A DNA stretch of 64,000 bases from an uncultured Chloroflexia bacterium (GCA_963837425.1 CAWINH010000002.1:355175-419174), one strand, 5' to 3'; shown: positions 1 through 64,000, counted from the first letter of the stretch. Made by a program: numbers and translations. Notes: generated by a model from the sequence alone, not told the origin.

Positions 1-239
1 GCATCGCAACCCGTCGTACGACCCTATTGAGAACCCCGACTTCCAGATCCGCACCGGCGAGATCCAGTACATCGTCTGGGACTCCTTCTCGGCGCTCCGT
101 TCAACGTTCTTCTCCGCGAGAATCCAGGACTATGCGAACCGCTACCACGGAAGGGTGGTGCACACCGAGTCGATCGTGGTGAAGACACCGAGCGCGAGCC
201 GGCGAGCATCCCGGTCATCGTCATCTACGAGGTGCGACC

Positions 240-1581
240 ATGAAGCGACTCGTGCTGGCCGCCTGCATCGGCGTCCTCTCGCTCTGGCTTCCGTCCGGGA
301 TCGTGCGGGCCGCCGGGCCGGCAACGCCGCTCGAGCACCTGGTCGTGCTCATGCAGGAGAACCACACGTTCGACAACTATTTCGGCACCTACCCCGGCGC
401 GGATGGGATACCGGCCGGGCGTCTGCATGCCGGTCGATCCGGCGGCCCCTGACGGCGAGTGCATCGCGCCGTTCCATCTCGGCGACCTGAACGTCACTCT
501 CGATGACCCGGACCACTCGAACACGACGAGCGTGCTCCAGTACGACGGGGCAAAGATGGACGGCTTCGTCTACGCCCTCGACCAGAAGAACCAGGACGGG
601 CGCCTGGCGATGATGTACTACGACGGCGGCCAGATGTACCCTACTACTGGAACCTCGCGGACCAGTACGTGCTGTTCGACCGCTGGTTCAGCTCGTTCGC
701 CGGCCCCAGCTTCACGAACCACGTGTACTGGGTGACCGGGTCGCGGACCCGACCCGAATCCCGCCATCCAGAACCTCGACGCCTTTCCCACCATCTTCGA
801 CCGGCTGGAGGCGGCCGGAGTCAGCTGGAAGTTCTACGTCGAGAACTACGAGCCGGGCCACCATCGGCCCCGCTACAGCACCCGGCCGATCGCCGGCCCA
901 GGTCGTCTGGATGCCGTTGCTCAGCTACGACCGTTTCGTCGACGATCCCCAGCTGAACAGCAAGATCGTGGACCTCGAGCAGTACTACACGACCGCCAAG
1001 GGCAGCCTCCCGGCGGTCGCCTACATCGCCCGGCCGGGGCCAGCGAGCATCCGCCGGGAAGCATCCGGTCCGGCCAGCGCCTCGTCCGCCGCTCGTCCAG
1101 GCTGATGCGGATCAGCCCGTGGGACTCCTCGGCGCCTCTGGTCACTACGACGACTGGGGAGGCTGGTACGACCACGTGACGCCCCCGCAGGTCGACGCCT
1201 ACGGGTACGGGTTCCGGGTCCCCGCCTTCCTGGTCGGCCCATACGTCCGGCGTGGGTACATCGACAGCCTCACGCTCGATTACACCTCCGCGCTGAAGTT
1301 CATCGAGGTCAACTGGGGCTCGCGCCGCTCCGGTCGCGAGCCGCAGGGCCGAAGCCTTCCTCGACGCCTTCGACTTCACGAAGCCGCCCCGGACTCCGGT
1401 GATCTTCGGGATGGAGCGGACGACCGTCAGCCTTGGGCAGGGCGCGCACCGAGAGGTGATCTACGTGGCCTATGCGATCGCCGTGCTGCTCGTCATCGGC
1501 GCCATTGCGCTCGCCGCCATGCGCCGTCGCCGGGAGTCCGAGGTCGGATGGGAGGCGTCGCAGCAGGGCCCCGCCCCATGA
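240..1581 (+). pseudogene. Phospholipase C / acid-phosphatase family phosphoesterase (PF04185-like), secreted with C-terminal TM anchor, disrupted by at least 5 frameshifts
   Basis: Consecutive ORF pieces in different frames (240, 403, 669, 911, 1119, 1399) together rebuild a single phosphoesterase. Motifs seen: LVVLMQENHTFDNYFGTYPG, GYGFRVPAFLVGPYVRRGY and the C-terminal AFLDAFDFTKPP followed by a hydrophobic anchor. It ends with an ATGA overlap into the next gene. Confidence 0.6.
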
Positions 1582-3515
1582 GGCGCACGATGCTGGCGCG
1601 CGGCGTCGTGCTCGGTTGCCTGGCGATTGCGCTCTCCGTTGCCCACGCGCGCGGCGCCGGACCGATCCGGACCACGATTGCGATTCGCCCGCCGGCGGCG
1701 GTGGCCCTCGGCGACCATCCGGAGGTGGTCGTCGACGTGCGTGTGACCGGTGGCGGCCCGTTGCGCGGAGCGCCCGTCGAGCTGAGCATCGATGGCGTTC
1801 TGTACCGGCGCCATTCGACCGATGGCTCCGGCGCCCCGCCCTTCACCCTGCCGAACGACCTGGCGGCCGGCGACCATCGGATCAGCGCCTTCTATCCCGG
1901 TCTGTCGACGACCTACCTGGCTACCTCGACGACCGCGACCCTGGTGGTGAATCCGTTCGAGCTGACGATCGAGACCGTCCCGTCGCTGCCCGGCATGCCG
2001 TTCACCCTCGACGGGGAACGCTTCGTGGCGGGCGACGACGGGGTCGCGCGGACGACGGTGAGCGCCGTCGGTGAGCACGTGCTCGTCGCCCTCCCCGAGG
2101 AGTACCAGCCGGGCGCCCTGCGTGCCGAGTTCAGCCGCTGGAGCGCCGGCAACGAGTTCCGGCCCCAGCTGACGATCAGCGTGCCGAACGTCGGCCCGCT
2201 GCAGGCCGGGTTCGACGTCTTCAGGCCCATGTCTCAGAGCTTCATCGACCTGTCGGGAGCTGCGATCGACCCGGGACGCATCACCTCGATCACCCTCCGC
2301 AGCAGCCTCGGCGAGGTGCTGACCTACCCCGACGGGCAGTCGCGCTTCTTCAAGGCCAGCCGCACGGTCCACCGCTCATCGGGGCTCGAGCCCGTCGACG
2401 TGCGGTACAACGTCACCGACGTCGAGGTCGACGGCTCGAACGTCGTGAATGCCGGTCAGCAGCAGCTCTACGTGACGCCCGATGCGGTCTGGCGCATCAC
2501 GCTCCTCCTCTATTCAGCGCGAGTCCAACCCAAGGACGCGTTCTTCGGCTTCACCGCCGGAAGCTCGATCGAGGTGATCTACCCGAGCGGGAAGACGGAG
2601 GTGGTTCCGGCTGGGCCCGATGGCGTGGTGGTGGTCCAGGGCCTGGCTCGAGGCATCTACCGGATGACGGTCGCCGACGCGCCGGGCTGGGCGCCGGCAA
2701 TGCCGGTCGCACTGTCGAGGGATCAGCAGGTCGAGCTGCGGGTCGTGAGCTGGGTCGACATGGCCGCCGCCGCGCTCGTCGGCTTCGTCGTCCTGTTCGG
2801 ACTCCTGATCCGTGGCCGACCGCACCTCATTGGCAGCACGTCGAGGCCTGTCGGCGAGGTCACGGCCGAGCCGGGAATCCCGTGGCCGGCCGGCTCCCCG
2901 CTGGCGCTGGCCCGGGCCGAGATCGAGGTGGCTCCTCCCGAACCCATCGAACCGCAGCTGGCCGAGGCGGAGCCCGTGAGCCTGACGACCGGCCGGATGC
3001 GCCCGCTGCTCGCCAGCCTGCCCGTCGAGTCGACCCTGGAAGGAGCCGCCTCCCGGCGGGTCGGCGTGAGCGAGCGGCGGAGGGGTGAGGATCAGCGCGT
3101 CTTCGGCTCGAGTGCGCTGCTCGCGTCACCGTTGCGCGGGTACGACCTCGGGGCAACCGATCGGGCCACGGCGCCGCGCGCACCGGCCACGCTCCACCGG
3201 CGACTGACATCTGCCCGCAATGGGAGGGTCCTCAAGGTCCTCTCGACGGTGCCGGTGAGGCCGGTGAACGTGGTCGACCCGGCGCTTCGAATACCCACCA
3301 CCAGGGCCGCGATCCGTCACGATCCGGCACCGACCGTGCCGCGGGTCGAATCGGCCCATCCGGCGACCTCCGAGCCAGTCTGCGAGGCGTGCGGATCGCG
3401 CCTGTGGGGCGGGGCGCTGTACTGCGAGGAGTGCGGGCGCCGGGTTCGCGAGCCGCGGCGCGTAAGCATCGGCTCGCCGGCCCGCGAGGCCGGCCCGCGA
3501 GGCTCGCCGGCATGA
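1578..3515 (+). CDS. Membrane protein, paralog 1: signal peptide, Ig-like (Big-type) beta-rich ectodomain, single TM helix, disordered cytoplasmic tail, C-terminal zinc ribbon (CEACGSRLWGGALYCEECG)
   Basis: Intact 645 aa ORF starting at the ATG at 1578. The N-terminus (MRRTMLARGVVLGCLAIALSVAHA) is hydrophobic. The ectodomain has a repeated pattern V.V.V.GGGPL.G.PVELS.DG typical of bacterial Ig-like folds. A TM helix (MAAAALVGFVVLFGLLIRGRPHL) precedes a C-terminal CxxC-(11)-CxxC. It is about 70-75% identical to the next gene across the ectodomain and TM region. Confidence 0.6.
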   Translation: MRRTMLARGVVLGCLAIALSVAHARGAGPIRTTIAIRPPAAVALGDHPEVVVDVRVTGGGPLRGAPVELSIDGVLYRRHSTDGSGAPPFTLPNDLAAGDHRISAFYPGLSTTYLATSTTATLVVNPFELTIETVPSLPGMPFTLDGERFVAGDDGVARTTVSAVGEHVLVALPEEYQPGALRAEFSRWSAGNEFRPQLTISVPNVGPLQAGFDVFRPMSQSFIDLSGAAIDPGRITSITLRSSLGEVLTYPDGQSRFFKASRTVHRSSGLEPVDVRYNVTDVEVDGSNVVNAGQQQLYVTPDAVWRITLLLYSARVQPKDAFFGFTAGSSIEVIYPSGKTEVVPAGPDGVVVVQGLARGIYRMTVADAPGWAPAMPVALSRDQQVELRVVSWVDMAAAALVGFVVLFGLLIRGRPHLIGSTSRPVGEVTAEPGIPWPAGSPLALARAEIEVAPPEPIEPQLAEAEPVSLTTGRMRPLLASLPVESTLEGAASRRVGVSERRRGEDQRVFGSSALLASPLRGYDLGATDRATAPRAPATLHRRLTSARNGRVLKVLSTVPVRPVNVVDPALRIPTTRAAIRHDPAPTVPRVESAHPATSEPVCEACGSRLWGGALYCEECGRRVREPRRVSIGSPAREAGPRGSPA

Positions 3516-6043
3516 GCCGATCGGTCGTCGGATGGGGATTCGGGCTGGCGCTGCTGGTGGCGATCCTCTCGATCGGGCAGGCCCAGGCGGCGGGTCCCCT
3601 GGCCGTGGGGGTCAGCTTCCGGCCGGTCGACCCCGTCGTCATCGGCAACGGCGCGACCGTCGTCGTTGAGCTGCGCGTGGTGGGTGGCGGGCCGCTGTCG
3701 GGGGAGCCGGTGGAGCTCAGCCTCGACGGGACGTACTACCGTCGCTCACGCACCGATGCCTCGGGCGCCGTGGCGTTCCCCCTTCCCAAGGACCTTGTGG
3801 CCGGTACTCACCCGCTGACCGCGGTCTATCCGGGACGTTCGAACACCTACCTGCCCGCGAGCGCGAAAGCGTCGCTCGAGGTTACCCCGTACCAGCTCCA
3901 GGTCCAGACCGTGCCGTCGCTTCCCGGGATGGGGTTCACCCTGGATGGGACCCGCTTCGTGGCGGGTGCCGATGGGTACGCTCGCATCCCGGTGTCGACC
4001 CCCGGCGATCATGTGCTCATCGCGCTCGACACGGAGTATGCGGCCGCCGGCACCACGGCGCAGTTCTCGCGGTGGACAGTCAACAACGAATACAGCCGCC
4101 AGGTGACGGTGAGCGTCCCGAAGGTCGGCCCGGTGCAGGCCGGATTCGACGTCTCCCGACCGGCCAGCCAGGTGTTCGTGGATCCGAGCGGGGGGCTCGT
4201 CAAAGCCGATCGCATCACGTCGTTCACCCTGCGGAGCAGCCTTGGGCAGGTGCTGACCTATCCCGACGGCCGGGAACGCGTCTACAAGGCCAGCCGCGTC
4301 GTGCGCCGCTCATCGGGCCTCGAATCGGTTGACGTCCGCTACAACGTCACCGATGTCGAGGTCGACGGTTCGAACGTTGTGAACGCCGGCCAGCAGCACT
4401 TCTACACCGCCCCCGACGCGGTCTGGCGGATCTCCCTGCTTCTCTACTCCGCGCGCATCCAGGCCAAGGATGCCCTGTTCGGTTTCACCGCCGGCAAGGC
4501 GGTGGAGATGATCTACCCGAGCGGGAAGTCGCAGATCGTCGACGTCGGGTCCAACGGCGAGGTCTACATTCCCTGGCTCGCGCGCGGGATCTACCGCGTG
4601 GCCGTGGCGGATGCCCCCGGCTGGGCCCCGTCCATGCCGGTCGCCCTCTCCCGCGACCAGGAGGTGGAACTTCGTGTCATCAGCTACCTCGACATGGGCG
4701 TCGCGGGGGCCGTGGCCCTGATCGTCATCTTCGGGCTCCTGCATCGCGGACGGCCGCACCTCATCCGCGACGCGGCGCGGGCGGTAGGTGCGGGTGTGTC
4801 CGGGCTGCGGCTGCCGCTCCCGGGAGCGGCTCACGCGCCCGCAGCCATGCGGCGGCCCGCGGAAGGGGAGCCGACGGCGAATGCCAGCCCACCACCCGTC
4901 GTCGCCAGCCCCCCACCCGTCTTGGCCAGCGCACCGAGCACTGCCACCCAGCAGCCGCAGCTCGCCCAGCAGGCAACCGAGGGCAGCGCGAAGGTCGCGC
5001 CGATCCTGGCAACGATTGCCAGGCGGTCGGACATCGACGCACTCGACCGCGTGGCTCTCGCCCACCATCGGACGATGGGCGTCAACGTTCCGGTGAGCCC
5101 CGACCTGATCGAGCTGGCGCCCTCGCTCTTCGGTCCGCAGGTCGACGAGCCCCCGCCCCCGACGAAGCCGAGGCCGACACCTCTTCCTCCGTTGCGGGCA
5201 CCCGAGAGCGCGGTCGGGGACGCAGCGCCGGCTCCGACCCCCGCAGCGCCGGCTCCGACCCCCGCAACGCCGGCTCCGGCCGAGCTCGCCGCGGAAGCGG
5301 CACCAGGCGTTGCCGATGAGTCGCTGCCATCGAAGCCCGCCCGGACCAGGCGGGCTGCAAAGCGTCCCACCACGAAGAAGGTGACGGAACCGTCGAAGGC
5401 CGTCAGGGCGAAGCGATCAACGGCCAACGCGGCACCCGCGGACGCCACGAGCGCCCCGAAGCGCGCGGCTGCGCCGAAGGCTGCCAAGACGAAGGTTCCC
5501 CGAAAGAAGGCAACCGCCACGACACCGGCGCGACGAGCGCCGGCGAAGGCCGCGAGTCGGCAGACGTCCGCATCGGCGAAGCGGACGGTCCGGAAGAAGG
5601 CGGCTCCAAGCGCTCCGCGCCGCGATTCGAGCCGGACGGTATCGGCGACTCGTGCGAGCTCGACCACGCCGGCATCCGGCACCCGGGAGACTGGCGGGAC
5701 CCGGCCGTCACGCACCCCCCGCAAGCCAGCGGCGGGGCGCTCGAGCCAGGCGGCGGTGTCGGGGGCCGCCGGGCAGCCGGTGGATGAACCGACCGAGACC
5801 CCGCCCAAGGGCGCGGAGATGCAGGCATGCCGCAACTGCGGGCTCGAGCTGTGGGCGGGCGCATCGTATTGCCGCCGCTGCGGCGAGCCGACGATTGGCG
5901 CCGGCGCCACGGACGATGCGCCGAGCGCTGGCCCACGCAGTCCGAAGCGGACGGCGACGCCTCGCGGTCGCAGTCGCCGCCGGCCGGCCACCCCCTCGGC
6001 GGGTTCCACTCGGGCCCGCGGCTCACGGCGAGGCAAGGGATGA
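3512..6043 (+). CDS. Membrane protein, paralog 2: same architecture as 1578-3515 but with a ~360 aa Lys/Ala/Pro-rich histone-H1/HU-tail-like cytoplasmic region before the C-terminal zinc ribbon (CRNCGLELWAGASYCRRCG)
   Basis: Intact 843 aa ORF whose ATG at 3512 overlaps the upstream stop (ATGA). It shows high identity to paralog 1, for example ITSFTLRSSLGQVLTYPDG and VDVRYNVTDVEVDGSNVVNAGQQ. The tail contains KRAAAPKAAKTKVPRKKATATTPARRAPAKAA-type repeats and an APAPTP tandem repeat at the DNA level (5215-5285). Confidence 0.6.
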   Translation: MSRSVVGWGFGLALLVAILSIGQAQAAGPLAVGVSFRPVDPVVIGNGATVVVELRVVGGGPLSGEPVELSLDGTYYRRSRTDASGAVAFPLPKDLVAGTHPLTAVYPGRSNTYLPASAKASLEVTPYQLQVQTVPSLPGMGFTLDGTRFVAGADGYARIPVSTPGDHVLIALDTEYAAAGTTAQFSRWTVNNEYSRQVTVSVPKVGPVQAGFDVSRPASQVFVDPSGGLVKADRITSFTLRSSLGQVLTYPDGRERVYKASRVVRRSSGLESVDVRYNVTDVEVDGSNVVNAGQQHFYTAPDAVWRISLLLYSARIQAKDALFGFTAGKAVEMIYPSGKSQIVDVGSNGEVYIPWLARGIYRVAVADAPGWAPSMPVALSRDQEVELRVISYLDMGVAGAVALIVIFGLLHRGRPHLIRDAARAVGAGVSGLRLPLPGAAHAPAAMRRPAEGEPTANASPPPVVASPPPVLASAPSTATQQPQLAQQATEGSAKVAPILATIARRSDIDALDRVALAHHRTMGVNVPVSPDLIELAPSLFGPQVDEPPPPTKPRPTPLPPLRAPESAVGDAAPAPTPAAPAPTPATPAPAELAAEAAPGVADESLPSKPARTRRAAKRPTTKKVTEPSKAVRAKRSTANAAPADATSAPKRAAAPKAAKTKVPRKKATATTPARRAPAKAASRQTSASAKRTVRKKAAPSAPRRDSSRTVSATRASSTTPASGTRETGGTRPSRTPRKPAAGRSSQAAVSGAAGQPVDEPTETPPKGAEMQACRNCGLELWAGASYCRRCGEPTIGAGATDDAPSAGPRSPKRTATPRGRSRRRPATPSAGSTRARGSRRGKG

Positions 6044-6387
6044 GGGCCGTGAAGCGTCTGACGCTGATCTGGTGCGCGGCCATTCTTGTGACGGCCGGCC
6101 TGGCGGGACCACCCCCGGCGGCTGCGGCAAGCCCCGGAGCCTCGCCGATCCCGGTCCTCGCCTATTACTACATCTGGTATGACCCATCGTCGTGGGATCG
6201 GGCCAAGTCCGACTATCCGATGCTCGGCCGCTACTCGAGCGACGATATCGAGGTCATGCGCCAGCACATTCGCTGGGCCAAGGATGCGGGGATCTCCGGA
6301 TTCATCGTCAGCTGGAAGAGCACCACGACCCTGAACCGCCGCTTGGAACAGCTGATCCAGGTCGCGGATCCGAATCGTTCGAGCTAG
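6040..6387 (+). pseudogene. Truncated secreted glycoside-hydrolase-like protein: signal peptide plus the first ~90 aa of a TIM-barrel-type domain
   Basis: ATGA overlap with the upstream gene. The sequence MRAVKRLTLIWCAAILVTAGLAG looks like a signal peptide. It is followed by YYYIWYDPSSWDRAKSDYPMLGRYSSDDIEVMRQHIRWAKDAGISGFIVSW, which resembles the N-terminus of GH99-like / GHL-type hydrolases; the family assignment is uncertain. The ORF stops after 115 aa exactly where the GC content drops. Confidence 0.35.
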
Positions 6388-8989
6388 CAATCAGTTATCC
6401 AGGGGCTGCAAAACCAACAACGGCTCCGCTCGACGCGACGCACATCGCCACAACCTCGACCAGTTCATCGGGGATTACGCCACCGATGCAGCATTCAACA
6501 TATCAGCAGGCCACTCGTCCTCTCATCAAGGACCTCGGGAGTACAGCGTCGCCGAACATGAGGAGCATCATCAATTCGACGAAGCACGACGCCTGCGGCT
6601 CCGAGCAGCGAATTCGCCCCGGCATCGTGACACTGCTTTGCAGCGACTGAAGTAACGAAGGATCACCGTTTGGCGGGCATCGTCGACGGCGATGCGTACT
6701 ACGTATTCGGTGGAACCCGACCGCGTAGCCCGAATACCCCGCCCAAGCTCGCCCGGAGTGCGAGATACAATGAAGGAACCAGCGGATCTCGATCGCCCCG
6801 GCGGGGCCGGGCTTCGATGCCGTCTGATCGGGGCACAACGGTCGTTGAATCGGAAGGACAGCGACACCCTGCGACGGGAGCTCGATGCGGCCTACGGTTC
6901 CTGGCCGGACACGGTGGGGGTCATCGAGCTCAACGGGTTCAGAAGGAACGGCGAGGTCGAGCCGAGCCTGAACTACAGCAACAACTAGCTCTGGGTCCCT
7001 CGCTGACATGATGGACAACGGGCACCAGAGGATACCCGATCTCGACTCGCCGCAGCCGACCTGGGTACCGTCTCGACGCCCGGGAACGACATGGTCGAGC
7101 CGGATCCTCACGCTCTGCCTCATCGTCGGGCTCCCCTCATCAGGAAGTAAGCATTCATCATTCACAGCAGACAAAGTAAGGCCGATTTCGGCTCGGCGTA
7201 CAGCGGCTGATCCCCGCCGAACGCGAGACAGACCGTCAAGAACAAGATAAAGAGGTGAAGGATGACGACCGCGCTGGAGGAGTCGGACTCATCCAGATTT
7301 CTTCACTAGGCGGCGGCTCCGCGCCTGCCGCTCTGCGTGAAGACGAAGCCGCGTGTTCGGCTTCACTCGCCCTCGACAGATCAGCGATAGTATCCCGACG
7401 TCGCGCTCGAGAAGATCAGCTCCTCGGCCGATGGAACAAGCTGAAACCAACCGCCCCAACGGCATCGACGATGGGGACTCAAGGTCCTGATGCACGTCGC
7501 ACATCGAACACACGAACCGCCGGATCGGGTCAAGAAGCTCGGGGGGAGTTCCGCTGGACGGATCAGGAACCAGCATCGCGCGCCGTCCAGCGCGAGCTGG
7601 CGACGACCCGACCCAGCACCCAGGCGGTGGTGATGGCGATTCGGAATGCGCACGAATACCGATCCAGATCGTGCTGCCCGGTGGCGAGGATGCGCCTCGG
7701 TGCCGCTGACCGTCGAGAGCGGGGCCGAGGCACGATGAGGGACCGTCGCGTGGCCGGGGGGTCCGGCCGGCCGGCCGTGCCGTGATCGAACAGTCGTTGC
7801 TGACCGGGGGCCTGGTCGCCGCCGGCCCCTTGCCGTCGCATTGCTCCTCGCCACCCTGCATGCCGATGACCCGGCGGACGGGCGTCGAGACCCGGGCTCC
7901 GGAGCCGGGGGAGCGGCATCATCTCGGGCCCCGCGTCGCCGAGCGCATCGCCGGTAGACCGCCGCCCGCCTCAGCGAGCCCAACCGCCTCGAGCACCGTC
8001 TCGGCTCTGCCCTCCCCACGGCACGACGCCTCCCGCCCGCCCGTCCCCAGTTAGGCACGCCCACCCGGCACAGCCCAGCCCGCCGGCCGAAGCCACAGGC
8101 CGACCACAGGCCGACGGCCGCGCTGCCGAGGCCGATCACAGCGACGTCCCGGCGCATTTTGCAATTCCGCGCCGCGTTTCTACTAGCATGGTTTCCCGAG
8201 GCATGGAAGCAGCAGGAAATGATTCCTTCCGCTCACTATCGACCATCGATCAGTTTCTGCGATCGAGAATCGAGCCGCGTGGTGAGAGAAACCCAGAGTC
8301 GCCGCGATCCGGTACCGGAAGGATCAGGTCGGATGCTCGCGTCGTCGTAGGAACACGGCAACCAGTTCAACGACGGGATGACCGAGCTCCTCAGCGCCAC
8401 GGCGCCGGACGACGTTCCGGTGGACGGTCTGCTGCGGGGGCAAGAGCCCGGGCGACCATCGGCCTCCCGGTCCACGAGCGAAGCCTGCGCGTACCTGCGC
8501 CCGATACAGCTGCGGATCAGCGCCGGGCTTCTTCCGAGTCGACGTCGGGTGGTGGACTTCATCTACGCCGACGGCGCGGACCGCTGCGGCATCCATGGAG
8601 AATCGCTCGTCAGCGGCCGACGTTGGCATCGGGGCCTACATCGTCCTCAGGTCTTTAGCGGCTTTCGCTCCTGCGGCAACCGAGCCCGCTGGCTCGCACC
8701 AGTGCAGCCCCTGCGGTCTAAATCGTTGAGCGCAGGCCAGCTCAGCTACGTCATGGCTTCCCAGGCTTTCTGGAAGGCGGACAGAGGCCACCGCGCGGCT
8801 CCCGGCGCGACGTCGCGCGATCGTCGCCGGAGCGGGCGTCGGCATGGTCGGCAGCGGACCCCGTTCCAGCTCGTCACGACGTTCAACGATGGGCGAAGGG
8901 ACGGGCGTCGAGAGCGCGACCGACTCGGCGTCGTCGTCGGGATTTCCGACAGTACCTCGACATCCTCCACCGACGCGAGTGCAGATACG

Positions 8990-10405
8990 TAGGCCGCGTC
9001 CCGGCTCAGCCTGGAGCGGGACCGTGCTGACCTGGCCGTCGGGCGTGTCACGCACCTCGATGCCCATGGCCGCCAGCTCGCCGCGGAGCGCATCCGAGGT
9101 GGCGTAGTCGCGGGCCTCCCGGGCGGCTGCGCGGCGTTCGAGGAGCTCCGCGGCGCCCCGGGCAGCTCGGTCGGCGCCGCCTCGGCCGGGGTCGAGCCCA
9201 GGCCCAGCACGCGGTCGAAGTCCAGCAGCAGCGCGCGGCGCTGGGCCGGCCGAGGTCGTCGGCGCCCGCCACGGCGTGCGCGACCGCCAGGGCGGCCGGC
9301 AGGCCCAGGTCGTCGCTGACCGCGTCGACGAAGCGGGCGCGGTAGGAGGCCAACGGCTCGGCGGCGAGGTCAACACGGCTGGCCGATCCGGCCTCGGCGG
9401 CCGCCCGACGCAGGCGCCGCAGGCCGGCGCTGGCGGCCTGCATGGCGTGTTCGGTGAAGTCGAGCTTGGACCGATAGTGGGCAGTGAGCGCCAGGTAGCG
9501 GAAGGCGAGCGGCTCGAAGCCCTTGGCGGGCAGGTCGGTGACGCGGATGATGTTCCCCGCCGACTTGGCCATCTTGGCCTCCGCCATGGTCAGGAACTCG
9601 CCGTGCATCCAGATGCTGACCACCGGATGACCCAGCACGCCCTCGCTCTGGGCGATCTCGTCCTCGTGATGGGGGAACTTGAGGTCGATCCCGCCGGTGT
9701 GGATATCGAACTGCTCGCCGAGGTACTTGACGCTCATGGCGGAGCACTCGATGTGCCAGCCCGGGAAGCCCTCGCCCCACGGCGACGCCCACTTCATGAC
9801 GCGACCCGGCTCGGCGGCCTTCCACAGCGCGAAGTCCTCCGGGTCGCGCTTGTCGGTCTCGACCTCGACGCGATGGCCGGCCCTCATCTGCTCCAGGCGC
9901 TGCCCGGACAGCTTCCCGTAGCCGGTGGGAAGGCGCTGACGTCGTAGTAGACGTTGCCCGCCACCTCGTAGGCCAGCCCGTTCTCCAGCAGGGCTGCCGT
10001 CATCTCGATCATCTCCCCGATGTGCTCGGTCGCGCGCGGCATGACGTCGGCGGGCGCCATGTTGAGCAGCCGCTCGTCGGTCAGCCAGGCATCGGTGTAG
10101 AACTCGGCGATCTGGGCCGGGGTCTTGCCCTCGACTTCGGCGGCCATCAGGATCGGGTCTTCGCCGGTCTCGCGCATGTGGCCCACGTCGGTGATGTTCT
10201 TCACGTAGCGGACCTCGTAGCCGAGGTACTCGAGACGCGCGCAGCAGGTCCCCGAACAGATAGGTCCGCAGGTTGCCGATGTGCGCGTAGCGGTAGACGG
10301 TGCTGCCGCAGGTATAGATCCCGACGCGTCCGGCGAGACGGGGACCAGCGGCTCGACCCGGCGCGTGAGCGAGTTGTAGAGGCGAATGGGAGGCAGGGGC
10401 GCCAT
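8990..10405 (-). pseudogene. cysS: Cysteine--tRNA ligase (CysRS) disrupted by at least 3 frameshifts (pseudogene of a paralog, or assembly indels)
   Basis: The N-terminus MAPLPPIRLYNSLTRRVEPL and the segment LEYLGYEVRYVKNITDVGHMRE sit in one frame. YTCGSTVYRYAHIGNLRTYLFGDLL, HIECS and the KMAKSAGN (KMSKS-like) motif sit in another frame. The C-terminus, ending ...LRGELAAMGIEVRDTPDGQVSTV, is in a third frame. The 3' end coordinate is approximate. Confidence 0.6.
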
Positions 10406-10459
10406 GGCCCGCGCATTGTACCGATGCGGCGGCGGAGCCCCCGCGAGACGGGCCGGCGC

Positions 10460-12285
10460 TCAGCTCGACTCGGCCTCGAACGTCGTCTCGCCGGCGGCCG
10501 CCTCCTCGCGCAGCTGCCGCAGCGCGCCCTGGTCGATGCCGCCGAATCGCGGCAGGTCGCGGATGCTGGCGCTGCGCGCCAGGCGCTCCTGCATCTTGCC
10601 CAGCACCAATGCCGAGAAGTCGGGCGCGGCCATCAGGTGGCGCAGGGTGTCCGCGGGGACCTCGAGCAGGATGGTCGGCTCCTGGGCCACGACATCGGCC
10701 GTCCGCGGGCTGCCGGTGAGCGCGGCGATCTCGCCGAACACATCTCCGGCCCCCATGCTCGACAGCGACCGGTACTCGCCCGAGGCGCTCGAGCCGGCCA
10801 CCGTCCGCCGAGAGGACGAAGTAGGCCGAGTTGCCGGTGTCGCCGGCGCGGGTGATGACCGTGCCGCTCTCCGCGTCCAGCACGCGGGCGCTGCTCACCA
10901 GGGCGTCGCGGTCACGCTGCGGGAGCCCGGCCAGGGCCGGGATGTAGCGCCCCAGGGCCTGCACGTCGGCCAGCGTGGCCCGGCGCCCGGTACCCACTCG
11001 CGCGGCGGTCGGGGCGGTGCGCAGCAGCTGGATGGTGCGGCGCCACTCGGCGGCCGGCTGGCCGATCCCCGGCAGCAGCGCGCCGGCCAGGGCGGTGACC
11101 ACCAGGGCCAGCGAGCTGATGAGGAACAGGGCCCGAACATCGAAGACGTCGGCGAAGCCGGCCAGGCCCATCCCGACCAGGTAGACCACGTCGCGCACCA
11201 CGTAGTTGGTGCTGAACACGCGGCCGCGCATCTCGCGCGGAGTGTTGCGCTGGGCGATGAGGCGGCCGGCCACGAAGGAGGGCGCGTTGAGGATGCCGGA
11301 GATGCCGATCAGGCTGATGGCCAGCCAGACGCTGGACGAGAGGGCGTAGGCCACGCCGGCCAGGCCCATCCCCAGGAAGCTGAGGACCAGCCAGCTGCCC
11401 TCGCGCAGCCGCTCCGCGTAGCGGGCCATCAGCAGGCTGCCGACCACGAAGCCGACCGAGGTGATGCCCTCCTGCAGGCCGTACTCGAACTCGGTGGCCT
11501 TGAGCACCTCGATGGCGAACGGCAGGAGCAGCACGTTCTGGAGGCCGAAGATGACCATGATCGGCGTGCGCAGGATGTTCATGGACGCGTAGGACCGGCG
11601 TCTTCCAGATGAACCGCGCGCCAACCGCCAGGTTGCGCACGACGTCGCCCACGGTCGTCTGCTCCTCGACCTCGAGCGGCGCAATGGTGACCAGCAGGAT
11701 CATCAGGCCGGAGAAGAGGAACGTGCCGGCATCGATGTAGAAGACGAGATCGGGCGCAATGCCGATGAGCAGGCCCGCGAGCGCGAAGCCGATGGCGGTC
11801 GACCCGAACTGGGCGATGGCCATCAACGAGTTCGCGGCGGCGAGCTCCTCGTCCGAGGCGATCTCGGGCAGCACGCTGTCGTTGGCCGGATCGAAGAACT
11901 GCTGGACCGATGCGGAGAGCAGCACGATCACGTACAGGCTGATGATGCTGTCGGTGGCGTGCAGGCTGATGGGGATGGCCGCCACCAGCCCGGCGCGCAG
12001 GATGGTGCTCACGACCATGATCGTCTTGCGGTTCCAGCGATCCACGAAGACGCCCGCGATGAGGCCGAAGAGGAGCGTGGGGGCGGCCGAGACCATGAGC
12101 ATGATCCCGACGTTGAGGATCGACCCCGTGCGCTGGAAGACGATGATGCCCGCGGCCAGCGAGGTCAGCGCGTCGCCGATGGTGGAGACCAGCTGCCCGG
12201 TCCACAGGTAGACGAAGAAGCGGTTGCGGAAGACCGCGAATGGGCCGACGGGAGCCGGGGGGGCTGATGGGGAAGCGGCAGTCAC
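10460..12285 (-). pseudogene. MFS transporter fused to a C-terminal cyclic-nucleotide-binding (cNMP) domain, carrying at least 2 frameshifts
   Basis: The 12 TM-type MFS sequence is split over two frames (10912-12285 and the 9048-11684 frame). The cNMP domain is in a third frame (10460-10801): GDVFGEIAALTGSPRTADVVAQEPTILLEVPADTL. Confidence 0.55.
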
Positions 12286-12385
12286 CGGGTTCCTCCGTGT
12301 GGTCGGCGGGCGGGCAGCCGGAGTCCGCGTGGGTCGCAGCGCATTCTGACAGCCGCGGTCGCGCGGTGCGGCCTCGCTCTACCAT

Positions 12386-12977
12386 GGGCGTCATGTCGCA
12401 CGCCGCCGAGCAGTACCCGCTGACGCTGGGCGAGGAACCAGCTTCTGCCCGGCCTGTGGCCGCCCGGTCGAGGCGCGCGTCCTGGAGCCGGACCACCGGC
12501 CGCGCCTGGTCTGCCCCGGGTCACGTCACCTGGCGGAACCCGAGGATGGTGGTCGGCACGCTCCCCATTCGTGACGGCCGGGTCTTCCTGGCGCGGCGCG
12601 CCATCGAGCCGCGCAGCGGCCGGTGGACTCACCCCGGCGGCTTCCTGGAGCTCGGCGAGGCGGCGCAGGAGGGCGCCCGTCGCGAGACGGAGGAGGAGAC
12701 GCAGCTCAAGGTCAGCGTCGGGCGCCTGATCGGCGCCTATTCGCGGCCGCGGGCCGGCGTGGTGACCATCGTCTACGAGGCGGACGTGGTGGGCGGGGAG
12801 CCGCTGCCGGGGGCGGAGACGAGCGAGGTGCAGGCTTTCGGCCCCGAGGAGATCCCGTGGGGCGAGCTGGCCTTCACAACCACCGCGTCGGCGCTGCGCG
12901 ATTGGATCGCCTCGCTGCCGGGCCACGGGCCGCGGTTCGAGCCGGAGCTGTACGTCACCGGCGACCCCGCGGACTGA
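12386..12977 (+). pseudogene. NUDIX hydrolase with an N-terminal zinc ribbon, frameshifted twice around the zinc ribbon
   Basis: The Nudix box GGFLELGEAAQEGARRETEEETQL lies in frame 0. The zinc ribbon FCPACGRPVEARVLEPDHRPRLVCPG is readable only in another frame between about 12440 and 12515. Confidence 0.5.
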
Positions 12978-13019
12978 GGCCCTGGCCGGCCTCCCGCCGT
13001 ACTCGGCCCCGTTCCCCGG

Positions 13020-13400
13020 CTCATTAGGCCCGTTGATGCATCCGCGGGGGAAGCCCGGTTCCGGCCGCGTTTCGTCCCCCTCCCCCACCCCGGCCCATAG
13101 GGGGTCCCTCAACCCGGCCCGTTCCCCGCGCTCCCCTCCCGGCCCCATATGCGGGGATCAGGCCTGCGCCAGGGGGGGTCCCGGGGGACCCCCCCCCCGC
13201 CCCCCGGCGGCCCTCCCTCCCCCGCCCCGCCCACCCGGGCCGGGCCCCGCCCCCGCGCACCCCTCCCCCCCCCCCCCGCGGGGCGGGTGGCCGGGGGGCG
13301 GGGAGCCAGCCGGGCCGGACAACGCCCCGGGCCTGGCCCGGGAAGGGGCGGGCCCTGACCAGGGCCCCGGGAGACGAAAGTCGGCGCGCGACGTCAGCCC
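13020..13400. repeat. C-rich/G-rich low-complexity block with homopolymer runs up to 13 nt and degenerate CCGGCCC-N-GGGG units; candidate G-quadruplex/i-motif tract or assembly artefact
   Basis: Direct reading of the sequence shows cccccccccc, ccccccccccccc, gggggggg and repeated ccggccc...gggg units. The block sits in the ~440 bp convergent intergenic space between the NUDIX gene and the fabF paralog. Confidence 0.5.
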
Positions 13401-13419
13401 GGATGACGCGGGTTCGCGC

Positions 13420-14670
13420 TCAGACCGGGCGGCGGAAGACGGCCACCGCGTTCTGGCCGCCGAAGCCGAAGCCGTTGATGATTGCCACCCCCACGTCCGC
13501 TCTGCGCGCCAGGTTGGGGACGTAGTCCAGGTCGCAGGCGGGGTCGGGCGTCTCGTAGTTGATCGTGGGCGGGATCAGTCCGTCGCGGATGGCCAGCACC
13601 GCGGCCAGGGCGGACATCGCGCCGGCCGCGCCCAGGGTGTGCCCGATCATGCTCTTGTTGCTGCTCACCGCCAGCCTGGGCGCGTGGTCGGCGAAGGCCG
13701 CGTGGATGGCCCTGGTCTCGGTGGCGTCATTGAGCGGGGTGCTGGTGCCGTGGGCGACCACGTAGTCCACTTCCTCCGGCTCGACGCCCGCGTCGCGCAG
13801 GGCGCGCTGCATGGCGCGGGCCGCGCCGTCACCCGGAGGGGTCGGGTGCGCTGATGTGGAACGCGTCGCCGGTCAGCGCACCGCCGGCGATCTCGGCGAT
13901 GACGGTGGCGCCGCGCGATGGGCGTGCTCGGCCGACTCGACCACCAGGATGCCGGCCGCCTCGCCGAAGACGAAGCCGTCGCGTCTGGCATCGAACGGCC
14001 GCGAGGCATGCTCCGGCTCGTCGTTGCGCTTGGAGAGGGCGCCCATGTTGGCGAGCGCGGCGAACGCCACCGGCAGGATCGCGCTCTCGGTGCCCCCGGC
14101 AACCACCGCGTCGGCGTCTCCGTGCTCGATCATGCGCTGCGCCTCCACGAACGCCTGCACCCCCGAGGCACAGGCCGCCACGCTGGTGACCACCGGGCCG
14201 CGGAGCCGGTTCTGGATGCTGATCTGGCAGGCGGCCATGGAGGGGGAGAGCATGGGCACCATGAACGGGCTGACCCGCGTCGGTCCCTGCTCGAGATAGA
14301 CGCGCTCCCCGAGGGCCACCTCGCCGATCCCGCCGCCGCCGGTGTTGACGACCACGGCGATGTCATCCCGGTTGGCGTCGCTGATCTCGAGGCCGGAATC
14401 ATCGATCGCCTGGCGGGCGGCGGCCACGGCCAGCTGGCTGAATCGGCTCATGCGGCGCGCGGCCTTGAAGTCCATCCAGTCGCGTGGCTCGAAGCCCTTC
14501 ACCTCCGCCGCGATCTGGACCTCCTCGCCGGAAGGGTCGTAGGCGGTGATGCGGGCCACGCCGCTGACGCCACCGGTCAGGTTGGACCAGTAGCTGGCCA
14601 CGTCATTGCCGATGGGGCTGATGACGCCCATGCCGGTGACGACGGCTCGACGGGCGGGGTCGCGGCTCAT
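13420..14670 (-). pseudogene. fabF: 3-oxoacyl-ACP synthase II paralog (KAS II), interrupted by two closely spaced compensating frameshifts with an internal stop
   Basis: The N-terminal 265 aa (13873-14670) and C-terminal 130 aa (13420-13812) are in the same frame. Between them, about 75 bp (13813-13915) is in the wrong frames; the correct peptide [28 protein letters not shown] is readable in a third frame. Confidence 0.6.
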
Positions 14671-14679
14671 CGGGCTGCC

Positions 14680-15963
14680 CTAGGCCTCGTAGCGGCGCAC
14701 GATGACCGTGCTGTTGTGGCCGCCCAGCCCCATCGAGTTGGAGAGGGCCACCCGCACGTCCGCGGCGCGCGCGGTGTTCGGGACGTAGTCCAGGGTGAGC
14801 TCGGGGTCGGGGTGACGGTAGTTGATGGTGGGCGGGATGCAGCCGGTCTGCACCGCCTTCACGCAGACGTAGCCCTCCAGCGCCCCGGCGGCGCCCATGA
14901 GGTGTCCGGTCATGCTCTTGGTGGAGCTCACCGCCAGCCGCTCGGCGTGCGCACCGAAGACCTCGCGAATCGCGGTCGTCTCGTAGCGGTCGTTCAGCGG
15001 CGTGCTCGTCCCGTGGGCGTTGATGTAGTCGACCGCCTCGGGACCGATGCCGGCCCGCGCCAGCGCCGCTCGCATCGCGCGCTGGTTGCCCTCCCCCCGC
15101 TCGGCCGGGGCGGCCATGTGGAACGCGTCGGCCGACGAGCCGTAGCCGATCACCTCGGCCAGCGGGGTCACGCCGCGGGCCAGGGCGTGTCCCAGCTCCT
15201 CGAGGACCAGCACCGCCGAGCCCTCCGCGATGACGAAGCCGTCGCGGGTGGCGTCGAAGGGCCGGCTGGCCTTGGTCGGATCGTACGCGCCGGTGTCCGG
15301 GTCGACGGGAGAGCCGAGCGCCTTCATCTGCTGGAACCCGGCCAGCGCCAGGGGCACCACCACGGCCTCGGCGCCCGCCCCCAGCATCAGGTCAGCCTGG
15401 CCGCGCACGATGGCCTCCATGGCTTCGCCGATGGCGTGGCCGCCGGTGGCACAGGCGCTGACCACGGCCATGTTGTGCCCGCGCAGCCCGTACTGGATGC
15501 CCACCATTCCTGACGCCGCGTCCGGGATCATGTGCGGCAGCAGGAAGGGCGAGACGCGGCCGGGGCCGCGCTCGAGGAGGGTCTGGATCCCCTCGCTCAT
15601 GATCCCGATCCCGCCGATGCCGGTGCCGAAGACGATGCCGAAGCGGTCGCCATTGGCCTGGGCCGGGTCGAGGCGCCCGTCCGCGGCCAGCAGGCCGGCC
15701 CGGCGCAGCGCCTCGCCCGCGGCGGCCACTGCGAAGTGCGTGTTGCGGTCATGCCGGCGCGCGTCCTTGGCGTCCATGTACTGGGTGGCGTCGAAGCCCT
15801 TGACCTCGCCCGCGACGTGGACCTCGAATGCCGACGTGTCGAAGAGGGTGATGTCTGCGATGCCGGAGCGGCCCGCGGTCAGGGCCTCCCAGGTCGCACC
15901 GTCCCCGATGCCGACCGGCGAGACGACCCCCACGCCGGTGACGACGGCCCGGCGGTCGCTCAC
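14680..15963 (-). CDS. fabF: 3-oxoacyl-[acyl-carrier-protein] synthase II (KAS II), intact
   Basis: KAS II motifs are present: [25 protein letters not shown] and GHLMGAAGALE. A GTG start at 15963 overlaps the fabD stop (GTGA). Confidence 0.8.
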   Translation of the reverse strand: MSDRRAVVTGVGVVSPVGIGDGATWEALTAGRSGIADITLFDTSAFEVHVAGEVKGFDATQYMDAKDARRHDRNTHFAVAAAGEALRRAGLLAADGRLDPAQANGDRFGIVFGTGIGGIGIMSEGIQTLLERGPGRVSPFLLPHMIPDAASGMVGIQYGLRGHNMAVVSACATGGHAIGEAMEAIVRGQADLMLGAGAEAVVVPLALAGFQQMKALGSPVDPDTGAYDPTKASRPFDATRDGFVIAEGSAVLVLEELGHALARGVTPLAEVIGYGSSADAFHMAAPAERGEGNQRAMRAALARAGIGPEAVDYINAHGTSTPLNDRYETTAIREVFGAHAERLAVSSTKSMTGHLMGAAGALEGYVCVKAVQTGCIPPTINYRHPDPELTLDYVPNTARAADVRVALSNSMGLGGHNSTVIVRRYEA

Positions 15964-16934
15964 GATGGGAGCCAGGCGGCGAGACCCCCGGGGGCGTCGG
16001 TGGCGTGGGCGCTGGTGTCGGGCGCGATGCGGCGGATCAGGCCGGTGAGCACCCGGCCGGGCCCCACCTCCACGAAGTCGGTGACCCCGTCGGCGGCCAT
16101 GCGGCGCACGGTGTCGGTCCACTGCACGCCGTGCACCAGGTGCTCGGTCAGCTCCTTGCGCAGCCCGTCGGCCGTCTGGATCATGCTGGCATGCACGTTC
16201 CCGAGCATGGGCACGCGCGGCTCGCGGAACGGGACCTTGGCCAGGATCTGGCCGAACTCGTCGCGAGCGCGTCGCATGAGCGGGGAGTGGCTCGCCACGC
16301 TGACGGTGAGGCGCACCGCCTTGCGGGCGCCAATGGTCTTGCTCATCTCGAGCGCGAAGACGAGGGCAGGGATGACGCCGGAGAGCACGATCTGTCCCGG
16401 CGCGTTGGCATTCGCGACCCCGATCTCGCCGTGCTGCCGCGCGTGCTCGACGACCTCGTCAACCTGTTCGTCGGAGAGGCCGATGACGGCCCCCATGCCG
16501 CCGTCGATGCCGCGCTCCTGCATGATCCGTCCCCGCTCCCGGACCAGGTGCAGCGCCTCCTCGAAGTCGATGGCATCGGCGGCAACCGCAGCGGCGTACT
16601 GGCCTGCCGAGTGGCCGGCCAGGACCCGGGGAGCCAGCTCCAGGCCGGCGGCGGCTGCCTGGGCGCGCAGCGCCTCGAGATAGGCGACGCTGGTGGCCAG
16701 GATGGCGGGCTGGGCGTTGACCGTGAGGTCCAGGTCCTCGGCCGGTCCCTCGAGGATCATCCGGGTCAGCGGAAAGCCCAGCGCCCGATCCGCGCGCTCC
16801 ATCACCGCGGCCGCCTCCGGCGAGTGCTCGAGCAGGGCGGCGCCCATCCCCACGTACTGCGAGCCCTGGCCGGGAAAGACAAAGGCATGCACGCGGGGGG
16901 GTGCGATGGACTGCGGGTCGGGTGGGTTCGTCAT
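15960..16934 (-). CDS. fabD: Malonyl-CoA:ACP transacylase
   Basis: FVFPGQGSQYVGMG and GHSAGQYAA motifs are present. The ATG overlaps the stop of the upstream M20 gene (ATGA). Confidence 0.8.
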   Translation of the reverse strand: MTNPPDPQSIAPPRVHAFVFPGQGSQYVGMGAALLEHSPEAAAVMERADRALGFPLTRMILEGPAEDLDLTVNAQPAILATSVAYLEALRAQAAAAGLELAPRVLAGHSAGQYAAAVAADAIDFEEALHLVRERGRIMQERGIDGGMGAVIGLSDEQVDEVVEHARQHGEIGVANANAPGQIVLSGVIPALVFALEMSKTIGARKAVRLTVSVASHSPLMRRARDEFGQILAKVPFREPRVPMLGNVHASMIQTADGLRKELTEHLVHGVQWTDTVRRMAADGVTDFVEVGPGRVLTGLIRRIAPDTSAHATDAPGGLAAWLPS

Positions 16935-18371
16935 GCTGAAACGTCAGTGTCTCGTATCCCGGGGAGTATAGCCGTCACCGCCGACCGCTCCCACTCGGGT
17001 GGCGGTCGATCAGGTGCAGAACGCTCCACGACCCGCTGCAGCACGGGCAGGCCAAAGGCCAGGGCGCTCACCGGCAGGCGCTCGTCGTTGGCGTGGAAGA
17101 GCGAGAGGAACGGCACCTGCGGGTCCAGGCGGAGAGGCATGAAGCCGTAGGTCGGGATGCCCAGCAGGCCCAGTGCCTTGGCGTCGGTGCCCGGCGTGAT
17201 CATCATCGGCAGCGGGGTCGCCTCGGGATCGGCTGCGGACAGGACCTCCCGCATGATCGTCACGATCTCGGCCGCGGCGGGCCATTCCACAGGGGGCATG
17301 GTCATCACCGCATCCACCGTCACCTCCGGCCCGGCCACCGCCTGCAGGTGCTCCAGGAAGGCCGCCTGGTCCGTTCCCGGCAGGGTCCGCACGTCGATCT
17401 CCGCTTCGCCGCTGCCGGGCACCACGTTCATCTTGGCGCCGGCGCGGATGACGTTGGGGGTGACCGTGTCGCGCAGCATGGCGTCGAGGGAGCGCCGCAG
17501 GACCGGGTCGGCCACGGCGTCGGCGAGCGCTGTCCGTGCCGCGGCCTCGTCACCCGGGCGGCCAGCTCCGCCACGTTGCCCAGGCCCAGTCCATCGAAGA
17601 ACCCCCGGACGACGGGGATCACCCGGGCCGGTCGCGGGTCGCCCGCCAGGCGGGTGATGGCCGTGGCCAGCTTGATCGCGGCGTTGTCCGGCGAAGGCAT
17701 CGAGCCGTGCGACGGCGTCCCGCTGGCCCGCACCCGGGTCCAGACGATCCCCTTCTCGGCCACCTGGATAGCGTATGACCGCCTTCCGTTAAGGGTGATC
17801 GAGTAGCCGCCGACCTCGTTGAGGGCGGCGGCGGCCGGCTGACCGGCGGCATCGGCGAAGAGATCGGGCCGCTGCTGCACCCAGTGCAGCGCCCCGTGCT
17901 GGCCGCCCGCCTCCTCGTCCGCCAGGGCGGCGAAGATGACCTCCCGTCGTCGCGCTGCGCCGGATCGCTGGAGCGCCACCATGACCTCCAGCTCCATGGC
18001 CACCATCTCCTTCATGTCGACCGCGCCGCGGCCCCAGACGGCGCCGTCCAGCAGCTCCGCGCCGAACGGGTCGCGCGTCCGCCGTCCGCCTCCACGGGGA
18101 CCACGTCCACGTGGGAGAGCAGGATGACCGGCGGCGCGGGGTTCGGCACGGTGGCGGGCAGCCGCGCGAAGCAGGAACCGCGGCCCGGGGCCGTCTCCAG
18201 CACCTCCGCCGGGATGCCTGCCGCGGTGAGCACCTCCGCGCAGTAGGCGGCGGCCGCGTCTCGCCGCCGGTCGAGTCGCGGCCGGCGGCGGTGTCGGTGA
18301 TCCCGGCGGGTTGACGCTCGGGATGCGGATAGCGCGCGGAGGTGATCCACGCAGGCGTCGAGAGCGGTCAT
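16931..18371 (-). pseudogene. M20 family metallopeptidase (ArgE/DapE-like), disrupted by at least 4 frameshifts
   Basis: The N-terminal pieces MTALDACVDHLRAL, IRIPSVNPPG and LLSHVDVVPV alternate between two frames. The GRGAVDMKEM motif and the dimerisation-domain C-terminus (16931-17515) are in further frames. Confidence 0.55.
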
Positions 18372-18399
18372 CCGCGCTACGGTACCGCAGCCCCGGCGG

Positions 18400-19310
18400 G
18401 CGATTAGCCGGCGCGCTCGGGTCGGCTCGGCCGCCGCGGAGACGCTCGCGCACCAGCCGGCCGAGCGGTAGCTCCAGCGCGAGCAGCACCAGGGCCACGA
18501 TCAGCAGCACCGGGAACCGGCCGGCCAGCCCCAGGACGAGCAGGCCGCCCAGGAAGAAAGCATGGATCATGACCCGCGTCGCAAAGGACAGGCGCAGCTC
18601 GAGGATGGCGGCCGGCACCACCCGGCTCTCCGCGATCCGGGCCCCAGACCCCCCGGGCGGCGATGCCGGCGAAGATCGCCAGGGTACCGCGAACAGACCC
18701 AGCCCGCCGCCCGGCCGGGTTCGGTCAGCGGCTTGAGCACGATGAACGGCAGCGCCCAGCAGCAGGATCCCGTAGGCGGCCAGCGGACTGAGGAGCTGGA
18801 GCCACTCACCCCGGGCGGCCGGCGGCCCGCGCGCGGATCCATCGGGTCACCAGGCTGAAGCCCAGGGTCACGAACAGCCAGGCGTAGAAGTTGCCGGCGG
18901 GGACGCCGAACCAGCCCTGGCGTGACCCAGGTTGGCCCAGGTCCAGAGGCCCATCCGGATCGCGATGGCGTCGAAGGCCAGGTCCAGGCTGATGGCCAGC
19001 ACGCTGTCGACGAAGGGCGCGTAGCGGCGGCGCACGCCCAGCGCGTCGGTCAGGCGCATGGCGCCGGCGATGATGAGGGCCCAGGTGAGGCCGATGACCC
19101 GGCGCGCGGTCGATGGTCAGCACCCAGTGCGGGCTGTAGTGGTAGCTCTCGAAGATGAGCTGGTCGCCCTCCTCCAGCAGGATGCCGAACACGGCCGCGG
19201 TGGCCAGCTCCAGGAAGGGGAGCCGGCCACGACGGAGGGCGGCGACTGCGGCGCCGATGAAGAAGAGGGCACCCCGATCTCGAGGCCGAGGTGACCGGAT
19301 CCATCCGCCC
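18400..19310 (-). pseudogene. Multi-pass membrane protein of unknown family, fragmented over three frames
   Basis: Hydrophobic segments AAVFGILLEEGDQLIFESYHYSPHWVLTIDRA, MRLTDALGVRRRYAPFVDSVLAISLDLAFDAIAIRMGLWTWANLG and FYAWLFVTLGFSLVTRWI read as one protein only after frame switching. Confidence 0.3.
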
Positions 19311-19378
19311 GATGATACGCAGATCCGCGGGCCGGCCTCGAGCAGCCGCCGGGGGGCCGCGTCGCGAACCGCCCGCCC

Positions 19379-19960
19379 TCAGCGCGGACCGACCGGGGTC
19401 AACTCCACCAGGTCGAGCATCGCCGCCCCGACGCTGTACTCCTCGTCCGGCTCTGCGCCAAGGGCATCGAGCGTCTTGCTGAAGAAGCAGCGGGCCGCCG
19501 CGGCCAGGACGACGTCGAAGATCTCCGCGTCGGAGAGACCATGGCCGCGGAGCTCCTCCACGTCGGCTGGCGTCACGCGGGTCGCGTCGCTGGCGACCGC
19601 CTCCGCCAGCGACATGACGGCGACCTCGGCATCGGTCAGGCCGGCGTGGCGAAAGTCCCGCACGATGGCCTCCACCTGCCCGTGATCGAAGACCTTCGAC
19701 TCGAGCACCGCGGTGTGCGCCCCCACGCAGTACCGGCAGCGCAATGCGCGCGCGGCGGCCAGGGTGGCCAGCTCATAGCGCCGCAGGTCCATCGGCGCGC
19801 GGATGGCTCGAATCAGGTCGAACCAGGCGCCGTAGATGGCAGGACGCAGGCTGAACAGCTGCGCCTTGTTCGAGACGTAGCCGTTGGATGCGAGGTCGGC
19901 GTCGTACATGGCGCGCACCGCCTCGCCGGCATCGGAGGGTGAAACCGTTCGAAGGTACGC
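19379..19960 (-). CDS. Carboxymuconolactone decarboxylase / AhpD-like family protein
   Basis: MAYLRTVSPSDAGEAVRAMYDADL...ALRCRYCVGAHTAVL carries the CxxxH AhpD-type motif. This is the last gene of the tusA-dsrE-CMD trio. Confidence 0.6.
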   Translation of the reverse strand, partial: AYLRTVSPSDAGEAVRAMYDADLASNGYVSNKAQLFSLRPAIYGAWFDLIRAIRAPMDLRRYELATLAAARALRCRYCVGAHTAVLESKVFDHGQVEAIVRDFRHAGLTDAEVAVMSLAEAVASDATRVTPADVEELRGHGLSDAEIFDVVLAAAARCFFSKTLDALGAEPDEEYSVGAAMLDLVELTPVGPR

Positions 19961-19973
19961 CATCGTGCCGTCC

Positions 19974-20333
19974 TCACCACTCCAGCGTGGCGGCCCCGGC
20001 CGCGAGCTGCTCGACGATGAAGGCCGCGTTGACGATTCGGGCGCCCGGGATGAGGTCCTGCTCGGTGATGCCGCGCGGCTTTGTGCACGCGCCGCAGGCC
20101 CAGATCTCACCGCCGTTGGCAACGTACTGGCCGATGAGCTCGCCGAGCGGCGGCAGCCCGTCCTTGGCGATCTCGTCAGCATAGCCGCGCGTGGCCAGCC
20201 GGACTCCCTCGATGGTCAGCAGCACGGCGGCCGGCTGCTCCGCGGTGGCGGCGATGTTCGCGACGACGAAGGGCATGGTGGCCCGCTCGGCGTCGTCGCG
20301 GCCGGTGGTGGCGTGGGTAATGATGCGCGTCAT
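19974..20333 (-). CDS. DsrE/DsrF-like sulfur-relay family protein
   Basis: 119 aa, with PFVVANIAATAE...GEIWACGACTKPRGI containing the conserved Cys pair of the DsrE fold. It is similar to the second copy at 60011-60382. Confidence 0.6.
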   Translation of the reverse strand: MTRIITHATTGRDDAERATMPFVVANIAATAEQPAAVLLTIEGVRLATRGYADEIAKDGLPPLGELIGQYVANGGEIWACGACTKPRGITEQDLIPGARIVNAAFIVEQLAAGAATLEW

Positions 20334-20366
20334 GTTCGAACTTCCTTTCGAGGACGGATGGTGTGG

Positions 20367-20627
20367 TCAGCCCTTGCGCCGCAGGAGGAACCGACGGCGA
20401 CCGTTACCCTCGTCGTGGACCTCGACCAGCGAATTGCCCGTCAGGCGGGACCACGAGGCCAGGGCCTCGGGGGCGGTCGAGTCGTCGGAGATGACCTCCA
20501 GGCCCTCGCCGGGCGACAGCGCTCGCATGCGTCCGGCGATCACCGGGGTCAGGGTCGCGCAGGTCTCGCCGCTGCCGTCCAGCGTATCGACCGGTTGAAG
20601 GGCACCGTCCGAGTTTGGGTCGCTCAT
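20367..20627 (-). CDS. TusA-like sulfur carrier (SirA/YedF/YeeD family)
   Basis: 86 aa with LDGSGETCATLTPVIAGRMRALSPGEGLEVISDDSTAPEALASW, a TusA fold signature; the canonical CPxP motif is degenerate. Confidence 0.55.
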   Translation of the reverse strand: MSDPNSDGALQPVDTLDGSGETCATLTPVIAGRMRALSPGEGLEVISDDSTAPEALASWSRLTGNSLVEVHDEGNGRRRFLLRRKG

Positions 20628-20809
20628 TGGTTCGTCTCCTGCGTGGGGCGGTTGGGGGCCGCCGGCCGATCTCGACGGCCGGCATGCCCCGCCACGTCGG
20701 TGGTGCCGCTGACGCTACCTGCCGCCCGCGCGGCCGCACATCCGTTCAGCCACGTATGCGCTCTGCCGACGGCGACGGCGTTGTGGCGGCCGGCACGCAG
20801 GTGCCCTGA

Positions 20810-21913
20810 TCAGCCGGCGGCGCGCAGGTAGGCGGCCACCGCCGCGGTGCGGGCCGACCGACCGGCCAGCCCCAGCTTGAGATAGGCGTTCGAGAGATGG
20901 CGTTCCACCGTCCGTGCGGAGAGTCCAAGCGTCGCCGCGATCTCCTGGTTTGAGCTGCCATCGGCGGCCAGCCCGATGATCTCGCGCTGTCGTGCGCTGA
21001 GCTGCAGGACGTCGCCGGCCGGCTGCACCGAGTGGGCCATGCGGTCAGGCTCGAGGAAGGCACTCACCTCGGCCATGAACGTTCGCCACGCGGGCTCATC
21101 GGCGAGCAGGATGTGGTTCGGAGATTCAAGTGGCACGAGTCGCGCTCCGGGGACGCGCGAGGCCAGGTCCAGGCCCTCGTCGAACGGCACGCAGCGGTCG
21201 TCGACGGCGCTCAGCACCAGCGTCGGCGTGCGGATGGCATGGACCCGATCGCGGAGGTCGATGCGCTGGCGCTCGATCCTGCTCTGGAGCATGTTGTCGG
21301 TCGAGGTTGACATCCGCTGCAATTCATCGAACCAGGCGAGCTGCTCCTCGGTTGCCCCGGGGATGAACATGGTCGTGAACACGCGGCGGAAGATTGGGTC
21401 CGGTTTGGCCCAGCCGGCGCGAATCATGGCGCGGAAGGCGACCTCGTCCTCCGGCGGCTCGGGGAAGTAGTCGGGCGCCCCATAGCACGACCCCCCATAC
21501 ATGATCATGCGCGAGACCCGGTCCGGGTGCCGCAGGGCGTACTCGAGTGCCACCGAGGACCCACCCGACATGCCCAGCAGTGCGAAGCGCTCGACGCCCA
21601 CGCTGGCCACCACCGCCTCGAGATCCGCGACGCGGGCGTCGAGAGAGAAGTCGTCCACCGTCCACTCGGAGAGCCCAAATCCGCGCTCGTCGTAGCGAAT
21701 CAGGGTGCTGACGGCTCCCAGGTCCTCCAGGAAGTGGCGCCAGACGGGACTCTCCCAATCATGCTGCAGGTGGCTGAGCCAGCACGAAACGACGATCAGT
21801 GGCGGTCCGCTGCCATGGGTGGCGTAGGCGAGCCGCACCCCGCCCTGGCCTCGACAGAATCGGATCTGCTGGGGAGGTGCCCCTCGCGCGCGGCCGGACC
21901 CGGTCACGGACAT
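20810..21913 (-). CDS. Alpha/beta-hydrolase domain fused to a C-terminal LuxR/GerE-type HTH domain (putative regulator)
   Basis: The N-terminal domain has GMSGGSSVALEYALRHPDRV (nucleophile elbow). The C-terminus has EIIGLAADGSSNQEIAATLGLSARTVERHLSNAYLKLG (LuxR HTH). Confidence 0.6.
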   Translation of the reverse strand: MSVTGSGRARGAPPQQIRFCRGQGGVRLAYATHGSGPPLIVVSCWLSHLQHDWESPVWRHFLEDLGAVSTLIRYDERGFGLSEWTVDDFSLDARVADLEAVVASVGVERFALLGMSGGSSVALEYALRHPDRVSRMIMYGGSCYGAPDYFPEPPEDEVAFRAMIRAGWAKPDPIFRRVFTTMFIPGATEEQLAWFDELQRMSTSTDNMLQSRIERQRIDLRDRVHAIRTPTLVLSAVDDRCVPFDEGLDLASRVPGARLVPLESPNHILLADEPAWRTFMAEVSAFLEPDRMAHSVQPAGDVLQLSARQREIIGLAADGSSNQEIAATLGLSARTVERHLSNAYLKLGLAGRSARTAAVAAYLRAAG

Positions 21914-21968
21914 GCTCCGATCCTACGCGCTCATGTCCACGCCGGCGAGTCCCCGGGCCCCCGGGCGC

Positions 21969-22700
21969 TCACGGCAGCGGCGGCAGGCTCCCGATCCAGC
22001 CCGGCACCAGGATCACCACGGTGCCGAGCGATAGCGCGAGCTGACCGCGGGGACGAGGCGTGCGCCGAGCCGCCATGTCTTCGCGAGACATCACGCCGCC
22101 CAGGGCGGCCATCAGCGTCACGCTCCCCACGCCCACGCCGAACATGACGAGCATCAGCGCCGAGCAGCACCCCAGGCAGTAGATTCCGTTGGCGATCCCA
22201 GGCGAGCGCCGCGCACGCCGGGCGCGTGCGGTGCCAGACGAACTGCAGCGGGTTGCGGTACTCGGTGAGGATCGCTCCTTGAGGGGCGTGAGCTGGAAGA
22301 TCCCGGCGCCGATGAGCAGGGCGCCGCTGATGAGCTGCTTGTGGGCTGCCAGCCAGCCCATCGATCCACCGTGAGTGAGGGCGGATCGCCGCCAGCGCAG
22401 CGCCGCGAAGCGGTCCAGATCACGAAGTAGGCGCCGATGAACGGACCACGATGTCGCGGCGTGGCGATGCCGCCGTGATGCTGGCGTAGATGCGGACACC
22501 GGCAGGGTGCTGGGCAGCATCATGGCGCCGGTCATCAGCTGCCAGATGAGGGAAGATGGGGATGGCGACCAGGATCGGCAGGTTTCCGCCCTCGATGATC
22601 GCGTGGTGGCTGATGAGGTCGCTGCGCCCGGCCAGCACCAGGCCGATGGCCAGTGCCCAGCAGAGCCACGGTTGCCAGGATCCACGTCTGGGGTCGCGCG
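21969..22700 (-). pseudogene. DUF2182-family integral membrane protein (putative metal-binding), with several frameshifts
   Basis: The C-terminal GIANGIYCLGCCSALMLVMF motif and LTPLKER are in frame. ILTEYRNPLQFVWHRTRPACAALA is readable only in another frame. The N-terminal half lies in the 22420-23478 frame. Confidence 0.4.
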
Positions 22701-23384
22701 AGGCGCCGCGATGGCGCCTCCCGCTGTCCGCTGCACGGTTTCCATCTCCAGCCTCGAAGACGAAGCTGCCTGGACCGAGTTGAGGCCGGCGAGGTCGATA
22801 TCGGCCATGCCGTGCGCCGTCTCCGGGCGCCGGAAGATCGAGGCCTTGCCCGGATAGGCCGGCGATCCCGGGATGGTGGAGAAGACCGAGTTGTTGAGCG
22901 TGGTCGTCCCGGTGGGGCCGGAGAGCGGACTGAGTCGCGCCTCGATGGCGTCGCCGATCTTCAGCGTGCCCTCGCCGCCATCCACGGTGAAGGTGATCGG
23001 CGCGCGCTCCACGGCCACGACGTCGCCGATGAGCGCGGCCAGGTCCGCGATGCCGCCGCCGAGCTGCCCGGTGAAGACCTTGAGCAGCGCGTCCTGCTGC
23101 TCCTGGCTTGACGCGTCGTCCACGTACACCACCGCCTTCCAGTTGCCGGCGAAGATGTTTCCGGGGACGTGCACCGATAGCCCAACGGTCAGGCCAGAAA
23201 CGTCGACCCCCTCGACCGTGCCGGCATCGACCTGCCAGGCCAGGGAGGCCTCGCACGTGCCGCCATCGGGGTCGTCGCCGATCGAGCAGGGGCAGATCGC
23301 GTTGCAGGTGCAGACCTCCAGCAGCCGGCCCTCGACGTGGTAGCGCGTGGCGGTGGCCGGATCGTTCGTGTTCGCGACAGTCAT
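22700..23384 (-). CDS. DUF1326-family protein, the usual partner of DUF2182
   Basis: MTVANTNDPATATRYHVEGRLLEVCTCNAICPCSIGDDPDGGTCEASLAW shows the Cys-rich N-terminal motif of DUF1326. A GGAGA RBS lies 8 nt upstream of the ATG at 23384. The 3' end is approximate. Confidence 0.5.
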
Positions 23385-23610
23385 GCGTGCGTCTCCTGTA
23401 TTCCGCTGCTGGTGCGGGACCACGTGTCCCCGTGTTCTGCACGGCCGCCGGGTGCCCAAAGGCGACCCGGCTTGCCATGCACCAACGAGGCTAGGTGCAC
23501 CGATGGAGGCCGGCATCCGCGAGACCACCCAATCTGCAGCGGTGGCCTGATCGGTTACGGCGGTCTGCACGCACTGAAGCGGGCAGAGGTTGGGCCTGGG
23601 TGGTGAGGCC

Positions 23611-24747
23611 TCAGCCGCCGTCTGTCAGGCGCATCTCGACAGCTCGCGCCGCAGCACCCGCGCGGGCCGCCTTACCGCTCAGGCCCAGCTTCACGTACAC
23701 GTTGGAAAGGTGCCGCTCGACGGTCCGGCTGCTGAGGTTCAGCTCCGCGGCGATCCGCTGGTTCGAGTAGCCCAGCCCCACCAGGTCGAGGACCGTCAGC
23801 TCTCGCCGGCTCAGGGCGCCGCGAACCGAGGCCACCGGGAGGCGCGGAGTCGCCGGCCGTCCCGCCCCCACGAACGCGTCCACCAGCTCGAAGAAGCGAG
23901 GCCATGCGTCGTCGGTCGGCTGCAGGACGTGGTTCCTGCCGTGGAACGGGACGAAGCGTGCGCCGGGGATCGCCGCGGCAATGGAGCGGCCCGATTCGAA
24001 GGAAACGACATGGTCGTCGTCGACATGCATGACCAGGGTGGGGACCCGGACCTCGGCTGCCAGCTGCCGTACGTCGAGATCGTCGTCGACCTCGTCGAAG
24101 CGCACCGCGTTTTCGGGTGAGGTCGTGAGGCGCATGAGCTCGTCGTACGCGTGCAGCAGCTCCTCGTTCCCATCCGGGACGAAGCTGCTCGTGAAAACGC
24201 GCCGGAAGACCGGGTTGTCACTGCCCCACGCCAGGCGGATCAGCGTGCGCATGGCGGCCACTTCCTGGCGCTGCTGCTCGGTGATGTCGCGGGCCCCGTA
24301 GCCCATCAGGTAGCCGCCCAGGATGATCAGGTGTGATACCCGCTCAGGATGCCGCGCGGCGTAGGCGATAGCCACCGGCGCTCCCTGGGACATCCCGAAC
24401 AGGGCGAAGCGCTGCATGCCGGCGGCGTCCACCACCACCTCGAGGTCTTCGACCCAGGCCTCGAAGGAGATGTCCTCCACGTCGCGGTCGGAGAGTCCAC
24501 ACCCCCGATCGTCGTATCGCAGGACGGTGAAATGCCTGCCGAGCTCAGTGAGCCACGGATGCCAGATGGTGCTCTCCCAGTCGTACTGGAGGTGGGTCAG
24601 CCAATGGGGGGCTCGGACGAACGGGTACCCGCGCCCGTGGATCGCATAGGCAAGCCGCGTCCCGTCCGGGGTGGTCGCGAACGCGATGCGCTGCTCCTGG
24701 CGCCGGACGCCGATGGGCGATCCGCCTCCGCTTGCCATCCGATCCAT
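23611..24747 (-). CDS. Alpha/beta-hydrolase-LuxR HTH fusion regulator, paralog of 20810-21913
   Basis: GMSQGAPVAIAYAARHPERV plus the C-terminal LTVLDLVGLGYSNQRIAAELNLSSRTVERHLSNVYVKLG; about 45-50% identical to the other copy. Confidence 0.6.
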   Translation of the reverse strand: MDRMASGGGSPIGVRRQEQRIAFATTPDGTRLAYAIHGRGYPFVRAPHWLTHLQYDWESTIWHPWLTELGRHFTVLRYDDRGCGLSDRDVEDISFEAWVEDLEVVVDAAGMQRFALFGMSQGAPVAIAYAARHPERVSHLIILGGYLMGYGARDITEQQRQEVAAMRTLIRLAWGSDNPVFRRVFTSSFVPDGNEELLHAYDELMRLTTSPENAVRFDEVDDDLDVRQLAAEVRVPTLVMHVDDDHVVSFESGRSIAAAIPGARFVPFHGRNHVLQPTDDAWPRFFELVDAFVGAGRPATPRLPVASVRGALSRRELTVLDLVGLGYSNQRIAAELNLSSRTVERHLSNVYVKLGLSGKAARAGAAARAVEMRLTDGG

Positions 24748-24780
24748 GGTACGAAGGGTGTCGAGGCGAACCGTCTTGCC

Positions 24781-25611
24781 TCAAAGGCGTGGTGGGCCGC
24801 GACGGATCCGCTCGCGGACCGTATCCGCCGACTGATCCGATTCCCATCGGCTCTCGATGAACCAGGTCGCTCCGGCTTCCGCCATCGGCGCGAGCATTGC
24901 GCGATCGGCCGCGTGGTCGATGCCGGACGTCAGGCCGTCGACCACGATCTCGAACGGTGCGGAGGACTGCCGGTGCTCTGCCATCCAGGCCGCCACGCCG
25001 GCCACCACCTGGGGCGTGGCCTGCTCGTCGTCACTCGCCCCCGACTTGTCGGAGACGATGATGCCGTCCCAGCGTGCGCAGCGTCGTAGGGACCTCGGGT
25101 GCGGCCAGGCGCCGACTGGCCACACCGGTATCCGCGGCCGTTGCACGGGGAGATCGAACTGGAGATCCCTCATCCAGTAATGCGTACCCTGATAGCTCAC
25201 CGTTTCGCCTGACCATGCCAGCTCCAGGATGTCCAGGCATTCGTCAAGCTTCTCGGCGCGCACGCGCCGCGACGGGTCTTCGGAGCTGACGCGTGAATAG
25301 CCTCCGTCCCAGGTTCCGCCCAGGCCGACCGGCAACACGAATCGGCCATTCGACAGGTTGTCCACCGTGATCGTCTCGCGCGCCACCTTCCACGGTCGAC
25401 GACGCGCGATGGAGAAGACCATGGCACCCAGCGTCACCCGTTCCGTGACGGCCGCCATGGCTCCCAGCACGACCCAGGGATCAAAGACACCGCCGCGCTC
25501 GACGGAGATGTCGTCCCAGGCGAACACCCCGTCCCACCCGGCGGCTTCCGCATCTCGCGCCATGGCCACGTAGTCGTGAACCGTTCCGAACGAGGTGACG
25601 ACGCCGAACTT
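24781..25611 (-). CDS. Luciferase-like monooxygenase (LLM) family, probably F420-dependent oxidoreductase
   Basis: GTG start VKFGVVTSFG with an AAGGAG RBS; TIM-barrel LLM pattern ...GRFVLPVGLGGTWDGGYSRV... Confidence 0.55.
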   Translation of the reverse strand, partial: KFGVVTSFGTVHDYVAMARDAEAAGWDGVFAWDDISVERGGVFDPWVVLGAMAAVTERVTLGAMVFSIARRRPWKVARETITVDNLSNGRFVLPVGLGGTWDGGYSRVSSEDPSRRVRAEKLDECLDILELAWSGETVSYQGTHYWMRDLQFDLPVQRPRIPVWPVGAWPHPRSLRRCARWDGIIVSDKSGASDDEQATPQVVAGVAAWMAEHRQSSAPFEIVVDGLTSGIDHAADRAMLAPMAEAGATWFIESRWESDQSADTVRERIRRGPPRL

Positions 25612-25763
25612 CACTGTTCCGCTCCTTGCGTTGAATGCGCGGCGGCAGCTTCGACGCCTGGCCGAGGCCGCCTGACGTGCGTGCTCTTCGTTCAGGCTAT
25701 ACCCCGCCACGGCAGCAGGTCGGCCCACGCAAGCGGAAGCAACCGCGGCGCTAGAATCGATCC

Positions 25764-27212
25764 ATGGCAACCGAGGTCCTCGCGCCCCACGTCCCCGTCT
25801 ATCTCGCCGGCGAGTTCGTGGAGGCCGGGCCGTCCGCTCGAGGTGCGCAACCCGGCGACCGGGAGAGCTCGATCGCGACCACCTTCCAGGCCGGTCCCGC
25901 GGAGCTGGAGCGCGCAACGATCGCGGCAGTCGAGGCGTTCGCGAAGACCCGCCGCCTGGCGAGCTACCAGCGCCGCGACGCGCTGGCGCATGTGGCGCAG
26001 CGGATCAGCGAGGAGGCGGACGAGCTGGCGGAGCTGCTGACCCGCGAGTCGGGCAAGCCGATCCGCGATGCGCGGGGCGAGGTGGCGCGCGCGGCGCTCA
26101 CCTTCCGCACCGCGGGCGAGGAGGCGCTGCGCATCACCGGGGAGTGGATGCCGCTCGACTGGAACGCGGCCAATCGCGGCCGATCGGGGATCGTGCGCCG
26201 CTACCCGATCGGGCCGGTGGCGGGGATCAGCCCCTTCAACTTCCCGCTCAACCTCGCCGCGCACAAGGTCGCGCCGGCGATCGCGGCCGGGCTGCAGCAT
26301 CGTCCTCAAGCCCCCGTCGGTCGACCCGCTGGTCATGCTGCGCGTGGCGCGCTACATCGACGAGACGGACCTCCCGGCCGGCGCGGTCAGCATCCTGCCC
26401 ATGGATCGGCCCACCGGGGACGCCATGGTCCGCGACGAGCGGTTCAAGCTGCTCAGCTTCACAGGCTCCCCATCGGTCGGCTGGAAGATGAAGGCCGATG
26501 CCGGCAAGAAGAAGGTCGTCCTCGAGCTGGGTGGCAACGCCGGTGCGATCGTGGACGAGACCGCGGACCTCGACTGGGCGGTCAGCCGCCTGGTGTACGG
26601 CTCGTTCGCCTACGCCGGGCAGGTCTGCATCAGCGTCCAGCGCATCTACGTCGTGGCGTCGGTCTACGACGAGTTCGCGGCGCGCTTCGTGGCGAAGGTG
26701 CCGCGAGCTCAGGATCGGCGATCCGCTGGATCCGGCCACCGACCTGGGGCCGATGGTCGATGCCAAGGCGGTGGCGCGCACCCACGAATGGGTGACCGAG
26801 GCAATCGACGCCGGCGCCAGCGCCCTGGTCGGCGGCGAGCCGGGCGGCCTGGTCTATCCGCCAACCGTGCTCGTGGACGTGCCGAAGAGCGCGCAGGGTG
26901 TGCGGTGAGGAGGTCTTCGCGCCGGTGGTCAATCTCTTCGGGGTGCCGGACTTCGCGACGGCGATCGACGAGATCAACGACAGCCAGTTCGGGCTCCAGT
27001 GCGGGGTCTTCACGAACGACATGGAGCGGACGCTCACCGCGCACGACGAGCTGGAGGTTGGCGGGATCATCGTCAACGACATCCCCACCTGGCGGATCGA
27101 CCCCATGCCCTACGGCGGGGTGAAGGACTCGGGCCTTGGTCGCGAGGGGCTCCGCTGGTCGATCGAGGACATGACCGAGCCGCGGCTCCTCGCCTTCGCC
27201 CGGCCGCTGTGA
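25764..27212 (+). pseudogene. NAD(P)-dependent aldehyde dehydrogenase, at least 3 frameshifts
   Basis: Pieces in frames 25764, 26068, 26498 and 26898 make a full ALDH: FNFPLNLAAHKVAPAIAAG, ELGGNAGAIVDETADLDWAV, QVCISVQRIYV, GLQCGVFTNDMERT. Confidence 0.6.
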
Positions 27213-27556
27213 CCCTGACGACCCGCTACGCGCGGATCCTGCGCGCCGAAGAGCTGCGCGACGGCGAGCTGATCCCGGTGGTGATCGACGGGACACCGGT
27301 GGTCGTGGTCCGGCATGCCGGCGACTTCTACGCCGTGCAGAACAACTGCAGCCACCAGGATTTCCCGCTCACCGAGGCCGGGTTCGACGCGCGCGATGCC
27401 GTGCTCGTGTGCGCCTGGCACGGCGGCTGCTTCGACGTGCGCACCGGCGCCGCGGTCGCACTGCCGGCAACCGAACCGGTCGAGACCTTCCCGGTGCGGG
27501 TCAGCGTGGACGGCTGGGTCGAGCTCGGCCTCACGGGGAGCCTGGCGCGCTCATAG
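27209..27556 (+). CDS. Rieske [2Fe-2S] ferredoxin domain protein
   Basis: CSHQDFPL...CAWHGGCF (CxH..CxxH). The GTG start overlaps the ALDH stop (GTGA). Confidence 0.6.
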   Translation: MTLTTRYARILRAEELRDGELIPVVIDGTPVVVVRHAGDFYAVQNNCSHQDFPLTEAGFDARDAVLVCAWHGGCFDVRTGAAVALPATEPVETFPVRVSVDGWVELGLTGSLARS

Positions 27557-27588
27557 TGCCTCGGGGCCCATCGGTATACTCGGCCGCG

Positions 27589-28338
27589 GTGACGATCGAG
27601 GCGCTTCCGTTCGTGAACTGGATCTTCTGGGCGACGCTCACCGCCGGCTCGCTGCTGGTGGTGGGAGTCACTGAGCTTGCCGGCGGCACGACCCGCGGGT
27701 ATCGGCTGTTCATGGCCTGGCTGCTGGCCGCCTGCGCGGCGATCCTCCTGCTATCGGAGCTGAACCTCTCGTCGGGGACCGTTGTCGACACGACGGGTGG
27801 GATGCGCCGTCTGCTGGTGATCGCCTTCGTGGCGGGAACGATCGCGTACCTTGTCGCCTCCCTGGCCAGGCTGCCGCGCGCCGCCCTCGCGGTCGGGACG
27901 GCGCTCATCGGCGTCCTGGCGCTGGCAGCATTGGCGGTATCGGCCCCGACCTGGAGCTCCACGCTCTTCACCGGCCAGCTGATCGCGGCGGCGCTGGCGC
28001 TCGGCTCGGTGAAGGCGGCGATGTTGCTCGGCCACTGGTACCTCGTCACGCCTCGTCTCTCTCCGACGCCGCTGCGGCGGATGATGTGGCTGCTGGTCCT
28101 CGCCCTGGCCCTGCAGGGGATCCTTTTCGTCGTCGCGGTGCTGGTGGTCAGCAGCGGGCCGCTCGGCGGCCCGATCGGCCCGCTCACCTGGCTGCGCGTG
28201 CTGGTCGGGATCGTGCTGCCCCTCGGGATCACCGTGCTGGCACTCATCGCCAGTCGTGCGGCCTCGCTGCAGGCCAGCACCGGACTGCTGTACATCGGCC
28301 TGGCGTTCGTGGCGGCCGGCTCGCATCGCCGGCTCGAG
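27589..28338 (+). CDS. Polytopic membrane protein of unknown function, reading in frame into moaD with no stop
   Basis: Six or more hydrophobic helices (FWATLTAGSLLVVGV, LLAACAAILLL, LIGVLALAALAV, LVLALALQGILFVVAVLVV, VLVGIVLPLGITVLALIA). An AGGAGG RBS immediately precedes the moaD ATG at 28378 in the same frame. Confidence 0.35.
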
Positions 28339-28377
28339 TATCACGTTCCTCACTGGCGTGCCGGTTTAGGAGGCCAC

Positions 28378-28620
28378 ATGCAGGTCCGCATCCGCTTCTT
28401 CGCCACCCTCCGCGAGGCGGCAGCCGATCGCACCACGCTGACGCTGGCCGATGGCGCGTCGATCGAGGACGCGTGGGCGGAGCTCGCGTCTCAGTGGCCG
28501 GCGCTCGCGCCGCACCGCGAGTGGGTGCGGGCCGCGCTGAACGGGGCGTACACGACCTTCGACGCGCGGGTCGCCGATGGCGATGAGGTCGCCTTCCTGC
28601 CGCCGGTCAGCGGCGGCGGC
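28378..28620 (+). CDS. moaD: MoaD/ThiS-type sulfur carrier ending in GlyGly
   Basis: MQVRIRFFATLREAAADRTTLTLADGASIEDAWAEL...DGDEVAFLPPVSGG followed by a GGCGGCGGCGGC run. Confidence 0.55.
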
Positions 28621-29036
28621 GGCCCTCGGCCTGACCGATGCGCCGATCGACGTGGCGGCCCTCGAGCGTGAGCTCGCGGACACGGCTCACGGCGCCGTCG
28701 TCACCTTCGTGGGACGAGCGCGCAGGACCGCGGACGACGGGCGCGCGGTGATCGAGCTCGAGTACGAGGCCTACCACGAGATGGCGGAGTCGGTGCTGCG
28801 CCAGATTGCGCGCAGAGGCCCGCGAACGCTGGCCAGGGGTGGCGGTGGCCGTCGTGCACCGCGTCGGTGTTGTGCCGCTCGGAGAGGCGGCGGTGGCCAT
28901 CGTCACCGCCGCGCCGCATCGTGCGGCGGCCTACGAGGCGAATCGCCACGTCATCGAGGCGATCAAGGATCGTCTGCCGATCTGGAAGCGCGAGCGCTTC
29001 GCCGACGGGAGCGAATGGAAGCGCCCCGGCGCCTAG
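28600..29036 (+). pseudogene. moaE: Molybdopterin synthase catalytic subunit MoaE with one frameshift; possibly fused to MoaD (MoaX-like) through the GGC repeat
   Basis: AVVTFVGRARRTADDGRAVIELEYEAYHEMAE is in one frame, and ERWPGVAVAVVHRVGVVPLGEAAVAIVTAAPHRAAAYEANRHVIEAIKDRLPIWKRE in another (shift near 28815). Confidence 0.5.
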
Positions 29037-29620
29037 CCCTCGTGGGCTGCCAGATGGGCCAGCCACGCGCGCGCGGCCGCCGGTGACGCCAGGCGCACGG
29101 CATGCAGGTGCGGATACGCGGCGATCAGCTCCGGGTACTCGCGCCGACGCCGCCGATACGTCGAGAGGATCCACCACAGCAGGCCGTCGCGCCTGAAAAG
29201 ATGCATCCCGACCGTCTCGTGGTTCCCGGTCCCGGGCCACAGCTCTTCACGGCTCCGCCCGCGTCGCCAAGTCCTGGCCAGGTACTGGCGGAGAATCGTG
29301 CGCAGCGAAACGTCGAGCCAGACGACCGCCGCGGCCCGGCCCCAGACGATGTCGCGGGTGACCGAGTAGTTGCCGTCCACCACCCAGCCGTCGCCGGCGG
29401 TGGCGCGATCGACGCGCTCGCGCATGACCGGGTCGGGGACCTCGGTCCAGTTCCGTTCCCAGTGCAGGGCATCGAGCTCCACGTACGCGACCTGCAGGAC
29501 CTCCGCCAGGGCGCGGGCCAGCGTCGACTTGCCCGATGCGCTGGTCCCCACCACGCTCACGCGCCGGTAGGGGAACGGGACGAATCCGGCCCGCTGAGCC
29601 GCCAAAGCCTGCGATCCCAT
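29033..29620 (-). CDS. P-loop NTPase, adenylate-kinase/shikimate-kinase-like small kinase
   Basis: Walker A motif VVGTSASGKSTLARALA; about 195 aa. Confidence 0.5.
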   Translation of the reverse strand: MGSQALAAQRAGFVPFPYRRVSVVGTSASGKSTLARALAEVLQVAYVELDALHWERNWTEVPDPVMRERVDRATAGDGWVVDGNYSVTRDIVWGRAAAVVWLDVSLRTILRQYLARTWRRGRSREELWPGTGNHETVGMHLFRRDGLLWWILSTYRRRRREYPELIAAYPHLHAVRLASPAAARAWLAHLAAHEG

Positions 29621-29703
29621 GGGAATCCGGATTCTAGGCGCGCGGTGCGGCCGGGGGTCGACGGGTGGCGAGCACTGGCCTCGCCGTGCAAAATGCGCGG
29701 TGA

Positions 29704-30759
29704 TGCCAACCCCCAAGCCGGGGCAGATCCGCTGCCCGACCTGTTCGCGCTCGACCCCGCCGGCGGCCTACTGCACGCAGTGCGGGTCGCCCATTCCGGT
29801 CTCGGTTCGCGCCAGACCGCGCGGTCTGGACCGCGAGGAGCTGGAGGAGCGCGTCCGCGGCCGGCGGCCGGAAGAGGCGCCGTTTCGGCGCGGCACCGAG
29901 CCGGACCCCTCCGACGTCTACCAGCCGTTCACGCCCGAGCCGGAGGACGCGCTCGCGGTTCGTGAGACGGAGGGCTCCGAGCCCGAGCCGCCGCGCGTCG
30001 ACAACGCGCCGCCGGACCTGTACGAGAGTCCTCCGGCCGCGGTCGGCGCTCCCCCCGCATGAGCAGGCTCCATCGGTCGAGGCCTGGGGTCCCGCCGATG
30101 CCGGAGGCGGCGAGGAGCCTCCCTATGCGGAGCCTCCATACGCCTCCCCGTACCTTCCCGAGGACCCGGGACGGCGCGATTCGGGCGCGCTCCCACTGCT
30201 CGGGTTCGCGGCCCTGGCCGTGATGGCGCTCGCGGTCGGCGTGATCCTGGCCGGGCTCTTCAGCCCGAGCGGGACGGCGGAGGCGTCTCCGACCCCCACC
30301 CTGGCCCCGACGGCGGCACCGACCCAGACCGCCGCCGCATCGGTGGCCCCGGAGTCGGTCGCGCCCGTGGAATCGTCAACGCCCGAACCCACCGATGGGC
30401 CGGTCACCTTCCCGGATGGCGCGATGCTGACCGTCCAGCCGTGCGGGACGTACGAGTTCCAGGATGACCTGAGCGGGTGCCTGGTCGACGGCTCGGTCCG
30501 CGACACCGGCACCGTGTGGGTTCTCGCCACGTTCAAGCGCGCCAACGGCAACGACCAGCTGTCGGTCGATTCTCCAGTCGAACGCAGACACGCTGGACCG
30601 GGTCGACCTGGCCATCGGGCAGGTCCTCCCCGACTGCTCCAATACGTGCAGCGGGCTCGTCTGGGTACGAACCTGGAAGGACCTCCAGCCGGGTACCTAC
30701 CACCTCGTCCTGCGCCGAAACGGCGGCTTCGCGGACAGCGCCGACTTCGTCGTCCAGTA
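29704..30759 (+). pseudogene. N-terminal zinc-ribbon, Pro-rich linker, TM helix and extracellular domain protein, with 2 frameshifts
   Basis: CPTCSRSTPPAAYCTQCGSP at the N-terminus. After a shift near 30040 comes the TM helix LLGFAALAVMALAVGVILAGLF and an ectodomain. After another shift near 30570 the C-terminus reads ...YHLVLRRNGGFADSADFVVQ. Confidence 0.4.
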
Positions 30760-30765
30760 GTGCGG

Positions 30766-31867
30766 TCAGGACTCGGTGTCGCTGCGCTCCCATGCCTCGC
30801 GGCTGATGCGCGTCGGCCGCGCCTCGCCTCCGGCCGCGCGTCGCCGATGGGCGAGCGCCGAGATGGCCTCGAGGACGCAGCGATGCGCCGCAGCGGCGGT
30901 GACCTCCGAGACGTCGTACGGCGGGCTCGACCTCCACGACGTCCATCCCAACCAGCTCGACCGCGGTGACGACCTGGCGGACGGCGCGCAGCAGCTCCCG
31001 GGTCAGCATCCCGCCCGGCTCGGGCGTGCCGGTCCCCGGCGCCATCCCCGGGTCGATGACGTCGATGTCAACTGAGAGGTAGATCACCTCTGGGCCGTCG
31101 AGCGCCTCGGCGATCGCATCGGCGATGACCGCCTCCGCCCCGCGCTCTTCGATCTCGGTCATGAAATGGCAGCGCAGCCCGTTCTCGCGCATCCAGGCCA
31201 CGGTGTCGGGTGGCGGCCAGTAGCCGCGCAGCCCGACCTGCACGAAGTTCCGGCCGGCGACCGCTCCCGACTCGATGAGACGGCGCATCGGGGTCCCGTG
31301 AGACCGGAGCACGCCCCACGTGGTGGCAGCGGTGTCGGCGTGCGCGTCGAAATGCACGACCCCGAGCCGCCGCGGGTCGACGGCCGCGGCGACCGCCGAT
31401 GCCGCCGGAAACGTGATCGAGTGGTCGCCTCCCAGCACGATCGGGATGGCGCCGCTGGCCGCGACCTCCGACACCTTGCGGCGAATGACCTCGTGCCCTC
31501 GATCGAGGTTTGCCGGGACCACCGGCGCGTCCCCGGCGTCCACCACGTCGAGCCATTCGAAGGGCAGGATGTCGAGCTGGAGCGAGTTGATGTCGCCCGA
31601 GTGATAGGACGCTGCCCGAATGGCGCGCGGTCCGAAGCGCGCCCCCGGACGGTTGCTGACCGCGTCATCCAGCGGCGCCCCGACGATCGCGACGTCCGGC
31701 CGACGCGAGGCGAGCTCCTCGGCGCCGGTCACGTAGGGCAGCTTCTGGAATGTGGGCAGGCCCACGTACGCGGGCAGGTCGAAGTCGTCGTAGGCGACGT
31801 AGGGATCGACGTCGCGCGGCGGATGCTCGTCGTTCACGCCACGCCGTCGGCGCATCTCGTCGACCAT
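30766..31867 (-). pseudogene. speB: Agmatinase/arginase-family ureohydrolase with one frameshift near the 3' end
   Basis: GGDHSITFPAASAV, DAHADT, SVDIDVIDPGMAPGTGTPEPGG. The C-terminus VSPPYDVSEVTAAAAHRCVLEAIS is in the neighbouring frame (30766-30951). Confidence 0.6.
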
Positions 31868-31980
31868 GGCTGGCCCCCGAACGCATCCCGGGCGGACGCC
31901 GTCGCGGCGCGGAGCAGGCCCGTCACGGGGTCACCGCCCGCGATCCTACCAGAGCGGCCTCCCCTGCTACCATCGCCAGG

Positions 31981-32304
31981 ATGGCGCAAGGCCGACGCGT
32001 GTACACCATCGAGGAGGCGAACGAGCTCCTGCCACAGGTGCGCGCGATCATTCTCGGGCTTGCGGTGGAGCAGCATCGGACGGCCGGCGGCGGCGACGCG
32101 GCGAGTGGGCAGGCGGCCGTCACCGCATTCGTGTCGTTGCTCGACGAGCTCGGCGTCCAGCTGCGCGACATCGAGATGGGCCTCGTCGATTTCCCGGCGG
32201 AGCGCGACGGACGACCGGTCTGGCTGTGCTGGCGCCTCGCCGATCCGACGGTGGCCCACTGGCACGGCACGCAGGAGGGCTATGCCTCGCGACGAACGTG
32301 GTGA
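31981..32304 (+). CDS. DUF2203-family small protein
   Basis: MAQGRRVYTIEEANELLPQVRAIILGL; overlaps the start of the downstream kinase. Confidence 0.4.
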   Translation: MAQGRRVYTIEEANELLPQVRAIILGLAVEQHRTAGGGDAASGQAAVTAFVSLLDELGVQLRDIEMGLVDFPAERDGRPVWLCWRLADPTVAHWHGTQEGYASRRTW

Positions 32305-33235
32305 TCGCCCGCGGTCGCTGGTCGCGGTGCTCGGCGACGCCACGCTGGACGTCCACGCGGTCCTTGGCGAGGCTCCGCGGCGCGGCGGCGACGTCCCGGC
32401 CGTGATCGGGGTGGGAGCCGGGGGCCAGGCGGCGAACGTCGCCGTCCGGCTCGCGCGACGCGGCGTTCCGGCCCGGCTGGTCGCTGCGATTGGCGGCGGC
32501 CCGGATGGGATCCTGCTTCGCGACCTGCTCGAGATCGAGGGGCCCCGCCTCGCCCTCTTTCCCCTTCCCGGCGAACGAGCCTCGCTGGTGATCGTCCTCG
32601 TTGACCCGGACGGGGAGCGCTCGATGATCTCCGACCGGGAATCGCTGACCGCGGAGGCGCTCCCGGACGCGACCGCCGGGGCGACCTGGGTGCACTGCTC
32701 GGGATATGCGCTCGACGACGAGGAGACCGGCGCGGACGTGGCCGCGTTCCTCGCCCAGCTGCCCCGACAGGTTCGTCGCAGCGTCGCCGGCGGATCGCTC
32801 TCGCCGGATCCCGCGAGGGCCGAACGATTCCGCGCCCGGCTGAGTGCGACGCGCCCGGCACTGGCCGTGTTCGACCTCCACGAGGCGCGCGCCCTGCTCG
32901 GCGATGACCGTGCGACGCCCGTGGGTGCGGCCCGCGCGCTGGCGGCTGACGCCGCGATCGCGGTAGTGACGGCGGGGGAGGCCGGATCGTCAGCGGCGTT
33001 CGACGACGGCTCGCTCGAGGTGGCCGCGGCGCCGATCGCCGGCGACGTGCTCGATGCCACGGGCGCCGGCGACGCGTACGTCGCCGCTCTGATCGCCTGG
33101 CTTCACGACGTGCCATTTCCTCCCGACGAGGCGGTCGTCCGCGATGCGATGACGGCGGCCAGCGTGCTCGGCGGCCGCGTCGCGCGAGTCGTCGGGGCCC
33201 AGGGCCGGGTCGCGGGCGAGGAGCCCCCATCGTGA
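32282..33235 (+). CDS. psuK: PfkB-family carbohydrate kinase, probably pseudouridine kinase
   Basis: [14 protein letters not shown] motif; sits immediately upstream of psuG. Confidence 0.55.
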
Positions 33236-34171
33236 GGGCGCAGCCCGGTGGCCCGCTGACCATGGGCGAGGAGGTGAGGGCCGCCCTGGAGGCCGGCATC
33301 GGGGTGGTGGCGCTCGAGTCCAGCCTCATCGCCCAGGGCCTCCCGGCACCGGACAACCTCGAGACCGCGCGGGCAGCGGAGGCTGCGGTTCGGGAGGCCG
33401 GCGCCGTGCCGGCCACCACCGCGCTCGATGCCGGCAGGCTCCTCATCGGGGCTCCGTTCGAGGTCCTCGAGCGGCTCGCCGATCCTGGCACACAGCCGGC
33501 CAAGAGCGCGTCGCGCGACCTCGGTCCCCTGCTGGCGGCCGGCGTCGCTGGCGTCGACGACGGTGAGCGCCACGCTGCGGATCGCGCATATCGCGGGCGT
33601 ATCGGTCGCCGCCACCGGTGGGATCGGCGGCGTCCACCGTGGTGCCGCAGCCTCGTTCGACATCTCGTCCGACGTCGACGAGCTGGCCGCGACGCCGGTG
33701 GCCGTCGTCTGCAGCGGGGTCAAGTCGATCCTCGATCTGGCGGCCACGATGGAGCTCCTTGAGACGCGACGGATCCCGGTCGTGGGGCTGGGGACGGACG
33801 AGCTGCCGGCGTTCTACGCCGCGCGGTCCGGCCTCCGCTTGACGCACGTCGTCGCCGGGCCGGAGGCGGCGGCCCGGGTCGTCGGCGCGCATCGGGCCAT
33901 TCCGGGCGCCGGCGGGATGCTGCTCGTGCAGCCTCCACCAATCGAGGTCGCCCTCGAGGCCGGGGAGGTCGAGGGCTGGATCGCCGAGGCGCTCGCAGCC
34001 GCGGATCGGGCGGGCATTCGTGGCGGTGCGGTCACACCCTTCGTCCTCTCGCGGGTGGTGGCCGCCTCGGGTGGGCGAGCCCTGCGCGCGAACATCGGCC
34101 TCATCGTCAACAACGCCCATGCCGCCGGTCGGATCGCCGCCCAGCTGGCGACCATCGGGCACCGCGGCTAG
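33232..34171 (+). pseudogene. psuG: Pseudouridine-5'-phosphate glycosidase with one frameshift near 33540
   Basis: [25 protein letters not shown] at the N-terminus and [15 protein letters not shown]...[12 protein letters not shown] in the next frame. Confidence 0.6.
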
Positions 34172-34248
34172 GTTGCAGGCAGGTCTCATCGGGGCCGAGC
34201 TGGGGTATGCTGCCGCAGGTACGTGGGCGCTACGCAGCACGGAGGGTG

Positions 34249-34793
34249 CCATGCGCATCTACGACGGGAGCCCTCGGCAGGACTGGGAGGAAGTTCTCCG
34301 CGCGATCGGCCGATTCGTCGACCAGGAGCAGCTCAAGGAGCTGCTCTTCGTCGAGCTCGAGGGCGGCTTCCTGCTGCAGGGCCTCGCGCTGCCCAAGGGC
34401 GGGCATGATTCGGACACGATGGGTACGCTCGCCAAGCGGACGTACGAGCTGACCGATGAGCAGGTCGCTCAGCTCATGGATGACTCGAGCGCCCACCGGG
34501 ACACCGTGGACGCCAGTCAGCCGCAGACCAGCCTCACGAACTACTACGAGCAGGCAATGCGGGTCGTCGGGGGATGGGTGGACGCCCAGCGGACGCGCGA
34601 CCTCTTCTTCCTCGAGCAGGAAGGCTCCTTCGTGATCCGCATGCTCACCGCGAAGTCAGGCGGGACGATCGGCCATGAGCTGGCGGAGTTCACGAAAGAC
34701 GAAATACTGGCTATGATCGAGGCCGCACCACAGCATCGCGGCAGCGCGCCGGCCAAAGCCGACGCGGAATCCACTGGGGAGGCCTCGTCATGA
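34249..34793 (+). CDS. Hypothetical protein with an internal ~75 aa duplication
   Basis: Two halves (LLFVELEGGFLLQGLALPKGG and LFFLEQEGSFVIRMLTAKSGG) share a pattern; codon usage is GC3-rich. Confidence 0.4.
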
Positions 34794-34942
34794 AGGCGTT
34801 GAAGGTCCTGTTCATCAGCATTGGCGCGCTTCTGGCCGCCATGATCGTCATCCCGCTCACCATCCTCGCCGGCCTGTTCGTCTGGCTGAAGCTGACCGAG
34901 GAGAGCGACGAGGACGAGCTCGAGCTGGAGGACACCGTCTAG
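34790..34942 (+). CDS. Small (50 aa) single-TM protein with an acidic C-terminus
   Basis: MKALKVLFISIGALLAAMIVIPLTILAGLFVWLKLTEESDEDELELEDTV; ATGA overlap with the upstream gene. Confidence 0.3.
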   Translation: MKALKVLFISIGALLAAMIVIPLTILAGLFVWLKLTEESDEDELELEDTV

Positions 34943-35763
34943 CCGGTCGCCAGCCCCCACGCGGCGGTCCAGCACACCGCCGCCAGCAGCATTCCGATCC
35001 AGACCCTCCGTTCCGAGCCCGCGCCCTGTGCGACGGCGGCGAGGCCGATGACTCCGAGCGCGATCGACGCGGGCGTTGCTCGGCCCCCGACGATGAGCGC
35101 TCCACCCACTCCCAGCCCCACCGCCAGGCTCAGCAGGACGGCCACCCGCAACGTCGTCCTGCGGCCCAGCACCTGGGCCAGGCTGCGTGAGCCGGTTCTG
35201 CGGTCGGCCTCGAAGTCGCGAACCGTGTTCGCGAGGTGCGCGGCCACGGCAAAGGCCGCGGCCAGCGGGACGGCGGCAGCCACGCGATCCAGTCCGAGGC
35301 CTACGCCGGCCGCAATCCACAGCGGGAGGATGCCGAAGCTCACGACGTACGGCAGCGGCGAAAGCGGCGTCCGCGACAGGAAGAGGTTGTAGATCGCCGC
35401 GCTGGCGACCGCTGCCACGCTGAGGCCGAGAACGAGCGCGCCGAGGCGAGTGACCGCCGCGAGCATCACCGCCAGGCCGACCGACGCGATCCAGGCCGCC
35501 GCGTTCGGCGACAGGCTTCCGGCGGGAATCGGCTTCTCCTCGCGTCCGGCTGCCGCATCGCGGACGCGGTCGACGAGGTCGTTCGTAGCCCCGGTGAAGA
35601 CCTGCGAGCCGGCCACGCTGAGCACCATCAGCAGCCAGCGACCGCCGAGCCCGATGTCCGCCTGCGCCAGCAGGATGGCACCCAGCGCGGCGGCGATCGT
35701 CGTCACCGCGATCGAAGGCCCGAGGTGGATGACCCGCACCGCGGCGGAGGCGGTAGCCAGCAT
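34939..35763 (-). CDS. UbiA-family prenyltransferase
   Basis: NDLVDRVRDAAAGREEKPIPAG (the NDxxDxxxD motif) followed by multiple TM helices. Confidence 0.6.
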   Translation of the reverse strand: MLATASAAVRVIHLGPSIAVTTIAAALGAILLAQADIGLGGRWLLMVLSVAGSQVFTGATNDLVDRVRDAAAGREEKPIPAGSLSPNAAAWIASVGLAVMLAAVTRLGALVLGLSVAAVASAAIYNLFLSRTPLSPLPYVVSFGILPLWIAAGVGLGLDRVAAAVPLAAAFAVAAHLANTVRDFEADRRTGSRSLAQVLGRRTTLRVAVLLSLAVGLGVGGALIVGGRATPASIALGVIGLAAVAQGAGSERRVWIGMLLAAVCWTAAWGLATG

Positions 35764-35808
35764 GCGCACGATGATACGGATAGTGTCGGCACCCGCTAGG
35801 ATCGGCAG

Positions 35809-37017
35809 ATGGCGGGACCTGTCGAATTTCGGCCGATCGAAGTCTTCGTGGCACTCGTCGCCGCCTCGGCGGTCGTCGGGCTCGTCGTGCGGCGGGTCGC
35901 GGTGCCGTACACCGTTGCGCTCGTCGTCTTCGGGCTGGCGGCCGCGTTCTTCCTTCCCCAGATGGACTTCTCGATCGCCGAGGACGTCGTGCTCGTCGTC
36001 CTCCTGCCCGGCCTGATCTTCGAGGCGTCCTACCACCTCGACCTCGGTGAGCTGCGACGATCGTTCGGCGGCGTTGCGTTGCTGGCGATCCCCGGCGTCC
36101 TGCTGAGCGCCATGATCGTGGCCGCCTTCCTGTACCTCGTGGCGGGGATCGACTTCTCGCTCGGCTTCGTGGTGGGGGCCATCGTGGCCGCCACCGACCC
36201 GGCGGCGGTGATCGCCACCTTCAAGCGGATCGGCACGCCGCGCCGCCTGTCGACCCTCATCGAGGGCGAGAGCCTCTTCAACGACGGCACGGCCCTCGTC
36301 GTGTTCGCCATCGCACAGCGTGCGGTGACCGGTGAGGTGACGCTGTCCGGCGCGGTGGTCACGTTCTTCGCGACGGTTGCCATCAGCCTCGTCATCGGCA
36401 GCGTCATCGGCTTCGTGGCCTCCGCCATGGTGGCCACCGTCGACGATCACCTGCTGGAGCTGACCGTCTCGCTGGCCGCGGCCTACGGCGCCTACCTCGT
36501 CGCCGACATGTTTCACGAGTCCGGGATCATCGCCACCGTGGTGGCCGGGATCGTGTTCGGAAACTACGGCCGCAGCCTGGGCATGAGCGAGCGGACCCAG
36601 GAGGCGCTCGACACGGTGTGGGAGTTCCTCGCGTTCCTGCTCACCGCGCTCGTCTTCCTGCTCGTGGGCCTCGTCATCACCCTGCCCAGCCTCGTCGAGG
36701 CCATCTGGCCGATCATCGTCTGCGTGGTCGCGATCCTCGTCGGGCGGGCCGTGGCGGTGTACATCCTCGTCGGCGGCACATCCCGCCTCATCAGCGACCG
36801 ATTCCACCCAGGCATACCGATTGGCTGGCTGCACGTCATGTTCTGGTCCGGCCTGCGGGGCGCGGTGGCGGTGGCCATGGCGCTGTCGCTGCCGGCTGAC
36901 TTTCCTCAGCGCGCCGTGCTCCAGGAGATCACCTTCGGCGTGGTGCTCTTCACGCTCCTCGTGCAGGGCACGACCACCGAGCTCGTGCTCGAGCGGACCG
37001 GGGCGAACCGGGAGCGG

Positions 37018-37044
<27 letters not shown>
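35809..37044 (+). CDS. Na+/H+ antiporter, CPA1 (NhaP-type)
   Basis: 411 aa, 11-12 TM helices, ATDPAAVIATFKRIG and ESLFNDGTALVVF motifs. Confidence 0.7.
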
Positions 37045-40138
<3,094 letters not shown>

Positions 40139-40142
40139 GCCG

Positions 40143-41717
40143 ATGCCCTCGGCTCGCGGCTCGGCCGTCGCCGCGCTCGACATCGCCGCCTATCAGCGCG
40201 AGCTGAGCGCGTTCTACGCGGAGCGTGGCGCGGAATGGTATGCGGCGTTCTCGGGGTTGCAGGACGACCTCGAGCTTGAGCCGATCTATCGGCGACACGC
40301 GAGACTCTTCTCCGAGTCCGCGATCGACGGGCTGCGCCAGGCGGGGGACGGCACCGGTGACGCGGCGCGCCAGGCGCGTGCGCTGCTCGCCTTCGCGGTC
40401 GAGGGCCACCTCGAACGGCGCGTCGTGCATCTCACCGAGGCGATCGGGGAAGCGGAGGCCCGGGCGATCGTCGTGTGGCGTGGCGAGCGGATCCCGTATC
40501 GCGGCGCCTCGATCCGGGTCGCGGAGATGAGCGACCGGCGCGAGCGCAACGCGCTACAGGCGAGCTACCTCGAGGCGGTGGAGGCGATCAACCCCATGCG
40601 CACCGAGCGCTTCGACGGCATGCGCGCGGCGATCGCTGAGCTCGGTTACGCCGGCGAGCTCGAGCTCACGGCCCAGCTCCACGGCGTCGACGTCCGCAGC
40701 CTCGCAGGCGACCTGCGCGGCTTTCTCGCCGAGTCGGAGACGGTCTACTACGCGGCGCTCCGCCGTTACCTGGCAGAGATCGACATCGAGCAGGGCGACG
40801 CATCGACCGCCGACCTCGGCTACCTGCTCCGCGGCCGCGAGTGGGACGCCTGGTTCCCGCAGGCACGTCTCATGCCGGTCATGCGCGCCACGCTGTCAGG
40901 CATCGGCATTGATCTCGACGCGATGACGAATGTGACGCTCGATCTCGAGCCGCGCCCGGCGAAGACGCCGCGCGCCTTCGTCGTCCCGGTCCGCGTGCCG
41001 GGCGACGTGCGCCTCGTGCTCCAGCCGCGTGGCGGCTACGACGACTACGACGGCGTGCTCCACGAGCTCGGTCATCTGCTCCATTTCGCGCATGTCGGTC
41101 CACGGCTCGCCGCGGCATGGCGATTGCTCGGCGACGACTCGGTCACCGAGGGTTACGCGTTCCTGTTCCAGCACCTGATCCATGAGCCGGCATGGCTGGC
41201 GGAGCACCTCGAGATGCCGGACCACGAGATCGGACGCTGGCTGGACTTCGCTGCGTTCCGCCGGCTCGTGTACCTGCGCCGCTACAGCGCCAAGCTGCTT
41301 TACGAGATTCGGCTGCACGGGGACGGGGCGACCCAGGCGTCGCGCGCCTACTACGCCGGCCTGCTCGGCCTGCTGACCGGAGTGCGAACGCCCGAGGAAC
41401 CCTTCCTGGCCGATGTCGACGACCACCTGTACGCGGCCCGCTACCTGCGGGCCTGGATGCTCGAGGGCAGCCTGGCGGCGTCGATGCGTGCGGAGCACGG
41501 GGCGCGGTGGTGGTCGAGCGCCGCAGCCGGGGACACGCTGCGCGCCCTCTGGGCCCGTGGACAGGAGCCGAATGCGCATGACGTGGTTGCGCAACTCGGG
41601 TATGATCGTCTCGACTGGCGACCGGTCTTGCGTCAGATTCGGACGCAGCTCATTGGCGAAATGAGCGGATACGGCGGGCCCAACATCACCACCCGCGCGG
41701 GGACCCGCAAGGTCTGA
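40143..41717 (+). CDS. HExxH zinc metallopeptidase-like protein (M3/oligoendopeptidase-F-like)
   Basis: HELGHLLH followed about 25 aa later by TEGYAF; 524 aa. Confidence 0.4.
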   Translation: MPSARGSAVAALDIAAYQRELSAFYAERGAEWYAAFSGLQDDLELEPIYRRHARLFSESAIDGLRQAGDGTGDAARQARALLAFAVEGHLERRVVHLTEAIGEAEARAIVVWRGERIPYRGASIRVAEMSDRRERNALQASYLEAVEAINPMRTERFDGMRAAIAELGYAGELELTAQLHGVDVRSLAGDLRGFLAESETVYYAALRRYLAEIDIEQGDASTADLGYLLRGREWDAWFPQARLMPVMRATLSGIGIDLDAMTNVTLDLEPRPAKTPRAFVVPVRVPGDVRLVLQPRGGYDDYDGVLHELGHLLHFAHVGPRLAAAWRLLGDDSVTEGYAFLFQHLIHEPAWLAEHLEMPDHEIGRWLDFAAFRRLVYLRRYSAKLLYEIRLHGDGATQASRAYYAGLLGLLTGVRTPEEPFLADVDDHLYAARYLRAWMLEGSLAASMRAEHGARWWSSAAAGDTLRALWARGQEPNAHDVVAQLGYDRLDWRPVLRQIRTQLIGEMSGYGGPNITTRAGTRKV

Positions 41718-42073
41718 CCCAGCTAACGGTCGCGCGTCCCACCGGCGAGAGTGAATGGGCATGAACCTGTTCAGCCCCGCTCTCCCGCAACTTCACCCGG
41801 TCCGGCAGGGGCCGGGATACGGTGCGACGGCACCTGCTCCCCCACATGTGACGAGGTCGATTCCTCCATGAAGCACCGCTCGCAACAGAGGCGGACATGA
41901 GCGACGAAGCACGACCCCAGCGCCGCGGGCGACCGCGCCGCCGGCAGGACGGAGGCGCTCGCCGCGGTCAGGCCCGCACCACGTTCCCGCGGCGTCGCAA
42001 CGACTACGCATCGGGCCAGTACTCCTCCGTCTACGCGGGCCCGTTCCCCGTCGAGGGGGACGAGGGTGAGGGC

Positions 42074-43366
42074 ATGAACCTCGCCGACCTGCAGGCGAAG
42101 AGCGTCGACGAGCTCCGCGAGCTTGCCGCGGAGCACGATATCGAGGGCTACGAGGAGCTCGAGCACTCCGACCTCATTCTCAAGCTGCTCGACGTCGTCC
42201 CGCTCGCGCCGTCACAGAGCCGCCGCGACCAGAACGGAAAGCCCGGCGAGGCGGCGGGCATCCTCGAGATCGTCGACGAGGGGTTCGGCTTCCTGCGTCG
42301 ACACGGCGTCATGCCCTCCCCGGACGACATCTACGTGAGCTCCTCGCAGGTCCGTCGCTTCGGGCTGCGAACCGGCGACAAGGTGACCGGCCAGACCCGG
42401 CCCCCGAAGGACCAGGAGAAGTACTGGGGCCTGCTGCGGGTCGACACGGTCAACGGCGTCGATCCGGAGACCGCGAAGCGCCGTCCCGTCTTCGACACCC
42501 TGGTGCCGGTCTTCCCGGACGACATGTTCGACATCGAGACCGACCAGAAGAACCTCACCCAGCGACTCATCAACCTCATCAGCCCCATCGGCAAGGGGCA
42601 GCGCGGTCTCATCCTGTCGCCCGCCAAGGCCGGCAAGACGACCGTGCTCAAGCACATCGCGCACGGGATCACGGACAACTACCCGGAAAGCCTGCTGATG
42701 GTCGCGCTCATCGGGGAGCGTCCCGAAGAGGTCACCGACATGCAGCGGTCGGTACAGGGCGAGATCTACGCCTCCACGTTCGACGAGCCGACCGAGAACC
42801 ACACGCGGGTCGCGGAGATGGCACTCGAGATCGCCAAGCGCCAGGTGGAGACGGGCCGGGACGTCGTCGTTCTCCTCGACTCGATCACGCGACTGGCGCG
42901 GGCCTATAACCTCGCGCTGCCGGCCAGCGGCAAGACCCTGTCCGGCGGCGTCGACCCCGTCGCCCTCTATCCGCCGAAGCGCTTCTTCGGCGCGGCGCGC
43001 AATATCGAGCATGGCGGCAGCCTGACGATCATCGCCACCTGCCTTGTCGACACCGGCTCCCGGATGGATGACGTGATCTACGAGGAGTTCAAGGGGACCG
43101 GCAACATGGAGCTTGCCCTCGATCGCAAGCTGAGCGAGAAGCGGATCTTCCCGGCCATTGACGTCCTCCGATCCGGCACGCGCCGCGAGGAGCTGCTCCT
43201 CGACGAGAACTCCCTGAAGATGGTGTGGACGATGCGCCGCATGCTGAGCGCGGTGGGCCCGAACGAGGGGATCGAGCTGCTGATGCAGCGGCTCGGCAAG
43301 ACGAAGAACAACGCGGAATTCCTCGTCTCCCTCTCCAAGAGCGTCGAAGCCTCAGAACGCGCGTAG
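42074..43366 (+). CDS. rho: Transcription termination factor Rho (an upstream in-frame ATG at 41897 would add a 59 aa Arg-rich extension)
   Basis: [51 protein letters not shown]. Confidence 0.85.
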
Positions 43367-43384
43367 CGGCCCTCGGCCCCGCTC

Positions 43385-44779
43385 GTGTCAGCGTCATCGC
43401 CGGTCCGGCTCGCCTGCGCGATCGCGCTCGTCCTCGCGCTCGTCGCGTGCGGCGGCCCGAACCCCAGCCAGACCCCGACGACCGTCCCGCCGACCGCCAC
43501 CCCGGCGGTCACCCCGAGCTCAACCCCGGCGGTCGGAGATGTCGTGCCGGCGCCCGGCTCGTCGAGCACGGTCTACGCGCCGAACCCGGGCGCGATCGTC
43601 GTCGCCATCGACCCGGGGCATGGAGGCTGCCTGGACTGGGGCGTGGCGAACCCGTGGAACAACACGGTCGAGACGGCTGAGAAGAGCGACACCCTGGCCA
43701 TCGGCCTGGCCCTGCGCGATCTCCTCGTGGCCCAGGGGATCGAGGTGGTGATGACCCGGACCGATGACTCCGCGCTGGCCGGGGACTACCAGCCCGACTT
43801 TGGCTGCAACGGCCCCCCGTGGCGCGACGTCGACGGCAACGGACAGGCCGGGTTCGACCAGACCGGTCACACCCGGACCCGGGACGAGCTGCAGGCGCGC
43901 ATCGACCTCGCGAACCTGGCGCGCGCCGACGTGCTGGTCAGCATTCACATCAACTCGCTCACCGTAAACGGCGACCCGGTGCCGGTCGCAGCCACGGAGA
44001 CGTATTACGACGACGAGACGCCGTGGGGGACCTCCGCGTCGTCCGGCCTCGCGCAATCGGTTCAGAGCGGAGTCGTGTCGGCGCTCGAAGGCGTCGCTGG
44101 CTACGAGCGCCAGGACCGCGGGAAAGCGGCAGTCGCCTACTACCTGATCTCGCGACAGTGGCAGGACGGCGACACGTGCGAGACGTCGGGCGACGTGTGG
44201 TGCCGGCCGCACCGTGGGATCCAGCTCCCGTCGGTGCTGACCGAGGTCGGTTCGATCACATTCGAGGCTGAGAGCCAGCTGCTCGCGGGCCAGGCCGGAC
44301 GTGCGGCTGCGGCGCAGGGCATCTTCGAGGGCCTGGGCAGCTACTTCGCCGCACGTCCTCTGGCGGTGCGCTATGACGCACTGCTGCCCGGGGGCGAGGC
44401 GGGGATTGCGCCGGCGGCGGTCCCCGGCGATGGGCCGCCGTTCTGGACACCCGTCCTCCCCGACGCCGGAGCCGCCGCGACGCTGGCACTGCGGCTGACG
44501 AACGTCGGGAGCGAGTCGTGGCCCGCGGACCTGACGCTGGTGATGGGATGGTCACCGGCAGACGCGCCGTACCTGTCCACCGCGCCCGATTCGCTGCAGT
44601 CCACCGGGGTGCGCGTCCCCGCGCTGGCCCGTGGCGAGTCGGTCGTGGTGCAGGTGCCGTTGGATCCGCCGGGCGGCACCTCGCGACAGATCGCGTGGCT
44701 CACGCTCGCCGGCCCGGACGGTCCCCTCACCGCACTGGGCGCACCGGCCCTCCAGCTGGCCACTCGCGCCGGCGGCTGA
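43385..44779 (+). CDS. Secreted/lipoprotein N-acetylmuramoyl-L-alanine amidase (Amidase_3) with a C-terminal extension
   Basis: Lipobox LALVACGG; AIDPGHGG; VSIHINS. Confidence 0.6.
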   Translation: MSASSPVRLACAIALVLALVACGGPNPSQTPTTVPPTATPAVTPSSTPAVGDVVPAPGSSSTVYAPNPGAIVVAIDPGHGGCLDWGVANPWNNTVETAEKSDTLAIGLALRDLLVAQGIEVVMTRTDDSALAGDYQPDFGCNGPPWRDVDGNGQAGFDQTGHTRTRDELQARIDLANLARADVLVSIHINSLTVNGDPVPVAATETYYDDETPWGTSASSGLAQSVQSGVVSALEGVAGYERQDRGKAAVAYYLISRQWQDGDTCETSGDVWCRPHRGIQLPSVLTEVGSITFEAESQLLAGQAGRAAAAQGIFEGLGSYFAARPLAVRYDALLPGGEAGIAPAAVPGDGPPFWTPVLPDAGAAATLALRLTNVGSESWPADLTLVMGWSPADAPYLSTAPDSLQSTGVRVPALARGESVVVQVPLDPPGGTSRQIAWLTLAGPDGPLTALGAPALQLATRAGG

Positions 44780-44824
44780 AGGCCCGCAGGTTGACCATGC
44801 GGAAAGCGCATTGGTACCATCCGG

Positions 44825-45649
44825 GTGCACGACCTCGACCGGGCTGGGTGCCCCAGATCGGATCGGGGATGGAACGGGGTCGGGCACGCGAGAGCACGAC
44901 AACGGGAGCATCGATTGCCCGATCAGCGATGGCGGCCGCGCCGCCTCCTCGAGGCACGGCCCATTCGGCGCGGAATTGCGCACCTGCTCGTCATCGCGCT
45001 GGTGGTAGCCAGTGCGGCGGCGGGCATCTCGTTCACCTCGAATGGCGCACCCAGCGGCCACGACTCGAGTTTCGAGCTCGTGGCCCGCGCGCGCGGTGCC
45101 GCAGCCGTCGATCTCGCCCAATCGTTTGACGCGGTGACCTACCAGCTCACCCCGGATCCGCTCGCGCCCACCGTCCCGCTGCAGCGCGGCGAGAGGCACG
45201 TCGTCATCGACCCGACCCCGCTTCCGACCCCGGTCGCGCCGCCGACTCCGACACCAAGGCCGGTCGCCGCCCCGCAGATCGTGAAGGGCAACGGCCAACT
45301 CCTCTGGCCGGTTCCCGGGGGCGTCATCACCCAGTACTACTCGGCGAGCCACCTCGCGCTCGACATTGCCGCTCCGGCGGGCCACCCCGTCGTCGCGTCC
45401 GACGACGGGGTCGTGACCTGGGCCAGCTGGCGGAACAACGGTGGCGGGCTGGTCGTGATGATCGACCATGGCAACGGGATCGTGACCGGCTACAACCACC
45501 TCGGCGTCATCGGGGTGGCGGTCGGCGACAGCGTGACCCGCGGCGAGCAGATCGCACAGGTTGGCTGCACGGGCAACTGCACCGGCCCGCACGTCCATTT
45601 CGAAGTCATCGTGAACGGCACGCTGGTCAACCCGCTTCGCTACCTGTAG
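44825..45649 (+). CDS. M23 (LytM) peptidase; start uncertain
   Basis: HLALDIAAPAGHPVVASDDGVV...VMIDHGNGIVTGYNHL...GCTGNCTGPHVHFEV. Confidence 0.6.
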   Translation: MHDLDRAGCPRSDRGWNGVGHARARQREHRLPDQRWRPRRLLEARPIRRGIAHLLVIALVVASAAAGISFTSNGAPSGHDSSFELVARARGAAAVDLAQSFDAVTYQLTPDPLAPTVPLQRGERHVVIDPTPLPTPVAPPTPTPRPVAAPQIVKGNGQLLWPVPGGVITQYYSASHLALDIAAPAGHPVVASDDGVVTWASWRNNGGGLVVMIDHGNGIVTGYNHLGVIGVAVGDSVTRGEQIAQVGCTGNCTGPHVHFEVIVNGTLVNPLRYL

Positions 45650-45700
45650 CCCCACTTGCCAGGCGGGAGTTCAGCGCCGGCCGTTGCTATCATCCGCCCG

Positions 45701-46993
45701 ATGTTCGCTGACCGTGCCCGCATCCACGTTTCCGCCGGCGCGGGAGGGGACGGATCGGCATCGTTCCGCCGCGAGGCGCACGTGCCGCGCGGCGGGCCCG
45801 ATGGCGGGGATGGCGGCAACGGTGGCAGCGTGATCCTCACCGTGACGTCCGGCATGACGACCCTGGGGGACTACCGGCGCCACCGGCACGTCCGCGCGGC
45901 GGCGGGCGGCAAGGGTGCTCGGCGACGCTCGCATGGGCGCAATGGCGGGGACGTGGAGCTCGGGGTGCCTCCGGGCACGGTGGTGCGGACCGCGGCACCG
46001 GCCGGCGACGCGGAACCCACCTGGCTGGGGGAGCTCCTGAAGCCCGGCGAGCGCCTGGTGGTGGCGCGCGGCGGGCGCGGCGGGCGCGGCAACGTCCACT
46101 TCGCGAGCGCGACGCACCGTGCGCCAACTCATGCGGAAAAGGGGGAGCCCGGCGAGGAGCGCTGGATCGAGCTCGAGCTGAAGCTGATTGCCGACATCGG
46201 CCTGGTCGGCGCACCGAACGCCGGCAAGTCAACGCTGCTCGGCGCCCTGACCGCCGCCGAGCCGCGGATCGACAGCTACCCATTCACCACCGTTAGCCCG
46301 AACCTCGGGGTACTGGCGCTCGATGACGACGAGCGGACCGCAGTGCTCGCCGACGTGCCGGGTCTCATCGAGGGAGCCAGCGAGGGGCGGGGGCTGGGAC
46401 ACGGTTTTCTCCGCCACGTCGAGCGCACGCGAGTGATGGTGGCTGTGGTGGATGGCGCCGCGGACGATCCGGTCGCCGCGTGGCGGTCGGTCGCCGCGGA
46501 GCTGCAGGCCCACGACGCGTCCCTCCTCGAGCGCCCGATCGTCACCGTGGTCACGAAGCAGGACCTGCCGGCCGCGCGTGCGCACTGGTCCCGGGTGCGC
46601 CGCGCGCTCATCGCCGACGGGCTGCAGCCGATCGCCGTATCGGCGCTGGCCGAGACCGGCCTGGACCAGCTGCGGGGCGCGCTGCGATTGGCGCTCGCGG
46701 AGGCGGACGAGCGCGAGCGGCGCGAACCGGCGGCGGACGAGGTTCGGGTCCACCGCTTCGACCCGCTCGAGACCGGATGGCGAGTGTCCGCGGAGGCGGA
46801 CGGCCTCCGCGTGCGTGGACGGCGAGTGGAGGCTGCCGCCGCCCGCACGAACTTCGAGAATGCCGAGTCGCGGGAGCGCTTCTGGCGCACGCTCGAGCGT
46901 CTCGGCATCGGTGCCGAGCTGCGAAGCCGGGGAGCCACGACCGGGACCACGGTGCGCATCGGCGATGCAGAGCTGGAATGGGACGACGAATGA
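45701..46993 (+). CDS. obg: GTPase Obg
   Basis: MFADRARIHVSAGAGGDG, GLVGAPNAGKSTLL, C-terminal OCT-type domain. Confidence 0.85.
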   Translation: MFADRARIHVSAGAGGDGSASFRREAHVPRGGPDGGDGGNGGSVILTVTSGMTTLGDYRRHRHVRAAAGGKGARRRSHGRNGGDVELGVPPGTVVRTAAPAGDAEPTWLGELLKPGERLVVARGGRGGRGNVHFASATHRAPTHAEKGEPGEERWIELELKLIADIGLVGAPNAGKSTLLGALTAAEPRIDSYPFTTVSPNLGVLALDDDERTAVLADVPGLIEGASEGRGLGHGFLRHVERTRVMVAVVDGAADDPVAAWRSVAAELQAHDASLLERPIVTVVTKQDLPAARAHWSRVRRALIADGLQPIAVSALAETGLDQLRGALRLALAEADERERREPAADEVRVHRFDPLETGWRVSAEADGLRVRGRRVEAAAARTNFENAESRERFWRTLERLGIGAELRSRGATTGTTVRIGDAELEWDDE

Positions 46994-47631
46994 CGGCGGC
47001 GGAGCGGATCGGGATCCTGGGCGGCACATTCGACCCGCCACACATCGGGCACCTGTGGCTGGCGGCGCTCGCCGCCGAGTCCCTCGGGCTGTCGCGCGTG
47101 TTGTTCATGCCCGCCGCGCGCCCACCACACAAGGCCGGCCGGCCGTTGAGCAGCGCCGAGGACCGACTGGCGCTGACGCGGGCTGCCATCGAAGGCGAAC
47201 CGCGCTTCGAGCTGTGCACGCTCGAGCTCGAGCGGCTGGGCCCCTCGTACACGGTTGACAGCGTTGCCGCGCTCCTGGAGCGTTACCCGTCGCCGCACCG
47301 TCTTGTCCTCCTGATGGCGTCCGACTCACTCGCGGAGATCGGCACCTGGCGGGACCCCGAGCGGCTGCTCAGCATCGTCGAGTTCGGCGTGGGCCCGCGA
47401 TCCGGTCACTGGCCCGTGGAACGCGCCCCGCTGACCGCGCGCTTCGGCACCGCCGCCGAGCGGATCCACCTCATCGACGGCCCGGCACTCGAAGTCAGCA
47501 GCTCCGAGCTTCGGCGCCGGGTGGCGGCCGGTCAGACCATCCGCTACCTTGTGCCGCGGGCGGTCGAAGCGCTGATCGTGGAGCGTGCCCTGTACCGCAA
47601 TCTCGAAACACGGAGTACCGACCCTGGCTGA
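46990..47631 (+). CDS. nadD: Nicotinate-nucleotide adenylyltransferase
   Basis: GILGGTFDPPHIGHL; ATGA overlap with obg. Confidence 0.8.
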   Translation: MTAAERIGILGGTFDPPHIGHLWLAALAAESLGLSRVLFMPAARPPHKAGRPLSSAEDRLALTRAAIEGEPRFELCTLELERLGPSYTVDSVAALLERYPSPHRLVLLMASDSLAEIGTWRDPERLLSIVEFGVGPRSGHWPVERAPLTARFGTAAERIHLIDGPALEVSSSELRRRVAAGQTIRYLVPRAVEALIVERALYRNLETRSTDPG

Positions 47632-47998
47632 TCCGATCGCCTCCTCCTCCGCGCTGGAGCCCGCAGAGCTGGCGCATCGCATCGTGGAGGTGGCCTCCGA
47701 CAAGAAGGCGTCGGACGTATTGCTGCTGCGGACTTCGGAGGTCACGATCATGGCCGACTACTTCGTGATCTGCTCCGGCCGCAGCGATCGCCAGGTGCAG
47801 GCCCTCAGCCAGGCGATCGCGGACGAGCTGCGCGAGGATGGGGTGCGCCCGCTCGGGGTCGAGGGGCTGGGATCGGCACGCTGGGTGCTCCTCGACTACG
47901 GGTCCGTGATCGTCCATGTGTTCGCTCCCGAGGAGCGCGAGTACTACGGTCTCGAGCGGCTGTGGAGCTCTGCCACCGAGGTCGTCCGCATCGTCTGA
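47585..47998 (+). CDS. rsfS: Ribosomal silencing factor RsfS (Iojap)
   Basis: ASDKKASDVLLLRTSEVTIMADYFVICSGRSDRQVQA; start codon uncertain (overlaps the end of nadD). Confidence 0.7.
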   Translation: MPCTAISKHGVPTLADPIASSSALEPAELAHRIVEVASDKKASDVLLLRTSEVTIMADYFVICSGRSDRQVQALSQAIADELREDGVRPLGVEGLGSARWVLLDYGSVIVHVFAPEEREYYGLERLWSSATEVVRIV

Positions 47999-48099
47999 TC
48001 GGGCGCGCATGGGACGGGCGCCCGGTACTGCTTCGGTACTATCCGGCGACCGCCGGTCCTCCTATTGAGAGGGCGACGCTGCACTTGCATCCTCGCGCC

Positions 48100-48360
48100 A
48101 TGAGCGAACGCAGCCCGTCGGCAACCGCGGTCGAGACCTGTCGCTTCTGTGGCGGCGATCTGCTGACCAGCGTGTTCGACACGACGTTTCGCGACCTGAC
48201 CGCGGAAGAGCGCCTCTTCTTTGCGATTCCCGGCGCGCTGTGCGTTCCCTGTCGCCAGCTCTACGTCGACCAGCAGCTGATCGGCATCCTCGGCCTCTCC
48301 GAGGCGCGCTGCACGTTCGCGATCGAGAGCGACCGCGTGCTTCGCGCCGGAGCCGCCTGA
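48100..48360 (+). CDS. Small zinc-finger protein (CxxC...CxxC), hypothetical
   Basis: MSERSPSATAVETCRFCGGDLL...LCVPCRQLYVDQQLIGILGL. Confidence 0.35.
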   Translation: MSERSPSATAVETCRFCGGDLLTSVFDTTFRDLTAEERLFFAIPGALCVPCRQLYVDQQLIGILGLSEARCTFAIESDRVLRAGAA

Positions 48361-48367
48361 CCCGCGA

Positions 48368-49423
48368 CTACGCGCTCCGCTCCGACGGCCGGCGCTCGAT
48401 ACCGAGCAGGTAGGTTCCCACCCACGCGCTGACGGCAGGCTCGCCCTCGCTCAGGTTCGCCTTGATCGCCAGGTCGGCCTCGAACAGGCCGCGGAGCATC
48501 TCCTCGAGCTCCTCGCCGCTGTAGCGTCGCGTCGCTTCCGCTAGGCGCTCCGCCATCCGCATGTTGCCGCGGCCCACCCGGCGCGCAATCTCGGCTGCCG
48601 GCGCGGATCGTGCGAGGAGGTCGCGGGTCACGATCAGGTCTCCGATCCGCCCTGCGATCGCCGCCATGATCCGGAGCACCGGCTGTCCCTCGTCGAGGGC
48701 CCGCTCCAGCGCGGCGGCGGAAAGGCGAGCGTCGCGACGATCGATCGCATTCGTGATCGCGTACAGGCTGGCGGGTCGCGCGTCGGCGACGAGCTCCTCG
48801 ACGTCGTCCGCTGCAATCGATCGCCCCTTCGCGTACGTCGCCAGCTTCTCGAGCTCCACGTGCGCGATTCGCGTCTGCTCACCGCGCTCGACGTCCGTCT
48901 CCGCGACCGCCCCTCCCACCCGTTCGGCGAGCAGCGCTGCCGCCCGCGGCTCGATCTCCACACCGAGCTCGACAGCGTGGCTCCTGATCCAGGCCTGGAG
49001 CTGACCGCGGCGCGGCGTGAGTCGCGCCTCGACGCGACCGCCGCGGGCCTGCACCGCCTCGATCAGGCGTGCGAGCAGGGCCGGTGGGCGATTGCCGTCC
49101 CGCGAGGCCCGCAGGTCCGCGAGCGCCAGGGCCGCCCCGTCCGGCAGTCCGGCGACGAGCGTCAGCAGCTTCTCGGCGGCGGCCGACGAGCGCCCGGCGG
49201 CCCGAACCGGCTGGCGCAGCACGGTGAGATGCGGTCCGAACATGCTCATGCTGCCCGCCTCGAGGATGGCGCGATCGAGCGCCGCCTCGTCGGGACTCCG
49301 CTCGGGGACGATCTCCACGCGGTCCGCGGCATCGATGGCGCTCGCGAACCCGAGCAACGCCCGATCGATCTCGAACGCGTCGTCGCCATGGGCGAGGAGG
49401 AGCGCAGCACTCATGCGCCGGCC
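48368..49423 (-). CDS. holA: DNA polymerase III delta subunit
   Basis: 351 aa. The call rests on its position upstream of comEC-comEA and on the typical delta N-terminus ...LLLAHGDDAFEIDRAL. Confidence 0.55.
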   Translation of the reverse strand, partial: GRRMSAALLLAHGDDAFEIDRALLGFASAIDAADRVEIVPERSPDEAALDRAILEAGSMSMFGPHLTVLRQPVRAAGRSSAAAEKLLTLVAGLPDGAALALADLRASRDGNRPPALLARLIEAVQARGGRVEARLTPRRGQLQAWIRSHAVELGVEIEPRAAALLAERVGGAVAETDVERGEQTRIAHVELEKLATYAKGRSIAADDVEELVADARPASLYAITNAIDRRDARLSAAALERALDEGQPVLRIMAAIAGRIGDLIVTRDLLARSAPAAEIARRVGRGNMRMAERLAEATRRYSGEELEEMLRGLFEADLAIKANLSEGEPAVSAWVGTYLLGIERRPSERSA

Positions 49424-49968
49424 TCCCATGCGGCGCGCAGCCGTCCGTCGAGCTCCTCCCCCGCGAGGCCGGTCACCTCGGCCAGCTCGCCCTCGAGCGC
49501 ATGCGCCGGCCTGCGGGCGGCGTTGATCTCCTCGCGGTACTCGGGGTGCCGTTGCGCCATCTCGTCGATCCGCGCATCGGTCGCGAGGTAGACCTGCGCC
49601 ACGTGGCGATCGGCAACCGACACGATCACCGATGGCCAGCCGCGCGGGAACCGCTCGTCGTCGAGCAGGCAGGCAAGGGGGTGCGAAGCGACCGGCAGCG
49701 CGAGCTCCTCGTACCCGAGCTCGGTCAGCCAGCGCGCGCCCACGATGCCATGCTGCTCGCCGCTGCGGCGAGTGTGGAGCTTGTCGATGTCGTGGAGCAG
49801 GGCGGCGACCTCGACCATCCCGACATCCAGCGGGACGCCGCTTGACGCCACGAGCTGGGCGGCGGCACACGCGACGCGGGCGACGCCCCGCGAGTGAACG
49901 AGGATCTGCTCCGGGAGGTCGTAGCTGCGCAGGACCTGCTCTGCGCGCTGGCGGCTGGGAACGGCCAT
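49411..49968 (-). CDS. HD-domain phosphohydrolase (YqeK-like)
   Basis: VAALLHDIDKL HD motif; 185 aa. Confidence 0.5.
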   Translation of the reverse strand: MAVPSRQRAEQVLRSYDLPEQILVHSRGVARVACAAAQLVASSGVPLDVGMVEVAALLHDIDKLHTRRSGEQHGIVGARWLTELGYEELALPVASHPLACLLDDERFPRGWPSVIVSVADRHVAQVYLATDARIDEMAQRHPEYREEINAARRPAHALEGELAEVTGLAGEELDGRLRAAWEAGA

Positions 49969-49984
49969 GCCCCGATGCTACTCG

Positions 49985-52412
49985 CAGCGACCGGCTTCCC
50001 GCCCGCCGCGTCCCAGTCGAGGTGAATCGTGCCCTCCAGGTCGGTGCGGTGGATGGTGAGTCCCGGCACGGACGCGAGGTGATCGAGCGTCACCTGGTGT
50101 GGGTGGCCGTACTCGTTGCCGATGCCCGCCGAGATGAGGGCCAGGTGCGGACGGGTCGCGGCGAGGAGCTCGAGGGTGGTCGACGAGCTCGAGCCGTGAT
50201 GGCCGACCTTCAGCACATCGACGGGGCCGATGAGCCCGCGCTCGAGTAGCCGTCGCTCGATCGGCGCCTCGGCGTCGCCCATGAGCAGCACCCGCACCCC
50301 GCCCGATGAGAGCAGCGCCACCACCGACGCGTTGTTGATGTCGCCGTCCGGCAGGGGCGCGTCGAGATCGGCAGCGGAGGGAAAGAGGATCGCCAGGGTC
50401 GTCGTCGCGTCGAGCGCCACCCGCATGCCGGCCCGAGCGCCGACCAGTCGCCCGGGTTGCGCGGCCGCATCGGCCAGGAATCTCGCGTAGGTCGGGTTCG
50501 AGTATGGCCGGCTCGAGTCGAGCACCAGACCCACGCGAAAGCGCTCGAGGGCCGCGACCAGTCCCGCCACGTGGTCCTCGTGCGGGTGCGTCAGGAGCAC
50601 GACGTCGATCGTGCGCTGCCAGAATGGCAGCTCCTCGCCGAGCCGCCGCATGGCGAGCTCAGGGTCCGGCCCGCCATCCACGAGCAGCGTGCCTCCCGAC
50701 GGGGCACGGATGAGGATCGCATCGCCCTGGCCGATGTCGAGCATCGCGAGGTGCGCCCTGCCGTCCGGCTGGGTTGCGAGCGTCAGGACCGCGACGACCG
50801 CGAGCGTGACGGCCGCCAACGGCAGCGGCCGGACCAGGCCGCTCGCCAGCTCGAGATGTCCGCCGGCCGTTGCCGCGGGCCCCTCCTCGCCGGTCGGCGG
50901 CCGCAGCCGGCGGCGGAGGAGGGGGAGGAGGGGATACCAGGCCACGGCCAGCCAGGCGGGTGCGGCGAGGTCGAGCGAGGCGAACGGCACGGCCGCCGCC
51001 AGCTCGCCGATCTCGATCATCAGGCGCAGGTAGAGCCACGCGCTCCCTCCCATGGCCCACCCCAGCAGGTCACCGATGAGCGGTGGCAGGAGCGGCTGGA
51101 GCAGCCCGACGACGGCGGCGAGCGCCGAGGTCAGCATCACGATCGGCACCAGGGGAACCACCAGGACGTTGGCCAGCGGGGCGACGAGCGAGAGACGCTC
51201 GAAGTTGAGGAGGATGACCGGGAGCGTGGTGAGCTGGGCGGCGAGCGTCAGTGCCACCGGCTCGCGGAGCATCGCCGGCCAGCGGCGCAGGCGCCATTCG
51301 ATCGCCGCGCCGAACCAGATCAGGCCCGCCGTGGCCAGGGCCGAGAGCTGGAATCCGACGTCCCACAGGAGCGGTGGGGCGACGAGCAGCATGACCAGCG
51401 CCGCCAGCATGAGCGCCGAGATGGCGTGCGCGCGCGATCCACCCAGCCGTGCCAGCAGGAGAGCGCCGGCCATCAGCGCCGCCCGGACGACCGATGGGGT
51501 TGCCCCCGTCAGCAGCACGTAGCCGACCACGGCGACGACCGACAGGCAGATGGCGAGCGGGCGTCCGCCTCGCCGCCGCAGTAACGGACGCATGAGAGCG
51601 GTAATCAGCCCGGCGACGATGGCGATGTTCCAGCCGGAGATCGCGACGACGTGGGTCAGGCCCGCGGTCGCGAACGCGTCGCTGACCTCCGGAGCGATGC
51701 TGCTGCGGACGCCGAGCAGGATGCCGACCGCGAGCGCCGCCTCGGGCTCGGGGATGCGCGACTGGACGCTGGCCTGCAGGGCGCGCCGCAGGCGCGCGGT
51801 CAGCTCGGGGAGCACTCCCAGCCGGTGCCCGACGACATCAGCCGCCCGGGCGCTGGCGATCGCGGAGATGCCCTGGCGGGCGAGGTACTCGCGATAGGCG
51901 AACCCGTCGAAGTCGCGCGGTGCCTCGAGGCTGGATGCGAAGCGAATCCGATCTCCGACCCCGGCGGCCAGCGAGCGCGGCAGCCAGACCAGGAGACGCC
52001 CCGCAGCGGGGACCCCGGCGCTCGGGGTCTCGCCGGGCGCCGAGATGCCTGACACCGACACGCCGTCGAGCACCGCCTGCTGGCGGTCGCCGTGGGGGCG
52101 AGGCTCCTCGGCGAGCGTGCCGGTGATGGTCAACGTCCCGCCGCCGATCATCGATGCCAGGCTGCCTTCACCGCTCGGCACCGCGCTGCCCGCCCCGCGC
52201 CAGGCACCGATCGAGAGAGCAAGGAGGAAGGTGCCGGTGACGAGGAGCGTCAGAGATCCCCGCCGGGCAACGCGAGCGAGGAGGAGCACCACGTCGCCCG
52301 CCCCGGTGATCGGCAGGGCCAGGGAACCGAGGGTTGCCGGTGCTGCGTCCTGTGCGAGGATCCCCGCCGCCACCCCACAGAGGGCGGCGGGCAGCAGGAG
52401 CGCACCGGCCAT
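49985..52412 (-). CDS. comEC: Competence protein ComEC/Rec2 with a C-terminal metallo-beta-lactamase domain; 3' end uncertain (the ORF frame reads through to 49725)
   Basis: Many TM helices, LLTHPHEDHVAGL, KVGHHGSSSST. Confidence 0.7.
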
Positions 52413-52431
52413 CTCGCTAGCGGACGGCCAG

Positions 52432-53049
52432 CTACACGGTCACGAGGTCGCGAATGCCTTCCAGCTGGCCGCGGTTCATGACCTTCCGATCGACGAGCTC
52501 GTCGAGGTTCGTGAACGGCTGCCCGGTACGGGCCGCCACGATCTTCTGCGCGGTGACCGGGCCGATGCCGGGGAGCGCCTCGAGTGCGTCGAGGCTCGCG
52601 GTGTTCAGGTTCACGAGGCCGCCATCGGCGGGAGCTCCGCCCGCGGGTGACGAGGCGGGACCTTCCGTGAGGCCGATGATCGGCACGTAGACCTGCGCGC
52701 CGTCGCTCAGCCTGGCTGCCAGGTTCAGGCTCATCGCCGCGGCCGCCAGGTCGGCATCGGGCGCGTAGCCGCCGACGGCCGCGATCGCGTCCGCAACCCG
52801 CGCGTCGCCGGGGAGCGACACGACGCCGGGCCGCGCGACGGCCCCCTCCACGTCGACGACGAGCTCGCCGTCGCCCCGAGCGCCCGGATCCGGCGCCGCG
52901 GAGACCTCAGGGATGCTGAATGACGGGAGCGTCGCAGCCGGCGTCTCGCCGCCGGCAGCGGCCAGCAGGAGCCAGCAGCTGGCTCCCACCAGGACCAGGG
53001 AGAGCGCGGCGAGGAGGAGTGCCGCGCGATCTCGGATGTTGAGGAACAT
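52432..53049 (-). CDS. comEA: ComEA helix-hairpin-helix DNA receptor
   Basis: LVNLNTASLDALEALPGIGPVTAQKIVAAR. Confidence 0.7.
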   Translation of the reverse strand: MFLNIRDRAALLLAALSLVLVGASCWLLLAAAGGETPAATLPSFSIPEVSAAPDPGARGDGELVVDVEGAVARPGVVSLPGDARVADAIAAVGGYAPDADLAAAAMSLNLAARLSDGAQVYVPIIGLTEGPASSPAGGAPADGGLVNLNTASLDALEALPGIGPVTAQKIVAARTGQPFTNLDELVDRKVMNRGQLEGIRDLVTV

Positions 53050-53190
53050 CGCTCGCCTCGCATTGGGAGGCGAGGGGTGGCTGACGGCGTGGGACCTGTC
53101 CGGGACCCGGCGCCCGGGCACTCGACGCCGGGTCCCGGAAGCAGGCTGCGCAGCCTAGTGCGGCCCGCTTATCCGCCGATTACCGCTGGC

Positions 53191-55680
53191 TCACCCCCCG
53201 TCGCCGGGCGTGACGATGTTCACGAGCTTGTGCGGGATGTGGATCACCCGGCGAGGGGATCGGCCCCGCAGGTAGGCCTGGACCCGTTCCGACGCCAGCG
53301 CGAGGCGCTCGATCTCGGCCTGCGGGGTGTCGCGCGCAACGCTCAGGCGGTCCCGGAGCTTGCCGTCCACCTGGATCGGGAGCTCGATGCTGTCGCTGGT
53401 GGCGAGCGCAGGATCCCAGCTCGGCCATGGCTGCTGGTGAATGCTGTACGTCCCGCCGCGCTGCGCCCAGAGCTCCTCGGCGATATGCGGGGCGGCCGGG
53501 GCCAGCATGAGCAGCATCCGATCCACGGCCTCGCCGTGCACGGCGCCCGACACTCCGGCCTCGCGGGCCTTGCCGATCGCGTTCGAGAGCTCCATGAGCT
53601 TCGCGATGGCGGTGTTGAAATGGAACCCCTCGTAGTCGCTGGTGACGTCCCGCACGGTGGCGTGAACCGCACGCCGCAGGTCGCGGTCCGCGGCCTCGTC
53701 GCCGCTCGCGCCCGTCACCGGCTCGCTGGCCTGGACCCAGACGCGGGCCAGGAAACGGTGGATGCCCTCGATGCCCGATGCGTTCCATGGCCCGCCCTGG
53801 TCCCAGGGGCCGACGAACATCAGGAAGCAGCGGACGGTGTCCGAGCCGTACCGCGCCACGAGGTCGTCGGGATTCGCCACGTTGCCGCGGCTCTTGCTCA
53901 TCCGCTGGTGGTCCGCGCCAAGGATCTGGCCCTGGTTGCGGAGTGCAATGAACGGCTCGTCGAACGAGAGATGGCCGAGATCGCGGAGGGCCTTGACCAT
54001 GAAGCGGGCGTACATGAGGTGCAGCACCGCGTGCTCCGCGCCGCCGGTGTAGAGGTCGACCGGCATCCAGCGCCTGACCTCCTCCGGATCCCACGCGCGC
54101 TCGGAGTCCCGCGGGGAGCAGTAGCGCAGGAAATACCAGGCCGAGTCGACGAAGGTGTCCATCGTGTCCGTCTCGCGACGCGCCGGTTCGCCGCATATCG
54201 GGCAGGTGCCCGCCAGGAACGCGGCGTGCGACTGGAGCGGCGAGACGCCGGTTGGCGCGAAGTCGACGTCCGGCGGCAGCAGGACGGGGAGCTGATCGTC
54301 GGGGACCAGCTGCGGCCCGTGCTCGGCGCAGTAGACGATCGGGATCGGCGCGCCCCAGTAGCGCTGGCGGCTCACGAGCCAGTCGCGGATCCGGTAGGTC
54401 ACTGCGGCGGAGCCGAGTCCCAGGTCAGCGAGCTGGGCGGTGATGGCGCCGATGGCGTCCGACGCCGGCATGCCGCTGAACTCCCCGGAGTCCACGAGCA
54501 CCTGGTCGCTGGAGTGCGCGACGAACGCCTCGCCCTCCGGCGGACTCCCACCGGCGGGGAGCACGACGTAGCGGATCGGCAGCTCGTACTTCACCGCGAA
54601 CGCGTAGTCCCGCTCGTCGTGGGCCGGCACGGCCATGATCGCGCCCGTCCCGTAGCCGGGCAGGACGTAATCGGCGATCCAGATCCCGATCCGCTCGTTC
54701 GTCATCGGGTTCACGGCGTACGACCCCAGGAAGACCCCGGTCTTCTCGCGCTCCGCGCTCATGCGCTCGATCTCGGTCTCGCGCCGGGCGGTCTCGATGT
54801 ACGCGGCGACATCGGCCTGGCGCTCTGGCCTCGTCAGCGTCGCCACCAGCGGATGCTCGGGCGCCAGCACCATGAACGTCGCGCCGTAGATCGTGTCCGG
54901 CCGGGTCGTGAAGACCCGGATCGGCTCAATCCCGCGGCCCTCGACCGGGAAGTCGATCTCCGCCCCTTCCGATCGCCCGATCCAGTTCGTCTGCATGAGG
55001 CGAATTGGCTCCGGCCAGTCGATCTCCGTGAAGTCGAGCAGCTCGTCCGCGTAGCGCGTGGTGCGGAAGAACCACTGCTCGAGGTCGCGCTTCACGACCG
55101 GCGTCCCGCAGCGCCAGCAATGGCGATCGGCGCCCTCCACCTGCTCGCGCGCCAGCACCACCTGGTCGCGTGGGCACCAGTCGACCGGCGCCATGGCCCG
55201 ATACGCGAGCCCGGCCCGATACAGCTCGCCGAAGAGCCACTGCGTCCAGCGGTAGTACTCCGGATCGCTGGTCGCGACCTCCCGATTCCAGTCGAACATG
55301 CAGCCCATCGTCCGGAACTGGGCGCGCATGCGGTCGATGTTCGCGTAGGTCCAGGTCGCGGGGTGGATGCCGCGGTCGATGGCGGCGTTCTCGGCCGGCA
55401 GGCCGAACGAATCGAAGCCCATTGGGAACATGACGTTCAGGCCCTGCATCCGTCGCATGCGAGCCACGATGTCCGGCCCGGTGGCGGCATACCAGTGCCC
55501 GATATGGACGTCCCCGGAGGTGTAGGGGTACATCGTCAGGAGGTAGTGCTTCCGGCGTCCGTCGTCGTCCTTGGTCCGATACAGGCCATCCGCGTCCCAG
55601 CGCTCGCGCCAGCGCGCCTCGTACGAGGCGGGGTCGAACCGCCCGCCGCTGTTGCGCGCGTCCTCGATCTCGGTGGTCAT
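53191..55680 (-). CDS. leuS: Leucine--tRNA ligase
   Basis: YPYTSGDVHIGHWY, KMSKSRGN, intact 829 aa. Confidence 0.9.
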   Translation of the reverse strand: MTTEIEDARNSGGRFDPASYEARWRERWDADGLYRTKDDDGRRKHYLLTMYPYTSGDVHIGHWYAATGPDIVARMRRMQGLNVMFPMGFDSFGLPAENAAIDRGIHPATWTYANIDRMRAQFRTMGCMFDWNREVATSDPEYYRWTQWLFGELYRAGLAYRAMAPVDWCPRDQVVLAREQVEGADRHCWRCGTPVVKRDLEQWFFRTTRYADELLDFTEIDWPEPIRLMQTNWIGRSEGAEIDFPVEGRGIEPIRVFTTRPDTIYGATFMVLAPEHPLVATLTRPERQADVAAYIETARRETEIERMSAEREKTGVFLGSYAVNPMTNERIGIWIADYVLPGYGTGAIMAVPAHDERDYAFAVKYELPIRYVVLPAGGSPPEGEAFVAHSSDQVLVDSGEFSGMPASDAIGAITAQLADLGLGSAAVTYRIRDWLVSRQRYWGAPIPIVYCAEHGPQLVPDDQLPVLLPPDVDFAPTGVSPLQSHAAFLAGTCPICGEPARRETDTMDTFVDSAWYFLRYCSPRDSERAWDPEEVRRWMPVDLYTGGAEHAVLHLMYARFMVKALRDLGHLSFDEPFIALRNQGQILGADHQRMSKSRGNVANPDDLVARYGSDTVRCFLMFVGPWDQGGPWNASGIEGIHRFLARVWVQASEPVTGASGDEAADRDLRRAVHATVRDVTSDYEGFHFNTAIAKLMELSNAIGKAREAGVSGAVHGEAVDRMLLMLAPAAPHIAEELWAQRGGTYSIHQQPWPSWDPALATSDSIELPIQVDGKLRDRLSVARDTPQAEIERLALASERVQAYLRGRSPRRVIHIPHKLVNIVTPGDGG

Positions 55681-56489
55681 GGACCTCTCCTTCGTGCAAC
55701 CCACAGGTCGATGCGATAGGGGACGGCAAACGGGGTGTCGTCGGCGTGGCCGTGGCGGCCCAGGAGCGCCGCCAGCTCAAGGCGGAAGCGGTCCTGCACA
55801 TTCGGGTCGAGGAGCCGCACGTACGACGCGGTGAAGGCCAGCCCGATGAACTCCTCCGCGGTCATCTGCACCTCGTGCTCGAGGTTGAGCAGGTCGACCG
55901 GCTCGAACGAGATGCTCGCCGCGAAGCTCGCCCGCAGCTGGTCGCGGCCGACCGCCACGTAGCGGCCCATGTCGTTCGCCTCGCCGGCGTAGCGCTCCAG
56001 CAGCCGCTCGTACTCCGCGAGGAACGCGGAGCGCTCTCCGTCACGGACGTTCCAGAACAGGGCCACCCCGCCGCCCGGCCGCAGGATGCGCGCCACCTCG
56101 GCCAGCGCGCGCTGCTGGTCGAACCAGTGGAACGCCTGGGCGGCTGTCACCAGCTCGGCCGTGCCCGGGTCGAGGCCGGTCGACTCCGCCTCGGCCTGGA
56201 CCGTGCTCACCAGCAGCCCGCGGTCCGTGGCGTTCGAGCGGAGCACGTCGACCATCCCTCTGCCCGGCTCCACCGCCGTCACCCGCCAGCCCAGCTCGGC
56301 CATCGCCAGGCTTGCGCGCCCCGTGCCGGCACCGAGGTCCACGACCTGCGGCCGTTCGGAGAGGCCAAGACGCTCCCGGATCATGGCGAACAGCTCGTCC
56401 GGGTAGGGTGGCCGCAGGCGGTCGTATTCGCCGGCCCAGGCGTCGAAGCTGAGGGCCCTGGCGCGGTCGATGTCACTCACGGCGGTCAC
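55677..56489 (-). CDS. Class I SAM-dependent methyltransferase
   Basis: VVDLGAGTGRASLAM motif I; its stop overlaps the leuS ATG. Confidence 0.6.
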   Translation of the reverse strand: MTAVSDIDRARALSFDAWAGEYDRLRPPYPDELFAMIRERLGLSERPQVVDLGAGTGRASLAMAELGWRVTAVEPGRGMVDVLRSNATDRGLLVSTVQAEAESTGLDPGTAELVTAAQAFHWFDQQRALAEVARILRPGGGVALFWNVRDGERSAFLAEYERLLERYAGEANDMGRYVAVGRDQLRASFAASISFEPVDLLNLEHEVQMTAEEFIGLAFTASYVRLLDPNVQDRFRLELAALLGRHGHADDTPFAVPYRIDLWVARRRGP

Positions 56490-57060
56490 CCGATGGCGGC
56501 GTCGGCGCGTCCGGGAACCAGGCCATCAGCACCTCGTCGCGGAACGCGCCGCCCTCCGCCCGATACTGCCGGCGACGCAAGCCCTCGCGCTCGAATCCGA
56601 CGTGCTCGTACACGGCGATCGCACGGAGGTTGTCGGGAAAGACGCCGAGCGCCACCTTGACCAGCCCGGCGCGGCGCCCCCACTCCTGGGCGGCGCGCAT
56701 CAGGGCCGTCCCCACGCCAACATCCCGCCAGTCCCTCGCCACGCAGATCGAGAGCGTTCCGAGGTGGTCCGAGGTCGAGCTCCGTTCACGGCTGACCAGG
56801 ACGTTGCCGACGAGCTCGCCGCCGGCCTCTCCGACGAGTGCCAGGCTGCTCGACTCGCGAATCATCTGGCCGATGAAGAAGGCCTCATCCGGTGGGCTGA
56901 TGGCGGTGGGCGGGGTCACCAGCCAGCGGCCCTCGGCGCGCACGTCCGCGAAGAGGCGTGCCAGATTGCCCGCGTCGGTCGGCCGGGCGGGGCGCAGCGT
57001 CCAGTGTCGGCCGTCACTGGCCGTCCGCTGCTCGGTGCCTGGCGCGGCTGCGGTGTCCAT
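56473..57060 (-). CDS. GNAT family N-acetyltransferase
   Basis: GVGTALMRAAQEWGRRAG acetyl-CoA binding motif. Confidence 0.6.
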   Translation of the reverse strand: MDTAAAPGTEQRTASDGRHWTLRPARPTDAGNLARLFADVRAEGRWLVTPPTAISPPDEAFFIGQMIRESSSLALVGEAGGELVGNVLVSRERSSTSDHLGTLSICVARDWRDVGVGTALMRAAQEWGRRAGLVKVALGVFPDNLRAIAVYEHVGFEREGLRRRQYRAEGGAFRDEVLMAWFPDAPTPPSGDRRE

Positions 57061-57128
57061 TCGCTGTCCTCATTCGACGCTGTGGCGGCGCCGTGGCGCT
57101 GTGGCGACGCCGTGGCGCGTACAACAAA

Positions 57129-57155
57129 CCCCCCGTTCGTCAGGACGAAGGGGGG
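57129..57155 (-). terminator. Rho-independent terminator for tRNA-Ala
   Basis: CCCCCCGTTCGTC-AG-GACGAAGGGGGG hairpin followed on the minus strand by TTTGTTGT. Confidence 0.5.
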
Positions 57156-57191
57156 CTCCATTCGCGGTACCACCATGACTTGACCGACGGA

Positions 57192-57267
57192 TGGTGGAGC
57201 TGGGGGGACTCGAACCCCCGACCCCCTGCATGCCATGCAGGTGCTCTCCCAGCTGAGCTACAACCCC
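57192..57267 (-). tRNA. tRNA-Ala (anticodon GGC), CCA-encoded, G3:U70 identity pair
   Basis: The reverse complement reads GGGGTTGTAGCTCAGCTGGGAGAGCACCTGCATGGCATGCAGGGGGTCGGGGGTTCGAGTCCCCCCAGCTCCACCA. This folds into a canonical cloverleaf with anticodon loop ATGGCAT. Confidence 0.85.
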
Positions 57268-57642
57268 ACGGTCGGTCCACTCACCGGCGCGATATCGGAC
57301 GCCACCCCGGTCGGGTTGAGGGCCCGGCGGTCGTGACCGCGCCGTTCACCCGGCTGCTCGGCGGGCGAGTTCCGCGCCTCCCGATCGCCGGCTCCCACCA
57401 TCCCGGTTCGCTTGAGATCGGCGGGCAGCGCGTACTGGTCCCGCGTCATCGCGTTTTTCGGTGCGGAGTATAGCAGCGGCACCTCGGAGGGTGGCATTCC
57501 GGCGGGTGCGACCCCGGAGCCCCGTGTCATCCCCGCGCTCGAAGCGCGGGACCCCGGTGCCTGCTACGCGGTCCGGGGCGGGTGGCCCCCGGTCGCTGCC
57601 CCGCGCGGGTGGACGGAACGGGTGCCGGAGCGTCAGCGGTCC

Positions 57643-57953
57643 CCTCGAGCGTCACGCAGCGACGACAACCGCGAACGAACGGTGCCGGATGCCCCGCTCA
57701 CGGGCCGTTTCGTCACCGAGCGACGCCGACGGCGAACGAACCGGGCTGTCCTTCGCCGATAGCGTCGCAGGCTGACGGCCGGCAGGGCGCGGACCGCGGG
57801 CCGCTGCGGGTTCTTTTCCTCGAGCGTCGCCCAGCGACGACAACCGCGATCGAACGGTGCCGGATGCCCCGCGCACGGGCCGTTTCGTCACCGAGCGACG
57901 CCGACGGCGAACGAACCGGGCTGTCCTTCGCCGATAGCGTCGCTGGCTGACTC
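57643..57953. repeat. Two ~135 bp direct repeats (about 96% identical), period about 176 bp, upstream of tRNA-Ala
   Basis: Copy 1 at 57643-57777 and copy 2 at 57819-57953 share cctcgagcgtc..cagcgacgacaaccgcga[a/t]cgaacggtgccggatgccccgc[t/g]cacgggccgtttcgtcaccgagcgacgccgacggcgaacgaaccgggctgtccttcgccgatagcgtcgc[a/t]ggctgac. Confidence 0.7.
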
Positions 57954-58012
57954 CCGGCAGGGCCTGGGAGTTGGCGGCCAGGCGACAGGGTGCAACTCAC
58001 GGCGCGTGCTCG

Positions 58013-58465
58013 TCAGGCGGTGGGCGGTGCCTCGTCGGCAAAGTGCAGCCGCAGGCGTTCGAGGCTGGTCGCGAGGTCGTGCTGGGCGGCGCGCGCCACC
58101 ATCCCCTCGAGCGGAGCCATGAAGACGCTCGCGGCCGTGAACGACATCGCGAACCGCACGCGCGTCGCATCGCCGGCCGGTTCCAGGTCCAGGGTGGCCT
58201 CCGCATGCACGCCCGACACGGTGCTCTCGAGGACGAGGCGCCGATCCGGCTCGTACGCCGTCAGCGTCAGGTCGGCGGTGAAACGCTGCCCGAGCAGGTC
58301 ACGGACGACGCGCGCCGTCGATCCACGGCCGATGGGAGCGGGCGACGTCAGCGTCGCCGAGATGATGCCCGTCTGCCAGGCGGGGAGGTTAACTGGATCG
58401 GCGACGAACGCGAAGACGGTGCCCGGAGGTGCGGGGATCGTGGCCTCGGCGTCGGTACGCTGCAT
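58013..58465 (-). CDS. SRPBCC (START/polyketide-cyclase-like) family protein
   Basis: 150 aa; weak START/Bet v1-type pattern FAFVADPVNLPAWQTGI near the N-terminus. Confidence 0.45.
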   Translation of the reverse strand: MQRTDAEATIPAPPGTVFAFVADPVNLPAWQTGIISATLTSPAPIGRGSTARVVRDLLGQRFTADLTLTAYEPDRRLVLESTVSGVHAEATLDLEPAGDATRVRFAMSFTAASVFMAPLEGMVARAAQHDLATSLERLRLHFADEAPPTA

Positions 58466-58533
58466 CGGTGAACCCTAACGCCTGGAGGGCGAGGCGTGGG
58501 CGGCGGCCGCGTGGTGCCGTATCCTGCTTCGAC

Positions 58534-59307
58534 ATGGGTCGCTCGCTCGGGCTCAGCCTCGCCCTCATCTCGGTTGTGCTCCTCGCGTCGTGCGGCGGCG
58601 CCTCGCCGACGCCTGCCGATCCCCGGGCCACGGTGACGAGCGGGATCGAGGCCACGCTCGGCGCGCACACCTTCCACCTGGCCGCCACCGTGGACGGCAC
58701 GCTGAACGTGGCCGAAACGGGCGGGACGATCACGCTGGACGGAACGACGCTCGAGGGTGATGTCGACATCGATCGCGGGCGGACGCACCTGACCTTCGCC
58801 GTTCCGGCGTTGATGGGGATCAGCGGCGAGGTGATCACGATTGGCGCCGATGACTACCTGAAGACGAGCGTCACGGGGTCCGGCTGGGTGCACTCGCAGG
58901 CGACCGCCGGCGACCCGCTCAGCGACGTGACTGATCCGAACGCGGCCCTGACCGCCATCGAGGACCTCATGGATGCGGCCGGCGTCACGCTCGTCGCGAT
59001 GGACAGGACCGATTGCAGTGCCGGTCCCTGCTCCCACGTGGCCATGACCATCCCGGCCGACCAGCTGCAGGGAGCGGCGGATCTAGCCGGAGGGCTCGTC
59101 CCCAGCGCCGCATTCGCCGATGGGCTCGTGCTGGACCTCTACTTCTCCACGAGCGATGGGCGGCTCGCCGAGGTCTCGACCGGGATCGACAGTGCATCGG
59201 TCGGGTCGCTGACGCTTGGCGTCACCTTCAGCGCCTGGGACCAGGCGCTGATCATCGAGGCGCCTCCCGCTTCCGACATCCAGCAGGGGACCGGCCTTCC
59301 CTTCTAG
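58534..59307 (+). CDS. Lipoprotein of unknown function
   Basis: Lipobox LLASCGG followed by a beta-rich 230 aa domain. Confidence 0.5.
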   Translation: MGRSLGLSLALISVVLLASCGGASPTPADPRATVTSGIEATLGAHTFHLAATVDGTLNVAETGGTITLDGTTLEGDVDIDRGRTHLTFAVPALMGISGEVITIGADDYLKTSVTGSGWVHSQATAGDPLSDVTDPNAALTAIEDLMDAAGVTLVAMDRTDCSAGPCSHVAMTIPADQLQGAADLAGGLVPSAAFADGLVLDLYFSTSDGRLAEVSTGIDSASVGSLTLGVTFSAWDQALIIEAPPASDIQQGTGLPF

Positions 59308-59339
59308 CCCCCTCGTCTCCCCGGCCGAAGTTCCCATGA

Positions 59340-59420
59340 AGATCGGGCCGTTCGGCACTGCTGCACCCATATAGATGCGTAAAGCATATAGAGCGAAAGT
59401 GCCTATAGATGGGTCACACA
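59340..59420 (+). promoter_or_regulatory. AT-richer segment with three copies of a [C/G]ATATAGA[T/G]G motif upstream of arsR; candidate operator
   Basis: gcatatagatgcgtaaagcatatagagcgaaagtgcctatagatgg; the local AT content stands out against the 70% GC background. Confidence 0.3.
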
Positions 59421-59596
59421 GCGACCACGTGAGACGGAGGTCAGAACCCATGCAACCCGAGCTGGGACGGCGGCCCTCGTGGTTTCGTCGTCTCTTTTCG
59501 TCCGGCGACTGCCGGTGCTGGCGCGTGGGGTCACTCCTGCTGCGCCTGTCCCGGAGCCGGTGATCGTGCGGCCGTGGGCCTGAGAAGGAGCTGATC

Positions 59597-59974
59597 ATGC
59601 TCCGCGCGTCCGAAGACATCTACGCCATGCAGGCCTCGATCCTGCGGACTCTCGGCAGTCCCCGGCGACTCGAGATCGTTCACCTGCTGGGCGAGGGTCC
59701 GCTCGAGGTTCATCGGCTCGCCCGGCTCCTCGAGATCGCTCAGCCGACCGTCTCCCAGCACCTTGCCGCGATGCGCGCGGCCGGCCTGGTGGAGCCGCTG
59801 CGCGACGGGAGAGAGGTCCGGTACCGACTCACCGACGATGCCATCCGCCAGGCCTGTGACCAGATGCGCGAATTCCTGTACCGGCGCCTGAGCCGATTGA
59901 GCCTTCTTGCGGCTCCCACCCATGACGGCCACGCGGAGCAGGTCGCTCCGCTCGTCGCGGGGAGCCGCAGGTAA
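59597..59974 (+). CDS. ArsR/SmtB-family transcriptional regulator
   Basis: LRTLGSPRRLEIVHLLGEGPLEVHRLARLLEIAQPTVSQHLAAMRAAGLV. Confidence 0.65.
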   Translation: MLRASEDIYAMQASILRTLGSPRRLEIVHLLGEGPLEVHRLARLLEIAQPTVSQHLAAMRAAGLVEPLRDGREVRYRLTDDAIRQACDQMREFLYRRLSRLSLLAAPTHDGHAEQVAPLVAGSRR

Positions 59975-60010
59975 CGAAACCAACGAGACCACGAGAAGGA
60001 GCACCGAACC

Positions 60011-60382
60011 ATGGCAGATCACGAGAAGCTGGTCATCATGGCCACCCACGGTCCCGAGGACCCCGAGCTGGCCACGATCCCGTTCGTCATGGCCTGCGCC
60101 GCCCTTGCCTCGGATGTCGAGGTCGTGATGGGCTTCCAGGCCAACGGTGTGTGCCTCGTGCATCGCGGCGAAGCCGAGCACGTGGCCGCCCCGGAGTTCC
60201 CGCCGCTCACCAAGCTCATGACCGATTTCGTCGAGCTGGGCGGAACGATGCTCGTCTGCGGCCCATGCATCAAGAGCCGCGAGATGCAGCCCGAGCTCGA
60301 TCTGGTCGATGGCGCCGAGGTCGTCGCCGCAGGGCGATTCGTCGCGGAGATCACGTCGGCCACCAACAGCCTCGTCTACTAG
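60011..60382 (+). CDS. DsrE/DsrF-like sulfur-relay protein
   Basis: LVIMATHGPEDPE...GGTMLVCGPCIKSRE. Confidence 0.6.
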   Translation: MADHEKLVIMATHGPEDPELATIPFVMACAALASDVEVVMGFQANGVCLVHRGEAEHVAAPEFPPLTKLMTDFVELGGTMLVCGPCIKSREMQPELDLVDGAEVVAAGRFVAEITSATNSLVY

Positions 60383-60405
60383 CGAACCGCAAAAGGAGCC
60401 ATGAC

Positions 60406-60675
60406 ATGACCCTCACCGCACCACAGACGACCGAGCTCGAAGGGCTCAGCGCAGCAAAGATCATCGACGCCCGTGGCAGCGCCTGCCCCGGCCCGCTCCT
60501 CGAGGCGAAGAAGGGGATGGGTACCGTCGCGATCGGCGATGTCATCGAGATCTGGTCGAGTGATCCCGCCACCAAGAAGGACATCGGCGCCTGGTCGGCC
60601 AAGGTCGGTCATGAGTTCCTGGGCTCCGTCGAGGCCAGCGGCTACGACCGCGTCCTCGTTCGGCGCGGCAAGTAG
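60406..60675 (+). CDS. TusA-like sulfur carrier protein
   Basis: IDARGSACPGPLLEAKKG (CPxP motif); AAAGGAG RBS. Confidence 0.6.
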   Translation: MTLTAPQTTELEGLSAAKIIDARGSACPGPLLEAKKGMGTVAIGDVIEIWSSDPATKKDIGAWSAKVGHEFLGSVEASGYDRVLVRRGK

Positions 60676-60690
60676 CGAGGCCACGGTGCC

Positions 60691-61143
60691 ATGAGCGCGC
60701 TCTCCGTCATCGAGAAGCCCCCGGAGGTGGGGGACGGTCGGGATCGTAAGCCCCGGATCCTGGTCTTCTCCACGAACAACATCTCCGATCCGGGCATCGA
60801 CATGGCGGGGAGCGCGCACATGCACTACTCGACCGCCGTCACCGTGATCAGCCTGCCGTGCACCAGCGGCATCAAGCCGCGCTGGATCGTGCATGCCATC
60901 GAGCGCGGATTCGATGGCGTCTTCATCGCATCCGATGGAGAAGAGTGCGCCTACCTGGCCGATTGCAGCGCGCGCGCGGCGCGAATCGTGGCGCGCGCCC
61001 AGGAGCTGCTCACCGAGCGCGGATTCGAGCCGCAGCGATTGAAGATGGCGGCCATCTGCTCGGTCTGCGCCGAGGCGTTCACGAAGCACATGCGGCAGTT
61101 CTCCGAGAGCCTGTCAGCGCTCGGGCCGTCGAGCAAGGGGTGA
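60691..61143 (+). CDS. MvhD/FlpD-like iron-sulfur subunit, degenerate at the N-terminal Cys motif
   Basis: RILVFSTNNISDPGIDMAG lines up with the MvhD CNWCSYAGADxAG region but lacks the Cys residues; later ISLPCTSGIKP...ADGVFIASDGEECAYLADC. Confidence 0.5.
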   Translation: MSALSVIEKPPEVGDGRDRKPRILVFSTNNISDPGIDMAGSAHMHYSTAVTVISLPCTSGIKPRWIVHAIERGFDGVFIASDGEECAYLADCSARAARIVARAQELLTERGFEPQRLKMAAICSVCAEAFTKHMRQFSESLSALGPSSKG

Positions 61144-61146
61144 GCC

Positions 61147-63882
61147 ATGGACTATGACGTTCTCGTCATCGGCGGCGGCATCGGCGGCATGGAGTCGGCC
61201 CTGAAGCTCGGGGACATGGGCTACTCGGTCGCCATGGTCGAGAAGGAGGCCAGCGTCGGCGGACGCATGATCCTGCTGAGCAAGGTCTTCCCGACGCTCG
61301 ACTGCGCGAGCTGCATCTCAACGCCGAAGATGGCGGCGTCGGTCCATCACGACAACATCACGCCGTTCACCTACGCCGAGGTGTCCGGCATCCGGCGAAC
61401 TCCGGACGGTCATTTCCGCGCGACGGTGCGCCAGAAGCCCCGATTCGTGGATACGGACGCATGCACCGGTTGCCAGCTCTGCGAGCTGGCCTGCACGGTG
61501 GCGGTGCCAGACCAGTTCAACGCGGACCTCGTCGCGCGCCGCGCGGCGTACATCCCGTTCCCGCAGGCGGTCCCCAAGAAGGCGGTCATCGAGCGTGCCG
61601 GCACCTCCCCGTGCTCGTACACCTGCCCGGCCGGGATCAAGGCCCACGGCTACGTCTCGCTCATCCGCAGCGGCGAGTATGAGAAGGCGTTCCAGCTCGT
61701 CCTCGACGCCACGCCACTGGTCGGGACCCTGGGTCGCGCCTGCTACGCGCCGTGCGAGGCCGACTGCAGCCGAGGATCCCTCGAGGGACCCTTGCCCATT
61801 CGCCGTCTGAAGCGGTTCGCGGCCGACGAGCACTACGCCAGCCATGACGGGCCGGGCGTCGAGGCGCCGCCGGCCAACGGGCACCGGGTCGCCGTTATCG
61901 GCTCCGGACCGGCGGGCCTGACCGCCGCCTGGCAGCTGGCCCGCTCGGGGTACGGCGTGAAGATCTTCGAGGGGGCCTCCGAGCCGGGCGGCATGCTGCG
62001 GTTCGCGATCCCCGGCTATCGGCTTCCGTCCGTGGTCGTGGAGCGCGACATTGCCAACGTCACCGCGCTCGGGGTCGAGATCGCATGCGACTCCCCGGTG
62101 CATGACCTCGAGGCGCTCCATGCGGACGGCTACGACGCGATCCTCGTGGCGACCGGCACGCCGCGCTCGCAGGTCCTCGGCGTCCCGGGCGAGGATCTGG
62201 CCGGCGTGGCCACCGGCCTGGAGTTCCTCCGCGACGTGAAGCTCGAGACGGCACCCGATCTCACCGGAAAGCGGGTAGTGATCGTGGGTGGCGGCAACGT
62301 GGCCATGGATGCCGCGCGCACCGTCCGTCGGCTGGGTGCGGCGGAGACCATCGTCGCCTACCGCCGCGGTCGCGAGGAGCTGCCGGCTCATGCCGCCGAG
62401 GTGGCCGATGCCGAAGCCGAAGGCGTGCGATTCGAGCTGCAGGTGGCCCCCGCCGAGGTGCTGGGAGATGCGCAGGGGCGCGTCACCGGGCTGCGCTGCG
62501 TGCGGATGGCGCTCGGCGCGCCGGATGACTCCGGCCGCCGCCGGCCGGAGGCGATCCCCGGCAGCGAGCACGTCATTGCCTGCGAGGCCGTGATCGCCGC
62601 GATCGGCATGTCGCCGGATCTCGACGCCTTCCCCGGAGAGCCGCTGGTAGACGAACGAGCCTTCGCCGCCGACCCGCGCACGCTCCAGACCGCGGTGCCC
62701 TGGGTCTTCGCCGCCGGCGACGCGGTCAGCGGAGCGTCGGACATCACCCGCGCCGTAGGGGCCGGGCGGCGGGCGGCGTACATGATCGACCACTGGATCA
62801 GCGACAGCACACTGGCGGGTGCGCAGTTTGACGCGATCGACGATCGCCTCGTGGTCGTGGATCGGTCGAGCGTAATCGCCCGGCAGTCGGCCTACACTCG
62901 CCACGACCCGACGCCGCCGGGGATCTCCCTGGTCGCCGAGCCGGACGGCTTTGCCGAGCTCGAGGCGCCGCTCACCGAGGACGAGGCGCGCGCCGCGGCC
63001 GGACGCTGCCTGGACTGCGGCGTCTGCTCCGAGTGCGGCGAGTGCATCGCCGCCTGCCCGGCGGACGCTATCCACCTCGACATGCGCGAAACCGAGCGCG
63101 AGATCGAGGTCGGCGCTGTCGTTCTCTCGACCGGCTACAAGCTGTTCGCCGCCGACCTCAAGCCGGAGTATGGCTATGGAACCTACAAGAACGTGATCAC
63201 CGGCATGCAGATGGACCGGCTGCTGGCGCCCACGCGGCCGTACAACACGATCCTCCGACCGGGCGACGGCAAGGTCCCGGAGCGGATTGGCTACGTGATG
63301 TGCACCGGCTCGCGCGACAAGACCGTCGGAAACCCCCTCTGCTCCCGCTTCTGCTGCATGTACTCCATCAAGCAGAACGAGCTGATCATGGGCGCCCTGC
63401 CGCTCGCCGACGTGACGGTCCACTACATGGACATCCGGGCCGCGGGAAAGCGCTACAACGAGTTCTACGAGGGGGCCCGCTCAATGGGCGCCAACTACGT
63501 GCGCGGTCGCGTGGCCGAGATCACCGAGAAGGAGAACGGTGACCTGCTCGTCAAGTACGAGGATCTCGACAACGGTGGGGTGATCTCCGAGGCCGAGTAC
63601 GACCTCGTCGTCCTCGCCGTCGGCGTCCAGCCCAACCGCGACGTGGAGACCCTCTTCTCCGGCGGCGGCCCGGCCCTCACCGACTCCTACTACGTCGCGG
63701 AGGCGGACGAGGACCTCAACCCGGGCCAGACCAGCCTACCCGGGGTCTACGTGGCGGGTGCGGCCTCCGGGGCCAAGGACATCGCCGAATCGATCCTGCA
63801 CGCAGGCGCGGCGGTCGCCCAGGTCTCGGCGCACCTCGAGCGCGAGCGCACGATCGCGGCGGGCGAGAAGGTGCCGGCATGA
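61147..63882 (+). CDS. HdrA-like FAD/Fe-S flavoprotein with an inserted GltD/NfnB-like NAD(P)H-binding module
   Basis: DVLVIGGGIGGMESALKL; CTGCQLCELAC; the GltD-type segment CPAGIKAHGYVSLI...GRACYAPCEADC...VAVIGSGPAGLTAAW...KRVVIVGGGNVAMDAA; the ferredoxin motif CLDCGVCSECGECIAACP; and the HdrA hallmark GYVMCTGSRDKTVGNPLCSRFCCMYSIKQN. Confidence 0.65.
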   Translation: MDYDVLVIGGGIGGMESALKLGDMGYSVAMVEKEASVGGRMILLSKVFPTLDCASCISTPKMAASVHHDNITPFTYAEVSGIRRTPDGHFRATVRQKPRFVDTDACTGCQLCELACTVAVPDQFNADLVARRAAYIPFPQAVPKKAVIERAGTSPCSYTCPAGIKAHGYVSLIRSGEYEKAFQLVLDATPLVGTLGRACYAPCEADCSRGSLEGPLPIRRLKRFAADEHYASHDGPGVEAPPANGHRVAVIGSGPAGLTAAWQLARSGYGVKIFEGASEPGGMLRFAIPGYRLPSVVVERDIANVTALGVEIACDSPVHDLEALHADGYDAILVATGTPRSQVLGVPGEDLAGVATGLEFLRDVKLETAPDLTGKRVVIVGGGNVAMDAARTVRRLGAAETIVAYRRGREELPAHAAEVADAEAEGVRFELQVAPAEVLGDAQGRVTGLRCVRMALGAPDDSGRRRPEAIPGSEHVIACEAVIAAIGMSPDLDAFPGEPLVDERAFAADPRTLQTAVPWVFAAGDAVSGASDITRAVGAGRRAAYMIDHWISDSTLAGAQFDAIDDRLVVVDRSSVIARQSAYTRHDPTPPGISLVAEPDGFAELEAPLTEDEARAAAGRCLDCGVCSECGECIAACPADAIHLDMRETEREIEVGAVVLSTGYKLFAADLKPEYGYGTYKNVITGMQMDRLLAPTRPYNTILRPGDGKVPERIGYVMCTGSRDKTVGNPLCSRFCCMYSIKQNELIMGALPLADVTVHYMDIRAAGKRYNEFYEGARSMGANYVRGRVAEITEKENGDLLVKYEDLDNGGVISEAEYDLVVLAVGVQPNRDVETLFSGGGPALTDSYYVAEADEDLNPGQTSLPGVYVAGAASGAKDIAESILHAGAAVAQVSAHLERERTIAAGEKVPA

Positions 63883-64000
63883 CCGCGGCGCAGCCAGCCC
63901 GTCGCATCGGCGTCTACGTCTGCCACTGCGGCGGCAACATCTCCGACTACGTCGACGTGGAGCAGGTGGCCGCTGCAGCCGCGCGCGAGGGGGACGTCGT
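63879..64000 (+). CDS. hdrA: Second HdrA-like gene (partial, N-terminus only), starting with the HdrA N-terminal domain motif
   Basis: RIGVYVCHCGGNISDYVDVEQV matches the IGVFVCHCGTNIAG N-terminus of HdrA; ATGA overlap with the upstream gene. Confidence 0.45.
   Translation, partial: MTAAQPARRIGVYVCHCGGNISDYVDVEQVAAAAAREGDV

Follow-up and report, generated by a model that had tools for sequence, protein, structure and literature searches.

The window, which is the whole 64-kb stretch of DNA that was analysed, ends in a cluster of genes on the plus strand, see Table 1. The cluster starts with a regulator and runs through genes for two small sulfur-handling-type proteins and an MvhD-type electron-transfer protein to HdrL, a large HdrA-like flavoprotein, and the first codons of a second HdrA gene, hdrA2. 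HdrL is encoded by a single intact open reading frame of 911 amino acids, and its GC content at the three codon positions (0.70, 0.50 and 0.90) is typical of the other genes of the window. The gene starts 3 nt past the stop codon of mvhD, carries a Shine-Dalgarno-like AAGGGG upstream of its start and shares an ATGA overlap with the start of hdrA2. Each motif quoted for this protein in the preliminary description is present in the translation.

Table 1. Genes of the cluster and domains of HdrL, with positions in the window.
Feature	Positions	Strand	Basis
ArsR/SmtB-family regulator, first cluster gene	59597..59974	+	Pfam HTH_5, E = 2e-15
DsrE-family sulfurtransferase-like protein, 123 aa, VCGPC motif	60011..60382	+	Pfam DsrE, E = 8.5e-14
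TusA sulfur carrier, CPGP cysteine motif	60406..60675	+	Pfam TusA, E = 1.7e-18
MvhD/FlpD-type [2Fe-2S] electron-transfer protein	60691..61143	+	Pfam FlpD, E = 1.9e-30, full profile length
HdrL / type III HdrA, entire 911-aa fusion	61147..63882	+	ORF, Pfam, PDB alignments, homologue conservation
HdrA thioredoxin-reductase-like FAD domain, first part, aa 1-95	61147..61431	+	aligned to 8rvv_A from 140, 9sfi_A from 143
Inserted ferredoxin domain, first half, aa 96-150	61432..61596	+	aligned to 8rvv_A up to 287
NfnB/NfnL/GltD-like module, aa 151-560	61597..62826	+	Pfam Fer4_20 and Pyr_redox_2; PDB matches
Poorly conserved linker, then permuted NfnB N-terminal segment, aa 561-626	62827..63024	+	aligned to 9bov_A, 8oh5_C
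Inserted ferredoxin domain, second half, aa 627-650	63025..63096	+	aligned to 8rvv_A from 285
HdrA FAD domain, second part, aa 651-911	63097..63882	+	aligned to HdrA up to ~559-565
hdrA2 5' end, N-terminal FeS domain (RIGVYVCHCGGNISDYVDV)	63879..64000	+	ATGA overlap; HdrA NCBIfam profiles; ends with the window

The regulator passes the NCBIfam cutoff of HTH_metalloreg (79.6 bits, cutoff 55). The sulfite-sensing repressor BigR ranks second among the NCBIfam models, at 54.6 bits and under the cutoff of 155. It has a GAAGGAG motif upstream of its ATG and lies upstream in most Chloroflexota loci. The DsrE gene is found in many Chloroflexota loci, while actinobacterial loci instead have a DrsE_2 protein between mvhD and hdrL. 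An AAGGAG stands 7 nt upstream of the tusA ATG at 60406, and TusA is present in essentially every related locus that is long enough, with 'DARG.aCPGPlLeAKK' kept. The MvhD protein also hits the HdrA2 NCBIfam model, in its C-terminal MvhD part, and is collinear in related loci. Sulfur genes mark the surroundings: TusA is a constant neighbour, DsrE or DrsE_2 and rhodanese often occur, and TauE lies close by.

An HdrA core split by an NADPH-type module

Two separate parts of HdrL (aa 2-150 and 622-895) align to residues 140-287 and 285-559 of the methanogen HdrA 8rvv_A, with E about 1e-101 to 3.4e-101. The scores against the NCBIfam models are below the cutoffs (450 bits against 1100 for HdrA2, 322 and 318 bits against 1300 and 1400 for HdrA); judged by these profiles, HdrL is a homologue and not an orthologue of the CoB-CoM heterodisulfide reductase HdrA. 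The alignment to HdrA begins at HdrA residue 140 and stops near 559-565, i.e., HdrL is without the N-terminal FeS domain and the C-terminal 2x[4Fe-4S] ferredoxin domain of type I HdrA. Both of these end domains are found in orthologues of the next gene, hdrA2.

The first part of the FAD domain carries the GGGIGG dinucleotide fold and the motif FPTLDCASC, whose C53 and C56 are invariant in all 120 of the best homologues. C56 is the equivalent of HdrA Cys197, the role of which is described in PMC9012536, and falls on position 197 of 9sfi_A, printed there as X. The second part contains the [4Fe-4S] motif C719-TGSRD...C732-SRF-C736-C737, K742 and GVYVAGAASGAKDI. The four cysteines align to the CxGSRD-x(n)-CSxxCC motif of HdrA and are invariant in 120/120 homologues. 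K742, also invariant (120/120), corresponds to Lys409, which contacts N5 of the bifurcating FAD in HdrA (PMC6405883).

Between these parts lie two ferredoxin-like motifs. The first, C106-x2-C109-x2-C112-x3-C116, is followed by AAYIPFPQAVP, and its cysteines are kept in 120/120 close homologues and in 79/79 of a divergent set. The second is C627-x2-C630-x2-C633-x3-C637-P, invariant in 120/120. The preliminary description read them as a partial ferredoxin and a later HdrA ferredoxin. Both are there, but not as separate domains: aligned to HdrA, they are the two halves of its single inserted ferredoxin domain, parted by an insert of ~470 residues (aa 151-621).

Pfam finds Fer4_20 (E = 4e-16) and Pyr_redox_2 in the insert. 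HdrL 150-552 aligns to NfnB (4ylf_B 41-459, E about 1.3e-79 to 3.5e-79), and a longer region, HdrL 154-633, to Bfu-type NfnA (9bov_A 102-574, E about 1e-99 to 5e-99), which at 336.9 bits is the best-scoring solved homologue; StnC (8oh5_C) follows with E = 1.8e-93. By these alignments the nearest relative of the insert is the NADPH-entry module found in Bfu-type NfnA and in StnC. The module has the cluster cysteines C156, C160, C199, C203 and C207, and two more, C621 and C624, lie in the segment FAELEAPLTEDEARAAAGRC621LDC624 and are invariant in 120/120, so that seven invariant cysteines belong to the NfnL-type clusters. In NfnB and GltD this CxxC pair is N-terminal, while in HdrL it stands after the module. 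When the segment was moved ahead of the module in a synthetic construct, the match to NfnB 20-458 and GltD 2-439 became contiguous and the scores higher. On this alignment evidence, the insert is circularly permuted relative to NfnB and GltD. The assignment to GltD in the preliminary description named the right family, but an NfnB/NfnL-like module of the Bfu NfnA/StnC type, in permuted order, describes it better.

The module shares two [4Fe-4S] clusters, an FAD fold and an NADPH fold with GltD and the NfnB/NfnL of NfnAB (4ylf, 5jca). The FAD fold is G252-S-G-P-A-G257 with R292 (>=95% conserved), and the NADPH fold is G381-G-G-N-V-A386 with Y405-R-R407; GGGNVA and the YRR residues Y405, R406 and R407 are found in 120/120. 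In NfnB, Arg187 contacts the FAD N5 and two conserved arginines bind the 2'-phosphate (PMC6405883). R292 would be the equivalent of Arg187, and which arginines of HdrL bind the phosphate is inferred from the same comparison. Together with the cofactor logic of GxGxxA versus GxGxxG (PMC12054007), these invariant motifs favour NADPH over NADH. Unlike NfnB and GltD, the module has the permuted order, no NfnA or GltB partner, and a lysine at a cluster position. The glutamate of 'LERF' is a ligand of one cluster in NfnB. At this position HdrL has a lysine, Lys222, as does Bfu NfnA ('LKRF'), which leaves one NfnL-type cluster with three ligands assigned by sequence.

Bfu-type NfnA (9bov, 9n5u) and StnC (8oh5) share the permuted order, the RCLxCG segment past the module and the lysine in 'LKRF' with HdrL. 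In those enzymes, however, the module is flanked by a [2Fe-2S] N-terminal domain and an Fdh/NuoG-like domain, and it supplies a NuoF-type FMN bifurcation site. An independent proposal is that the insert keeps ferredoxin out and reconnects the clusters with NAD(P)H (PMC12054007).

By sequence comparison, HdrL consists of an HdrA FAD core in which a circularly permuted NfnB-like NADPH:FAD module interrupts the inserted ferredoxin domain. The boundaries against solved structures are sharp, and the domain order given in the preliminary description holds in Pfam and in the structural alignments, as do its two FAD folds and its one NAD(P)H fold, which is of NADPH type. The protein has the ligands of five [4Fe-4S] clusters, of which the split ferredoxin domain and the NfnL-type module account for two each and the CxGSRD...CSxxCC site for the fifth.

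A search for the same fusion shows that it is widespread. The best 120 database matches have 887-940 aa, >=97% query coverage and 71-75% identity, and the 22 cofactor cysteines of HdrL are invariant in all of them; in 78 divergent fusions the cofactor ligands are 98-100% conserved. Relatives occur in at least 401 species-representative genomes, mostly Limnocylindria and Actinomycetota, and divergent ones with the full architecture in Syntrophaceae, Dehalogenimonas and Caldisericota. In an archaeal survey type III HdrA looked rare, with nine sequences; in bacteria the design is common, as the count above is for this HdrL subtype alone. The preliminary description already thought a fusion made by frameshift unlikely, and this holds. 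An artificial fusion from a frameshift or misassembly is refuted and has next to no probability, since collinear full-length homologues exist in hundreds of independent assemblies, the host-domain halves flank the insert exactly (HdrA residues 287 and 285 at the junctions), a nested insertion of this kind cannot arise by frameshift, and nothing was found in favour.

HdrA2, the membrane subunit and known systems

The preliminary description stated that the N-terminal HdrA domain missing from HdrL is carried by the next gene, and this is borne out, as the first 40 codons of hdrA2 match positions 1-32 of HdrA NCBIfam profiles. Only ~120 nt of hdrA2 are inside the window, and its full-length features are those of orthologues in related loci, which have 580-600 aa. 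They align to 5odc_A residues 5-234 and 310-652, i.e., they have the N-terminal FeS and C-terminal ferredoxin domains and are without the inserted ferredoxin domain, Cys197 and Lys409. Positions 194 and 197 hold N and E, and position 409 holds H, Q or A (73/73 sequences). HdrL and HdrA2 are exactly complementary in domains and ligands, and the same is true of six divergent HdrL-HdrA2 pairs, following the rule proposed for tandem HdrA paralogs (PMC9012536). From this complementarity we predict an obligate heterodimer of asymmetric build, where the N-terminal cluster of HdrA2 would be completed by C56 of HdrL.

In relatives, the operon reads TusA-MvhD-HdrL-HdrA2-(~82 aa protein)-QmoC-like membrane FeS protein, and this core keeps its gene order in practically all of the 80 loci that reach far enough. 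The window stops before the QmoC-like gene, which is observed in relatives of at most 75% identity. The protein matches positions 5-359 of 360 in the NCBIfam qmoC model (E = 5e-57, 193.9 bits, under the equivalog cutoff of 300) and has two CxxCxxCxxxCP motifs and conserved histidines. The QmoC-like gene holds the position of HdrBC, and the loci of this clade contain no CCG-domain subunit, hence no evident catalytic site for a sulfur substrate. Cousins with 44-48% identity keep TusA-MvhD-HdrL-HdrA2-small protein, but end in HdrC and HdrB or a fused Fer4 and CCG protein, i.e., an HdrCB or HdrD-like protein (cousin loci L082, L085 and L088). These end subunits are disulfide/persulfide-reducing modules. 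The swap parallels the known alternation of QmoABC, QmoAB-HdrCB and QmoAB-HdrD (PMC10504309). It also implies a thiol/disulfide couple among the partners.

The architecture of HdrL is already known. HdrL was named in 2009 (PMC2702500), ANME-1 HdrA9/10/11 with the same design were described in 2022 (PMC9012536) and the 'type III HdrA' class in 2025 (PMC12054007). What is added here is the permutation of the insert, the NADPH-type motifs, the complementarity with HdrA2 and the QmoC-like/TusA/MvhD operon. With HdrL of Desulfobacterium autotrophicum and Syntrophobacter fumaroxidans, type III HdrA and ANME-1 HdrA9-11, the protein shares a ~500-aa NfnB/GltD-like module within the inserted ferredoxin domain and two flavin folds (PMC2702500, PMC5947623, PMC9012536, PMC12054007). 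An adjoining mvhD is also shared, just upstream here and after hdrL in D. autotrophicum (PMC2702500). However, the protein studied here is a minimal 900-aa form, without the N- and C-terminal HdrA domains or a second NAD-binding/HdrA unit, while deltaproteobacterial HdrL has ~1,495 aa. It differs further in its complementary HdrA2 partner, in a terminal subunit that is QmoC-like and not HdrBC, in the linked TusA and DsrE, and in its carriers, which are Limnocylindria and Actinomycetota. For archaeal type III HdrA, NADH has been proposed, unlike the NADPH-type motif found here. To the best of our knowledge, no member of the HdrL/type III HdrA group has been biochemically characterised.

Methanogen MvhADG-HdrABC (5odc, 8rvv) has the same FAD core, CxGSRD...CSxxCC cluster, Lys409, Cys197, inserted ferredoxin domain and MvhD partner. 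It is a homodimer, in contrast to the predicted heterodimer of complementary paralogs, and here an NADPH module would stand at the ferredoxin exit, there is no hydrogenase, and this clade has no HdrB. The blueprint of QmoABC, including 'type II' HdrA-like Qmo, is also similar to the unit of the relatives, with two different HdrA-like flavoproteins and an HdrC-like FeS/NarI-like membrane fusion subunit, and its terminal subunit likewise alternates between QmoC, HdrCB and HdrD (PMC10504309). Unlike in QmoABC, one flavoprotein has an NfnB-like insert, MvhD is separate and not fused to QmoB, and no aprBA is linked in the stretches surveyed. Both HdrL and HdrA2 are nearer to methanogen HdrA than to canonical QmoA and QmoB, neither of which is among the listed best families.

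Proposed electron path and alternatives

We suggest that HdrL is probably, though far from certainly, the NADPH-coupling subunit of a Qmo-like complex that joins NADP(H) and menaquinone with a third partner, which is probably related to sulfur. In the heterodimer, electrons would pass between NADP(H), the NfnL-type FAD, two [4Fe-4S] clusters, the two [4Fe-4S] clusters of the split ferredoxin domain and the HdrA-type FAD of HdrL. The NfnL-type FAD would act as two-electron/one-electron converter for NADPH, at what is the ferredoxin exit of canonical HdrA. A second branch would lead from the HdrA-type FAD to menaquinone by way of the HdrC-like clusters that the QmoC-like subunit carries, and MvhD with the C-terminal ferredoxin domain of HdrA2 would form a third port. 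The third partner may be sulfane sulfur on TusA or DsrE, with electron flow in either direction. The adjacency of TusA could instead mean regulation or cofactor handling. Any bifurcation or confurcation would take place at the HdrA-type FAD of HdrL.

A plainer machine is conceivable, a linear NADPH:menaquinone oxidoreductase without bifurcation, in which electrons pass from NADPH over the FeS chain and flavins to the QmoC-like subunit and menaquinone, while MvhD and TusA are accessory, e.g., in regulation or maturation. Among solved structures, the insert most resembles a plain NADPH-entry module, GltD-type modules are commonly NAD(P)H input adaptors (PMC12054007), and the clade is without a CCG catalytic subunit. 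[quoted passage not shown] With three FAD folds, ~12 FeS clusters if each conserved Cys motif binds as in homologues, and probably hemes, the complex would also be an elaborate machine for the job of far simpler type II NADH dehydrogenases. We therefore consider this reading unlikely.

Two bifurcation sites, at the NfnB-like FAD and the HdrA FAD, have been suggested for ANME-1 HdrA-NfnB fusions (PMC9012536). The b-FAD of NfnB bifurcates in NfnAB, and its N5-contacting Arg187 is kept as R292. This arginine is, however, also kept in Bfu-type NfnA, where that FAD does not bifurcate: within NfnABC it only oxidises NADPH, and the bifurcation site lies elsewhere (PMC11829005). The insert is nearer to this non-bifurcating NfnA than to NfnSL. 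Neither GltB nor an NfnA/NfnS-like partner, which could supply the high-potential branch needed by the NfnB FAD, is found in the operon or within ~10 kb in relatives. A second site is thus improbable.

The Qmo blueprint of two HdrA-like subunits and a QmoC-like membrane subunit (PMC10504309) could also mean a canonical QmoABC serving APS reductase in dissimilatory sulfate reduction or sulfite oxidation. This seems quite improbable, as L081, a relative with annotated genes, has no aprBA, sat or dsr within ~10 kb of the operon, and the genes surveyed upstream in the window, at 38-59 kb, include no Apr, Sat or Dsr families. Moreover, the QmoC-like score is under the equivalog cutoff, canonical QmoA has no NfnB insert, and it is Limnocylindria and Actinomycetota that carry the unit. 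In organisms without Apr or Dsr, 'type II' Qmo proteins that are HdrA-like and of unknown role do exist (PMC10504309).

Membership of the sulfur-oxidising sHdr system, which combines sHdrB1/B2, sHdrC1/C2 and LbpA with TusA and DsrE, is very improbable. As in sHdr loci (PMC11094781), TusA, DsrE and rhodanese are encoded alongside, and sHdrA (6tjr_A) is a detectable homologue (E = 5e-39). However, methanogen HdrA is a far stronger match (E about 1e-101), sHdrA is minimal (349 aa) and without ferredoxin or NfnB modules, and the related loci of this clade contain neither the CCG subunits HdrB1/B2 nor LbpA or another lipoate-binding protein.

Going beyond the Qmo-like, NADPH-coupled complex proposed above, it can be speculated that the TusA-MvhD-HdrL-HdrA2-QmoC-like unit is a membrane-bound flavin-based bifurcating or confurcating complex in Chloroflexota and Actinomycetota from soil and freshwater, with sulfane sulfur on TusA/DsrE as a mid-potential couple. 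We hold this specific version to be doubtful. Two electrons would then pass downhill to menaquinone while two are driven uphill to NADP+, or both flows would be reversed, and NADPH could be gained from sulfur compounds without reverse electron transport. So far, HdrA-type electron bifurcation is, to our knowledge, tied to strict anaerobes. If true, the complex would be the first such system outside them, with NADP+ instead of ferredoxin as low-potential acceptor, and HdrA-type bifurcation could extend to widespread soil lineages.

The compact and strictly conserved unit of five to six genes yields predictions at the level of residues: C56 should complete the cluster of the partner, Lys409 should be present in one subunit only, and the cofactor motif should be of NADPH type. 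The quinone-linked terminal subunit is predicted to be interchangeable with HdrCB or an HdrD-like protein. The operon unit is also present in an isolate, Propionicimonas sp. T2.31MG-18, which makes the role of an NAD(P)H-bearing HdrA experimentally approachable.

Nested architecture of HdrL

The 911-residue protein HdrL (also called type III HdrA) is encoded in one ORF. Against solved structures, its residues 2-150 and 622-895 align to residues 140-287 and 285-559 of HdrA (8rvv_A, E = 3.4e-101), residues 150-552 to T. maritima NfnB (4ylf_B 41-459, E = 3.5e-79), and residues 154-633 to both Bfu-type NfnA (9bov_A 102-574, E = 4.7e-99) and StnC (8oh5_C 102-573, E = 6e-93). The junctions on either side of the insert fall at HdrA residues 287 and 285, so the host sequence is otherwise continuous; HdrL is a nested domain insertion. 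The chimeric HdrA/GltD polypeptide of the preliminary description is thus confirmed by an intact ORF and by structure-based boundaries; the domain mapping it proposed with HHpred was obtained from these structure comparisons, in which the HdrA halves flank the NfnB-like insert, and its interpretation is supported overall. In Pfam, an FAD fold is matched at residues 4-40, Fer4_20 at 153-231 and Pyr_redox_2 at 247-539, with weak 4Fe-4S hits around 100-117 and 627-654.

Table. Features of HdrL, of the window and of related loci (L numbers, in locus coordinates).
Feature	Position	Strand	Remarks
HdrA FAD domain, first part	HdrL aa 1-95		GGGIGG; FPTLDC53ASC56
Inserted ferredoxin domain, first half	HdrL aa 96-150		C106/109/112/116, then AAYIPFPQAVP
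NfnB-like module	HdrL aa 151-560		cluster cysteines 156, 160, 199, 203, 207; FAD fold G252SGPAG257; NAD(P)H fold G381GGNVA386, then Y405RR407
Linker	HdrL aa 561-626		poorly conserved, then FAELEAPLTEDEARAAAGRC621LDC624
Inserted ferredoxin domain, second half	HdrL aa 627-650		C627/630/633/637-P
HdrA FAD domain, remainder	HdrL aa 651-911		C719TGSRD...C732SRFC736C737, then GVYVAGAASGAKDI
524-aa ORF	40143-41717	+	coding-looking, high GC3
tRNA-Ala(GGC)	57192-57267	-
Direct repeat, first copy	57643-57788
Direct repeat, second copy	57818-57963
SRPBCC/polyketide-cyclase-like gene	58013-58465	-
292-aa ORF	58429-59307	+	coding-looking, high GC3
ArsR/SmtB regulator	59597-59974	+	BigR-like, below cutoff
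DsrE-family protein	60011-60382	+
TusA	60406-60675	+	CPGP motif
MvhD/FlpD	60691-61143	+
HdrL	61147-63882	+	911 aa
HdrA2, 5' end	63879 onward	+	N-terminal FeS domain; cut by window edge
Small protein	L018 14475-14723
Small protein	L081 14445-14696
Small protein	L082 12472-12708
Small protein	L085 8286-8570
C-L/V-E fusion	L082 8001-10736		HdrCB-linked
DrsE_2-family protein	L077 9488-9967		Actinomycetota
Genes after the operon	L081 16809-22709		PadR, hemerythrin, OsmC, rhodanese, DUF302, second ArsR, TauE
Divergent HdrL-HdrA2-MvhD set and neighbours	L087 3595-14353
Second HdrL unit	L017 ~11124-14132	-	Limnocylindrales; partly cut

An artificial fusion caused by a frameshift or misassembly, which the preliminary description had considered unlikely, is ruled out by conservation and by topology, since no frameshift can yield a nested domain insertion. 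The best 120 matches taken from a collection of 5.8 billion proteins are 887-940 residues long and share 71-75% identity at a query coverage of at least 97%; none of the 22 motif cysteines varies among them, and K742, the equivalent of HdrA Lys409, is likewise invariant, as are Y405, R406 and R407 (each 120/120). Where these matches are named, it is as "heterodisulfide reductase subunit A(-like polyferredoxin)" or "FAD-dependent oxidoreductase". As for the consistent codon usage that had been claimed, GC at the three codon positions (0.70/0.50/0.90) resembles that of other genes of the window (GC 70%). The start codon lies 3 nt past the upstream stop codon and is preceded by AAGGGG, and the stop codon overlaps the next start as ATGA.

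The ligands in the sequence imply two FAD, in agreement with the two flavins suggested earlier, together with one NADPH site and five [4Fe-4S] clusters. The residue aligned with C56 is HdrA position 197, given in 9sfi_A as X (unidentified residue). R292 is the counterpart of Arg187 of T. maritima NfnB, which touches N5 of b-FAD (PMC6405883).

Permutation and probable nucleotide specificity of the insert

The alignments of native HdrL begin at residue 41 of NfnB and residue 24 of GltD, missing the N-terminal helix and CxxC segment of these proteins. With a synthetic construct, in which HdrL residues 596-625 were moved ahead of residues 152-552, the scores rise for NfnB (4ylf_B, 271.5 to 284.4 bits, now covering 20-458), Pf NfnL (5jca_L, 245.5 to 253.4 bits), GltD (2vdc_G, 183.2 to 200.4 bits, now covering 2-439; 6s6s_G, 183.5 to 200.6 bits) and DPD (1h7x_A and others, 115.4 to 122.7 bits), and FAELEAPLTEDEARAAAGRCLDC is aligned with NfnB FEEVALGYTLEEALEEAQRCLQC. 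The score of Bfu NfnA (9bov_A) falls from 336.9 to 325.5 bits, because this protein, like StnC, has the segment after the module. The rise for NfnB and GltD together with the fall for Bfu NfnA places the insert in the permuted subtype of NfnABC and Stn. Hence, the GltD module of the preliminary description holds as a two-cluster/FAD/NADPH-type module, but its order is circularly permuted compared to GltD and is closest to Bfu NfnA. A true glutamate synthase or Nfn function was rejected for HdrL, as neither GltB nor NfnA was found as a partner in the operon or, in relatives, inside some 10 kb.

At the position of the Glu in the "LERF" of NfnSL/NfnB, which we take to be a ligand of one cluster, HdrL has a Lys (K222, 119/120 homologues), and so does Bfu NfnA. 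In Csac NfnABC the FAD of the module merely oxidises NADPH, and bifurcation is assigned to an FMN "flavobicluster" elsewhere (PMC11829005).

The type of nucleotide has been argued from GxGxxA versus GxGxxG folds (PMC12054007), and in NfnB two conserved arginines hold the 2'-phosphate of NADP+ (PMC6405883). The HdrL clade looks NADPH-specific, because it has a GxGxxA-type fold and the two conserved arginines as in NfnB. About one third of the divergent HdrL fusions, the HdrCB-linked cousin L082 among them, carry C-L/V-E in place of YRR after the NAD(P)H fold; with its acidic residue this motif looks NADH-type, so nucleotide specificity seems to have switched within the family.

The operon and the HdrL-HdrA2 pair

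The genes of the cluster stand close together, separated by 36, 23, 15 and 3 nt before the ATGA overlap. Housekeeping genes lie upstream (CTP synthase, Rho, amidase, Obg, ComEC, LeuRS, a methyltransferase and a GNAT acetyltransferase). Between 56.5 and 64 kb of the window, scans for Rfam families and tRNAs return the tRNA-Ala alone and no riboswitch or leader tied to the operon. Between this tRNA and the SRPBCC/polyketide-cyclase-like gene there is a direct repeat of 146 nt (95% identical, 175 nt start to start), which matches no Rfam family at gathering score. The 524-aa and 292-aa ORFs have no Pfam family at E <= 1e-5.

The part of the operon beyond the window edge is read from relatives of at most 75% identity. 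In 80 fetched loci the order TusA, MvhD, HdrL, HdrA2, a protein of about 82 residues and a protein of about 380 residues is collinear where the contig allows. HdrA2 of the relatives (580-600 residues) aligns to 5odc_A 5-234 and 310-652, so that precisely the inserted ferredoxin domain is missing. Cys194 and Cys197 are replaced by N and E, and the Lys409 position is taken by H, Q or A (Lys in 0/73 sequences).

In tandem HdrA genes, one paralog retains the N-terminal FeS domain and is without Cys197, a ligand donated across the HdrA dimer (Chadwick et al., PMC9012536). The HdrL/HdrA2 pair obeys this rule exactly: the N-terminal HdrA domain is absent from HdrL and, as noted in the preliminary description, carried by the next gene. 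[quoted passage not shown] N-terminal domain and Cys197 remain complementary in six divergent pairs, and HdrA2 directly follows HdrL in every divergent locus of the ~900-aa class examined. We predict from these sequences that HdrL and HdrA2 form a heterodimer.

The ~380-residue protein matches the NCBIfam qmoC model end to end (5-359 of 360 positions, E = 5e-57), but its 193.9 bits stay under the equivalog cutoff of 300 bits. Its features are a pair of CxxCxxCxxxCP motifs with homology to HdrC (8rvv_C, E = 8e-14), a NarI-like membrane part and several conserved histidines. The small protein (78-94 residues) is always located between hdrA2 and the terminal subunit, whether QmoC-like, HdrC or HdrD-like; it contains no cysteines, conserves the pattern GP.T.P.IA...W.M.M+.YG, and gave only weak wHTH matches in Pfam and none in NCBIfam. 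It may serve as an assembly factor, or else be a subunit not yet characterised.

Downstream of the QmoC-like gene a rhodanese is frequent, and at a distance of a few kb there are TauE and another group of ArsR, DUF302 and rhodanese genes. In the close relative L081 the genes after the operon, a region beyond the end of the window, are of the kind usually seen in the handling of reactive sulfur species; Apr, Sat and Dsr families are absent within about 10 kb in this locus. Membership of the operon in canonical Qmo-Apr or sHdr systems is considered unlikely.

The order in Chloroflexota is ArsR-DsrE-TusA-MvhD-HdrL, and in Actinomycetota TusA-MvhD-[DrsE_2-family protein]-HdrL (L077, also L036-L038, L052, L056, L057, L067, L069, L070 and L079); no ArsR was detected upstream in the actinobacterial loci.

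Proposed electron path, other contexts and distribution

HdrA chimeras with an NAD(P)H module have been published three times, as HdrL (PMC2702500), ANME-1 HdrA9/10/11 (PMC9012536) and "type III HdrA" (PMC12054007), so the architecture itself is already known. For the operon of Limnocylindria and Actinomycetota, with a minimal HdrL, a complementary HdrA2, a QmoC-like protein, TusA and DsrE, we found no description in the open-access literature, which is weak evidence. What appears new is this combination, the permutation and the details of complementarity; the operon context is of moderate interest although the architecture is known.

In canonical HdrA, one branch from the FAD runs through the FAD-domain cluster to HdrC and then HdrB, the other by way of the N-terminal cluster and then the inserted ferredoxin domain, ending at free ferredoxin (PMC9012536). 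Mapped onto this scheme, the parts encoded by the operon would form one asymmetric machine, in which (i) the low-potential exit is wired to the NADPH/FAD module via four [4Fe-4S] clusters, (ii) the "HdrC" branch leads to the quinone-reactive membrane domain and (iii) MvhD is the remaining third port. The NfnL-type FAD would link the hydride of NADPH, which carries two electrons, to transfer of single electrons, and the Lys409-bearing FAD of HdrL would be the branching point. A similar proposal exists for archaeal type III HdrA, with ferredoxin access blocked and the clusters repurposed for NAD(P)H (PMC12054007). A third partner of the thiol/persulfide type is suggested by the strict linkage of TusA and by the terminal subunits of cousin clades, which are of the CCG type. 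Chemistry and direction of flow are here inferred, since the clade of the window is without a CCG subunit: NADPH and menaquinol could confurcate onto an acceptor of mid potential, or electrons from a mid-potential donor could be bifurcated to menaquinone and NADP+.

The terminal subunit varies. L082 (48% identity) reads DrsE_2-TusA-MvhD-HdrL-HdrA2-78 aa-HdrC-HdrB(CCG), and L085 (44%) rhodanese-TusA-MvhD-HdrL-HdrA2-94 aa-HdrD-like (Fer4+CCG); homology of the small protein extends across these loci (E = 1e-18 and 5e-8). These changes mirror the QmoABC, QmoAB-HdrCB and QmoAB-HdrD alternation (PMC10504309), and are consistent with the HdrA-like "type II" Qmo proteins, of unknown role, in organisms without Apr or Dsr (PMC10504309). 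The other HdrL contexts are the classical ones: HdrCB-HdrL-MvhD-HdrA-MvhD-MetVF in Syntrophaceae, an HdrD-like protein and HdrL beside Wood-Ljungdahl genes in Dehalogenimonas, and a cluster with an aldehyde:ferredoxin oxidoreductase and an NfnA/PyrK-like gene. In L087, aldehyde:ferredoxin oxidoreductase and a polyferredoxin precede a divergent HdrL-HdrA2-MvhD set, and behind it come ThiS and an NfnA/PyrK-like protein with the domains FAD_binding_6, NAD_binding_1 and DHODB_Fe-S_bind, which might be a true partner of the NfnA type for the NfnB-like insert.

The database search for the same fusion proposed earlier finds relatives in at least 401 genomes (one per species). The best 80 of these are mostly Chloroflexota MAGs (Limnocylindria/Limnocylindrales) with about 14 Actinomycetota (Propionibacteriaceae, Dermatophilaceae, Nocardioidaceae, Nanopelagicales, Cellulomonas and, as an isolate, Propionicimonas sp. 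T2.31MG-18). When 1.84 billion cluster representatives were searched exhaustively and without a profile, 5,252 matches fell below 1e-30. Among the matches listed, 78 divergent sequences (34-48% identity) have the complete nested architecture, with split-ferredoxin and NfnL-type cysteines 98-100% conserved. They fall into classes of ~900-930, ~1,015-1,150 (many with an additional N-terminal domain of ~145 residues) and ~1,400-1,530 residues, and among the carriers with names are Deltaproteobacteria, Syntrophaceae included (1,495 aa), Dehalogenimonas sp. WBC-2 (1,118 aa), Caldisericota and WOR-3.

On the L017 contig the first operon is followed, about 4.5 kb downstream, by a second, inverted and partly cut copy of qmoC-like, small ORF, hdrA2 and hdrL, which suggests that the unit is duplicated in some genomes.
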